Of a DNA stretch of 64,000 nucleotides, positions 1 to 64,000 are shown one piece after another (positions within the stretch are counted from its first letter, which is position 1; each line of letters opens with the position of its first letter). The position numbers and the translations under genes were made by a program. The notes below the pieces were generated by a model that saw only the letters and a list, made by a program, of their open reading frames with translations, was not told the DNA's origin and made no database searches. The stretch lies in the NCBI GenBank assembly GCA_965645245.1, contig OZ287080.1, forward strand, positions 1,488,001-1,552,000. Reading direction: 5' to 3'. Source of the DNA: Massalongia carnosa (taxonomy: Eukaryota).

Positions 1-343
1 TCAGAGGCCCGCATGAAGGTGGATAGCTTTCTGCTGTACTTGCCCACGTAGGACTAGAAGGGCGCTTTAACGTGTTGATAGAAAACTGTCCTTGTCGCCA
101 TGCAGGGAACAACCAGGCCGGCGGATATCTCAACCATGCTTATTCGGGTATTAGCGGACCACGGGCAACCAAGGATGTCGGGAACCCACATGACTATCCA
201 GAGAGGTACGACGCTCCAGATATTATCCACATTATTGTTGATAGATAAAACCTAGTATGCTACTCATACAACCCCCAGAGCAAGGTTAGCGGACATTTCA
301 GCACATTGGACTTCATAACCCCTACACAAACCCAGTAAGGAAA

Positions 344-1438
344 ATGGCTGAGACTTCCAAGCTGGTTTTCTGGGGACGGTTCCTCGCTCTGCGATATTGG
401 TCTTTGTCAAAGATTCTAGGTCCTAAGTGGGCAGCCTGTACAAGATTTTGGCTTGTAAAGACCCTCGCATCAGGGTATACTGCAGAAAGGTTTGTTGACC
501 TACACAAGCAATTTGATAAGTTTCGTCGGTTGATTATCGACCTAGCTTATCTTTTTTGTAGGCTCATTGGTTCGCATCGGGCTAAACTACCATTTAACCA
601 ATGATCCTGACCTAGCCCATAGGATCCTGGCCACCGGATCCCGATATACAAGAGCACCGTGGTTTGAAGCCCTTAAAATCGATCCTCAGGCTCCAAATAT
701 AGTCTCCGAAAGGGACCCAAAGAAGCACAATAGCTTACGGCATACTTTATCTACTGGGGTTAGAGGCCTGCATCAATGGAGTCTGAAGTACCCTACTAAC
801 CTATTTCACAGTACGGCAGCAAGGCTCTCCAAGGTATAGAGCATGTCATCGACGAGCGTTTGTTAGACTGGTTGGCGCGAATAGACGAGGTGTGGGTATC
901 GCAACCCAAAATCTCGAAGGTATTCGACATAGGGAGAAGGATACAGTTTCTTACAGTAGATATCATCACCCAGCTATGCCTTGGAGAAGCTTTCAGATGC
1001 GTCGAAAGCGATAGTAATCAGCATAACTTTCTGGAGACGATTTGAACCGGAATGGCACTTAGCCTCCAGTTGTCAGTCTTGCACGAATTCACAGATATAT
1101 TATTCAATCTGACCAAGATCTCATTCATGCACCGCCTGTTAGTGCCCACAGCAAAGGATAAGACAAGTGTTGGCAAAATCATGGCGGTATGTTCTCCAAA
1201 CATGACAACTATGCGCCTGACCGCTCATACGAGTGTCATTAGATCGTTCATTGAGCCGTGGATCAGCGGTTTGAACTAGACGCTGTTCCGAGAAAAAACA
1301 TGCTAGACTCTTTCCTTGAGCGGGGCGTTGCAAGAAACCAGGCAGATGCGGAACTTATTATCTCCCTATAAGCTATTACCCTCAACTTTAGAGGCCTAGC
1401 GATTCGATTCGACTCATGCTCATGAATATGCAGCATTA
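344..1438 (+). pseudogene. Cytochrome P450 pseudogene, N-terminal half only
   Basis: Spliced reading gives P450-like segments (GSLVRIG.N, NIVSERDPKKH..LR, IQFLTVDIITQLCLGEAF, MLDSFLERG...AELIISL). In-frame TGA at 1043 and 1252; two intron donors read ATAAG (516, 1368). Ends at a TA where a transposon begins; no heme-binding C-terminal motif seen. Confidence 0.8.
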
Positions 1439-3415
1439 CAGTCAGATCGGGTTATAAGAAACTGCTGATTAAGAAACCTCGGCTAGTAAGAAACTCGGAC
1501 GAAAAGACCGGTTTTTTTCTGGTGAGGAATAAGAAACCTCGCTCTATTAGAAAGTTTCTTAACTTTCTCTAAAAATTTTGCGGTGATTTCTTATAGTAAA
1601 TATGACTTCTCCTTCGACTTCTTTGAGATATAATAGTCAAAATCCGGAGACTTCATCTCGAAATCCTCGAAAACGTCCTACATCCCGGCTTTCTCTCAGA
1701 GAGAGAAGCAGAAAAAAGCGTGACGCCTTTACCGACGACCAACGACGAGCATTACGACATCGTTACCAAGATCCTGCTGTATCTGGAGATGACAAGAAAT
1801 ACGAAAAACTGGCCGTTTGGTTTGACAATCTTTATCGTCATAAAATTGACAAAGGACAAGTTTCCAAAATCCTCTCACATAAATGGGCTCAGCTGGATAC
1901 ATCTCACGCATTGCTACGCCCGAATCCGAAGAAAACTCGAACTGCACATTGGCCTGAATAAGAAACGACCTTATTTGAGTGGCAACAGCGCATGCAACGC
2001 AAAAGAGCGCCTTTGTCGGGCGATTTGTTAAGAGGAATGGCCTTGAAATTTTGGAAACGATTGCCTCTGTACCGTAATCAATCACCTTCCAGGTTCTCTA
2101 TTGGATGGCTGGATTCTTTCAAAAGAAGATACAAGATTACAAAACATAAACAACACGGCGAGCTCGGTTCCGTCAAGTGTGTGAAGGTTGAAGAAGAGCT
2201 AGAAGTAATACGGGTACAGCTATTATCATACGATCAGGAAGATATCTACAACATGAATGAAACTGCGTTATTTTGGAAGGCTACACTCAGTACTACATTG
2301 GCTACGGAACAGCTCTCAGGCGGCAAGGTGGAAAAAGCGAGAATTACTGCAAATTTCTGTTGCAATGCTACTGAAACTTACAAGCTTCTCATATGGTTCA
2401 TTGGGACGGTCAAAAATTCGCGTGCTTTTGATTCACTGGGTGTTCACGCTTGTAATCTGCATATGATATAGCGCAGTAACAGCAGAGCTTGAATGTCGAG
2501 CGATATATTTCGGGAGTATTTACACTGGTTTAATGGCAACGTATGTCGTAAGGTTGTATTGTTAATTGACAATTTTTCAGCTCATCAAAGCGGCTGGGAT
2601 ATCATAATTGCTGAAGATGGTTATTCAATGTTAGCGTTATATTTCTGTCAGTCAATGCTATCTGCTTATGCCAGCCGCTGGATCAGGGTATTATAGGCGC
2701 TTTCAAGGCTCATTACAGACAACGCTGGCTAAAATACATGGCCTTCGAATACGATGCAGATAGGGAGCCGTTAAAAATCATCAACGTACTGATGGCAATA
2801 CGTTGGTGCGTAGCCGCCTCGAATTACGGTGTTACTCGGTTAACTATCTCTAAGTGTTGGCTGAAATCTCGTGTAATCGGGGCAAAATATGGGTCAATGA
2901 CTCGAGAAGAGGCGGAGAAATATGGCTATCTCAATGAGACTCGGGCGCAAGAGCAAGAAACGGAGCAACGACTACAGATACAAGCTACAATACGGCGTTT
3001 GGAAGACCGTGATCATATACAAAGCGCCATGCGTATTGGCGAACTTCTGAACCTGGTTGAAGAGGTAGTAGAGGATACCGAAGAGGATTTGGAGGATCAC
3101 ATCGTTGCTATATATGGTGGTCATGAAAGGGAATACGAGACGGCGGAGGAGGAGGTCATTGTATCACGTGTCCAAAACAAAGACGCTCTACGAGCTCTTG
3201 AAACGTTACGGTTATATGAGGAGCAACGAGAGGTCGGCGACGATGATTTGATACGTCGTCTGAATCGTAAAGAGTGAGATATCAAGACCTCAATGGCGAT
3301 TAGCTATAGGCAAGTTGTAATGACGGATTTCTTTGCCATTAGGTAGTCGATAGGTATAGTCTTGAAAATATGCCAAGAATTTTGATATTAGAAACCTCGC
3401 TTAATAAGAAACCTA
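1439..3415 (+). mobile_element. Tigger/pogo-family DNA transposon relic (CENP-B HTH + DDE_1 transposase pseudogene, ~1602-3300); right TIR not found
   Basis: Starts TA|CAGTC with repeated TAAGAAAC subterminal motifs. Motifs AHWPE..LFEW, FSIGWLDSFKRRY, IYNMNETALFWK, LLIDNFSAH, CQPLDQGII. Stops at 1959, 2469, 2490, 3275 and a frameshift near 2620. TAAGAAAC motifs recur at ~3389-3413. Confidence 0.9.
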
Positions 3416-4421
3416 GGTGCTTACTAGGTCCGACACGACGTCTACTCTACTTCGGTCCAGAACACGCTAACCTCTCTTTCATCAGCAGTTCGTGGGTAAG
3501 TTCCCGAACATTTCCTGTCGCAGGGGCTGACTTGTACTTATCCGCCTCAACTGGTTTTTTCGAAGGGCTGCAGTGATTTTTTGGGGTGGAAAGGGGGGGG
3601 GGGCGCGCGCGCGCGCGCTCATCAAGCATAGGGTTTGACCTTTAAATATCCGGGGTTAATTTGGGGGAGATGAACTAGGTAGGCAGCATGTCTGTAATAG
3701 ATCTATTTGGGTCGATGGGTGCGATAAGGAGCAGCTACTGGTCTGGAGGAAAGGGGTTCTTGATAGTTAGGTAGTGGGTGCTTCATCTTGTTGGTCCGTT
3801 GGAACCTTTTTCTTCTTCCTGGGTTGGAAGGAAGGAGGCAGAGAGAGAGAGAGAGAGAGGACGCATGTTGGTGCAAAACCGCCCCACAATGAATTGGGGA
3901 GAGACCGGCGTGGCAAAATTAAACTTGATCGCGATGCTAGACGGCAAAATACCCGCTCATGCTTTTTGCTTGCCAGGCGGATTCAGGGTTAATATGGAGA
4001 GTGGAAATACAGAAAGCGGAGTTAGATATGCTAGAAACTCAAATTGTCGATAGTTGTACAAACAGGCCCCCCAATATCACATACATTGCCCTGCTTGGCT
4101 AAGAATGCAAATGATTCTATATAAGTGGCCAAAACCGGTTTGGTAGCAAAGCTCCCCTAAACTTTCCCCGGAAGAAACGAATAGTCCAAGGGTTATTTCG
4201 GACACTTTGAAGAGCCTGCCGCAATGTACTCGTGTCGCCCAGAAATGCTCGTTTTTTTATTGTTCGAGTTAGTGTATATAAAAACCAAGCACTTCTGGGC
4301 AACACGAGTACGTGAACATAAGCATCCGAAATAAACTTGGATTTTTTGTAAGCGAAAAAGAAACCCTCACGGTGAGAAGGCTGCATTACCTAGCTTGAAG
4401 CCATAATCAGAGAAAACCAGT

Positions 4422-4832
4422 TCATTGTGCTTTCTTGGGCGATGGCACATCCGGTTGCGGCTGCAATGGTTGTCCACCCAGTGGGAATTCAACCTGCTTA
4501 TCCACCGGCTTAGGTACTATCTCTCTGGGCGGAGGGAAGTAGTCCGGCTGCGTTGTTGGCGGGTCTATAGAGACTGCCAACGGTTCTCCCGTGGGAGACG
4601 AGTTTTCTTGAACCAGCTTGACGGCGTTTATCGTTAGGTCGGTGGCGCCGCTCCAGACCCACTGCCCGCCACTGAATATCCAATTTCCAATATTGCCCAT
4701 ACCGTCACCGATAGTCTCAACAACAGGTAGCCACCCGAGTTCTCCATCAGCAACAGGTAACGGAAGAGCGGTTGTGGGTCTCAGGCTGAAAGCAAAGGAA
4801 AAAATAATAAGCAACTTCCAGATAGCCGCCAT
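4422..4832 (-). CDS. Putative small secreted protein of unknown family (may be the first exon of a decayed gene)
   Basis: 136-aa ORF with signal-peptide-like N-terminus (MAAIWKLLIIFSFAFSLRPTTA-LP), Pro-rich tail and an upstream TATATA (~4900). Confidence 0.5.
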   Translation of the reverse strand: MAAIWKLLIIFSFAFSLRPTTALPLPVADGELGWLPVVETIGDGMGNIGNWIFSGGQWVWSGATDLTINAVKLVQENSSPTGEPLAVSIDPPTTQPDYFPPPREIVPKPVDKQVEFPLGGQPLQPQPDVPSPKKAQ

Positions 4833-7800
4833 GTCGAAAGAAGCAAATTTATTTTTGAAAGGCGGAATTTTGGCAGATCGATTATGCTAGGAAGTGATTT
4901 ATATATACCTTTAACCTAGCAGGGCGGGGGGAATGCGGCTCGATGGAGCCCGTGTCTGGACGTCGGTGCCCAAACTACGGTGTCTGTACAATATCTCCTT
5001 GCCAGTAGGAACAAAAGACCAATACACGGTGGTTTCAATGGCGTAACCGCCCGAAGATTTGGACATAGGATTCTCGAGTTATATGAGACAAACCAAGGAC
5101 ATCCGCGACTCCCGCAACCTCTGACTAAGATGGAGTGGATGGTGAAACTTCTTGATACATCTTAAAAGTACCCGAGAAAGACGGTAGCAAAGCAACACAA
5201 AAACCCCCGAGCCTCGTGTCTCTAAGCTTTGTTCTGCGGGTACGGTATTAGTTCCTCGTCAAGACACCAGCTATGGAAGCTTTTGGCAATCATAATCTTC
5301 CCCGTGCGTTTTCCAGCAGGGCCATATGCCTGGTGAGCAATTTTGTAGCAATAAATTCTTTAACCTGCAAAATCACGACTTGATCACATCTCGCTTGTTT
5401 TCGCTCACAGCTTCTCATTAATTTACTGATCGAAACAAAAGGTGAACAACATCGCTCCGAGCTAAACCCGCTAGTAAGCTGCCTTTTGGACCCTGCAGTC
5501 GGCCCTAAACGACAAAGTACTGCCTTACCCCTCCGGATGAGGCGCTTCCCGTTCAACAGGGAATCGAATACATGGAGCCTATTTTGTCTCATGAAGGAAC
5601 ATTGGATGAGAAACGTAAACCCCAGAGATCTCTCCATGACGATTTGAGCTAATTGTGTCGGAGCGTGTTGGATCAACACAATCCGTGAAGCCCATCCCTC
5701 TCCGACCCGCTGTTGAAGTCCTAGGTCAAGGGTTGCGCCTTGGATGAACTGCGTTACCCACGTGTTCGGCCTTCCCGCCCAACCTTAGAGAAAGAGATAG
5801 GAAGGATGCAATACAGGAACTCTGCTCAAATTTGGAACAAACACAGAATTAACAAATATTCAAAGTCAGAGGCAGTATATGGAATAGCTGAATAGGGTAT
5901 AAGAAAACTTACCCAATAAAAGCTAAGGTAACGAGACATTACCATCACAAGCCTCAGCAATGAACCAAGTTTCTGGTTTATGAGCACCCTCCAAATACTA
6001 TCGGAGAAACCTTGGTCATGCAGACATCAGATCATGCAGTAAGAAAGCACACCATCGTTGGAGAATATGTATGGCAATCTAGAAATCTGCGCAGTAAGAA
6101 ATATGCCCCTGATAGACGTGGAACTATACCTACTTTAGAGCAGTTATGAGTGCTCAAAAAGATATAAGCAACTAGGGGTTTGTTTGTCTTTATACATTAA
6201 TCCCTGCCACGCATCTAAGCAGAGATTACGTACGCTTCTTTAGTGATAGAGACGACATGATAGAACCCAGGACACAAGTAATATCCCGAAAGATGGAGTT
6301 TCCGTGCATTCGTCTGCACTCATAACTCCCCTTATTCCAATATCTGAATAGCGAGCTTAAGCTATAGCGTGTGTGAACAGATGACATGGTCCGAATGTCT
6401 AAAATATTAGTATAGTCCAAGTGAACGAAAAGCTTTTACGTACTCGTCCAATATAACTGCTAGGTTTATTAGGAGATAAATTGAGGAGTATACCTCGTTA
6501 AATAAACGGCCTGCGCTCGACTAAATTGTACTCCGTACTGCAGATGGGTTATCTTCATGATAGGGCCTTCTTTAAACGCAGAGCGAATTCATAGCCTGTT
6601 CAGTCTGCTCGCTGAATTATACCCGAGGCTCCATTCTAGGTTATCCTTTGAAGATAAAGCTATAGCATCCATCCATGGCTTGATGTCATAGCTCCAAGGC
6701 ACTTCGGACACTACATCGTTAGTTAGTACGTATAGGTTGTCTCGTAGATCCCCCGGTACATCTATATCTTTGCCTAGAAAACTCGCAACTATTTAACTCC
6801 ACGGGTTTATTTTTTCCCACCATTCTCAATGGTCCGAAGAGCAGAGAAAGAACATAAGTTCTACCGGCACAACAGCCAGCCCGAATAAAATTACTTAGTT
6901 GCCTACGAAACCAAACCTTCGTCGCTGGAAAGATGGGTTGTTTGTATTAACAAGCACCAAAAAAAAAGCTGCCAAATGTTGCAAACCAATTTTGCTATTC
7001 AAGGACTTGAAACTATCTCCGCTGAGGAGGAATGGATTTTGAGTAGGTGTATCGATGCCACTCTGTATGGTGTACATCGTATGAATCGCTGATATCTACT
7101 TCTATACTCTTTCGGAGCGCACAGAGTACCTGATTAATTAAATCAATTGCCCCCCCGACCCATCAGCTCCCTGACGGCAGGACCTCTGTAACTATGAAAT
7201 ATAAATTCACTTTTTAGGTAATATATACCTATAGTATAAAATGGAGTAGATAGAGGGATGGAGGTAAGTTGGTTGACAATCAATGTGGAGGCTTTTCGGA
7301 CGTAGCAGAGGTAAGCCGGGCTCATAATCTATGAAATATAAATTCACTTTGTAGGTATAGTAGCATGATTGTCATTGAAGGTATGGATTATATGTGAGCT
7401 ATCTACTCATTATATAGCAGTCACATTGGAGACCTTCCGGCGACCCCCTTTCATAGGGAGTCAGCTGGTCCAGGTCACTTCGGCCCCCGTGCTAGGGTCA
7501 CCGAAGATAGGCACTAGATGGATGCCCATGATGGTAGTCCTTACCATCTAACAGTAACTCTCTACTGACCTAGTAACCTAGCTGCCTTCGCATTTCTTGT
7601 TTGGCTAAAGTCCAATAGGTATCCATTACACAAAGGTATAACTTATCATTGATCATTGAGGAGGGAAGGCGGACGAGATATGAAATGCCGTAAAACTCTT
7701 CTTGAGCTACAACTAATAACGCCACACCATGAATAGCTAGTCATTCAAGGCGCATTAGGGCCTGTACGACTCTGTCCTTGCCTTCCGAACACGCTTGAGA

Positions 7801-8041
7801 TAATTCCGTTCCGCCTTCATCGTCATATCACCGTCCGCACCACCTCTGTTGGCGTAAAACTGCAGTGTAACTGCCGCCGTGTTCCAACGCTCAGACATAA
7901 TAGAATCGTACCCTGCCACTGTGTCATCTCATTTACACGTGATAAGGTATTCATAATTTCATAGCTTATCGTCTCCACAAAAGCTGCCTTATCTTCATCG
8001 GGCAATATCCTTCCGCAATAGTTGCGAGATTGGCGCCGGGA

Positions 8042-11000
8042 TCATATGTAGAACATCGTATCCTTAAGCTTATCGTGAATCTGAACCATGCGCACCTGGT
8101 CGACCAACTCCCCTGACCGTCCACTCGTCAAGCTCGCGGACGGCGTTGGGCCTGGGCTTGCGTCGAAGACACCACTCAGGTAGCATCTCGCCCTCTCACA
8201 TACCAAATCAGCATAATATGCTGGTGGGCAGACACTGACAGCTTTCGTCGCTCGCCCATACATATAGCACATGTTGTGAGTCAAATCTTCAAGCACATCA
8301 GCAGCATGCTGAAACGGAGGGTCGATACGCTGTTTGCTGAAGATGTCGTCGTGCACAACAAAGTAATGCGCTGGTCGAGCGGTGCCTTGAAGAGCGGTAT
8401 GAGCTTGGAGGAAAAAGTCCCAATTTCGAGGCTCGGTAATACCGCGATCGACTACGGTACCGTTCTTGGGATTAGACGAACGCTCGTCAATCGTATTTGG
8501 TGCCAAGCTTGTGGGATAGAACCTAGTATGATGGCGCTTGCCGACCACGATGATGGCCAGTTTGGGCAACCCTTTTTTTGTATCTGTCGCCGGATACATC
8601 ATGGCGCAAGTTTTTTGAAGCAGCGGTAACTCTTCGTCAAGCACTTTTGCGTACTGCCCTTCTGATACACCGTCCCGGTAGACGATTATGTTTTCTGGTA
8701 GGACCTGCTTGTTATGGGCCCTCCAAAGATGGAGACGGGATATGAGCATTTCACCAAGCTCACTCACCATCTCCTTTCGCGCTTCTTGAATTCGAAGCGT
8801 GGCTGGCCATTGTCCTAGCCATTTGTCGTAACTCGCAACCATACCAGCAACGCTAGGAGCATCGGAGGATGAGCCAGGAGAAGGATGAGTCACATCAATT
8901 CCAACTACCATCGTCTTGCCCTGACTTACAATACCCAACTTGCTAGGATCAAGAGATTGATTGGTACCGCCCTTTTTCAAATTAAACTTCAGCGCAACAT
9001 TCGCAAAGTACTGTAAATCAAACCTCTGGCCACCTTGGAGCTTTGCGAACTTGTCTCCAACAACGCAAATGGTATGTAGACCGTATACAACGTCTCCATA
9101 GTATTTGACGCGATTATAGATTTTGATGTCATTCTTTGGCAAGAGGACAAGTATTAGCTCAGGTTTCGATGGATGAACAAGTAAGCGTTTGAAGATATTG
9201 TTGAGAACCTCATCCCACTCTTCATCTTTCAGCTCGATATTGGGCCCTGGGAGAGTCGGTATATTGGCATTGACCCCATTGGCAATCAGCGCTTGATGGA
9301 ACGCCACGAGAGTATTCTTTAAAAAGTCGGCATCGTTGTTCCAAGCATCTCTATAACCTGGAATTGAGATCCGTAGCGTCGTCCACGATCTCAAAGAGGC
9401 CCCAGTTGTAAACTTGATATTTTCCATGTTCCATGAGCCATACCTAGTCGATGCTGTAGCATTCTGTCTATATCTAACACTCGGTCCGGTTAAAATGCGT
9501 CCTGGAACCGTCACCATCTTCTGGCCTACCGAAATCCCAAAAGTGGCCTGAATCTGTCAGTGCATCCCATCGAGTACTTCAGGTTACTTACTAGTGTGGG
9601 GTTTGGTGGTACAAGCCCCAAAGTTACGCAGCCAGAATCCACAATCGATCGCGCATTTTCATATGGCTTACGTACGGCAAAACGAATCATCTGCTGAGTT
9701 TGGTTGGGGCTAAGCTTCGAGTCTGCGAGCTGACCTGGTAATATGACACAAACATCTACAGGTAGATACATCGGATTCTGTTTGTTGCCAGTGTTGACGA
9801 CAGGGACGTCTGTCTTGAGTTGTCTGTTGTAATCTGCGCCGAAAATTAGTACGAACCAGTCTGGGGCGGCCGGAACTCACTTCTCCTAAAGAAATCGAAG
9901 ACGCTGATGTACTTAGCCCCTGTACTTAAACCAGCCGATTCTTTACCTTGGGCACCCTTTAAGGTCGCCCCCTTTCCTCCCTTCTTGCTAGGGGTGGGTG
10001 TATCTCTAGAACTTGCCGATTCGTCCCACCAAAATTGAACGTCCTTTGCATTTGCGCCGAAGTTTCGCACTATTGGTGGGTGCGCGAGTCCTTGGCCATC
10101 ACTCTTAGTGGCAAGACCGGTAATGGTTTTTGCGCGTTGAATCTTCACGCCTGCTCTATTTATCTTGTCAGGCATATGATTTGTTTCGATCCGAAGCTTC
10201 TTCAAAATCTTTTCAAGTTGGTATAGGTTGCTACCGTTTGCTGCCTGGTGTTTTCCAATCCAAATTCCTAATGGTATCGCTTCGAATGTAGCGACATGTT
10301 TGACCTGCACATTAAGTAACAAGCGAGCAGCAGCAGCTCGTACACTGACGAAGTAGCCTCTCCAGGCCTGGAGCCCGGCACCAAGATCAAAGCTTTGAGC
10401 GGATGCTCCACGTAGAGCAAAGTGCTTATTTGCTCCCACTGAGAAAGTGTTTGCAGATGATTTTGGGTGGTAACCAAGGATTATGTTGAGAGCTTGTATA
10501 ATATCTGCTTTGGCGGCGAATGCACTGCTCGCGTTTGTTGAGGTAAGGTAATCGATCAATTCGGATACTGTGAAGCGCCCATTCTCTTCCAGTCGAATCT
10601 TGTAGGTCTGTGCAGTTGGAGTAGGCTCATCTTCACCTTCGGATTTGTAGACAATAGATTCTTCCAAGTGCTCAGGATGAAGACCTCGATTACTAATTAA
10701 TGTGGATTTATAGTCAGAGACAATGTCTCTTCCGAGAGCAGAGATTCGCCCTTCAGTAAGTAGCTGTTGAACAATCCGTTGCCGTTTCTTACCAGCCGCC
10801 TCTGGCTGCATGTCGATACTATAGCGATAGAGCCGAAGATCGCCCTTCGGAACGAGTTGAAAATAGTTAGTCCATAAGGTCAACGGTGTACCTCTAGTCC
10901 CATATCCAGGTCGACGTGGGAGTTTTTGATCGAGACTCAGTTGTGAGAGATCGGGCAGATTTGACTTTCCATCTTTGGAAGATTTCAACGTGTCATCCTC

Positions 11001-11258
11001 GATCTTCGTGATTTTACTCTCTGGAACTGGGACAAGTTCATCTTGGTAACTAAATCCGTACGTTAGAACCAGTGGAGTCAGCTAGTTCATGTAATATAGG
11101 GAAGCTCACGCGAAAACTTCAGCAATAGTTCTACCACCCCGTCCACCGCCCCTCCCTCCCATAGGTGCACCGCCGCCGTGACCACGACCTCTGCCTCCAT
11201 CACCTCGCCCACCTCTTTCACCGAAAGAGCCACCGCGACCTCGGCCGCGTCCTGACAT
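8042..11258 (-). CDS. qde-2: Argonaute, QDE-2-like. Exons 11258-11110, 11049-9881, 9833-9592, 9547-8042; 1021 aa
   Basis: Three GT-AG introns (60, 47, 44 nt) give a continuous 3066-nt frame. RGG-rich N-terminus; RPGYGTRG..LWTNYF; PIWI motifs GIDVTHP, YRDGVSEGQ, GKRHHTRF, GTARPAHY, PPAYYADLVC, TMFYI. Confidence 0.93.
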
Positions 11259-11949
11259 TGCGAAATCTTAGTTGTTGTCGAAAAGCTAACACTACGCTCA
11301 CAGTTAAAAGGAAACGAACCAAATGAGACAAATGTTCATTTTGTTACCTTGCAAAAATAAATCTGCTGGTTTGTTCCCTGGAATGCGGGGTAGTGAGATG
11401 GTCAAGTAGTATGTACAGAGTAAGTCACAGCTGGCTTCCATTCGAGAACATTTGAACTTGAAAGGAAGAGTTAGATGACAATCAACAAACAATCCCCAAT
11501 ACGCTCTGGTAATGACGCGTTTATAACGTGGATGGGCAGGCGCGATGTCAATATGGAAGGAACAATTAAATAAACCATCGTCGCCACATAGTCATGCTAT
11601 TGAGTAGGTGAATGACCAATGTCTACCCAATTCACTAATCTTCGCTAGAACTAAGTTTTCCATACCTACATACATAGGAATGGAACTATTCAAAACGGCA
11701 AATTACTGAGATGACCCCCAAATAACCCCCCCATCTTGCCTGGGGGTTATTTGGGGTCCAATTACCGTAAAATACACGTAATTTTGCTTCTGGCGCTGTC
11801 ACGATGACCCCCAAGAACTGTATTGAAAGAGGCCATTTGAGGTCATTTGGAATATTGCGACCGCACGATTAAATGACAAGCACGAGGAAAAGCGACTAGA
11901 TACCTATACAAAAATATACGGAAACATCACAATACAATATCATGAACTA

Positions 11950-14900
11950 ATTTTCCATCCCCAGACTGTCATGTTTCGATATGTCATTCCTTCACCAAAA
12001 AAATCGCCTCCGAAGATGAAACATAGCTAGCCGGCAGATGCTCTGTCACTTCATGATAGAAAACACGATTGCTTATCCTTTCTCTCTGTAAGGATAATCT
12101 CTAGACCCATCTATTGATTCGGCTTTGTCCCTCGCCTTTGTCGTTTTCGAGGAGGTGACTTGTTTATTAAGTCAATCAATGACACTTCTCTAGAGCTTTC
12201 TAAAGCTGCCTTCGCTTAGTTGACATGCTTTGTGTGTAAAGCTTCTTGCGCTCTCATAGTAGGTTTCAATATCCGTCCAGATCTAGATTTACGAGGTGAG
12301 ATCAGTGCCTGGTCACGTTCTTTACCTTTCTCTAGCATGCTTCAAATTTGCTCCTCCACTAGTATATTATCATCTTCCTGTCGTTCTTTCGCTAATGTAT
12401 TCTCGACTTCCTCTCTCACTTCCGATAATGCATCGTCTTTTTCGTACGGAAAGTCATCAGAATCATAGCCCACTGGTGTTCTCTCCCCTTCCGAAAGTGG
12501 TGTTGGCTCTCCTAATGGAATGCGTAGAGGAAGAGGACATCGTCTTTGAGGATACGTCCATAATGGGCGGGTGAACAACTTTTAAGAACTGAAGTATGCG
12601 ACGATGAAGCTGGAGCCATATGCTCGAAATGAGGAACGATAATTTGATACTGTCGCTCTGTCAGATATCTTCGACCCTGCTCTCAATGATTAGCCATGAA
12701 TTAATCTTAAGGTGAGTACGTACCTGTTAAGCATAAAGTATTCGTTTTTTGCGAGCATCTTCTTCGGCCGCCACTGAAAAGCGACGTTTGTAATTTCTAT
12801 GTCCCTGTAGTGTTCCAGCAAACGTCTGATTCATATCAAACCTTTGAAATTGTTTTAACTGTGCCTCGTCCATGTCTAATCATTCAATAGCCCAACGAGC
12901 ATAGTTCTTCTGCTCTTCCTTAGTCTTTTCCGATGAGTCTGTTACAATTGACGACGATTGAGATCGAGATGAGGAATTCATTTCACTCTCGAGGGTAATA
13001 TTTTTATCGCGATAAGATGTAAAACTCTTATCACTCTCGGTCGTAATATCTTCATCGTTTTGAGCCGAGAATCTGCGAGACCTAAAAACAAAAGAACGAT
13101 CACTGAATCCATCCCAGCACTTATGTCAGTATGAACACTCATACTGTCGCTCTCGCCGTCATGATTGCTGTCGCTATTAATGTCAATAGAGTCATTGTCA
13201 TTCTCTTTATCAACTTCATCTTCGTTGTGACTAGATTGAGAGATAGAAGCAGTTTTTGGTCTAATCGTGCTAAACCACTTTCGGAATGGAAGGGCATCCC
13301 TTAGTGCTTACCATCTCAATGACGCTTTGGGCTCAATGTCGTTTATTCCACCAACCATCCATCATCTTTGACACGTAAACAATCCACACCATGTCGTCCA
13401 ATTCCTATTATAAGCTCGAGAATCGAATCGTGGAATCGAGTCGATTAAAGAAGGTTGGTACTCCGATTGTGCCAAAGCTGCGCGTGCATACGACGTGCCC
13501 ATTCGAAAAGCACCCGTCCTAGCACCAACAAAGCTCTTACGGAGGAGCAAGAAGAGGCCATTCGCGAGTATATCGATCGCTGTGATCGATTCAATATGTG
13601 TGCCAGGCCGAGGATGATTGTGGGAGCTGCGAATTACCTGATTCGTTCGGAGAATCGAGAGGTGGGGCATCAGTGGTTGAAACGATTTCTTGAGCGAAAT
13701 CCTCAATACAACGTGCGCAAATAAAAGCCCCTGGCGGTGGATCGAAAAAACACTCACAGTTTGACGGACATGCGGAGTTATTTTACAAATTGGAGGCGGT
13801 TATGAGAGACAAGGGCGTCACCGAGACGGATGTTTGGAACATGGACGAAACAAGCTTTCGCATTGGCTGTGGAAGGGCTCAAATGGTGATTACCATGGAC
13901 CTGAAGAAGCCTTTGCGAATGACAGACCCGGACAATCGTGATTATATCACGTCGGTGGAGTGTATAAGCTCTAGGGGAGTGGTAAATTCCCCTTTGCTCA
14001 TTATTTCAGGGGTACAGATTTTGCATAAATGGTGTCAGGAAAATGATTTACACGATGACACCTTAATTGGCACCAGTGACACCGGTTATTCAAATGATGA
14101 TTCAGCTATGGACTGGTTGAATCACTTCATCGAGCATACCAAGAACAAAAGACAGGGTGCTTGGCTGTTGTTGATCATTGACGGTTTTGGATCGCATATG
14201 ACCATCCCATTCTTTGAAGTAGCCACTGTCAATAAAATTGTTTTGTTTCGATTACTAGCCCATTCCACTCATCTTACTCAGCCATTGGACGTAGGTGTTT
14301 TTCAACCGTTCAAACATTATCACACTGAGGCTATAGACCGAGCTGTTCGGCTCGGAGACTCTCAGTTTGGTAAGCTGGAATTTCTCGCTGCTTTCCAGGG
14401 ATTTCGAAACGAGACGTTCAAACCGTCCACCATCCGTCATGCGTTTAGATCAACCGGAATCGTACCGTTCGATCCAAACGTTGTCCTGGATAAAATCCGA
14501 GAAAAGGAGGCCCAATTGATGGAGTCAGCCATCAGAACACCCTCCCCACCTCCCCTTCCATTAAATCAACGCACGCCTCGAGGACCTGGTTCAGTTGTTC
14601 GGTACGGTCAAAAGTTTCAGAAAGCCATTGCCAGGACAGGGCCCGGTGATAGGCTGGAGATTCAACAAGTTGAACGTTTCGTTCGTGGCTCAGTGGCCTC
14701 TGCCTATGCTCTGGATTTGGCTAGTTACCCGAGACCTTCATGCCATGCAGGAAGCAGCTTCATCACGTCAGAAACGGGCCGCTCTCGGTGGACAGGTGGC
14801 CTCACAAGGTGGAATAATCAAAGTGAGTCAGTGCAGAGAGCTTTGTTCGAAAAGAAAGCAGAAGGAGGAGGAAAAGGCTGGACGGAAGAAGGCTAGGGAG

Positions 14901-16395
14901 GAGAATGGGGCCGAGAAAAAAAAACATTCACAGCTGAATCAAATAGCCTTTCTCATCAACGACACACCTTTGGTAGAGTAGTCAATTCCCTACGTATAAA
15001 AAGTGAAACATTCAAAATCGGAGTTGTTTTGATGTTGTTATGAATTGTTCAAAGAATAGGTGGTAAAATCGACGACATTGAGCCCAAAGCGTCATTAAGC
15101 ACTAAGGGATGCCTTTCCATTCCGAAAGTGGTTTAGCACGATTAGCAGACATCTTTACCAAGCTAGGTCTAGTTGTAGTCATATCAATTGCCCAGTGCTA
15201 CCATTCCGCCTGTTGCAGTCACAGTTCCAACATGACCGACATAAAGCGACATTGTTGATGATTCGGCCGTAGTGAGATTGAACGAGACATAAGTATGCAG
15301 AAATGATGGACGAAGGTATGCACAAATAAGTCTCGAGTTAATACTAGATAGCCTGAGTGTCACGTAATCCAAATGCCTTGTTTAAGCATTCTATGGAGTT
15401 TCATTGGCCTATAGCACTTAAAGCAGAAAGTTATAGAGCTGTAATTAATAGTTTCAGTCACTCCGCCTATGATTGACCCCCCGATATCGCACGATCATCG
15501 GGCTACAGATATCTAGTCGCTTGTTTTTATCGCCGTAATCGTGTCTTCTTTCTTGTCTTTACTCTTCTTGACAAAGCGAAGCCGAAATCTTCACCTCCTA
15601 GTTGTTCCAAAGCCCCTTCTTCAGTGCGTACCTTGTATCCCATGTGTTTCTGGATCCATCAGTTTTCGGCTTTAGGTTCTCAACACGCTCGTTCCTTCCC
15701 CGCTAACTTCCCAGCTGTTCGGAACCACCTCAATCTGCGAATATCACTCCAAAATCCACCATCTAGTCCCTTCACATTTAGATCGAGTCCATCTTGAACA
15801 AGCTACTTACATTAGGCATTAGCTCACCCCTGAGGAAATTATCGTTTTCGGTAGTTGATGATCAAGGAATGCTCGTCTTTGGAAAGTGGTATAAGTTTCG
15901 CCTTGGTGTTGGCCAGGGAAACTTCGACAATCTATTCCGGGACGGACGCGCTCTCATTTCCAGTTTTATGATAAACCATATAGAGTTCCGTGATGGGAGT
16001 CCGATGGAGTCTGATAGGGTCAAACGTATTGGTAACTTAAATTCAACCCCAGACTAACACGATGCAGAAATGAGCATGATCGAAAATATCCATAAAGATA
16101 TGATCGTAGTAAATGCTCCACAGTAGGAAAATTGCTCTCCTGCCTCGTAAGCGGTAAGAAAGCCACACAACTGCCCAGCACGCTGTCAAACTCCTCGGTT
16201 CCCTTTCGGATAACCCTGCAAGGGTTCATGAAAGGGACCTGAGATTATTGTTAGCCATTCCGTTTTTTTGGATGACTGGCTTGTTCTGGGAGATGAAATG
16301 TTTTCATCTTAAATCGTTTATGAAGCAAAGTAGAGCATTACCAGTCCTAGCAGGGATCGAATGCCTGGCAAAATTGGAGACCATGCACTGAAGAA
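11950..16395 (-). pseudogene. Decayed multi-exon gene of unknown family, split by the Fot1-like insertion
   Basis: Long frame with scattered stops. Removing 13264-15144 restores MTTTRPSLVKMSAR|PKTASISQSSHNEDEVDKE. Acidic low-complexity segments and intron-like GT..CTAAC/CTAAT..AG stretches. Ends are approximate. Confidence 0.5.
13264..15142 (+). mobile_element. Fot1/pogo-family DNA transposon, full length, with a frameshifted transposase (13391-14981)
   Basis: TA duplication at 13262-63 and 15143-44. TIRs 13264-13342 / 15072-15142 (one mismatch, 8-nt indel). Motifs WNMDETSFRIG, LLIIDGFGSH, HSTHLTQPLDVGVFQPFKH. Stop at 13722 plus frameshifts. Confidence 0.95.
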
Positions 16396-17227
16396 GATTT
16401 TGAACGTAGGACGAATGCGACAAGGGAAGAAATACTGAAGAAGGAGAGGGTTAAGTTGATCATACAAAATGAATAAGTATTATCTTGTATCCGCTGATTT
16501 TGTTGTAACTCAAAAAGAAGGCAAAAAAAAGGCTCAAACTTATCTCTAACGTCCTTGAAACCGGTTTTGTTTATATAAGGGCAAAAGAGTTGCGTATTAC
16601 AAGGACAGCCAAAGGATCAGAGTGCTTAACAGCCTCCGACAAAAGAAGGATCTATAAACCCACCAAATAGTATCTAACCATAGAGATAAAAATGTTTAAT
16701 TAAAGCATAGATCTTGAAAGTAGATAGGTTGAGAATTGAGTTCCCCGTTGAATCTCCCCAATCCACGACTCCGCTTCTACAATGCTTCATGAGCCAACCA
16801 GGCAGAAGTCCTTTTCGCACACAACGTCCGGATTTTCTGCCAAAGCCGCAATGAGGATGGCAGTGAACCAGGCTCTTAGAGTCAGAGCACTGAGTGGCAG
16901 AGTTGATAGGGCGTCGGTTCTCCCCTTGCATATGCAGCATTTTAACTTTCATTTATATCTACCGGTGGTGCATCGTAACTCTGATAAGATATATGACGAG
17001 ATGTTCTCAACCAGTGCTCGACGAAAAACTTATTCTCTAGTAGGCTTAACATAGAAAATCTTCCGGAACAACTATCCTATAACAACGGAGATTCTCCCAG
17101 AGCTTTGCCACTGGCCAGGAGAATTTAGTAAAATTAGCAACAAAAACTATAAAGGCCAGGTTTGGAATAGTTTAAGCAAGCGATATGTCAGAACCGGAAT
17201 GAAGAATCCGTTCAGCGACGCTGTATG

Positions 17228-17253
17228 TATTCGTATTCGTATTCGTATTCGTA
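17228..17253. repeat. (TATTCG)4 microsatellite
   Basis: Directly visible. Confidence 0.85.
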
Positions 17254-17677
17254 GGATTTTGGGAATACCTTCGCATTAACACATTTTGCCTTTTGCATAT
17301 TTGCTTTTACAATCGTTTCTGCAGACACGGTGTTTCCGTTTCCTCTGAAATTCTCTTGATGGTATTAATTCTGATAAGCATTTTGAGTCTTTCACATCAC
17401 CCATTTTCCCATGCGTCCCAGTAGTGTAATGTTTGAAGGGGGTTGATTCCTACTTCGAAACATCTGTAACTATTGACATTGATACTCAATACCTTTAATC
17501 ACGCTAGAAAGTAGTTTCTCGGGCGCTAGGAACTGTAATATTCCTTTAGAATCTCCTTAGGCGCGTCGCTGGATTCTTCAGCTATCAAGACGGATTAGGA
17601 TTTGTCGTCCTGCAATCTAGCATTGAAGGAAAAGGCTTCAATCGACATAGTCTAAACGCTTGGTTTCATTGGGAAAA

Positions 17678-19490
17678 ATGGGTTCGAACGATCGCATGAG
17701 TACGGAGGTAAGAGCGTGTTTTCCGTTAGAAATGTGTTGTTCAAGCTTGGTCTGTTGAGCCCGTTCGTATTGCTTGGTACGCTACCCGTCCAACTTGCAA
17801 AGCCCCTTTATGCTTCAGTTCCTTTACTCTTCTTTGTGATATTTGGGATTTCATGCCAAGTTGTTTGCGTCGGATAATCGTACTATAAGCATGGCGAGAT
17901 GCTACAGGTGTCAATAGATGCAGCGGCTTATCATAACATGATACTATTTTAAATGGTACTCTGCGTTGTTTTCTTCCTGCTAAGGCACAGATGATCTCTT
18001 ATTGGATTTTAATGGTAGCTTCATGCTTTAGCTTCTGGCTCGTGTATCTTTTTTCTTCGGGTTGTGGGTCATTAGACCTACGACAGGCTGCTTTTTTGCT
18101 AGTGTCTGGATTCTTGCGATACAGAAACGCCGAGACAAGATTCAGCTAAAATTCACAACATAGGGTTCCGTTGACAAGGGCCTTAATGTCGGTCCACAGT
18201 CCACGGTTGCGGTTAAAACTCTCAGCGTAAATACAAAATCAAAAGTATCCGACAAACTCCTTGGCGCAGGTAAGCAGGTCACGACAGAAGACCATTCGAA
18301 ACCAAGATCTATTTCCGATATTTCTACCAGCAATGGGACCACTGAGCCTGCCGACATCATTCCAATTGAGCATAAGCCACGCCTATTACTGATGGGTCTC
18401 AAACGGTATGATATCATACACAGCAACTGTAGGACTATGCTAAGGCGGACCTGCTTTAGAAGCGGGAAATCCTCAATATCTAATGTAGTATTCCATAAGA
18501 TGGCACCGCATGAAACATTGTTTCTGGAGGCTACGACTACTATCAAGAAAGAATCAATGCAGTAAGCATGTAAACTTCTCGCTCTTCTGCCAAAACTAAG
18601 ACCATAGTTCTTTCATGGATTTCCAAGTCTGGGATTTACCAGGACAAATTGACTATCTCGACCCTTATTTCGATGCAGATAGCATTTTCGGCGGTGTTGG
18701 CGCTATGATCTGGGTTCTTGACGCTCAGGATAGCTACATGGAAGCCATCGGACGGCTAACAGAGACGATTTTACATTTGCAGCAATCCTACGTGGACATT
18801 AAATACACTGTCTTCATTCACAAAACCGATTCTCTTACAGATGATTACCGCCAAGACACCGTCCAGGAAATAATCCAACGTATCACAGACGACCTGTACG
18901 ATGCTGGCTTGGAGAACCCGCCGATCAGTTTCTATCCTACCTCTATTTACGATCACAGTATCTTTGAAGCGTTCAGCAAAGTTATTCAAGGACTCGTTCC
19001 CCAACTTCCTACGTTTGAAGCGCTCCTGAATACCATTACCGGGACTTGCAGATTTGAGAAGGTGTACCTCTTCGACGTATTGAGCAAGATCTACATCGCA
19101 TCCGACACCACTCCTGTCCACCTCTCCGCGTACGAGCTGTGTTCCGACTTCATCGATGGCATAGTGGACTTGTCCGAGATATGGGGGTGGGATCGAGAGA
19201 GATGCGAGGACGATAGCGAGTGGACGAAAGATTTGAGTTCTCAAAGCGCAGAGGCATTCGTCACCAGTATCCAGGGATACAACATCTATTTACGGGAGAT
19301 CAACACGTAAGTCGTGCCGGATTTTGTCCAAAAATCTGAGGCGCGCCGAATGAAGTGCTGACATGACTCTAGATATCTGGCGTTCATCGGACTCTCTCGC
19401 GAGCCCAAGTTCGAAACGGAAAAGGCACTTATTGACTACAACACTGAGATCTTTCAAGATGCTCTACTGAAAGTATTCAACACGCCGTGA
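17678..19490 (+). CDS. GTR2: Rag GTPase Gtr2/RagC (first exon uncertain; confident exons from 18164)
   Basis: KPRLLLMGLKR|SGKSSISNVVFHKM, FQVWDLPGQIDY, VFIHKTDSL, YLFDVLSKIYIASD; GT-AG introns; stop TGA at 19488-90. Candidate exon 1 is 17678-17707 (MGSNDRMSTE|gtaaga), in the correct phase. Confidence 0.9.
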
Positions 19491-20566
19491 GAAGCGGACT
19501 TGGGCTGGAGCGGCCAATTTAATAATAATGAATAGTAGGCTGTAACGATTAGCCATGCACAGGGTAAGGGAGGCTTGGAAGGCAGGATAAATTTTTTCTG
19601 TAACAATAACGGCGAGCAAGCTCTCCCGGCGTTCGGGGGGACTTGCGTGGGAAATAATCTATTATTTGGGGCACAGATATCGCATGTGCTAAAAAGTGGA
19701 AGATTTTGCACTCCGAGTCAGCGCAAAGACCAGGGGATATTGCCGATGAAGTTTGGGATGCTGAATCGTGAGGCAAATCCGGTTTTCACAGTACTTCAGC
19801 CCCAATCGCATTCCTTTTCTTGACATTGTACACATCTCCAGACCCCATCCCACGAACCCAAAGGCTTAAGCCCCCCAGTCCAGTCTGGACGCAACTCTTT
19901 CTCAGTAATGACCTTTCTATTAACCAAACCACCGCTTTGCATAATGCATACCAAGCACGCAATTTTAAAGCAGTATGGATACATGGAGCATAGAAATACC
20001 CTGTGGTCAAGACTGCGTCCGATCTCCAATGTTGAATAGTTGCCTGCGCCAAGGTTCTCAACTGGGCTCAACGTCGTTCCGGGCTTTGTATGCGTCTCTC
20101 ATACAAATCGAGAAAACTCCATGTTAACAAAAATCAACAATGTAACGAGATAAAATAAGTCCTTTTCGTTTTGCAACTTTACTAAACTATCGATTCGAAA
20201 TTTTAAATCGTGTTCGTTTTATGTTGCAGGTACATAAAATTGAACTGATAAAGGTGTTCTGTTTCAATGTACGAGTACATACATACTCCGTAGAAAAGAC
20301 GCTGAAATCCCCTTTTAAGAAGAATTGAAATTAATAATAATAATAATAATTTTTTGGATATTCCTTTACTCGTAGTTATCACGATCAGTTATATGAAAAA
20401 TATCAATATCATATTGTGCCGTTGTTTAATCTGCTGTGCAAAATCCGGAACTACATTGAGCCCATAGCATCATTGAGCTGGTAAGCACTAGTTAAGGGAT
20501 GTCCTTCCATTCGATTATCCCGAATCCAGCGAATCCGATCCCACTCACACCACGACTACGACCATA

Positions 20567-21522
20567 ATGACATCTCCACCCTCACCACCACCAATCCTCC
20601 GCTCCCGGCACCCCCCTCCCCCCTCCTCTCCGCCAAATACTGCTTCACCACGCGTCCCCTCACCATCCCCCACCACCCAAGACTCCTCAACCCGGCTCTC
20701 AGCCCTCGACATCCTCCGCCTCCTCGGCGGGCTCGTGCTCCTCTCGGCAATCCTCTCCTACCTCGTCACAGGCAACTCCCTCCTCTGGAACCAGCGCCCA
20801 ACACTCACGCGGCCCGCGCGGCTGAAAGCATGGCTTGTACGATTTTTGCCCTTATCAATTTCCTTGGCTATCTGCTTTTTCCACCCAACCCCCCCCTCCC
20901 CTCCCTATCTATCCTACCCACTTATGCTAACAACTCCTCCCCCACGGGCAAAAAACTCAATTAGCGCGGTCCCCTCTCCCTCACCCCCTCCGAGCTCTCC
21001 CTCTACAACGGCACCGCGGCCGACCTGCCTATCTATCTTGCGCTGAACGGCAGCATCTACGACGTGTCGGCCTCGCGGCACACGTACGGCCCGGGCGGCT
21101 CGTACCATTTCTTCGCGGGGCGCGACGCCACGCGGGCGTTCGTGACGGGATGTTTCACCGAGGACCTGACGGGCGATTTGAGGGGGGTGGAGGAGATGTT
21201 CATGCCTGTTGATGAGGAGGGGGAGGGGGAGGGGGGTTGGGAGGTAGGGGAAAGGGAGAGGGGAAGGGTTGGAGGGGAGGAAGTCAGGAAGGAACAGCGG
21301 CGGAATATGAAGTTGAGGAGGGAGAGGGAGCGCAGGGAGGCGAGGAAGAGGGTGTGGGAGGCGGTCGAGGGCTGGCGGAAGGTGTTTGATGGGGGGAAAG
21401 GGGGGAAGTATTTCCGTGTGGGCTGGGTGGTGGGGGCGGAGTGGGGGGAGCGGAGGGAGCTGTGCGAGAAGGCGAGGAAAGCGCGGCCGGAAAGGAAGGC
21501 GATGGAGGAAGAGGGGAAGTGA
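20567..21522 (+). CDS. Cytochrome b5-like heme/steroid-binding (MAPR family) membrane protein; intron 20837-20964
   Basis: N-terminal TM segment, then LSLYNGT...PIYLALNGSIYDVS..YGPGGSYHFFAGRDATRAFVTGCF. Confidence 0.9.
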
Positions 21523-21751
21523 TGCCGGTGGAAATATGAATGGGAGATCTCTGGCGTAAGGACGCTATTTGCAATTGGGGTTATGTTGTTGATTGGAAAG
21601 CAAGTTGGATAACGTTGGGTTTTATGTCATGATAGGTCTGAAAGTTTCTGTAAATGGTAATTGAAGCATCTGAACTCCTCCAGCTCACAAAACCCCCACT
21701 TCTCCACCACGCACCCACCATCCACTCTCCCTCTATCCACCATCCATCCGT

Positions 21752-22442
21752 CTACTCCGCCGCCGTGACCGCCCTCGCTAGAACAAAAAGTTAGCCCCCC
21801 CCAAAAAACCTTTATTCCCGTTGAATCTTATTCCACGCTAAACCCTCCTTTCTTCCCGGCAACCCCTGCTCCTCCCAAAAACCTTTCCCAAGAAGCGCAA
21901 AAAGCCAACCCCAAAACACCAAAGACAGCGGGAATAAAAAACCTACTGTAAATGCTCAACTTGCTATGCCCCACCACCTTCTTGATCTGGCCCTTCTCCT
22001 CCAGATCCTTCAGCGCCTGTCGCGCCAGGCTGCCGTTGATCTTAAGCCGGTCTACTAGCGTCGCGACGGTGATGAGCCGGTACGACTGCACGTCTTTGTA
22101 GAGCTTGTCGGAGGTTGCCTTGTCTAGCAGGACGGCGTGGTTGGCTTTGTCCTTGACTGCGTTTTTGGACAGGGGATGGGCGTTAGTGTTTTATTTTGTT
22201 GGGGGGAAGGTTGGGGCGGAAAAGCAATCGGAGGAGGGAAGGGGGAAAAGGGTGGAGGAGTGATGATAGGGAAAAGGGGATAGGAGGGTACCTTTTCCTT
22301 TAGACCACTTCTTCTTTTGCTTCTTGCCTGCTGCGGCTGCTGCTGCGGGAGCCTGTCACGGTTCACATATTCGTTAGTGCCTTTGCTTTGTAAGAGAGAG
22401 CGACTTTGTGCGATGCGATGAGTCCGGTATCCTGCTCACCAT
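21752..22442 (-). CDS. RPS25: 40S ribosomal protein S25 (eS25), 4 exons
   Basis: ATG|gtgagc; APAAAAAGKKQKKKWSKGK|VKDKANHAVLLDK...YRLITVATLVDRLKINGSLARQAL...IY|TRAVTAAE*. Confidence 0.97.
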
Positions 22443-22922
22443 GACTGTAGATTAGGCAGTTGAAAGGGAGGGGGGTTCGATGATTGGGCGTTAGGATGAT
22501 ATGGAGGCAATGGGGTTTGAATACTCAATGTGGGTGTAACTAAGCGAAGCTAAACCGGTTTTGGAAGATTGGCTGGGGAGGGATTATGGAGCCCTAACGT
22601 GGATTCTTAGGTTTGAGGGGGTGGAAGGTATTGGGACACTAAGATTAGGCTCTTGACAGGACAAAGGTAGTCGAGGGACACAAAAGCAGTCACTGCTAAA
22701 AAATAAGCGCGTTTCTTTCGTACAACTACATCTTGTCAGCTCCTTGACATATATGGACCCCCCTGATATAGGCAACTGGCCCTGTTTTCCCTGGCCTTGT
22801 CCATCAATCATCTTCCTTCGTTCCTTGACAAAAAGATGCATATCTACATCGGCGTTCGCTCATCCTCATCCGATAGATCGAGAGTCTGCTCGGTTGGAGA
22901 AATTTTTGAGGGGAGTTTCATT

Positions 22923-25043
22923 CTAATTGCCAAACATATTGCCCGTCACCGGTGCGCTATGCTCCCCACGCACTTTCCTCATGTGCCCTCGCGATAATAA
23001 AGCGAGTTTAAACTTCGTCGCCATCGTCATCATGGATAAGGTACCAATTCTCCCACCACGCTTTTTCCATTCATAAGGGCCCAAAAACTGCGACCAAGCC
23101 TTCTCTCCGAGCACCTTCCTCACCAAGGCGCGTTGTGCAATCACGGGACCATAACTCGGGTCATTGACTTCCGCGAGCAATTCTTCTGGTTTACCTCTGC
23201 CGAGAGGGCGGCACTTCACCGTCATACTTTCGATCTGGAACTTTTCGGTAATATCGGGGTAGGTGCTGAAGAGGTACACTGACCAGATCATGAAGGTAAG
23301 ATCTAGCCGAATGAGTTTCAGGCCCACCTTGCGTGCTTGAATATGTCGAAAGATAGTGCGTGCAGCTGATCGAGCTGTCTCTGAATTTAGGATGTCAAGA
23401 TCTAGCGGGTTAATCTCGAGCTGTAAATTTAAGTATCGCAAGCTGGCAAACCCTCCAAGTGCCTCGAAAATATCATATGGCTAAAGACATAGTTGGGATA
23501 AGCTCAAATCTTACGATGCTAAGAAATTAAAAAAATAAAGAATACTAACCCATTCAGCCTGATCCATCATCCCACGCTCACCCAGGTCAAGACTTACCGT
23601 GGACTGTTGGAAACAGCCACAAGCTGGAGGATCCGCCTCTTCAAGCAGCCCTATTTGTCTTGATTGAACATTGAAATCCCTTAAGCAAACGTCTGATTGG
23701 TGGCTAAGAGCACTTAAGGAACTGTCGTTATTTATCAACAACCTTGAGATTGGAGCTTGTGCAGGGAAAAGCCTTGATAGGTTAGGAATCTTGAGTAGGC
23801 CCAGCCCATCGACAACATCCACAAAGCCTGTGGCTGAAGGCAACCCGCGCCAACTGCTTATGCAACTTAGATATACGGTGAACGACCGATGGTTAGCATT
23901 TTGGTTAGAGTATGTTGCCAGATCTCTCACACACTGTGGACGACTAGGACGCAAAGCAAACAAGTCTTTTTGTACCCATATATTACAGAAGTTTTTTAAT
24001 GCGTCGTGTTCTTGTTTTTTAAAGGGCATGGCAAGAGATAGCTCGACCCATTTCCTAAAAACATGGAAGTCTTCATAGTATGATAAGTCGAGCAAGTATA
24101 GACTTAGTTTTTGAAGGCTTGAATTCCTTGAACTATCGACATAAAGGCCGGGATACCAGCTGATGCGAAGAAGCTGCTAAATCTCTCAATCTGAGGCACT
24201 ACAGCTGCTAAAGAGAAAATTATAGGCGAGGCGAGCAATTGCGAATCTGATTCTGTGTTCTACCATAACAGTACGCCGTTGGCTTGTCCAGGTAGAGCTT
24301 CAGCTGGGGTGAGTATTGCTCCAGGGTAGTTAGTAGAGAACCCGGTATGGGATGCTTGTCAAGCCATCTGATCTGAATTAGTCTTTGTCTTTCGTCTGTT
24401 TGAATGAGGTCAACGGAAAAGCGTTGCGAGGGATAAATCTATATTACATCGCTTGTAAATCCTTAAGCAAATTAAGCAAACCTGTCGGACATAAACAGCT
24501 CCCCAAGCTTTCAACAAAAACACAGAAACTCCAAGATTTTTCATTTTTAAGAGCAGAACATATATCGCCTTACATACCTGAAGCGCTCCAACCTCCGCAG
24601 CTTAGGAATAGCCACCTCTAGAAGCCGACATCTTTCCCCGAATCTCCCCCCGCCAATGTCCAAAACACTGATCTCCCTCACATACTTCCCAAAACCAATC
24701 TTCCGAGCACTACCTAGCTGGCCAAGAATTCTCTCCACTTGCTTTCGCCTCTTCCAAAAATCGATCCGGAGAGAGCGATAAACGTAGGGGTTGGCAAGCT
24801 CGTGGCAGGAGCGAGACGCGAGCCTGAAGGCTCGGAGACTGTCAAAGAAGAGTTCATCTAGCTACATAGAACGCGATCGACGGGGTTGTTGTCAGAACTT
24901 TGGAAAGGCGATGATGGATGGAAGTAGTTATGCAAATTGCGCAGATTGCTTACTCCCTCAAGGATGAGACATCCGAGCTCGGTGGGGAGGTTTTCGAGCG
25001 CTCTTCTCTGGTGGGCAGAACTGTAACGTGAAGAATAAAACAT
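22923..25043 (-). CDS. F-box-like protein with an LRR-like C-terminal region; splicing partly unresolved, could be a pseudogene
   Basis: ALENLPTELGCLILE|..DSLRAFRLASRSCHELANPYVYRSLRI, KYVREISV, IPKLRRLERFR, WLDKHPIPGSLL. Several exon-sized ORFs bounded by GT/AG. Start not fixed. Confidence 0.55.
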
Positions 25044-25226
25044 GAATGGGGAAGGTGCCGAAGTACGAAGTAGTCATGACGATACAAAGAAAAGGGCTGG
25101 GTAAGTGAACTCGCAGCCTGATGACTTTGGAGTTGGCTAGTCACATACTCTGTAAGGCTGCAGTAAGCTAAATTCACGCTTCCCGTCGTGCCGTCCTAAC
25201 CTAGTTCCCGCCACTCTTAATTCAAC

Positions 25227-25390
25227 CAACCCCACAACCCCACAACCCCACAACCCCACAACCCCACAACCCCACAACCCCACAACCCCACAACCCCACA
25301 ACCCCACAACCCCACAACCCCACAACCCCACAACCCCACAACCCCACAACCCCACAACCCCACAACCCCACAACCCCACAACCCCACAAC
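25227..25390. repeat. Perfect 8-bp tandem repeat (CAACCCCA)~20.5
   Basis: Directly visible, 164 bp. Confidence 0.98.
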
Positions 25391-25416
25391 GTACTTTGTA
25401 GGAATACAGAGGAATA

Positions 25417-26459
25417 ATGACGACCCCCCCAATCCCCATCCCCAACGCCCCACCTCCCTGGTCGACAAAATGCACCGCCTACGTGCTCGGATTCCACACC
25501 TCGTCCTCGCGCGCCTCCCTGCCGCAGCACGCGTACACGTCCCTGAGCGCGTCCCACGCGCCCTTCAGCGCCGAGGCCGAATGCGGGGCCTACAAGGGTG
25601 GGCTGGGCATGATACAGGTGCTGCGGTACTCGGAGACACCGGTGGGGCCGTACGATGAGTTGGCGGTGCTTCCGGGGTATTTCGACGTGCCTGTGGGGAA
25701 GCGGGGATGCAATTCGAGAGTCACGGCCATCTGGGTGAGCCAGAAGGAGACGTGCTGGAATGGTGAGTTTTAGGAGATAATTTTTGGGGGGGGGGGGGCG
25801 GAGCTGGCGCGAGGAGGCACAGAAATCTAGTGAAAAGTTTTTATCTTGGAGGCTGACACGTGGAGCTAGGGCGTAAGAATTGGAATATGCCAAAGTTCTG
25901 TCTACCTGCTTCACCTTCAGAGAGATTTGGATTATTTGGATTATCCTACTAACGGCTAACGAGACATCTTGCTCGCTTTAAATTCACCCCTTCCACCAAC
26001 TCGACCTCAGCTTCTACATCTTCCCCTCTAAAAATTGAGGTATTTCCCGAAGATCCGTCAATCACCGTCCCGTTCTTCACGGCGTCCTTTCAACCCTTGA
26101 AATGGCTGCCCTCATTCCCATACTCTAGCGCCTGGCTTTCTTATCTTGGTTTAGACACCAATGTTGTCCAGCCGCCGCTGCCAGAGGGGGAAACACTCGA
26201 GCTTTGCGGAACAAAGCAGTGGAAGAAAGTAAATCCGGTGCTGCGGAGCCAGAAGACGAGACTCGTCTGGATTGATATGAAGCAGCCATTATCACAGTCT
26301 GTATTTGAAGGAAATGGCGATGAGGAAAGGGATGCTTTGCTCGGAAAGGAGCAAAAAAGCGAAAATTGGTGGCCAGGATTAAGGAGGTGGAATATCGGCT
26401 TGTGGTTCGACGACGCAACTTTAGAGCTTGGCGAGCCTGAGATCTTGACTTCACAATGA
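25417..26459 (+). CDS. Acetoacetate decarboxylase-like fold protein (3 exons)
   Basis: APPPW, GGLGMIQVLRYSETPVGPYDELAVLPG, RVTAIWVSQ..TCWNG|RKNWNMPK|HLARFKF. The Lys sits at the position of the ADC-family G(R/K)xxWxxPK motif. Confidence 0.75.
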
Positions 26460-26584
26460 CTCGCCATAGGCGAATGCACTTCGAAGACACAGCAGTGACA
26501 TTAGCTTTATCTGATCGAAATATCAAGTTGTAGCCCTGAACGCTTGCAACCATCCACCAACCTTGATTGAAGTCAATGCTGCAT

Positions 26585-28292
26585 TCAAGTCGGGCCTTTG
26601 ACATGACGCCGATAGTAAAATGTATCGTCAACATCTTCGGCCACATTCCATTGCCCAGGCTGTCCGTATGTCAAAAAATCATCCTTCGTATCCCCTCGGG
26701 GTTCATCATGCAAGATCTTGATAGGGGATAGATCCAGTGAATTGCCTTCATCAAACATATCTTCCGGCCCCGCACCCACAAGTTTTGCTTTCTTAAACGA
26801 TGATGTAAGCTCTCCGTCATAATCTAAATGTACATCAACATAGTTTTGCGCGTTTCCCACCATCAAACTTATCGAGTTGCTGGCTTCCACGTGTAGCCAT
26901 GAGGCCTCCATCCTCCCGCCTAACTTCAATAAAGGAAGACGGATAACTTTTGGAGCTTTCCATGCGGGGTTCCAGAGATGTATAACTGGCTCAGCAACAT
27001 TGCAATGCATAAGTAGCAGATCATTTATCACTGGATGCCACAGAACCTTTTTTACAGACGAATGATGAATCAGCACTGCCGCAGCAAATGGCTGTTTAGG
27101 TGACCAAACCCAGACAGTTGAGGGAGTAGCATCATCTCTGGTGACAAAAAGGCTACCATCAATGTTGTACTCGATTATAGCCACACCGATGTTTAAACCG
27201 GCTAGATCTGCGTTTCGTCCTTTAGGACATGTTGGCGGGGATACTTGTACGTAGCTGCGCTCATGAGTGGCACTAATCTGCTCTTGCCATACAAGGACTT
27301 GAGGGTCATCTATCGTGCTAGTATGCTCCATAATATTGATAGGAGAAAACTACCGCCCAATGAACAAGCAATTCATTCAGCTGTTTAGTTTGGGCTACTT
27401 ACGGAGTTTTTCTGCAGAATGGTTACTCGCCGGTTGGAATCTCCAATGGTCAAGGAATCAGTCAAAGGGCTCCATTTAACGAGCTTTATCCCTAACTCTA
27501 TGTTCTCAGCATCTTGGTTACCGGAATACGTCTTGAAAAGATTTCCGTCTGCGGTGTAAACCAGTACTTTATAGCCGAAGCTGGTAGCATCCCAGATCGC
27601 AAACCATTGACCATCTGGGCTCCATTTGACCCCTTGTGCATCTATTGTCGGCAGCTCGACGCTTTTATGAACCTCGTAAGATACGGGAGAAAGCAACAGC
27701 AGAGTATCATGGGCACCAGCTCTAGTCAACAAGGCCATATGACCCGTACATGGCCTGTAGTCATAGCAATTTGAGGGAGACTTTGGATCTCTAATCTCCA
27801 CACCCCTACTAGTGTTGAGGAACCAAATTGTAGCCTTGACGTTGAAGACAGAGAACACCAAAACTTCATCTGCAGTGAACCCAAAATCGACCGTGGCTAC
27901 TTTACCCAAATTGCTGGCAGTTCCGTTGATCGTAGCATGCCATTGAGGGTTGTTAACATCCCATATCAATACAGTGTCATCGTTTGCCAAGAGCACACGT
28001 GACGCACCGATAGGGGCTTTGCTGTCTTGAACTTGATCTACGACTTTGAAATTCCTGGCACTCGAACCAGACCATCTTAGAAATGGCCAATGGGCCTCGA
28101 CGTCTCGGGGTATCTGGAAGGCTTGCACTACGGCAGCATTTGTGGCCGATCGAATAAGGAGACGAGACTCTAAGACAGTGGCGATGAGCCTGAGATCTCT
28201 TGAAGGTACAGAATGCTGAGAAGCTAGAATACCTTTAGCAGAAAATCTTGTCTCGAGCCTTGAAGACTTAGCATACAAGGGTTACAACTCAT
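26585..28292 (-). CDS. WD40 protein, WRAP73/WDR8-like; introns 28224-28285 and 27350-27402
   Basis: EVLVFSVFNVKATIWFL, IRDPK, LPTIDAQGVKWSPDGQWFAIWD, VLVYTADG, LGIKLVKWSP, PSTVWVW. Introns restore the frame. Confidence 0.8.
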
Positions 28293-29166
28293 TTTGGAGA
28301 GGTAGGTAGTTCTAGTCTAGTTGAAAACGATGCCACTAAACTCTGCATCCTTTCTAAGTAATTAGGCACGTGCTAGGCAACTAAAACCAGGTCCCTAAGC
28401 ACACCATATCACATGACCGTAATTGATACACTATCTGGAAGTAGCTAAGTTAAACTCATCTACTCTTTCAACAACTTTAAAATCCTCCAACTTTCCCCTT
28501 TGCTCTAATTAAATTTTCATACCTGTTAACTTACCAGCAGCGCCATTGGAGGGCCTAAATCTTATGCGGCTAGTCTATAACCGCAAGAACGAATAATCCA
28601 AGTCCGAGAAAGCTGGCAAGCTGAATCTCCACAGTTGCAGAGCATCTGAGAAGATGGGTTTTCCCCTATGATTTGGTTTCTCTCCTGAAGAGTTGTCTAA
28701 CAATTCCATGTGTATTTGATCCAAGAAACTTATCTCTCTTAAGCATGGTCAATGGGCTGGCGCTAATGTGCTCAGACATCGTTACTCAAGACGGCCCGGA
28801 AGGCTGACTCCAGAGGTCTGAGGTGGCAGATGCTGTTTAGCTCGCTCAAAAACCGTTGTTCACATTCATATTTCCAGCTCAAGGAGTTGCGCCTACCTCT
28901 CCAAGCTTAGCCTTCTGCCCAAACATTGTTGCCTCCTTTTATACACAAATTTTGGTTGGTCTATCGAGAGTAGCTTCAATGAGAGATCCTGCCGTATCAA
29001 CCCCCTCTGCTTTGATCAATAAAGTTCTCTTCCGTTAAATTCAAGCTCCAATACTTCAACCCTTTAAATCAAACAGATTATTTTTTTTACATGACAAAAC
29101 TATCCAAAACACATATGAAATCAAGTCTACTAGTAAGCAAGCCCAAGAAAAATACCAAAAAAATGA

Positions 29167-29254
29167 AGCCGAATGCGGGAGTCGAACCCGCAACCTTGTG
29201 GTTTTTGATCCTGAAGGTAAGAGCCACACGCTCTGCCGATTGAGCTAACCCGGC
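29167..29254 (-). tRNA. tRNA-Lys(CTT) with a canonical ~15-nt intron after position 37
   Basis: GCCGGGTTAGCTCAATCGGCAGAGC; anticodon stem TGTGG/CCACA with loop CT-CTT-A plus insert; GGTTCGACTCC T-loop; downstream T-run. Confidence 0.95.
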
Positions 29255-29738
29255 ATTTGTTCTACAAAACTTCATTCAGTCAGATTTCTACTCAGGTATT
29301 TCTTCAATCATCGCTTTTCTTTCCTAGGAGGCTATGGTGGTTTTTGTTCCTTGTAAGGATTACGTTCCTGAAAGACTCCAAGGGTTCGCGCTGGAACTGG
29401 CTAGATTAGATCCTTCCCAGCCACTAGTACATAGGTGAATAGGCAAACTGTATTGAGCTGATTCAATAATGTGAAGGTCAGTACTAGGAGTGGCAGAAAA
29501 ATGCTAGGTTTGCTAGGAATTCAGGGAAGAGGGGGTATCTGATGGGACGGCTTGACGTCTGATTGAAATGCTAAATGAGTTTAGATAGGCATAAAAATTG
29601 GAAATATAAGGTAAGTCGATCTATCCTGAATTAAAGCTCACGTCTATGTGTTCTCCCCTAGAACAAAAATTTGGATATTGAGCGCCCAAAAAAAGCCTAT
29701 CGATCACCTCCGTTCACAAAGGAGAACACCCTGAAACT

Positions 29739-31871
29739 CTAATATCCCGCCGGTTCGATCTCTCTGGGAAATGCAGGCGTGCCTAGATTCGAAACACAAT
29801 CCTCTTTCCAATGCTTGGGCGTAAACTTATCGGCTATAGACTTGAAAGCTTCCTAAACCGAATGTCAAGTTTCGTGGATATCCCACAAAGTATAAGGTGC
29901 GGTAGACGTACCAAAGTGCAAAAGCTGAAGTCACCCTCTAGGTGCTTTCCGGGAAGTTTGCAACCTGGGATAACCACAGGACGGTCGTTATACCGTAAGC
30001 GTACGTAATGTCCCTCCAACTGCTGCTTTTCCGCAACGCTGAGCTCTTCCATTGGTTTTCGCGCAAACCCTTCTGATGCTGGGCTTTTCCTCCGAAAGGT
30101 TTTGTCGAAGGAGTTAGGAGGACTGGTGCTCTGGGCATTCGCTATGCGCGCGACGGGCTCGCGCAACTTACCTGCGGCACCCGGTGAGGTTCGCCCTACT
30201 TTCTCATCTCGGAAGAGTTCAATAGCTAAATGGCTCGTGTAAGGAGGCCATTTCTCTGCTTTAAACGCGCCTAGACTGGAGAGTATGGCCGCTAGCGTGG
30301 TATCATGGCATCCGCTCAAAGCGAATTTGATGTCCTTTTCGCCATCGCGACTAGCTCCTGGGGTTTCATCCTTTCCTTCAACCTTGAGTATGCCATCTTT
30401 ACCTCTTCGTTCTACGTTTCCAACCATGCGGGCGACGATATCCCCCACTAGCGAGCCAATGCCAATTTTCCGATATTCGACACTTTCTTCGTAGCCGGCG
30501 AACCACTCTTCCATTATGATTTTGTCAATGATATCCTGGCTTTTAGCGTCGTAGAACTCGGAAGGTAGTCGTGTTCTAGGGCCGTGTGCAAGAGTTGAAT
30601 TGACCGTATCCATAATACCGGATAGACGAGGGTGAGAATCAACTGCCACGCGTTTGGTTCCTTCTGGCATCCATTTAGAGATCAAGGAGTTAAGGTAGTT
30701 CATTTCCTCCGCTTCATTCCCTAAGTTTAGACTTCAGCTAGCACCGTGATCCATGGTATTACAGAAGGGTACTTGGCAAGACCTTACATCGATCTGCAGC
30801 TCGCTGGGCAAAGGCTCTTCCCAGCTGGCCGAATCTACGACAATAAGTTTCGTTGGGAAATAACGTCTCATCTGCAGCTATTCGTGTAATTATAGTTGGA
30901 AGAGAAAAGGACTCTGTCCTTGCTGATGGGGGATACAATCCCCAGAAACTTTGCTGGACTGATTGTATAGTTCTCGACATTGGGGTTGCTCGTATATATA
31001 TCATATCAGCGTCCCCGAGTATTTTTGGCATGTACCCGAGCTGGTTGACATAGAGATGTCGAAGTCGTTGGCCTAATGCCAGAGTAGTCTCACGCCCTTT
31101 GTCTGTGAGTTCACCTAACTCGCTAGTTTACACATTGAGTAGTTAGTATGGAGAAGACGTTACCGCAACAAAAACATGAATACTTCTGAGAATGCTCTTC
31201 AAGTGCCGCTAACTCGATGATGGCTAAGGAGAGCTTTTACCATACTGTATCGATTTCGCCCTCAGAACCAGATGCCAGGAGTGACGAATCATTGTTACCA
31301 AAAGTCTCTAATCGTCGTCGCCATCTGCAATTATCCCATGATGACATATCGGTTTTGGTCATCACGATTGTTGACATTTGTTTGGCCGCATTGCAATAGG
31401 GCCAGTCTGCTCGACGGTTCAGGGCCATGCCAAGCTGCGTGGTATTGGACCGGAAAGCTTACATGGAGCAAGGCCTGTCTATACCAAGATGAAACATGGG
31501 TAAATCTAGATAGATCATAGGAGTCTCCTTACATTCTGAAAACGCGCCGAGATAGGGGTTCTTTCTCCTATAATCATACATAGATCAATGACACAGCTTT
31601 GCCATAGATTATCCTCTAGGGAAGAAAATACCGTGTCTGAGGAGCTATAAAAAAGCCGAATCAGCATGTTATAGAGTAAAAGCTAGACTTCATCGAAAAG
31701 CAAGAAGCAGAATCTCATAATAATCAGAAATAATCAGAAATAACACTAGAAGAGAAATTGGATGCGTAGAAAATACCCTACTATTTGAACTAATTGAAGC
31801 TTCAAATTTGACGGATAGAGACGAGAAAGCTCCTCCTGCGAGTAGGGCTCTCGCGGAACCAGCGACGTCAT
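29739..31871 (-). CDS. Histidine acid phosphatase (ACP6-like), multi-exon with micro-exons
   Basis: LLRH|GERTP (RHGxRxP), GELTDKGRE, RATPMSRTIQS, SGCHDTTL (HD motif), WPPYTSHLAIELF, YVRLRYND. Confidence 0.92.
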
Positions 31872-32153
31872 TATTGACGTTGAAAAATATGAGATTGTTA
31901 TGAGATTGACAGTTATACGCATAGAAATACTCTGCAAGCACGGAGTTATATAAGGATAATGAACTAGTCAATTTAATAATGATGTACTAAGCGTACGGTA
32001 ATGAATCTAGCAAAGCGCGTAAACTTACCTACCACTTACATAATTACTCTATATCGTGTACCTTATACTTACTTGCACCTGTTGTTTCGAGCACTCTCTG
32101 TATGAGCATGTGTGCATCAGACTATTGCTACCTTAGTGTGAAGGTCACGATCG

Positions 32154-34895
32154 ATGAACAGATCATATACATGCCTTCGATACCGTCAACGTACTACTAT
32201 TCTACGTCAAAAACGAGGTGCAAATTTTGTCTCGCTGGGAGGGCTTGTCGAGAACGAGCATAGCCGTGTCTCAGCAGTAGGTGACCTAGGGATCAGAGAA
32301 GCCTTTACCAGACTGCGCGATGTCTCTCCAACAATACTGGGTCAGCCTGGGCAGCTGCAGCGCCGGCAGCAGCCTGCTGGTGTGGATGAAATCCTCCAAA
32401 GTCTATTCTCCGTGAAACAAGAAGAAAAATTCAAATCAGTAAAAACGCGATACTCGCGCATCTGCCGTACAAACCCGAATGGGAATTACATTGGCCAACC
32501 TACTGTAGAGAATAATGAGGATATTCTAAAGCGAATGGTTTACAAGGAAAAAGCTCCACTTGACCATATATGGACACAGTGTCTTAAGGCAGTTGAATCA
32601 GAGGGATCCGATGGATTCGACGCCAGTACCAATAGTGAGGAAGGTAGAAAAGGATCAAGAGATATCTTTTGGGATATTCTTCTCCAAATTTGTCAAAGAC
32701 AAGCCAAAGACCCGCTCCAAAACACCCTCCCGGCGTCCTCAGATGTGATTAAGATCTATTTGAAGCACAAGCTTCTAAGGAACTGTTGGACTGATGTTAT
32801 CTGGATACAACTTGGTGCTCTGGTGAAGCATCTTTACCAAAACCCTTGCGCACCCTTTGTTCCGGGGGTTCCTGACCTTCATCCCTCAGTTCTCCTTATA
32901 GAAGAACTGCTAAATATTTGGGCGATATTTGTTGAAGAGGAAGGAAAGAAACAAGAAATAAGCTACGCGCTACTAAGTGGTGCCAATGTCCTCGATGTAT
33001 CTGATAATAACCTGTCTACGGCCACCTCTTCTATATCAAAAGATACAGTTCGCACGTGGCGCGGATTACCCAGTGTCAAAATAAAACGTATAAAATCTAC
33101 GAGACTTAAAACCACTCTGCAGCGTCGATTTCTATTTTGCTTTCCTGGAATTTCATACATTCAGGCGAATAGCTTGGGTGGAGCTGCTGTACTAACCTAT
33201 AGAAGCTTTCAGCGACTAGCCGAGAATAACTTCTTACCAAAATCTACAATTGAAGGTACGAAACCATTTATTCAATGGGTAAAGCATATCACGAATGAGT
33301 GCGGTTTCGACTCCAAAGAAGCTGCCAAATCTTTACTGAGGCAAGGTGTTGCGGTTGATATTGTAGTAAAAGCCACAGCAAGCGTAAGAGTATCGCCAGT
33401 AGGAAAAAAAGACAGCATTAATGCGACAGAGAATCCTACTTCGGGTTTTGATCTACCTTCTCCCAGCGCCGAAAAGCCAACTACTATCAGGCTACCTTTG
33501 CGATCCACTAAAGTTACCACTATTTCAAGGGATTTAAGTAAGGCAACCGAGAGGTCGGATATGAGACGGGCGATTAGTATATGGCAGAGGTTTCGGTCTC
33601 AGGTTAAAAACAAAAAAGCTAGAGACTCCATGTCTGAGGAAATTTTCATCCGGTTTCTTCATACCTTCTTCACGCTGCGCCGTCCGGAACTAGCAGTCGA
33701 GGTCTGGAATTTCATGATTCAGTCCGGCCTGGTGCCCCAACAGAAGCACTGGCAAGCCATGGTTGTAGGGAGCGCAAAATCGAAGGATTTTACTTCAATG
33801 CAACAGATTTGGTCCAGTATGAAGGCCGCTGGCTTTGAGCCTGACATCAAATCGTGGACAGCTTGGATTCACGGATTGATTAAATGCCGAGAATGGCAAC
33901 AAGGATTAGCAGCTCTGGAAGAATTGGGGCACTTGTGGAAAACCCCGAAATCCTCACAGCTCAAGCTGGCTCCCTCGGTAGAACCCGTCAACGCAACTAT
34001 TTCTGCCTTGTTGGATATCAACAAGGCCGACGTGGTTCCTAGCGTTATTGAGTGGGCGAAGATGCAAAATATACCCCTAGCTACATCAACCTTCAACACC
34101 ATGATACGACCCGCCGTCCGCCAAGGAAACAGCGAAGAAGTGAACCGAATTCTGTCAAAAATGGAAGCTCACTCCTGCCAGCCCGACATCATAACCTTCA
34201 CTATCATCGTTAACGGCCTCGTCAGCAACCACTCGTCCTCCTTCCATAACCAACCCCACGAAACTCAACAGCGCATCATCCTCGACCTTCTCACCACTCT
34301 CGAGCGTAAAGACCTCCGCCCCACCGCCCAAACCTACTCCACTGTCCTAGACGGCCTCCTCGCCCCGAACGTTATTAACGTCCCTGCCGCCCGTGCGATG
34401 CTCGACCACATGGCCAAACGCGGAATCCGGCCCTCACCGCACATATACACCATCATCCTCCAACACCATTTCATGGCCGACCCCCCGGACCTAGCTGCTA
34501 TCGATTCCCTCTGGCACCGCACTCGCATCGAGCGCGCCGTGCTGGACCCAATCTTTTACGACCGCATGATTGAGGGTCAGGCGAGTGCGGGCCAGGTCGA
34601 GCGTATGCTATTCTTCGCCCGGAAAGCTGCTGTGGCGGGGTGCTCACCGTCGTGGATGGCGCTATTGGCCGTGCTGCGGGAGCTTGCGCGGCAGGGGGAA
34701 TGGGATTTTGCCCGGGAGTTAGTGGCGGATGTGGAGGATCGGAAGCTGGGCTTGTTACGACATGGGGAGGGAGCAAAGGTGGGAAGGGATTGGTTTTGGG
34801 AGCTGGTGGGGAGTTTGAGGGAGGCCGGTTCGTTGAAGGGGCAGGAAAGGGATGCGGATGGTGAGGGGGAAAGGGATGGCCATGATGGGTGGTGA
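32154..34895 (+). CDS. Pentatricopeptide-repeat (PPR) protein, probably mitochondrial; 913 aa
   Basis: Repeats such as PDIKSWTAWIHG, ATSTFNTMIR, PDIITFTIIVNG, PTAQTYSTVLDG, PSPHIYTIIL; Arg-rich N-terminus. Confidence 0.9.
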   Translation: MNRSYTCLRYRQRTTILRQKRGANFVSLGGLVENEHSRVSAVGDLGIREAFTRLRDVSPTILGQPGQLQRRQQPAGVDEILQSLFSVKQEEKFKSVKTRYSRICRTNPNGNYIGQPTVENNEDILKRMVYKEKAPLDHIWTQCLKAVESEGSDGFDASTNSEEGRKGSRDIFWDILLQICQRQAKDPLQNTLPASSDVIKIYLKHKLLRNCWTDVIWIQLGALVKHLYQNPCAPFVPGVPDLHPSVLLIEELLNIWAIFVEEEGKKQEISYALLSGANVLDVSDNNLSTATSSISKDTVRTWRGLPSVKIKRIKSTRLKTTLQRRFLFCFPGISYIQANSLGGAAVLTYRSFQRLAENNFLPKSTIEGTKPFIQWVKHITNECGFDSKEAAKSLLRQGVAVDIVVKATASVRVSPVGKKDSINATENPTSGFDLPSPSAEKPTTIRLPLRSTKVTTISRDLSKATERSDMRRAISIWQRFRSQVKNKKARDSMSEEIFIRFLHTFFTLRRPELAVEVWNFMIQSGLVPQQKHWQAMVVGSAKSKDFTSMQQIWSSMKAAGFEPDIKSWTAWIHGLIKCREWQQGLAALEELGHLWKTPKSSQLKLAPSVEPVNATISALLDINKADVVPSVIEWAKMQNIPLATSTFNTMIRPAVRQGNSEEVNRILSKMEAHSCQPDIITFTIIVNGLVSNHSSSFHNQPHETQQRIILDLLTTLERKDLRPTAQTYSTVLDGLLAPNVINVPAARAMLDHMAKRGIRPSPHIYTIILQHHFMADPPDLAAIDSLWHRTRIERAVLDPIFYDRMIEGQASAGQVERMLFFARKAAVAGCSPSWMALLAVLRELARQGEWDFARELVADVEDRKLGLLRHGEGAKVGRDWFWELVGSLREAGSLKGQERDADGEGERDGHDGW

Positions 34896-34966
34896 TGGGT
34901 ATGGGATGGGACATATTAGTTGCTCCTCTTAGGTGCTATTGTACATAATTGATCGTTCTATTTATG

Positions 34967-36253
34967 CGGGGTCAGAAGTGTCCGGATAGGCGAGAATTTT
35001 TTTAGTTTTGAAAAGTAAATAACCACCTTTCAATCCATCATGCCACCACCACGTAGCTCTAAACAGCCCCAAACTACGCGCAAAGAAGTGCCCGTCATAA
35101 TCAGAGCTGAAATGTACGGTATGGGCCTCGCCGGCGCCTCCGTTAGTACTATACACGAAAAGTTTCCGCAATGGGGTCATTCCACCATAGGAGACACTTT
35201 GAAGAAGGCTACAACACGCGACGACCACAAATCGGAAGTACGATCTGGTCAGCCCAAAATAACCACAGCACGAGAAGATCGTCATTTGATACGAGCAGCA
35301 ATTAAATTGGGGTCAAAGGGTCGTCGACAGCCTCTGGGGGAGTTGCAAGCTAACATTATGCCCGATTTTTCTCGAACCACCATGAAACGACGTCTTCGAG
35401 ATCAAAACGTTCGCAAATGGCGCGCAGCTAATCGTACGATGTTAACGGAAGCTCATATTGCTGTTTGGCTGGGCTGGGCACGTTAATATGAGGATGTTTT
35501 GGAGGATGAGTGGGCTCAAGTGTGTTGGTCTGCTGAGATATTAGTTTGCAAACAGGATTGGAGTGAGAACGTGTGGGTTTTTCGACTTCCAAATGAGAAA
35601 TAGGATCAAGAATGCTTCGAACCAGTCAACAATGGATCAAGAGTCACAAAGATGTTCTGGGGCTGCTTTGCAGGCAAGCGACGGGGTGGTTTGATCTCGT
35701 TGGAGCCCGATCCAGATCGTACGGGAAAGAAAGGTATCACAGGGTTGATTATACTCGATGCTTATAAAGAACATCTTCCTACCATGCTCGATGTCGATTC
35801 GGGCATTGTTTTCATGCAAGATGGAGCTAGAACACACAAAATTCGAGAGACAATGGACTGGTTCAAAGAAAAGGGGTACACGGTCATGGATTGGCCGGCC
35901 TACTCCCCCGATTTGAACCCCATCGAGATGGTATGGGAGAAAGTGAAGAACATAGTCTTTAGAAGACACCCCGAATTACGCATTCTGTCAGCAAGTGCCC
36001 CAAAAATTCAAGAGGCCATTGTTGATGCTATCTTGGAGGCATGGGACTACATAACGGAGGCGTTTTTGGAAAGTTTAATGCGGTCAATGCCTCGTCGAGT
36101 GCAAGCAGTCCTGAATGCAAATGGAGGTTATACTAAACATTAGTTATATGTAAACAAATAATCGCATCATTTTACTGAAACGTTGATTTTGTAACAGCAA
36201 CAATAGATAACTATGAAATTCGTTTAAATTCGCCTATCCGGACACTAACGACC
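34967..36253 (+). mobile_element. Tc1-like (DD34E) transposon, inactive transposase 35040-36143
   Basis: TIR core AGTGTCCGGATAGGCGA / TCGCCTATCCGGACACT. Motifs RSGQPKITTAREDR and FMQD-(34)-E in PAYSPDLNPIE. First catalytic D altered (WSAE). Stops at 35484 and 35601. Confidence 0.93.
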
Positions 36254-36255
36254 TA

Positions 36256-37587
36256 CAAGGTTGGGTGACATTGGTCCGTGCCCCCCCTAAATTTCGAAAA
36301 ACTGCCCCTTCTACCACCATTTTACATTGATCATTCGTCAATCACATGGCTATTACACGCAGTTTTCGAAGTCCCCGTAAACGAGGTGGCTATCATGGTT
36401 TAGAATGGGGTACGCCCATTAAAAATCAATGCTACGGTCGCATGGACGCAGGGCAATCACTGCATAGAATTCATGCCGTCACAGGGGTGCATCGGGACAC
36501 TCTTCGTAAATGGCGAAAACAGCGCGATATTGGAAACACAGTCAGAAGAAAAGGTGCTGAACGGGCTGGAAAAGCACGAAAAGTCTCCGATTGGGAAATC
36601 AAAAAGGTGCTCAATTGGGTGCTAAAGGAGAAATACTCTGGAAGACGTATGTCATTTGCTCAGTTATGCAAACGTCATAATTTACCAATTCATCCTCGAA
36701 CTCTCGCACGACGTTTAGCTCAATTGGGCTATCGCAAATGCACTGCATGCCCGAAACCTTTCATCAATGAAAAGAATCGAAAAATTCGACTCGCTTTCTC
36801 TGTAAAGCTCGAGAACTGGACGCATGCCTGGAAACGACTTCGATTCAGTGATGAGAGCACGTTTTACACGGGCAAACATAAAAAGAATCAAATTCTTCGC
36901 AAGGCGGATGAAAGATACTGTCTTGATTGCATTCAGACTCGTTTTCGGAGTGGTAGAACGTCGTTTTCAGTATGGGGAATGGTGGGGTGGGGGTATAAAT
37001 CAAAACTGGTGTTTTTGCAGAATCTCTCCGGGGCCAGGGGGGGAATGACCAAAGAAGACTATATAAAACAGGTGCTACTACCTGTCGTTTCTCCGTACTT
37101 TCAGGAGAGCAATTATATTTCTCCTTATGAACGTACGGAGCATTCCCTTCATGCCCGAGAGTTCGGTGAAATTCTCTTTCAGGAGGACGGAAATCGAGCC
37201 CATGATTTGGGGTTTGGAAAGCGAAATCTTTCACAACTGAAAGACTCATTCAAAATTCCTTTGTTAAATGATGGAGCATGGCCTCCATGCTCACCAGATC
37301 TCAACATAATCGAGAATGTTTGGAGGATAATCAAGCAACGAATCGGAAGTTATGACATGGTTATCACTACTCTGGATGACATGAAGAAGGCCGTTCAGCA
37401 CGAATGGAACGAGGTAAAACAAGAGGAAATTGACAATTTGGTAGCTACAATGCCTTCTCGTATAAAGCAATGTAAAGATAGAGAAGGTAACGCAACAAAA
37501 TGGTAGAAATGAAGATGTTTTGTTGTTGTTTTGTGACTGTTTTTCGAAATTTAGGGGGGGGGCACGGACCAATGTCACCCAACCTTG
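36256..37587 (+). mobile_element. Tc1-like transposon with an intact ORF and 47/49-bp TIRs
   Basis: TA|CAAGGTTGGGTGACATTGGTCCGTGC7TAAATTTCGAAAAAC at 36256-36302, inverted at 37539-37587 (differs only in homopolymer length). Confidence 0.96.
36346..37506 (+). CDS. Tc1-like transposase, 386 aa, DD41E spacing
   Basis: HTH-like N-terminus; RFSDES, VWGMVG, FQEDGNRAH, WPPCSPDLNIIENVW, MPSRIKQC..REGNATKW; no stops. Confidence 0.95.
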   Translation: MAITRSFRSPRKRGGYHGLEWGTPIKNQCYGRMDAGQSLHRIHAVTGVHRDTLRKWRKQRDIGNTVRRKGAERAGKARKVSDWEIKKVLNWVLKEKYSGRRMSFAQLCKRHNLPIHPRTLARRLAQLGYRKCTACPKPFINEKNRKIRLAFSVKLENWTHAWKRLRFSDESTFYTGKHKKNQILRKADERYCLDCIQTRFRSGRTSFSVWGMVGWGYKSKLVFLQNLSGARGGMTKEDYIKQVLLPVVSPYFQESNYISPYERTEHSLHAREFGEILFQEDGNRAHDLGFGKRNLSQLKDSFKIPLLNDGAWPPCSPDLNIIENVWRIIKQRIGSYDMVITTLDDMKKAVQHEWNEVKQEEIDNLVATMPSRIKQCKDREGNATKW

Positions 37588-37840
37588 CACGCGGTGCGAA
37601 AAATAGTTGACACACCAAAAATATAAAATAATTATGATAGGCTACATCGTTAAGTAATACATTTCAAAAAAGTTAAGGTGAATTTGAACACATAACTCTA
37701 TTACTCTATCAAGTCTGTTTTACTGGTTCATCTGTTGTTGATTTTCTATATTATGTTGAAGCTTTGATAGTTGTGTAGTTTTATGCGATGCGTACTGACG
37801 AGTTTTGGTGTGTCAACTTTTTTTCGCACCGCGTGCCTTG
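37588..37840. mobile_element. Non-autonomous Tc1/mariner-type MITE (~255 bp)
   Basis: TIRs 37588-37620 / 37803-37840 (one mismatch), ends CCTTG|TA, AT-rich non-coding interior. The left CAAGG terminus is missing. Confidence 0.88.
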
Positions 37841-38157
37841 TACCATAATAGTTCGAATTTAAAATTTCACCCAAAACCTCCTTCCTATTTCGCGCGACTT
37901 TGCACATATCCCCTTGGCCGCTGCGTCAATCTTTGATCTTATAGTCATCTATCATCCTTGATCAGTTTTGATAATGCTAGGAATCTTCGGAATCGAGATC
38001 GTAGATTCGAAACGCTGGGTGGGGGGGACGACGGAAAGTCGGCTTTGTTGAAGAATATTCTGTCTGGCTTGCTCGGTCGTTTTCTTGTTCAAAAACTCAT
38101 CATAACTCATCGATGTTCTAAGTATCAAAGCTTGAAAGAGGCCCTCCTTCCCAATTA

Positions 38158-40120
38158 TCAACTCCCCCACTCCATCCCTTCGCCTTCCCCTCCGCTCTCC
38201 CTCTCTCGCTCCTTCCCCTCCTCCCCTTCGCCTTCCCCGTCTTCTTCCTCCAAAGCCTCAAAGGCCATCATCTTCTCCCCCTTCACCTCCACCCCCTCCT
38301 CCACCACAAAACCTCCCTGCACCTCAACATCCCTTAACACGGCGCCCTTTCCCACTCTTACCCGCCTACCCACTACGCATCCGCTCAGCACACACCGTTC
38401 GCCCACTTCCACCTCGTCCATCAGCACACAGCGCGCCAGCTTCGCGCCTGCGCCCACGCGACACCCGGCGCCGATGACGCACTCTTTGATCGAGGCGTGG
38501 GTGGCGATGGTGGTGTTAGGACCGAGGAGGGTAGTGGGAGCGTGAACGGTGGTTTGGGGCGCGATGAGTGAGGGGGTGCTGATTTTCTGGGGGTGTGAGT
38601 GCGGGTTTGTGGCGGGGGGATAGGTGGCAAGGTGGAGGGAGGTGGTGAGAAGGAGGTATGGAGTGTCTACACGGAGGAGGAGCGGTTGTGGGCTTACGCC
38701 GGGGGGGGACGGGTGAATGTAGGCAAGCATGAGGGGGATAGGGGATGGGTTGGACCGCAGGCGTGAGGAGGAAGGAATGAGGGTGCTGGTACGAGTGGTG
38801 CTCATGCTAGCAAGGTCGATGTCGTCTTCAACCAAGCCGCTATGATGGCTGTTGCTATCGACGCCGTCCTTTTCTTCCGTAGTGGTGGGCGAGGCGGCGC
38901 CGTCAAAGATCTGGCGCAAGCCGAGCTTTTCTGCCAGCCCGTCCTGCCAGCTGGCTTTGGCCCAGCAACCCACTAGGTCCTCACCGATGCTGTCAAAGCG
39001 CTCGTTGCGTTTCACGAAGTCTAGCACCCAGTACGGGAAAACGTATACATGGGCGTCGCGGTGAGTGGTCAGCATCCGGATGCGACTATGTTTCCGGAGC
39101 AGCCCGTGCCGAATCGGAAAGCTTTTCTTCTCCTCGGTGATATCGCGCAGGGTGTCTTTAGTGGTGGCGTAGACGAGCTTGGAGATGTGCGGTCGTAGCG
39201 AGTTTTCCGGAGGGTGGGTGGTGGGAAGGGGAAGCGGAGCGGTGATGAGGAAGTCGGTTTCGGTTCCTTTGACGCTGCTTTCCGCCTTCGTTTGATACCA
39301 AACGCCGAGGCCGCCGCGGCGTCCGCCTTTTTCGCCGCTCAGGCTCATTTTTGGGCCCATATAGTCGAAGGAGTTAGCGGCGGCACCACCGAAACCGGAT
39401 TCTTGAACCATCCATGCTTCCAGCAATGATTCGCCGGGAAGCTCGCAGATGAGGTCGCATGGTAGAATCAGGAAATCGCCGGTAATGGCGGCTTGCACGT
39501 TGGGGTGACGGAGGATTTCAGCGGTTCCCGAGTTTTGTGTTATGCTCTCTGGGGCGAGGATATCGGCTTTGGGAAGGGGGAGAGATGTAAGGTGGGGATT
39601 CTGTGATAAGGCGGCTTCAATCGCTTTCGATGATGAGGGCGGAGTGATGAGATGAATATCTTTCCCATATTGTGGTCAGATTTATTTGTCCGTCTCCATT
39701 GAGATCATAACGAGCTAACAACCCTAGATTCAGGAACAAAGCAGCATTCTGATAGGGACCAAATGGAGAGAGAAATGAGACGCTTTTTCGCCAAGACAGT
39801 ATGAGCAACGTTGAAGGGTTTCCTCCCCTAACGCTCGATTAAGTTAAGAAAATCGATAGCACCCAATACAACTTCTGAGCAAACGAAAAACTTAAGTTTT
39901 CAAATATCGATGATGAGTTAGGAGATTGATGGTACACACTAGTAATGCCCATTCGATAGCACCAATCCAGAGGATACCATACCATGGGCCGGTTTGCAAT
40001 CGGAAGCAATGCTTTCGGAAAGTCTTGGGGGTGGGAAGTGAAGGTGGTTAAGGAAAGGCCAGGGCCACATAGAATGAGGGCTTGAAAGCCTGGCGATGGC
40101 ACCGCCAGGGCATGAGGCAT
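38158..40120 (-). CDS. GCD1: Translation initiation factor eIF2B gamma subunit; intron 39660-39939
   Basis: FQALILCGPG, PKALLPIANRPMVWYPL, GTAEILR, DFLILPCDL, C-terminal left-handed beta-helix hexapeptide repeats. Confidence 0.93.
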
Positions 40121-40417
40121 CTTGAAGGTAGCCTTGAGAATAAGAACGAGAACGAGGATCAGTCTCGCTATTTGGAATTGTAGAAGGAGAATTTGATATT
40201 GGGGGGGTATAATGTCCTGTCCATAATGGGTCAGATGAAAATGTTCAGCCTTATGAGGCGATTTTCGCCGTCCAGAGTACATGATTTTCATCACGTCAAT
40301 AACAACTGGCTATCCATCCATCGGATTAACATATATCTATATTCCGAAGAAATAGCTCAAGAACCCAAAGCTCAATGAATAGTAGCACTCTCACGTGAAA
40401 CGTCGTTCACGTTTGAT

Positions 40418-41790
40418 ATGGCGTACTCCTACGATCGCTACGACCGTCGGCAGCCCCGCGGCGCGTCACGAAGGAGTACCTTGGGTTACTGGTTGCCTTT
40501 AGCATTGACTGTCACAGCCGCGACAGTCGGTATTGCAGCATGGATTTGGAGTGAACGAAAGGATGACGAGTCGGATGATTATCATAGGAAAGGAGACGGC
40601 CGTCCATCATCAGGACCTCCGCCCGGATTCAGTGACTCCAGGCCGGAACAAACCCCTCACCAGCGTCGAGATGTTGGCCAGCACCTGGAGGATGAGAGCA
40701 TGGTGGCTCGCATGTCAGGTGCTTTGAGACGGACACCTAGCCCACAGCAGCTCTTTGACGGTGCTAGTAGACGTGTTGCAGCAGGTGTTGCGGCGGCTGG
40801 GGCTGCTGTGGGCGGTGCTCTTTCATCAATTCGAGAGGAAGATAAAAGGGACTTTGAGGACCATTCAAGGTGGTCTGAAGAAGCAGCATCACGTACCGGA
40901 GGCTTAAAGGCTAGCTTGGAAGCACGAGAAGCCCAGAACCTGCCTGAACCTGAACCACGATCTGTAGACGGTTTGTCGTCTGCACACCCGGTCACTCAAC
41001 TGGGCCCAAGTAACAAGGGAAAACGAAAGATAGTGGCGATTATACTCTCTGCAGACACGGAATATAACAGCCATGGTGACGATGAGTCTTACCTTCAAGA
41101 GCATGCTGTAGGGTAACCAGTTGTATTCTTTGCGACTTGATCAGCTAATGTCAGTCGCAGTCTGTTCTATCTCATCTTCCTCATCATATAGAGTCGGGTT
41201 TACGCCTTTTCGTTCTTATCTACGCCCCAGACCTTAAACACCACCCGCTTGGTACAAGTTCCCAAGCCTCACAGGCTCCCGTATCCCTCACTTCATCCTA
41301 TTCCAACATTGGACATGATGAAGTCCAAGGCCATGGAGAGGACGGTCACAGACCTCTGTCTATGATTGATCCAGATCCTATTTCGTCACCCTCAAAATCC
41401 AAGAAGTTCGATGCTCTGTATAAGGAGGCGCAATCGCTGGTTGAGAATGACACAATGATCATGCCCTTTACTACTCCAACAGGCCACATTCATCTCCTAC
41501 GTCATCTGGCTCCCGAAATTACCTACATTCAAGAAACGTTAACTGGCTCTCGAGGAGATGTGCTGACGAGCATAGCCAACTGGGTGGGCCAAACTGTCCT
41601 TGTCGTCGGTGATGAGAGCGGTCATGGAGGGCTTGTTGACAGTGAAGACGAGCGTGGCCATTCCGGGGAGGGTGTCCGAGAACGATGGTGGCAGGATGAT
41701 CCTAGGATTGGCCTGGGCAAAGGTGTGGAAGTCGTCGAGGGTCTGCGATTAGGCGAGGATTGGAGGAGAAGGGTTGGCGGTCATGATTGA
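40418..41790 (+). CDS. Peroxin Pex22-like protein of filamentous fungi; intron 41108-41160
   Basis: LGYWLPLALTVTAATVGIAAWIWSER anchor, ALSSIREED..DFEDHSRWSEEA, VVGDESGHGGLVDSEDE, GEDWRRRV. Family assignment is from recall. Confidence 0.75.
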
Positions 41791-42486
41791 GTACGCAAGT
41801 GAACAACAATGTTCAATGCTCTTTGGAAATTGATGGCGTTGGCTTTTGATATTGAATTTAGTGTATTTGTTTTTAGGTATGAAGGAAAGTGAAGGAATTG
41901 TTTTCTAAAGCCGTTAGCGTATTTTCAACATGGAGTAATTCTCCAACCAAGAATTTATCGCCATTATTCAGCAGCAGTACTTAAGGGGGGGCAACGCGCT
42001 TGAACCTTCGGGAGAGGGAACCCTCTGCAGTGTTGAGCTGTAATTGTGGCGTTGATAGTTACCTGCCAATTGTCTAATTGATGATTGAAGATAGATTACA
42101 GAAGTGACAATTAGTTAAATACGAAGCTAATGAATTAAATTTACAAGTGAAACACATGCTTCAACATCCTATATCTTTTGTTCACCATCAGCAATAACTA
42201 TACATAAACACACAACATATTCCGATCGTACTTCGCTCTCTTGTTCAGATCCTACCAAATCAATTATCTAGTTATTCATCATTTTCCGACTTCAGCAAGC
42301 CCACCATCCAAACCCAACAGTCGAATAGCTCGCTTTGGTCTCCCGCTCAGCCACATGTCGCTGGCAACGTCTACTGGAGGAACCAGGAGTTCAGTGGATG
42401 CTCTGGCCGTCCACTATTCTAAAAGATATTATCAGCACGACTCATAGGGTTTGCGCAGCCCTAGCCCAGAGGATCATAATTGAGTG

Positions 42487-45400
42487 ATGGCGACCGCTCT
42501 GGCTACAAAGCCCGCCCCGCCCCACCAGAAGATGAAGCGCCCACCACCTCCAGTACAGACTGCCCTCAATGGAGTCAGATCCTCTCACTCTTCTCCTTCA
42601 CCTTCTCTCAGCTCAAAAAGACCGCCACCTGGTTTTAAACAACCTCCAAGCGCCTTGGTGGTCAATGGGGTTAATGGCAATATAAATGGAGGTGGGCAAC
42701 GCTCGAGCAATCGGAGAAGGGATTCACAAAAGCTGGGGGACTCTTCAGGCCGCCTAGCTAGGCCGGGCAAGACTGGGCAAGGTGAAGGGACTCTTGATCG
42801 GAGGCTTCAGAAAAGAAAGCCTGAACCATATGGTACGTATACGCTTTCAGCAATCTGCTGGATAGGAACAGCTACTAAACGGAATGTGTGAAGTCAAAAC
42901 TCCCGGGTATATTCTGAAGAAGTACCAAAGTTCTCCTCCTTCCCTGATCATTCATTTACACCCCACTCATTTTCGATTCGATCAACAAGACGGCAGTTTT
43001 TCGTATAATTCCTCTATGAAGGTTATATTGGAACATATTAAATCATCAACGGTCCCCCATGATATGATGGAGGACTTTGCAGCCGCTAAAATAAGATTTT
43101 ATGAAGGTAAGCGGTAATCCGTCCAGTTCCTCATCTACACATGCTTATTCTCTTCACTAGGATGTCTGATTGTACAGATTCACGACCACAAAAGTATTTC
43201 GTCAACTTCTTCGGCATCTACGAGCAACGCAACAGCTGACAATCACGTACCTTTCTCAATACACAACTACAACGAACACTTAACGCCCTCTCCCTATGTG
43301 CCATACCCGAAGTCCACAAATACCAACGCCGGCGGCAAGGATGCCAGAAGTGGGCCTACCGGGGGAGGGAGTTCGAGCAATGAAGCGCCGAAACCAACGG
43401 GCCAAGCAAAGGCATCCAAAGACAGCTCAGCTTCCAAGGGTCCCAGGATTTTTACTACGGTCCTATTCCCAACGCCACGTTCATTACACGAGGAAGTCAT
43501 TGCCTATGCCAATATGATAGATCCTCGTCCAAGCAATCGCAAACAATCGCAAGCTAGTATCAGTCGGACGCCCGCCTCAGCAACTCTACCCCATCCCCCA
43601 ACGCCGTCCTCTACGATCCCTCCAACACCTTCCGCTACGGGACCACCCGCAAAAAGGCAAAAGATGCTCATCAATGAAAAGGATCTTCTTGAATTTGAAA
43701 GCAAAACTATCATGGCTACCACTTCTCCGCTCTTCCTAGAGCCTGCGACGGACTATCATCATGCTACAATAATCCTCGAAAAACTTACCGATACGCTCCA
43801 CCAACACAACCCTCCTCCTCCCAAGACGCGGAAGAGAACTGTTGCTGAATTAGCTGCCGACGAGGCGCTTGCCGCTCAAGAGCAACGCTTCATGCTCATT
43901 ATGGACGAAAGACTAGGTCCTTCAGCATCTGCTAACTCGACCGGAAAAACTGGCTCAGCTGATGGTGAGGCGGGTGCTGTATTATTTGAGCCGAGCTTTG
44001 AAAAGTTCAAGACAATTGCGGGAATTAAGTTAGCGCTCCAAGAGAAAGCGCAACGAGAACAAGAAGCCAAAGCCCAATTACAAGCTTTGGCAACCGCTAA
44101 CAAAGTCAAAGCCGAACGACACGAACAAGAAATGCAGAGGCAAGCTCAAGAACAAAAGTTGGTCGACAACGCCAGGAGGGAGCAAGAAATGCGTAGAATA
44201 CAAGCTGTTCAAATTCAGGCCCAGCAGCAGCAGGCGGTCCAGAAGGCGGCTCAACAGGCCCAACAGGCGGCTCAGCAGGCTCAGGCCCAGGTCCAGGCCC
44301 AGGCACAAGCTCAACAGGCTCAACAGGCTCAACAGACTCCACAGACGCAACAGACTCAACAGGCTCAACAGACTCAACAGGCTCAACAGACTCAACAGAC
44401 TCAACAGACTCAACAGACTCAACAGACTCAACAGGCTCAACAGACTCAACAGGCTCAACAGACTCAACAAGCTCAACACGCTCAACAGACTCAACACGCT
44501 CAACAGACTCAACAGGCGCAAGTACAAGCAGCTCAAAACCAACCAAATCTAGCAGCGTTGCAGCAACAGCAACAGCAGCTAGCAGCGAGTCAGACCCATC
44601 CCCATCATGCATCCCCTACCAATGGAAACGTTCAAAATATACCGCAAAATATGTTACCTATTTCACAGGCACATCAGCAATCTCCCGTTGTCCGCAACAT
44701 GACGCCACATAGCACATCTTCCCCTGTTATTGGCACTCCAAGGGTCAGCCATCCTAATCAAAGTGTTTCCATGAATATAACCTCATCCAACCAAGGGAAT
44801 GCTAGCAGTCCCGCACGTCCATCTTCTGCACTTCAGCATGGCCATCCCAATGGTGGGGTTCCAATGATCCATCAGCGAAGCCAGCAACCGCCGAGTCGCC
44901 TGGGAACACCTCAAGTGACCAATGGTACGCCAAACTTACAACAAGCTACGCCAGCGATGAACCACTCTACACCAACCTCACGCATGGGCCACGCAAGTCC
45001 ACCGAACGTGTTGCAAACCCCTGTCATGGGTCAAAGTCAAATGGTGGCACATCCTTTCACTGGGCAACCATTAACGCCACAGCAGCAGCAACAAATACTC
45101 CAACAGCGGGCTTATCATCACCAGCAACAGTTACTGATGCATCAGCAACAGCAACAGCAGCAATTGCAATTGCAAAACTCATCTCCTAACCCGCAAATGT
45201 CTCCTGACCGCTCCCAAATGTCTACCCCAACCCTTCAGCAAATGGTGACCTCCCAAAACCAACAGCGAGAACTCTACAATGCACAGCTTCGAAATCACCA
45301 CCAACAAATGAACGGCCACACCGTCAACGGCGTCTCGCCTCAGCAGCAGCAACAAAACTCGCAAGCACACCTCCACCAGCAAAACCATCCACAACAAGTT

Positions 45401-45745
45401 CATCCGCAGCAGCAGCAGCAGCAGCGATATTCCATTAACGCAGGCAACCAGCAAGTGCTTCAGACCATGCAGCAGAAGTTCTTCACCGGGCTCATGAACC
45501 AATTACAGCAGCAGTTTCACGGGGGGCAGATTCCGGAGCAGCACGTCCAGGCCGCGAAGGATCAAGCGGCCATTAGGACGCAGAACTGGTTTAGCAACCA
45601 GCGGAGTCAGGCTCTGCAAAGGCAGCAGGCGAGTCAGGCGCAAGTGCAGGCCCGGCAACTGCATCAACAGCAGCAGCAACAAATGATGGCGCAAATGGGC
45701 CATGTGCCCAATGGGGGGATGAATGGCATGGGGGCCATGCAGTGA
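42487..45745 (+). CDS. SPT20: SAGA complex subunit Spt20; introns 42833-42893 and 43107-43160
   Basis: PPSLIIHLHPTHFRFDQQDGSFSY, TVPHDMME, FYEGCLIVQIHDH, PFSIHNYNEHLTPSP, TVLFPT; Q-rich C-terminus. Confidence 0.9.
44248..44516 (+). repeat. Coding 9-bp minisatellite (RCTCAACAG)n encoding (A/T)QQ
   Basis: Directly visible inside SPT20. Confidence 0.9.
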
Positions 45746-47569
45746 TTTTTCGAGACGGTGCGGTGGGGTTTGGGGCATGTTTTCTTTAGATTTACGGGAG
45801 GTAGAAAAGGATGAAGGGTGTAAATGATGAGAATTGTCAACGACAAGAAATCGATATCTATGAATCAGAGGCGGTATACCAGGTTCCGGGGTGGGGGATT
45901 GGTTTGGGGGGACTACAGGGTTTTCAGGACTGGGTGCCATTTTTTATTTATTTTCCCCCCAAACGAGCGGAGGCGCACAGGTGCACAGTACGGGAAGAGC
46001 ATCAATGATTGCTATCATTTTCATGATTTTAATTTAACTTTCCACCAGTTTTATTGTGCACCCCAAGCTTTTTCCAACATTGCAAGTCCACGGGGTTTCA
46101 CAGTGGTTACGATCGACATCTTACGTTTTATCTCTTCTTTTCTCTCTCGCTTTCCTATTCCCGCCGCCAACCTATTCCTTCCTTCCTTCCTATCTGGACA
46201 AGAAGAGAAGGGGTGGGGGTTGGTGTTGTAATTAATTTCGGTAGCCTTGACTTTACTAGTCAATCCGATCCAAATGTTCTCTTATAACTACCTACCTGAT
46301 AGGTTCCTGATATATTGGTGGATATTGGCACTCTCCCAAACGATGCTTGCTTGCTCTTGAGGCGGCGGGGGGGGGGCGTTGCTGATCTCTAGATTTTCTT
46401 ATTTTCTTTCAGAAGAAATTTTCATTCCTCTCTTCTTTCCCCCAATCCCCCGCTTCCGCCCTTGTCTGCCTATCTCTTTCATATTCTTCGTTCATTCCTT
46501 GGTTCGTTCGTTCGTTTCCCTCTCCTTCCCTCCCCTCCCCAACTCTAACCCTCAGCACTTGACATCCCCTTCCTCTTGGCCAAATTCGCCCTTAACGGAA
46601 ACCGTGTTGAGATTGAAATTAGGATTGAAGGTGGTATTATCATTGAAAAAGTTTGTAAGGAGGAATGTGGGAGAGGAATGTGGGAGAGGTAGAGAGAGAG
46701 AGAGAGGAAAGGCTGGGTTAGGGTGGGTAGATAAGTAAGTATTCGTTATGACGAGTTTTTAATGTGGGTTATCTCTTTTTCTTTGTTGTGGGAGGAGGGG
46801 GGTGGATGGAGTGCGAGAAAGAAAAGGGGGGGGAAGGAGGGGTCTGGATTGAGCTTGTCAGAGCGGGGATCGGGGAGGTTTGAAAGAAGGGGGAAAAACA
46901 AACAAACCAAACAGACGGGATTAATTGGAAAGGGAAAAAGCAGACGAGGGCAGGAGAAAATCATATGTTGGTTGTAGGGCGGAGAGTTCGGTTTGATTTA
47001 CATGCTCTCATGCTCATCATTGCAAGGGCGATTTCTGCATCATCCTGAACCGCAATTCCTCCCTCTCTGCGAATCTCGCTGTTTCATGATTCGGTTCGGC
47101 GTGTCTTAGGAAGTAAAGCTTAAGTAGTTAGAGGTTGGCAACCAACTCTTTGTTTATTTGCCTTCTATCCTGATAGGAAAAGGCATGTATAAGGAAATGA
47201 AGGGGTGAAGAAGACTGTTTGTTGTTTGTTCCTTTTCTTGGACGGTTTACTTCTAGGGAACATATTTGGTATATCTGGATGAACGGACGCAATAATCTAT
47301 TGATATGTAGATAGATGTACTATATAGCATTGATACTTTATGAGTAGAATAAAACTACTTAGACGTTCGCGACTTGAAGAATCTAAAAGGTGCACGGGGA
47401 ATATATCTTGTTGAGAAGTGGTGCATGGGCCAATCTCAACACTCCAAAAAAAAACTTATCCAGTCAACACCAATGCTAGTTAACCATTACGGCATAAACT
47501 CTAAGAATGCGCTCCTCGACGCTATACCCATCTCCAGAACCTTCCCCCCCGAAAAAAAACCAAAAAAAA

Positions 47570-47594
47570 TGCGACTAATGTGGATCGAACACAT

Positions 47595-47625
<31 letters not shown>

Positions 47626-47696
47626 TGCAATCGTTATTAGTCATGATTTACTGATTTTGAATGGTGGAGGATTCTTACCAACTGAGCTATACTCGC
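47570..47696 (-). tRNA. tRNA-Phe(GAA) interrupted in the D-loop by a 54-nt spliceosomal-type intron (47625-47678)
   Basis: Exons GCGAGTATAGCTCAGTTG + GGAGAGCGTCAGACTGAAGATCTGAAGGTCATGTGTTCGATCCACATTAGTCGCA form a 73-nt cloverleaf, followed by a T8 terminator. Confidence 0.93.
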
Positions 47697-50600
47697 CGCC
47701 TATATCAGCAGATGGACATACTTCCATATATGTATTACATATATTCTCGCAGGAGCGTTGCGTTTCGAGTGATAAATTATTTCAATCTTTTTAGCTTGAC
47801 AACGAAATTGCGCTATATATTATGTAGTTACGTAGTCATAGCATTCTTCGTCTCGGATCTCGTCTTGTTAATGTCTTCTACTCTAATCAACTTCTCTAGT
47901 TATCCTCTTCACATCCTGTTTCAAGGCTTCTGCGCAGTCCTGGCAACATAAACCACTTACCCCCTCCTAGCCCTTCTCGACTCCTTCTTACCTCTCTATC
48001 TTTCTACCCTCCTACTCTCTTCCGCAGCATCGCCATGGGGGAAGGAAAACGGTAATGAGAAACTGAAAATATCTTTAAAAAAACAAATAGTGATAGAAAG
48101 CGATGGATACCTAGTTATGTGTTTTCGAAAAACGAAAAGTTCTCAGCGACCTTCCCTTTTCCAGCTCCATTTTCTTTATTTTAAAAAGAAAAGGATGATA
48201 TACAGATCAAATAGTATGATGTGATTGTAAAGTGCAGAGGTTGCGTTGGGACTTGGGAATCGAGAAAGAAACAAATGAACGTCTTTTCCATCTATCTGTC
48301 TATCTACCTATTTATCTAGCCATACCTTCAGGAATGCACCATACGCCATGCACCACGATGAGAGTCAAACACCAAAGCATTGACTATCCAGGCTCACACA
48401 TCAGTCCGTTATGTCATTCTATCGGACCCCCCCAACAGAAATTCTAGCAGATATTAAAACTTCCAAGGGAAAATGTCGATGCCCTGCCGATTGTGAGTTC
48501 TCGAGTCCTTCAAAGCATTTTCCCTAAGCGCTCATGCTTCCACGAGTCCAACATAATGAGCTCATTTCGCTTGATGATGCCTAATGCAAAGGTGCTGATG
48601 CGGGTGGTAGAACAGAAGGAGATCGCTCAGGGCGCCAGCCGGGGTATGTCCTTTTCAGGGTCTTGCATAGGTGTTTCTAGGGAGAGATTGACATGACCGC
48701 AGTTAAAGTACGGTAAAACTTTTCAGCTATCAGTTTAAGTAGTCTGCGCGATAGACTCAGAAGTCGTCTGTATATTAACGTGGTAAGCTGCAGGTCTCAA
48801 CAACAAATCATGGAATGGTCGAGGAATATGAAACAATTTCTGGGGGCACGCCCCTGTTCACGAAGCTGCAACAAGTACTGAAGTATCATGTTTTATCCCA
48901 AAATGGTTTCTGATACATGATCTCCAGCTTTGGACAGGGGTTGTGACGCTTTGTCTAGCTTTAGGTATAGGCTTTTAAGATCCTTCATTGGGGTCGAGAG
49001 GAATCTTTATGCATGAGAAGTATTTATCAATGCTGCCACTGTACGTTACAACTTCCAGGTTAGTAAGATTCTTCTGCCGCGTCCATTAGGAACTAAGGAT
49101 TACTGTTGGCGCAAGTCGATGTATTTTTTCATATCCTGAAATAGGAGAGCCATCTTCGAGCCATGGGTGGATGGATTTATGTGAGATTGTTGAGTATGTG
49201 ACAAGGAAGACTTCCAACCAAAAATTTTGCATCTAGATAAGGATTGTAGCTCCCACGGCCCGCTTCTGATTTTTCATGTATAGTCTAAGCCATGTATCTT
49301 GAGGACCATGCCTGTTGTGACCGGCTGCGGTAAAGATAATCTTCTTAATATACCCAAGTTTTCTCATATTAACCATAGCATAACTTGGATATTTAAGGTA
49401 TATCCAACCTCCAGCTCAGTCTTCTCATGAAAAATGGTAAGCGTAAGGATTAGGGGGCTAGATTATTAGCGTGTATATGATGAGAGATATACTGGGTCAC
49501 GAACACATCCAACATATCCAACAATACAGCGCGCAAATTCATGAGCGAGGGCTTCGAGCTTTGGCATTGAAGAAGGGATGATCGCATTTATCTTTGACCT
49601 CTTATTAAAGTGAAGAATCTGGACGGTTCCAAAAACTATTATGGAGGATGATGAGTTAGCTGTAAATAACAATTGATCACGAAGATAGTCCTTAGAGCAA
49701 ATTTCCGAGCTCTCGCCCCCTGCTAACGGTATTCATGGTTTGTAGGAAGAGAACTACATAGAAGGATTGAAGAAGGGAAACGTTTTTATGGGTGGGTGCA
49801 TGGGGCAAAAGTCCACTTTCAAGGAAGTAATCAAATTAGATACGACTCAGTCATTTCTGCCAGGAAATGCAAAAGAAAAGAAAAAGAAACACTGCCCCAG
49901 CGGCACAGGAGATGAGCTGTGGGAAACAAAACATCTTACAATATTCAAGCGCTCCAAGACGCCTGTTCTGTGCTTCATAGAATCATATCCAAGCGTCGTT
50001 GAAGGAAAGGGAAAGGGAGAGGACAGAGAAAAGGTTCGGCAACGGTGCACGGTCCAGGAGCTAATCGAGCAAGAAGATGAACCCCTGCCCCGTTGCCCCT
50101 GATCCCTTCGTTGGCGCATCTCGGTTTCAGACGAGAAACAGCATAAGCTTTAAACTAAAGCACCTACAGAGCGTACACCAACCCGCAAGGAGAGAGAAAC
50201 TTAATGTACTGTACTTGCTTCCCTTTTACTCCAGAACGTAGGGTTAAGGTGCTTTGACTGCGGGGTTCGCTAGGTACCGTTCCTTGACAACTGGGCTTGT
50301 GGGAAGTAGAAAGTGGAAAGCGGGAAGGATTTGTGCTCGTCTGAACGTGAGGGTCTGAAAAGGCGGTGGTGGTACCATTCTTTGTAGTACCTCCAGCAGG
50401 GATAGTCCTACGAAGCATTGAAATCCCTCGACCTTGGCTAATAGTACGAGCCGGTAGCTAAATACTTCAACCGCCTTGATATAGTCGTCTGGATTGCCTT
50501 GTTCGCATCAAAACCACCCCCAAAGCAGAACTGGTTGCCATGCAAATTCCAAAGCCAAATGATAGCTAACGAAATTAGCTGCGCTGGCGCCTCAAATACT

Positions 50601-50793
50601 GCACTGGGTTCTCCGGAGCGATGTCTGGCGTATACTGAAACGAGAAGGTTAGCCTGCTATTAGAGCCGACGGCTACGTTCACCTATGTGGCAAAGAAGAA
50701 AATGGAGCGCATCAGCAAGAGGCTCTTAACCTATCTAGGTGGAGTAAAGCTTACATGATAGCCTTTTGCGGAATCGTAATCATGACGGATGGC

Positions 50794-51369
50794 CTAGGAC
50801 TCGCCCGGCGCAAAAGTCTGTACCTCAATATTTAGAGCTATGGCCAACGCACCACCAAGGCCCTGCAACCAGCGACCTCGCTGCTGAGGCCCATCGGCGA
50901 ACCCGCCGGCTCTATGCTGCTTTGTAGCATTCAACGTGGTCGCTTGAGCTACACTAGCAGCCTTAATCATCGCAAGCGCAGCTTTCATGGGATCGGTCAC
51001 TAGCTGTGTAATCTCGCGACTGTGCAAGTCTCCCACGAAGGAAGCTGCCGTTGTAGAATTGAACGAGTGAAAGGTAGGAGTTTCGTAAATATCTTCTCTT
51101 GGCCATCGTTTGCGCATGGATTGAGGCCCACATTTGGCTTCGGAGAACCAACCAGCTCCAACGCATTCACATGGCTCAATTTCCGCAACTAAAAAACTGC
51201 AATCATCGTTGAACGAACATTTGGTGTTGCTAGGGCATATTGCGACATAAACAGGACAAATCTCCGTGGTGTCAACTAGGTCGGTGGTAGGAGCGCTGAA
51301 GCGGGAGTCATCACCTGCAATTTCGCAAAAAGCAATTCCGCTGCTGCAATCGCAAGATATCGTAATCAA
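50794..51369 (-). pseudogene. Cys-rich ORF fragment, possibly the 3' part of a decayed secreted-protein gene extending to ~53.6 kb
   Basis: Ten Cys within ~70 aa (CDC..FC..IC..IC..KC..DC..CEC..KC). No ATG start; upstream frames are fragmented. Confidence 0.3.
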
Positions 51370-53915
51370 GTTCTATGATTGAATTGCATGCTTCGATAGA
51401 ATTGACAGCTCTGTCAAGGCTAGGAGTAACTCCCTGAGCACCAAAGCCTGAACGATGCTTGGAAGTAGAAAATTAATAAGTAGTTTGGCATAATTACTTG
51501 ACAATTAAGCGGTTTGTGTATGAAGGAAGAAAGGAAAAGAACGACAAGTGGAGTTTTTCAAAGAAAATATGCCCCAAGCTCTTGTATAATGTGATACTCC
51601 GTAAACATTGACACAGCCATAACATTTGTTTGCAACGGCTACATGTCCCTGACCAACATTACCACAAACCTGGTAGATAGAAGGAGAGAAGCCTTTCTGA
51701 TTGAAGGGATTAAAGTTGTGATCAGACCTTGTAGAGTGGCGGAGGTTTTTCGTGTTGGGGGTCAAACTTTTCGCACCCCTAGGTTGGTTCGCTAGGGCCT
51801 GGAATTCTGGGAGTAAGTTGAAAGGGAGTCTGATAGGTATTCCGTACAAGATGATAAATGCGGTTAGCGGCGCCGATCATTTTCGCTTGTAGACCGTTGT
51901 GTCTCTAAAATTAAGTTAAATACCTAGCCAGAATTATTCTTCGGAGCCTACATTCACATACTCTGTCCAACCCTCGGAGATCTTGACCGCTATATTATAC
52001 TCACCACCATGCATACATAGATACGTTACAATGTTATCTTCCTATTCGTCCGGAATCTGTAATGGAAGGATTTTAGTGATAAGTCCGGAAAATCGGCTTC
52101 ATCCAGTAAGAGGGCGTAACGCTCAATGTAATACATTGCCACAAACCGGACTTGATCGCGAAAGGCATATAACTGGATACCCCATGAGAGTTGCTAGCAA
52201 CAAGCGAAAATGGAAGAGAGCCTTTTCTTCCGGGCTTGTCCCGCTGATTGCCACGAATCACCTCTGACTCTAGATCTCCACTAATCTGGGTTTCTAACTC
52301 CGCGAACAATGCAGCTGTTAGCACCAAAATCTGCGCAAAGTCTGCTCAAGAGGCTTATTGAGGCGTCGTGTCCTTTGAGCCAAATATCCTTGAAGATATC
52401 ATGATTCTCAACGGCCAGCATCTTTCGTTGTCCAGCAGCCGCAGTGCCGATATCGGGGGGAAATACCTTGCGTGACAGTCGGTAACCCAGAGAGATAAAA
52501 TAATTTAACTTGCTGCAGTTTTTCTTACGCCGGTAAATGAGCCGACGGTAGCATGATCCACAGCCCGGGAGAGACGCACAGATGTAGTTCTCAATCTTTG
52601 CTGCTCGACGGGTGAGACTCGAGAATGAGAATCTTATCGTCTAAAGCTGCCGTATTCTTTCGCGTCTTGGTGGCTGATGCTCGATCTGTTGACAAGTCCA
52701 TGTCCATCCCCCCCGCACGGATATGTTCCATAGCAAGATGCCTTCTTTGTCCCTGCATCGAACGCTTGCAGTATCAAATCTTGGCATAATGCAGGTTGTC
52801 GATCATTGCAGGGCTTGCAGGGATTTACCCACGTAGCTTGTGCAACTCAACATCTGGAGATGGTCGTTGGCCGATTAGAGCGCGCCTCAGATGACCCTGC
52901 TGACGTAGCTAAGTTATATGCAGCCTGGTGTAAGGCAGACAGGCATCAGCTGGCGAATCAGCAACATCGTATAATACCCAGTTTTTGAATAGTTCCCAAT
53001 AGTCATCCGCATTCTGGAGAAAATGTTTCGAAAAAGTTGTGGAGAATGATGCGCGTCTGCATCATGAAGCGCTGTCCATTCCATCCACTTTCATTCCATT
53101 GAATCCGTTATTCTCCGAGCAAATGTAGTTAAGTTCCAATCCATGTTTTTGTTGACATTGATATTAACGTATTGTCGGGGATGATATGCATTGCGACCTA
53201 TACCTAGCATGGTAGTGTTTTGTACTCCTGTTCTACGGTGGCGATAACCAGAGTACGAAGTAGTCAAAAACACAGAAGCTTCCCCACAACTCGGCATCCT
53301 TATGAAGCTAAAACTTCAGTGCGCTGCAAGGTTCTTTGATCTGTAAAAGAATTGGGATTTTTTAGATAGAAGACTCTACTTACCTCCACACGCTATGAGC
53401 TGTCTGTCAGTCCGTAACGGAATTTCAAGGCCAATGATTGATAGAACCAGGGATGCAGCAACCCGAGCACTTTGTAATTTCGACTTTGGATCCGGGGGAT
53501 CGGTCCAAATCATTGACATTCCACTAGATCGAGCGCCACACTTGCTTTCAAAAGTTTTGATATGAGCCCTAGGTTGGCTAAACTTCGTTATATCATTCAT
53601 CTTCCCGTCTCGATAAGCGAACGTTGAAAGACCGTTGTTCTTCCAAAGCTCCAAAAGTTGTGGTTAAGAAGAGGGAAACTGCTCGTATGTAACCCGTCGA
53701 GACTTCATCAACTAGCTCGGTCGAACAGTCGAACCCCTTAACCCCCTTCCAACAAAACTGGGCTCTAGAAATTGAGTTAGTATCGCCTCAATTTATTGCT
53801 GGAACCGACACTTGTACTTGACATGTTTCTTGACATTTAAGTTTCGATCTTTTTGACTGAAAACTCCTGCATTCCAGGCAAATAGATCACCGTCTGCTGA
53901 ACTCCAGCACATAAC

Positions 53916-55564
53916 ATGTTTACTCCATTTCCCCTCCTCGGTCAGGAAGCCATCTCGGCTTCAACAAATATATCTGGTAAGATCTCTGCAACTTTTTCGA
54001 GGCCCTAGCTAACCAGGCAGGGTATCTAGACCTAGAACCGCTGGCAGATCGCCCAGAGGATTCAATAATGGCAGCCTATTATTTTAGCGAGATTTTTGAC
54101 CATCACGAATATGGATCTAGCTTCTCAGAAGATTGCGTAACTCCCGCGACGTCGGCATCGGTATCGTCATTCTCATCTCGGCGGTCTTCTGAGCAGTTAT
54201 TCGATTCCTCGTGCTCGAACGTTGCGTCTTCCAGTGAGTGTCAAACGCCATGCTCTCCGACACCGAGTTCGCGAGGTTATGGCCTGTCATGTTATCCACT
54301 GGAATCCCATCTCTATCGTACAGAAGTAGATCCGAAAAGGTCGATAACACCGTCGAGTCCACGCTATCATTCCTTCGAAGGAGTTTCCGGCCCTCAGTTA
54401 ACTTACCTACCCACAACACTAACATGTCCTTTTGGTGAATTCAAGGACGGCAACAACATGGAGACGAACCTACACTCAGCAGCCACGGAGTTCTCAAAGA
54501 GTGTTGTTAAGTGGGATCAGATGACTTTTGACGGTAATTTGACAACGAGCAAACCAGTAGGCCAAAATTATCTTTTTAACCATGCAGAAGGCTTTGCTCA
54601 ACATTTTCCATGGGGAATAGAGGAACATGATCAAATCGACTTTTCAAACATGGCCAGTTTCAGTCAAGGGATGATGGATCCATCACCTTCGACTATCTTG
54701 CCATCCCAGACACTCAGGTATCCATCGCGACAGCCGCCGGCCGTTTTAGCAACGCCGTTCTTGTCTCCGGTGAAAATGACAACCGAAATCTCCATTTACG
54801 ACCCCCTAAAGCTGGAATCTGCTGGCGAAGCAGCTAGTTTTAACTTTCTCCTCGATCAACCAATCTCCGGATGCTCGTATGCACCCTCTGATTTCTCCGC
54901 AGTTGCGAGAGATGGGTCTATACCAAGCAGTTCACCCCGCGAAAGGAAAGGGCAGATGGGCAACCGAGTGCAATCAATGGAAGGTATCAAGCGCCGCTAG
55001 CCGGAAACAAGTCCGGGCTCTAAATACCCAGGTCGAAAACGACATAACAAGATCCCAAAGATTCCGCTTGAGTTGGTAACTAAAGACCTTACCCAATCGC
55101 CATCCCGAAAAACACGTCGAAATCAGACTTGCTACGACGATACAAGTCTTCCAAGAAATAGAGTGCCAAAAATCCGGCTAGAGGTCGTCAAACCTCGCGC
55201 GGAAAAGCCGCACATATGCAATCTGTGTAAGATCGGATTTGACCGTCAGGAGCACTTGACGCGCCACAACCGATCTGATGCCCATCGCGACAAGCAGAAG
55301 GCACATGGCATCACTGTTCTCGAACCGGCTCCCCAACAATACCGCTGCCGGTTTTGCGACAAAGCGTTCGGGAGAAGTGACAACGTCAAGCCGCACGAGA
55401 AGACCCATCTGCACGCAGATGAGAAAGCGCGTCGCAACACCCAGGTGAGTATCGAAGAATCGATACGCCGTGGGATGTGGGACATCGACCCTCGGATCAA
55501 CCCCGACTTGAAAGAGGCGAAGAGGCGCGTGGTCCATAGGGCGCGGCCGAAGTCGAAAAGGTGA
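53916..55564 (+). CDS. C2H2 zinc-finger transcription factor with BrlA-like fingers; proposed introns 53977-54020 and 54984-55031
   Basis: HICNLCKIGFDRQEHLTRHNRSDAH and YRCRFCDKAFGRSDNVKPHEKTH; Ser/Pro-rich N-terminus. The ORFs 54068-55000 and 55073-55564 are in the same frame. Confidence 0.8.
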
Positions 55565-57179
55565 TGGAGGAGGAGAATGAGGAGGATGAGTGGGCGTGCA
55601 TGGATGAAATGACGTATACCCATGATCTGGGAGGAAGTGGGTTAGGTTAGATACCTAGTTAATGTGTCACGTAATGGTTTATGTAGATAGAGTTCGGTAG
55701 TAATCCTTGGAAGCCGTTCAATCTAAAGTTACCGAGATTCATCTAAGAGCACCTCTTCCTCTTTGGTAAGTTGAAGGTGGTTCTTTGTTAGTCGGGCATT
55801 CCTTTCACGAGGTGCGGTATCATAAGATCCATGGAAGTTACCCAAAATAGATGCGTTGTTTCGTTCCCAACCTACATGTAAGTGGGTTACATAATAAGCT
55901 CTCCAACCTTTTAATAAGTTAGCCATTTAACTAGGACTCGACTGACAGGCCCCGATGGGAATTTGGGAGTATATATTTATGAACGCAAAAGCTGAAAGCT
56001 GAGCGCGCTGATGTAGTCTCTCTTCTTTCCCCAGTGGTGATGATGATCACTAGCCAAAAATCCTTAACATCAGGGAGTCTTCCGATTGGCGTATACCTTC
56101 CTCCTCATCATCTTAGGAGATTTTCCGGGCCGGAGATCCCCCTATTTTCCCCTCTACCAATTCCCATCCTTAGGCTTCACGAATACTTACCTACCTATCC
56201 ACCAAAGCGTAAGACAATTCCAGATCGAACGGCTTTCCGCCCTACCTAGCTAGTTAGCCTAGTCAACCTACACGATCAAGCTTAGTCAGTTAAGCTTAAG
56301 TGATCAAATGAGCAAGTGAACTGCCGAGTGAGTGTAATAAATGAGACATGCAGACAGACAGACAGACAGGCAGGGAGGCTTGCTCGTTTGCTTGGGATCC
56401 CAGTCCCCGAGTCAATCCACACAGCACAGCACAGCATAACGTAACATAGAAAACGCTGAGACAGGGGAGATTGGCTGCTTGCGATCCCTTTGATCTAGCA
56501 AGTTAACAATAAGCTTAGCAGAGTAAAGCGGAGCATAGTCTAGCCTAGCAAAGATAGCTAACTAGAAGAAAAAAAGGGACAAAACAGAAGAACAAGCCCC
56601 TGTTCGTCCGAGTACGAATGGAGTCGGATATCATTGAGTTCGTCCATTCATTCATCCATCGTACTCTTCGTTCCTCTGGCTGGCTAGACAGTTCTGGACT
56701 CTAGACTTTAGACTCTGAAATTTCGAGGGAATGGAAAGGGACGGTCGTCGTTGATAACCTAGTGCCGCGACTCGCTTCGATTACTACGAGTAACTAAAAG
56801 CGGGAACTGGCTTAGATAGATAGCCCCGATCCAATCCGTTCCGATTCCGATCCGCTCCGATGCGCCGAAATGTTAAAACTGTAAACTAGAGTGAGAGCCT
56901 CAAAGATTGTGGGAGTGGGTTGGTGGAGGAAGCAGCGGCGTCTTCATCAGCGGAGTTACGAGTGAGCAGAGGCGGGAATTTTAGTTTGGTGGTTTCGGGA
57001 TTTAATGACTCGTGTACATATCTAACTACCTTCGGCCAAAGGTTTTGGGGACGGGTTGGTTCCTAGAATTGAGCACTCATCCTCATGGAGCTATTAACTG
57101 CACTTCGCTATCGCACCACCGGACATGCACATTTCTCTCTTCATATCCCTCCCTCATCTAGTGCCCTTTTCCCCCAACG

Positions 57180-58377
57180 TCATCTCCTCTTCGTACTCAA
57201 TCGCTCATCCTCCCTCTTCGCCCCCACCCTTCCCAGAAAGTCCATTTTCCCCAAATACCCCTCTTTGGCCTTCTCCGCCCCGTCCAGCTCGTCCTTGATC
57301 CCTGCCTGATCTACATATCCGGCCCAGTCCATTTTCGACTTTTCGATTGTGTTCAGCTTCGGTCCCTTGTCCTTGCCCGGGGTCCTCACTCCGACTTGCG
57401 GCTGGGGGTCGAACATTGAGGCTCGTTTCTTGGGGCGGCGGAGAGGGGGTTTCTTGGTGGTTGAGGAAGGTGTAGTGGTGGTGGTGGTGTCGGTGGAGGC
57501 TACGGGTTGGGATTGCAGGTGTAGACGGGCTTCGGCGGAGGATTTGGACACAAGTTTTTCTTCGGTGATGGTTTCGCCAGCGAAGACGTAGGTGCGTTTC
57601 ACGGAGATTACGTCTTCAGCTTGCGGTGTTTGGATGCCCTTTTCTGGCTGCTTTGTCGGACGAGTCGCTGTGTCATCGTCTTGTACGGCAGGAAGGGGGG
57701 GCCGTAGCGTTCCGGTGGCAGGGACTTGTTTCTCTGAAGTTTTAGTATCTGGTCGTGCTGAACCAGTAACTGGCGCTGGCGCTGGCGCGCTGTTCATCTG
57801 CGCCCATAGCTCGTCCACGTTGACTGTGGCAGCGGATGGGTCTGGCAGCAATATTTTCTGCAACTCCCTATTGTGCGCAAGAGACACCTTCGTTAGCAGC
57901 TTCCTTCTTGTTTTCCTGTCGATTGATGTAACGATCTGATAAACATTAGACCAATATTGCGATTCGAAAACCTAACCATCATCCCCATGATATCCAAAAG
58001 TTTTTTATTCCTTTCTCTCTTAACCAACCTCACCCGTCACCCCCGGCCTCAAATCGCAGCGGAATATAGTCGAAGAAATACAATACTCACTCTCCTCCCC
58101 CTCTCCTCCTCCTAACCCTAGCCCCTACACCCTCTCCATCGTCATCATCAAGTTCGTTTCTTCCCTCGTTCTCTCCCTTCTTCGCTTTCTTTCTCCTCTT
58201 CACAGCCGCAGACTTCACGACAACCTCATCCCCGGAACTTAGTTCTCCACCCGTCTTACGCCTTTTTCGCCCGGTAGCGTGGGTTTCGGAATCGGAGGAT
58301 GAGAGCGAGGCTGCGAAATCGGAATCTGAGGATGAGTCGGAAGAACTGGGGGTGAGGGATGGGAGGAGTGGGGGCAT
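57180..58377 (-). CDS. SWC5: SWR1 complex subunit Swc5 (BCNT domain); probable intron 57868-58090
   Basis: Acidic N-terminus SDSDF/ELSSGDE; ISVKRTYVFAGETITEEKLV; KLNTIEKSKMDWAGYVDQAGIKDEL...GYLGKMDFL. Confidence 0.92.
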
Positions 58378-58955
58378 TTTTGCGGAGAGGATGAGCTTTT
58401 CGGACGGAGATAGCAGATGAGAGCTTCCGTAGGCGTATTGTGAGTTTTCGTTAAGGTTTTACCGGTAACAGTGGTGTTGGGGACGGTGTGAAGGGCGATA
58501 AACAGACAAAGCCAAACTTTGTTCTATGCGGAGGCTAAGAAAGCGCGTGATGGGGGAATAAGAGAGACCTGTTGAGTTAGGAGTTATGAATACAAAATCG
58601 AGAAATCTGGATACTGTAACGAAAATATTAGGAAAGATAAGGTTGTTGACTTCATGGTCAAAGCATTATCCGTGCCAGCTACGCGGCACGGATACTTAAG
58701 TTTTCGCCCGGAATAGGTTATTGTATTTAATAAAATTATTAAATTTAAATAATAAATACACATTAAAACCCCAATATAAGCCTTAAAAATAGCAGGAAAG
58801 TGATTGGTTTGTCTGTTCAAAATTTCCCTCATCATACAAGATATCAATGACTCGTAAACTCATTCAGCTAGCTACCGGCCGGCCAGGCGGTTGCAATTAT
58901 ACCCAATACCTATGCAGTTCATTCAAACCCATCAAAATTGCAGCCATTCAACTCG

Positions 58956-59778
58956 CTACACAGCCACGCCCATCAACTTTATATCCCCATGCACCGCCAT
59001 CTTCTTCAGCTTGATTTCCATCCACCAACCCCACCCTGTAATCGCCACCGCAAGAGCCTGGAGAATGACTATCAGAATCACCAAGTCGAGGGAAACGATC
59101 GTCTCGGTACAGATCTTCTCAAACTGCGGAGGCGAGATGCTTTGGAAACTCTGCCACTTACAGGTCCAGGACATGAGCGTGCCGGAGCCAGTGTTGTTGG
59201 AGAGATGAGAGTTGATAGTGCTGGCGAAGATGGCAGTGAAGATAGTGATGAAAAGGCCTAAGGGAAAGAGGATCCCAGAGGTGACATTAAGGCGGTGGGT
59301 TTTGGGTTGTGGCTGCACAAAGAGATTGATTAGCGAAAGGATGGGTTTGGGAGAACAAATAGCATACCGAAGGGAAGAACGCAGCGGCAAGATAAGCAAG
59401 ACTCGAAACGAGGATTATGATTCCACATGCCAAGGTGGAGTGTGTAGGACGTAGATCTACATTCGAAGGCCACAACGGCAGCAGCCACTCGCTTCCAAGA
59501 TTGCTACTTGAATAGGCCCGGAGCGAGTTTGCAGCACAGGCAATGATGGCAATTGAGAAAGCAAATGTAATAGCCGCTGTAGTCGTCCGCATCGATGATA
59601 CTAGCTTCAAGGATTTTTGGTACTTGGCTGCGAGAATATCGTCTGTGGTGCACGCTGGGGGCTGAGGGCTAGATGACCGCCGTGATGAAGAGAACGAGGG
59701 GAAGTGACGCGCAGCGAGAGATGGCTTGCTGGATACATGTTCCTTGGTAGGTGGAGGATCAAAGGTCATGTTCGCCAT
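58956..59778 (-). CDS. Four-TM (MARVEL-like) fungal membrane protein; intron 59313-59367
   Basis: Four hydrophobic helices; WLLPLWPSNVDLRPT, TLMSWTCKW, FEKICTE. Confidence 0.75.
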
Positions 59779-60445
59779 TGCAAGCGTTTGGTTTAGAACT
59801 AAGAAGTCGAAGAGAAAAATGGCTGAAAGTGAATTATACAGAAGAAACAAAAAGAATGTCTTGTTTATCTCAGGAACGTTCAAGGTATCATATATAAACA
59901 AGTACAGAGTACTTCGTGCGGAGTAGTTCCCGTTTCCTCAGCATGATACTAATTTAATCCTGCCTTGCCCAGTGGCTTCATCTAACCAGTGTCGATTTTG
60001 TTTTCCATCTGCAGATCCATGCGCATTTTCATCTTCAACGGCTAGCCTTGCAAGACGCTCATTCGAGCCCAGTCGAAGAAGTGTGCCATCTCCTAGGCGG
60101 CGCCCAGTATGTAAGGTATCATTCGCCCAAGGAAGTCATCGAAGTACGCGCGCGCAATGGTGGCGGTGGATGAAACACTGCTGAGGTCCCGGAGTGCATG
60201 CATCCAGAGTTCAAGACTCAAGGCGAGACACGGTGGTGGAGGTGAATGATTGGCTCGTTCAAGGAATGACTTTCACCAAGCCGAAACTAAGAGCGCGTAG
60301 ACAGACCACAGATTCTCAACAACGGCTTCGTACCTTGGATGATGCAGGACGATGAGAAACGTAGGCTATTGGAAGTCTCCCGAAATTGTGCAGAAGCATT
60401 AGTAATGAGCGCTTATCCACTAAGAGATTAGCGCTGACTATTTTT

Positions 60446-60513
60446 ACTCATGCACAAACTCATGCACAAACTCATGCACAAACTCATGCACAAACTCATG
60501 CACAAACTCGTGC
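60446..60513. repeat. 12-bp tandem repeat (ACTCATGCACAA)5 plus a partial copy
   Basis: Directly visible, in a divergent intergenic region. Confidence 0.95.
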
Positions 60514-60663
60514 GCGACATCACTTCGTAATGCCAGCGCTTCTGGAGGGAATTCCTGCCATCAAGCTCGCTGTCGACTGGATGACCATTCTGTCCCACCC
60601 TCCATTCATCATCCCACAGTTTGAAACCTCCCGGTTCTCACTCAACACGCCCCACCGTCCATT

Positions 60664-61850
60664 ATGGATTTCGCAGCTTTAATGTCCAAAGAGATTTCTA
60701 AAACCCGGTCCCTGCAACCCCCCCTAACAAACCCCTCGCCCTCAAAAAAATACCTCAAACGTGCTGACCTCGAGGCCCAACGCCAAGAAACCTACATCCG
60801 CGACCAGCAAGCCCTCCACCATGACCGCGAAGTTAAACTTGAAAAAAAGCATAAACTGGACGAAGAAGAACACCTTCGCGCGCGAGAACGGGACGAGAAG
60901 CGCCGACGTCTAGCCGAGGAATCCCGCATCCGGAGGGAGGAGGAGGAGGAGAAAAAAGAGCGAGCACGACGGAAACGCCTCGGGCTTCCCGACCTGCCGC
61001 CTAAAAACCTGAATGGAGACTCCGAGGGTACCCTGCTCCCAGAAGACCAAGAGGACATTCCCGAGAAGGAGCTCTTCGCTAAGCTACGAGCCCTTCGTGA
61101 ACCCGCCATCCTCTTTGGCGAAACCCACAAGCAGCGGCTCCGGCGCTACACCCGTCTGACAGCCCCGGCCCCTCCCCCACCCCCGTCTCAAACCTCCGGC
61201 CCTATCCCCACCACCCTCGCGCTCGTTCCCGAAGCGGAGATGAAAGTTGCCCCAACCGTCCCGCGCTCCCCGGAAGCCCGGCAGTTCCTGTTCCGCCAGC
61301 TGGCCTCGTACTTCACCATGGTGCTAACGGAGTGGGCGCGCGCGCTGGCGCAGCGGCCGGACGCGGTCAAGCAGAGCTTTCAAGGCAAGGCGGCGTACAC
61401 CGCCATGGTGCAGTCGCGCGACAACATGCGGCCGCTGTTCAGAAAATTCGAGAAGGGCGAGCTGGAAGACGGTATCCTGGAGCCGGTGGTGGAAATTGTG
61501 CACGCGAGTCAGGAGCGGCGCTACGTCGACGCCAACGACGGCTATTTACGGCTCAGCATTGGAAAAGCGTAAGCTCCCCTTCCCTCCCCCTTCCACCTAT
61601 TAACATCCCCACCCCAACTAACTTTTCTCCCCTTTCCCCTTCCCCCCCCAACAGCGCATGGCCCATCGGCGTCACCATGGTGGGCATCCACGAGCGGTCG
61701 GCGCGCGAGAAACTCCACGAGAGTGACAAGGGCCAGGCGCACATCATGAGCGACGAGGTCACGCGCAAGTTCCTGCAGAGCATCAAGCGCTGCTTGAGCT
61801 TCGCGCAGACGCGATGGCCGCCGGAAGATGGGATGCAGCTTATGGGGTGA
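60664..61850 (+). CDS. PRP18: Pre-mRNA splicing factor Prp18; intron 61569-61654
   Basis: MDFAALMSKEI, LREPAILFGET (PRP4-like), ANDGYLRLSIGKA|AWPIGVTMVGIHERSAREK, AHIMSDEVTRKFLQSIKR. Confidence 0.97.
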
Positions 61851-62344
61851 AGACTAATTTTGGGGGGGGGGGCGGATGATAGAAAGGGATTGGGAATGAG
61901 AATGGAAGATCTGGGTTCGATCCTTGGGTTTAGGGTAATTTGCGCTGGTGAAGAACGGGAAATCACCCACCCCATCATCACCACCATCATTATCATCTCA
62001 AACATCAGTCATTAATCGTCAAACACCACACACAAGCCATGTAGGCCCCCCCTTACCTATCCTCAAACCCTCACCCCCAGGGGCGCGGTAGGTATACCTA
62101 TCTTTAGGGATACCTGTTATGTCCGGCTAATTCGTTCGGTGCTTCGTCATCGCGGCGTTTTATCTTTGCTCGTCGGGCTGACCAGTTGGAGCAATTGACT
62201 GATTGGGTGATTTTGTTCAACATTCAGCCAGGCTTGCTACTTCTACAGTTACATATCGGGCCCGTAGTTCCTCAACCCCCCCCCCCCCCCTTCGTCCTGG
62301 AATACCTAACCCCGCCCTGATTCACCCATGCATTAGCCGATCCT

Positions 62345-64000
62345 CTAATCCTTGCATCCCACTCCCCTCCTTCGTGCTTCTCGCACCGCGATCAAACACC
62401 TTCCCACAGCCTCCAAATCGCCCAAAAGCCCCACGTGCCCCCTTTCCGTTCTCACCCTCCCTCCCTTGGTGCACTCGTATCCAACGGGCAACATGGCTGC
62501 TTTGGCTAAACACACCCCATCGCCGCTGCCAAAGGCCAGGTCGTCGTAGGCATCCGCCCGCCGGATGGCATCGCGTGACGAGACACGCGCGGCGAGCACG
62601 GTGGGCACCGAGGTCGAGTAGAGGATGGAGAGCGGTGGGTACTTGTTCTGGGCGGAGAGGGATGGTTGAAAGGCAAGTTCTTGTTTGAAGGCCAGAGTGG
62701 AGGCGAGGGTCCGGGTGAGGTAGGAGATAGCAGCAGGGAGTGGTATGGTGCAGTGGGTTGCAGCTGAGGCTGTGCGGGTGGAGGCGGTGATCTGGGGGTC
62801 GAAAGCGCGTGAGACGGGGTGGGCGATATCATCGAGTTTGGCGGCTGCGTTAGAAGCTGCAGTCCCGGTTTGTTCGAGGAGTTCCTTATAGTGGTCTCTA
62901 GATGAGTTGAATGGAAGAGAAACTCGCTTCATGGGCAACGGCAAGGAAGGTAAATTGTCCGAGACGGTTTCCAAAATGCCCTTCTTCTCAGGCTGATTGG
63001 CCGCGGCTAAAGTTGGTGCTATACACGGGGAGAAAGCATGTACTTTCCAGTCTTCCACGTTAAAAAAATCCACTGGATATTCGTCCTTGGTGTGTTTGTC
63101 GATGAAACATTTCCCGTCGTCCGGTAAGAGAAGAAAACTAGTGCGAAGTGTAAAGTTCACTTGCGGTGTGAGTACTCTCGAACTTAGAAGAACGTCGTCA
63201 CCTTTTCGTAGAGGACCGAGTATATTGATACAGTGTTGTGGTGTACCGGCGTACACGACGCTTGCAAAGAGCTCTGGCCTCTGGTTGACTGCATGCCTGG
63301 TTATTAATCCTCCCAGACTGTGCGCAATGACAGTGGCTCCTCTATCCTTCTTCGGCACACCTTGCGCATTTGATGGAAGCCTTTCCAGGAACGCAATGAG
63401 TTTCCGGCTTAAAAGATGAGGACTCAAGCGCCAGTCATATCCATAATCATGGACTCTCAGCTTCGCGCCTTGAACGTTTGGGCACCCGCGGAGGCGCTTG
63501 AGTAATCTCCTGCCCATATCTACAGGTCCGATGTGAGAAAGCATGCCAGAAGGTATGATGCTCTTTTCCATATTCTCTTCATCTTCCAGTGTCAAACCAA
63601 CCTCGAGGTTCACTTTACGGATGTTAAGGCCAACTTTGACAGGAACCCATAACTGACGATGTGGAGGCTTTGCAGATCGTAACACCGAGCCCCGATAACC
63701 GCCCATGATCACTATATCTCCAGTAAGCTGTTCTAGCGCTTGGTTAAGCTGAGAAATACTGGGTTTGGGGGATTTTTGGTTTGCAACGGAGCCATGGGAG
63801 CCAGATCCATTTGGTACACACGTCTGTGACCATCCTTCGCCACGGCCGCTATGTTTGGTGGCAACATTTAGGATCCCCTCTCCAACCGACGTCGGCTTTC
63901 TCAAGTCGCTCCAGGCTCGATTTCTCATGAAATCCGGACGAAGGCTGTTGAAGTTGATACTAGGCAGACTTGGTAAGCTAGGCAGCTTGATGGTAGAATC
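62345..64000 (-). CDS. Alpha/beta-hydrolase (LCAT/lipase-like, YJR098C-like) protein, 5' end beyond the window
   Basis: IVIMGGYRGSVL, YGYDWRLSP, nucleophile elbow AHSLGG, GDGV, HVGLLGD; frame is open to position 64000. Confidence 0.85.
   Translation of the reverse strand, partial: DSTIKLPSLPSLPSINFNSLRPDFMRNRAWSDLRKPTSVGEGILNVATKHSGRGEGWSQTCVPNGSGSHGSVANQKSPKPSISQLNQALEQLTGDIVIMGGYRGSVLRSAKPPHRQLWVPVKVGLNIRKVNLEVGLTLEDEENMEKSIIPSGMLSHIGPVDMGRRLLKRLRGCPNVQGAKLRVHDYGYDWRLSPHLLSRKLIAFLERLPSNAQGVPKKDRGATVIAHSLGGLITRHAVNQRPELFASVVYAGTPQHCINILGPLRKGDDVLLSSRVLTPQVNFTLRTSFLLLPDDGKCFIDKHTKDEYPVDFFNVEDWKVHAFSPCIAPTLAAANQPEKKGILETVSDNLPSLPLPMKRVSLPFNSSRDHYKELLEQTGTAASNAAAKLDDIAHPVSRAFDPQITASTRTASAATHCTIPLPAAISYLTRTLASTLAFKQELAFQPSLSAQNKYPPLSILYSTSVPTVLAARVSSRDAIRRADAYDDLAFGSGDGVCLAKAAMLPVGYECTKGGRVRTERGHVGLLGDLEAVGRCLIAVREARRRGVGCKD

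Follow-up and report, generated by a model that had tools for sequence, protein, structure and literature searches.

A GT-AG insert with the signals of a spliceosomal intron in the D-loop of a fungal tRNA-Phe(GAA) gene

The split tRNA-Phe locus and its surroundings

The window analysed here, i.e. the whole stretch of 64,000 nucleotides of contig OZ287080.1, carries on its minus strand a tRNA-Phe gene whose D-loop is interrupted by 54 nt. Proteins encoded in the window include a Piwi protein, a protein with an Spt20 SEP domain, a PPR protein, an eIF2B-type subunit and a Tc1-like DDE transposase. The transposase, of the Tc1/mariner type, is contained in a single open frame of 386 aa (36346-37506, plus strand) with HTH_Tnp_Tc3_2 and DDE_3 domains, and the Spt20-like ORF (43118-45745, plus strand) is characterised by very long glutamine-rich and QAQQTQQ-type repeats. 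The best matches of the eIF2B-gamma ORF were unnamed proteins with 76% identity, and the named matches with 54-61% identity came from Alectoria, Lecanora, Schaereria, Icmadophila, Trapelia, Xylographa and Lasallia, all of which are lichen-forming; the first named non-lichen fungus, Coleophoma, followed behind these with 51%. Since the best named matches of this ORF are lichen-forming fungi, we take the host to be a Lecanoromycetes-like ascomycete.

The tRNA-Phe gene sits in approximately 5 kb of DNA that holds no recognisable coding gene. Pfam domains were found in 0/10 of the neighbouring ORFs tested, and no gene model on the same strand encloses the gene. One other tRNA gene in the window, for tRNA-Lys(CTT), contains an intron at the usual place, and its acceptor stem includes two G-T pairs. 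The features relevant to the following are listed below.

47679..47696, minus strand: exon 1 of the tRNA-Phe gene, 18 nt, tRNA positions 1-18 (5' strand of the acceptor stem, 5' strand of the D-stem, and the D-loop up to G18)
47625..47678, minus strand: insert of 54 nt, read as a U2-type GT-AG intron; starts with GTAAGAATCC and ends with GATTGCAG
47673..47678, minus strand: candidate 5' splice site GTAAGA, matching the GTAAGT form at 5/6 positions (+6 is A, not T)
47636..47640, minus strand: candidate branch-site motif CTAAT, with the presumed branch A at 47637 and 12 nt left to the end of the intron
47625..47627, minus strand: candidate 3' splice site CAG, the first AG downstream of the branch motif
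47570..47624, minus strand: exon 2, 55 nt, tRNA positions 19-73, with the anticodon GAA at 47609-47607 and the discriminator A73 at 47570
47678..47689, minus strand: Pol III A box TAGCTCAGTTGG (DNA), the last G of which is the first base of the insert; judged by the consensus form
47581..47591, minus strand: B box in the T arm, tRNA positions 52-62; read from the sequence and likewise judged by the consensus form
47552..47569, minus strand: two T8 runs (47569-47562 and 47559-47552) with GG between them, directly after A73; Pol III terminator-like
29167..29254, minus strand: tRNA-Lys(CTT) gene with a 15-nt intron beside the anticodon, detected with ARAGORN as well as with Rfam (56.1 bits)

The division of the minus strand into 18, 54 and 55 nt had been proposed, with its coordinates, in a first-pass annotation made from the letters alone, and it proved exact both in the sequence and in the ARAGORN check. 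When the insert was removed by script, ARAGORN called a 73-nt tRNA-Phe(GAA) with 20/21 stem pairs, which reproduces the cloverleaf described in that annotation: the D, anticodon and T stems are perfect, whereas the acceptor stem has 6/7 pairs, G5.G68 being the sole miss. The spliced product carries G18, G19, G20, the anticodon GAA, A73 and an intact T loop. It also contains all five of the Phe identity bases G20, G34, A35, A36 and A73, the set known from yeast. Three cut registers lead to an identical product, but it is only at 18/19 that the removed piece begins with GT and ends with AG. The A box, which the insert's first G keeps intact, the B box and the T8 run, all of them reported previously, were read at 47689-47678, 47591-47581 and 47569-47562, respectively.

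On the uncut DNA, ARAGORN detected nothing at 47570-47696, and the tRNA-Lys gene was the only gene it called across the whole window. It was thus only after removal of the insert that the tRNA-Phe gene was called, in keeping with the earlier warning that tRNA finders could miss genes of this kind. With its intron option, ARAGORN forced a poor tRNA-Ala model onto the uncut locus. Rfam assigned the uncut locus 31.9 bits (cut-off 29), for positions 47570-47634 only, with the 3' end of the intron misused as acceptor strand and the D arm skipped.

A search by blastn-short within the window showed that the insert and its flanks match only themselves, other matches being at most 11 nt long. The ends of the insert carry no inverted repeats, and a single G is all that the two borders have in common. 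Contigs from sequencing runs X1-X3 (organism A) and X4 (organism B) were identical to the window and showed no joint, which has no bearing on splicing, X4 covering part of the stretch; the contigs from X2 and X3 each run unbroken through the insert, and in X1 the insert lies inside one contig that starts in exon 2. A transposon, a MITE or a dispersed repeat was therefore rejected within the window, as the insert is single-copy, lacks inverted ends and lies in unbroken contigs; of these, the dispersed repeat was the possibility singled out for checking in the first-pass annotation.

The contigs of run X1 break in exon 2, where a lone 31-mer (47595-47625) was found at a depth of 470, the flanking contigs having depths of 425 and 453. 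Any tRNA-Phe whose D arm and anticodon arm are the same would be expected to contain this 31-mer. Run X1 may include a little of another such tRNA-Phe gene, possibly another organism's, not at single-copy depth.

Splice signals of the insert and mRNA introns of the same window

The insert interrupts the D-loop at 18/19, as opposed to the usual intron position 37/38, and it has GT-AG ends and no bulge-helix-bulge (BHB) motif. How often such signals arise by chance was estimated by placing 200,000 real 54-mers of the window at the insert site. GT-AG in any register was obtained for 1.2% of them, and the full signal set, defined as GT-AG together with a GTRNG or GTNNGT donor, a YTRAY motif 8-30 nt before the end and YAG, for 20 of the 200,000 (0.01%). 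The splice signals of the insert exceed chance. The U2-type donor, the CTAAT branch site and the CAG acceptor described from the letters alone are all present, as a combination seen in so small a number of the window 54-mers.

The insert is composed of 22 A, 12 C, 7 G and 13 T, and its longest T run is 2. Because no T run exceeds 2, Pol III would not be expected to stop inside the insert, according to the usual termination rule. This avoidance of T runs fits with transcription by Pol III, though it is too weak for a test of it. In folding, the uncut precursor shows no advantage over shuffled sequences (z 0.19), a value that says nothing either way.

The mRNA introns that are best suited for comparison are those of the Argonaute gene (8045-11054, minus strand; Piwi domain, E 2e-76), in which two or more short introns are present, among them those at 9834-9880 and 9548-9591. 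The former is 47 nt long and reads GTGAGT..TACTAAT, 12 nt, ..CAG, the CTAAT motif and its spacing of 12 nt being the same as in the tRNA insert, and the latter is 44 nt long and reads GTAAGT..CTGAC, 9 nt, ..CAG. In tblastn searches with Argonaute homologues, 5/5 queries break at these two intron sites. The length of the insert (54 nt) agrees with that of these homology-supported introns. Since the ab initio intron scans were noisy, the comparison with mRNA introns rests on the two Argonaute introns; one scan gave 23 non-overlapping candidates, many candidates were antisense to ORFs, and the lengths of 47-86 nt obtained in this way are unverified. The range of 44-62 nt given in the first-pass annotation for the mRNA introns of the window is accordingly upheld for the values of 47 and 44 nt, the remaining lengths being derived from a noisy ab initio scan. 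The signals of the insert match those of the fungus's own mRNA introns.

The eIF2B-gamma gene has approximately 280 nt between its first two homology blocks (39661-39939, minus strand). This gap may represent a single long intron, or a pair of introns flanking a small exon.

Split tRNA-Phe genes in metagenomes

Metagenomes were scanned with a pattern in which tRNA-Phe bases were fixed on both sides and 38-68 bases between them were left free, neither GT nor AG being required. The scan returned three loci, L001, L002 and L003. Two of them, L001 and L002, are further tRNA-Phe genes with GT..CTAAC or GT..TTAAC..YAG inserts. They lie on two contigs of one metagenome and are tRNA-Phe(GAA) genes of another organism. 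Their acceptor, anticodon and T stems differ from those of the window gene, and after removal of the inserts 21/21 pairs are formed in L001 and 20/21 in L002. The inserts are 50 nt long in both cases, and all signals pass only in register 19/20, one base beyond the 18/19 of the window gene. The insert of L001 reads GTTCGT..CTAAC, 10 nt, ..CAG, and that of L002 (gene at 367-489, minus strand) reads GTAAGA..TTAAC, 10 nt, ..TAG. T-runs are located downstream of both genes, and no convincing ORF was found in the flanks of either.

The interiors of the three inserts are unalike, as 552, 350 and 1244 out of 2000 interior shuffles reach the respective alignment scores, and homology of the interiors was rejected on these figures. 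What the inserts have in common is therefore where they lie, directly downstream of the A box, and which splice signals they carry, whereas their sequence is not shared. A shift of the register by one base that nevertheless keeps GT-AG would be hard to explain unless GT-AG matters. Splice signals that are retained while the interior differs, as anticipated in the first-pass annotation for related genomes, were indeed found in L001 and L002, which are other tRNA-Phe genes; what they show is recurrence of the split, not conservation in a known relative.

The window gene and L002 also share the G5.G68 mismatch and the first 10 bases of the insert (GTAAGAATCC), whereas the remainder of the insert and most stem pairs differ. 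These common oddities may be due to chance, or to common descent combined with a slide of the intron by one base.

The third locus, L003 (401-485, plus strand), served as an internal negative of the scan: its splice signals fail in every register and it has no T-run. It is a tRNA-Phe-like gene in which the apparent insert is made up of the tRNA's own middle part in degenerate form and, after it, the 5' part for a second time, i.e. a partial tandem duplication of the tRNA. At positions 650-790 of this contig, many weak matches to miRNA families were obtained on either strand; a long simple hairpin or a repeat may be behind them.

Among contigs of prokaryote genomes the insert pattern gave 0 matches, and the same flanks without an insert were found in at least 126 stretches, which are mostly archaeal tRNA-Phe genes according to the record titles. 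Nothing more follows from this contrast than the lack of such inserts in prokaryote genomes.

ARAGORN missed all three split tRNA-Phe genes (those of the window, L001 and L002), and only one of the three reached the Rfam cut-off, with a wrong 5' half. As a result, tRNA gene counts for such fungi may be too low, or split genes may have been filed as pseudogenes.

Interpretation and relation to known introns

The insert is probably a working spliceosomal intron in a tRNA-Phe(GAA) gene. This reading draws on the anatomy of the gene, the agreement of its signals with the introns of the same fungus, the lack of a BHB motif and the fact that other tRNA-Phe genes are split in a like manner, all of which are direct observations. 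From the sequence we infer that the gene is transcribed, which polymerase transcribes it, that the transcript is spliced and that the product is used. All predictions of the first-pass annotation that could be put to sequence came out in its favour, and we regard its interpretation, a Pol III tRNA matured by the spliceosome, as partly supported. Two observations speak against this reading, namely the G5.G68 mismatch in the acceptor stem, which is unusual in a working tRNA and which L002 has as well, and the A rather than T at position +6 of the donor.

If the insert is such an intron, TFIIIC would bind the A box (47689-47678) and the B box (47591-47581). The insert puts about 54 bp more between these two boxes, a spacing that tRNA genes of yeast can accommodate. 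Pol III would start from these internal elements, read through the insert and stop in the T8 run. On the precursor, U1 snRNP would pair at GTAAGA and U2 at CTAAT, and CAG would be recognised; the spliceosome would then remove the insert as a lariat and join G18 to G19, as with fission yeast pre-U6. The D-loop/T-loop contacts (G18, G19), the L-shape and the cloverleaf would form only after splicing, and processing of the ends by the usual enzymes as well as modification would presumably also follow it.

A more far-reaching proposal, whose chances we consider evenly balanced, is that in lichen-forming and other ascomycetes the spliceosome acts as a regular tRNA-maturation enzyme, that Pol III pre-tRNA-Phe is spliced by it, and that the product is a working tRNA, possibly the main tRNA-Phe. 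On this proposal, the GT-AG signals would lie directly behind the A box, and at no other place would an insert be compatible with the internal promoter. It would set a fourth combination beside the three nuclear intron types of the textbooks, with translation capacity tied to the activity of the spliceosome.

The main rival, unlikely in our judgement and yet serious, is a tRNA-Phe copy that has died or is decaying, in which an intron-like piece that entered a redundant gene is not removed and no working tRNA is produced; the piece might for example be an mRNA intron that arrived through reverse splicing and reverse transcription. The acceptor-stem mismatch fits with such decay, as do the poor scores that standard finders give to the locus. 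Further tRNA-Phe genes may exist in the genome, and if uninterrupted ones are present elsewhere this copy may be dispensable. However, nothing in the tRNA other than the mismatch is damaged, the two boxes and the terminator are unimpaired, and a complete set of splice signals has been retained. Moreover, the inserts of L001 and L002 are different ones that nevertheless have the same signals, and the cloverleaves of both genes are intact, with every stem pair formed in one case, which would be unexpected from unrelated accidents in dead copies.

Two further alternatives accept a removable intron and differ in the polymerase or in the enzyme. In one of them the insert is a spliceosomal intron in a host or read-through precursor made by Pol II, from which RNase P and RNase Z release the spliced tRNA. 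Spliceosomal introns are normally found in Pol II transcripts (stated in passages of PMC12530127), and the 5 kb around the gene could hold a non-coding transcript. We nevertheless consider this improbable, as the elements required of a Pol III gene, two internal boxes (A and B) and a T8 run immediately behind A73, are in place, L001 and L002 likewise end in T-runs, the neighbouring ORFs tested lack Pfam domains and no same-strand gene model spans the gene; besides, the U6 RNA of Schizosaccharomyces pombe is a Pol III transcript that can be spliced (PMC5855946, in the part on U6). The other takes the insert to be a non-canonical tRNA intron with a BHB fold that the tRNA splicing endonuclease cleaves, as in Cyanidioschyzon merolae, nucleomorphs and archaea. 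D-loop introns of the BHB type do exist (described in passages of PMC3978253), and L001 can form a central helix of 4 bp and an outer helix of 4 bp, which 69/2000 shuffles do as well. The window gene and L002, on the other hand, form 2/4 central pairs, and 1748 and 1491 out of 2000 shuffles, respectively, reach the same; on these grounds the BHB reading of the window insert was rejected. The common features of the inserts, GT, branch motif and YAG, would be unnecessary in a BHB intron, and the tRNA-Lys(CTT) gene has an ordinary intron at the ordinary place, so the endonuclease introns of this fungus look normal. For the insert of the window, a BHB intron appears highly improbable.

Textbooks separate spliceosomal introns, which belong to Pol II transcripts, from tRNA introns, which are removed by the tRNA endonuclease. 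A tRNA that depends on the spliceosome, if real, would blur this division between spliceosomal and endonuclease introns. It would also place the most abundant Pol III product among the non-coding RNAs known to have introns of the mRNA type in their genes, and would be a second natural case, after U6, of the spliceosome acting on an uncapped Pol III transcript. The same separation is drawn in a paper from 2025, where, in the passages concerned, spliceosomal introns are assigned to Pol II transcripts and the endonuclease is named as the enzyme that acts on tRNA introns (PMC12530127). In full-text searches outside subscription journals we found no description of a spliceosomal intron in a tRNA gene, which agrees with the first-pass annotation, whose author knew of no described case. 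Introns of the mRNA type are already known from Pol III genes or genes for non-coding RNA, and it is the tRNA gene as host that would be new.

Introns of the mRNA type have been reviewed for the U6, U2, U5 and U1 snRNAs and for rRNA genes, tRNA not being listed in the passages concerned (PMC5855946). The closest known system is the intron that S. pombe and other fungi carry in their U6 snRNA gene (Tani and Ohshima 1989, 1991; Canzler et al. 2016, as cited in PMC5855946). Like the tRNA-Phe insert, the S. pombe intron is a short GT-AG intron with a branch site in a small, structured Pol III gene with internal control elements and a T-run (according to the same review, in its part on U6). The two differ in that splicing by the spliceosome is proven for U6, whereas the tRNA-Phe case is known from its DNA. 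They differ also with regard to origin, since U6 lies where the spliceosome has its active site, which is the usual explanation of U6 introns (reverse splicing), and a tRNA does not. Spliceosomal introns are known as well from the rDNA of lichen-forming ascomycetes (Bhattacharya et al. 2000, as cited in PMC5855946; PMC8527467). These belong to the same fungal group and are likewise mRNA-type introns in a gene for a stable non-coding RNA that is not transcribed by Pol II; however, rRNA is a Pol I product of several kb, whereas tRNA-Phe is a Pol III product of 73 nt with an internal promoter beside the intron.

Among tRNA introns proper, the non-canonical BHB introns, which occur in the D-loop and at other positions in tRNA genes of C. 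merolae and Crenarchaeota, resemble the insert in that they too can interrupt the D-loop away from 37/38 and are missed by standard finders (PMC3978253, in the parts concerned). Unlike the insert, they are defined by their fold and cut by an endonuclease, whereas the insert of the window has GT, a branch motif and AG in place of a BHB. The ordinary Sen/TSEN intron at 37/38, represented in the window by that of the tRNA-Lys gene, shares with the insert the interruption of a nuclear tRNA gene and the need for removal before the tRNA can be used. It differs in being 15 nt long, in lying beside the anticodon and in leaving the gene detectable by tRNA finders, whereas the tRNA-Phe insert comprises 54 nt, lies at 18/19 and carries signals of the mRNA type.
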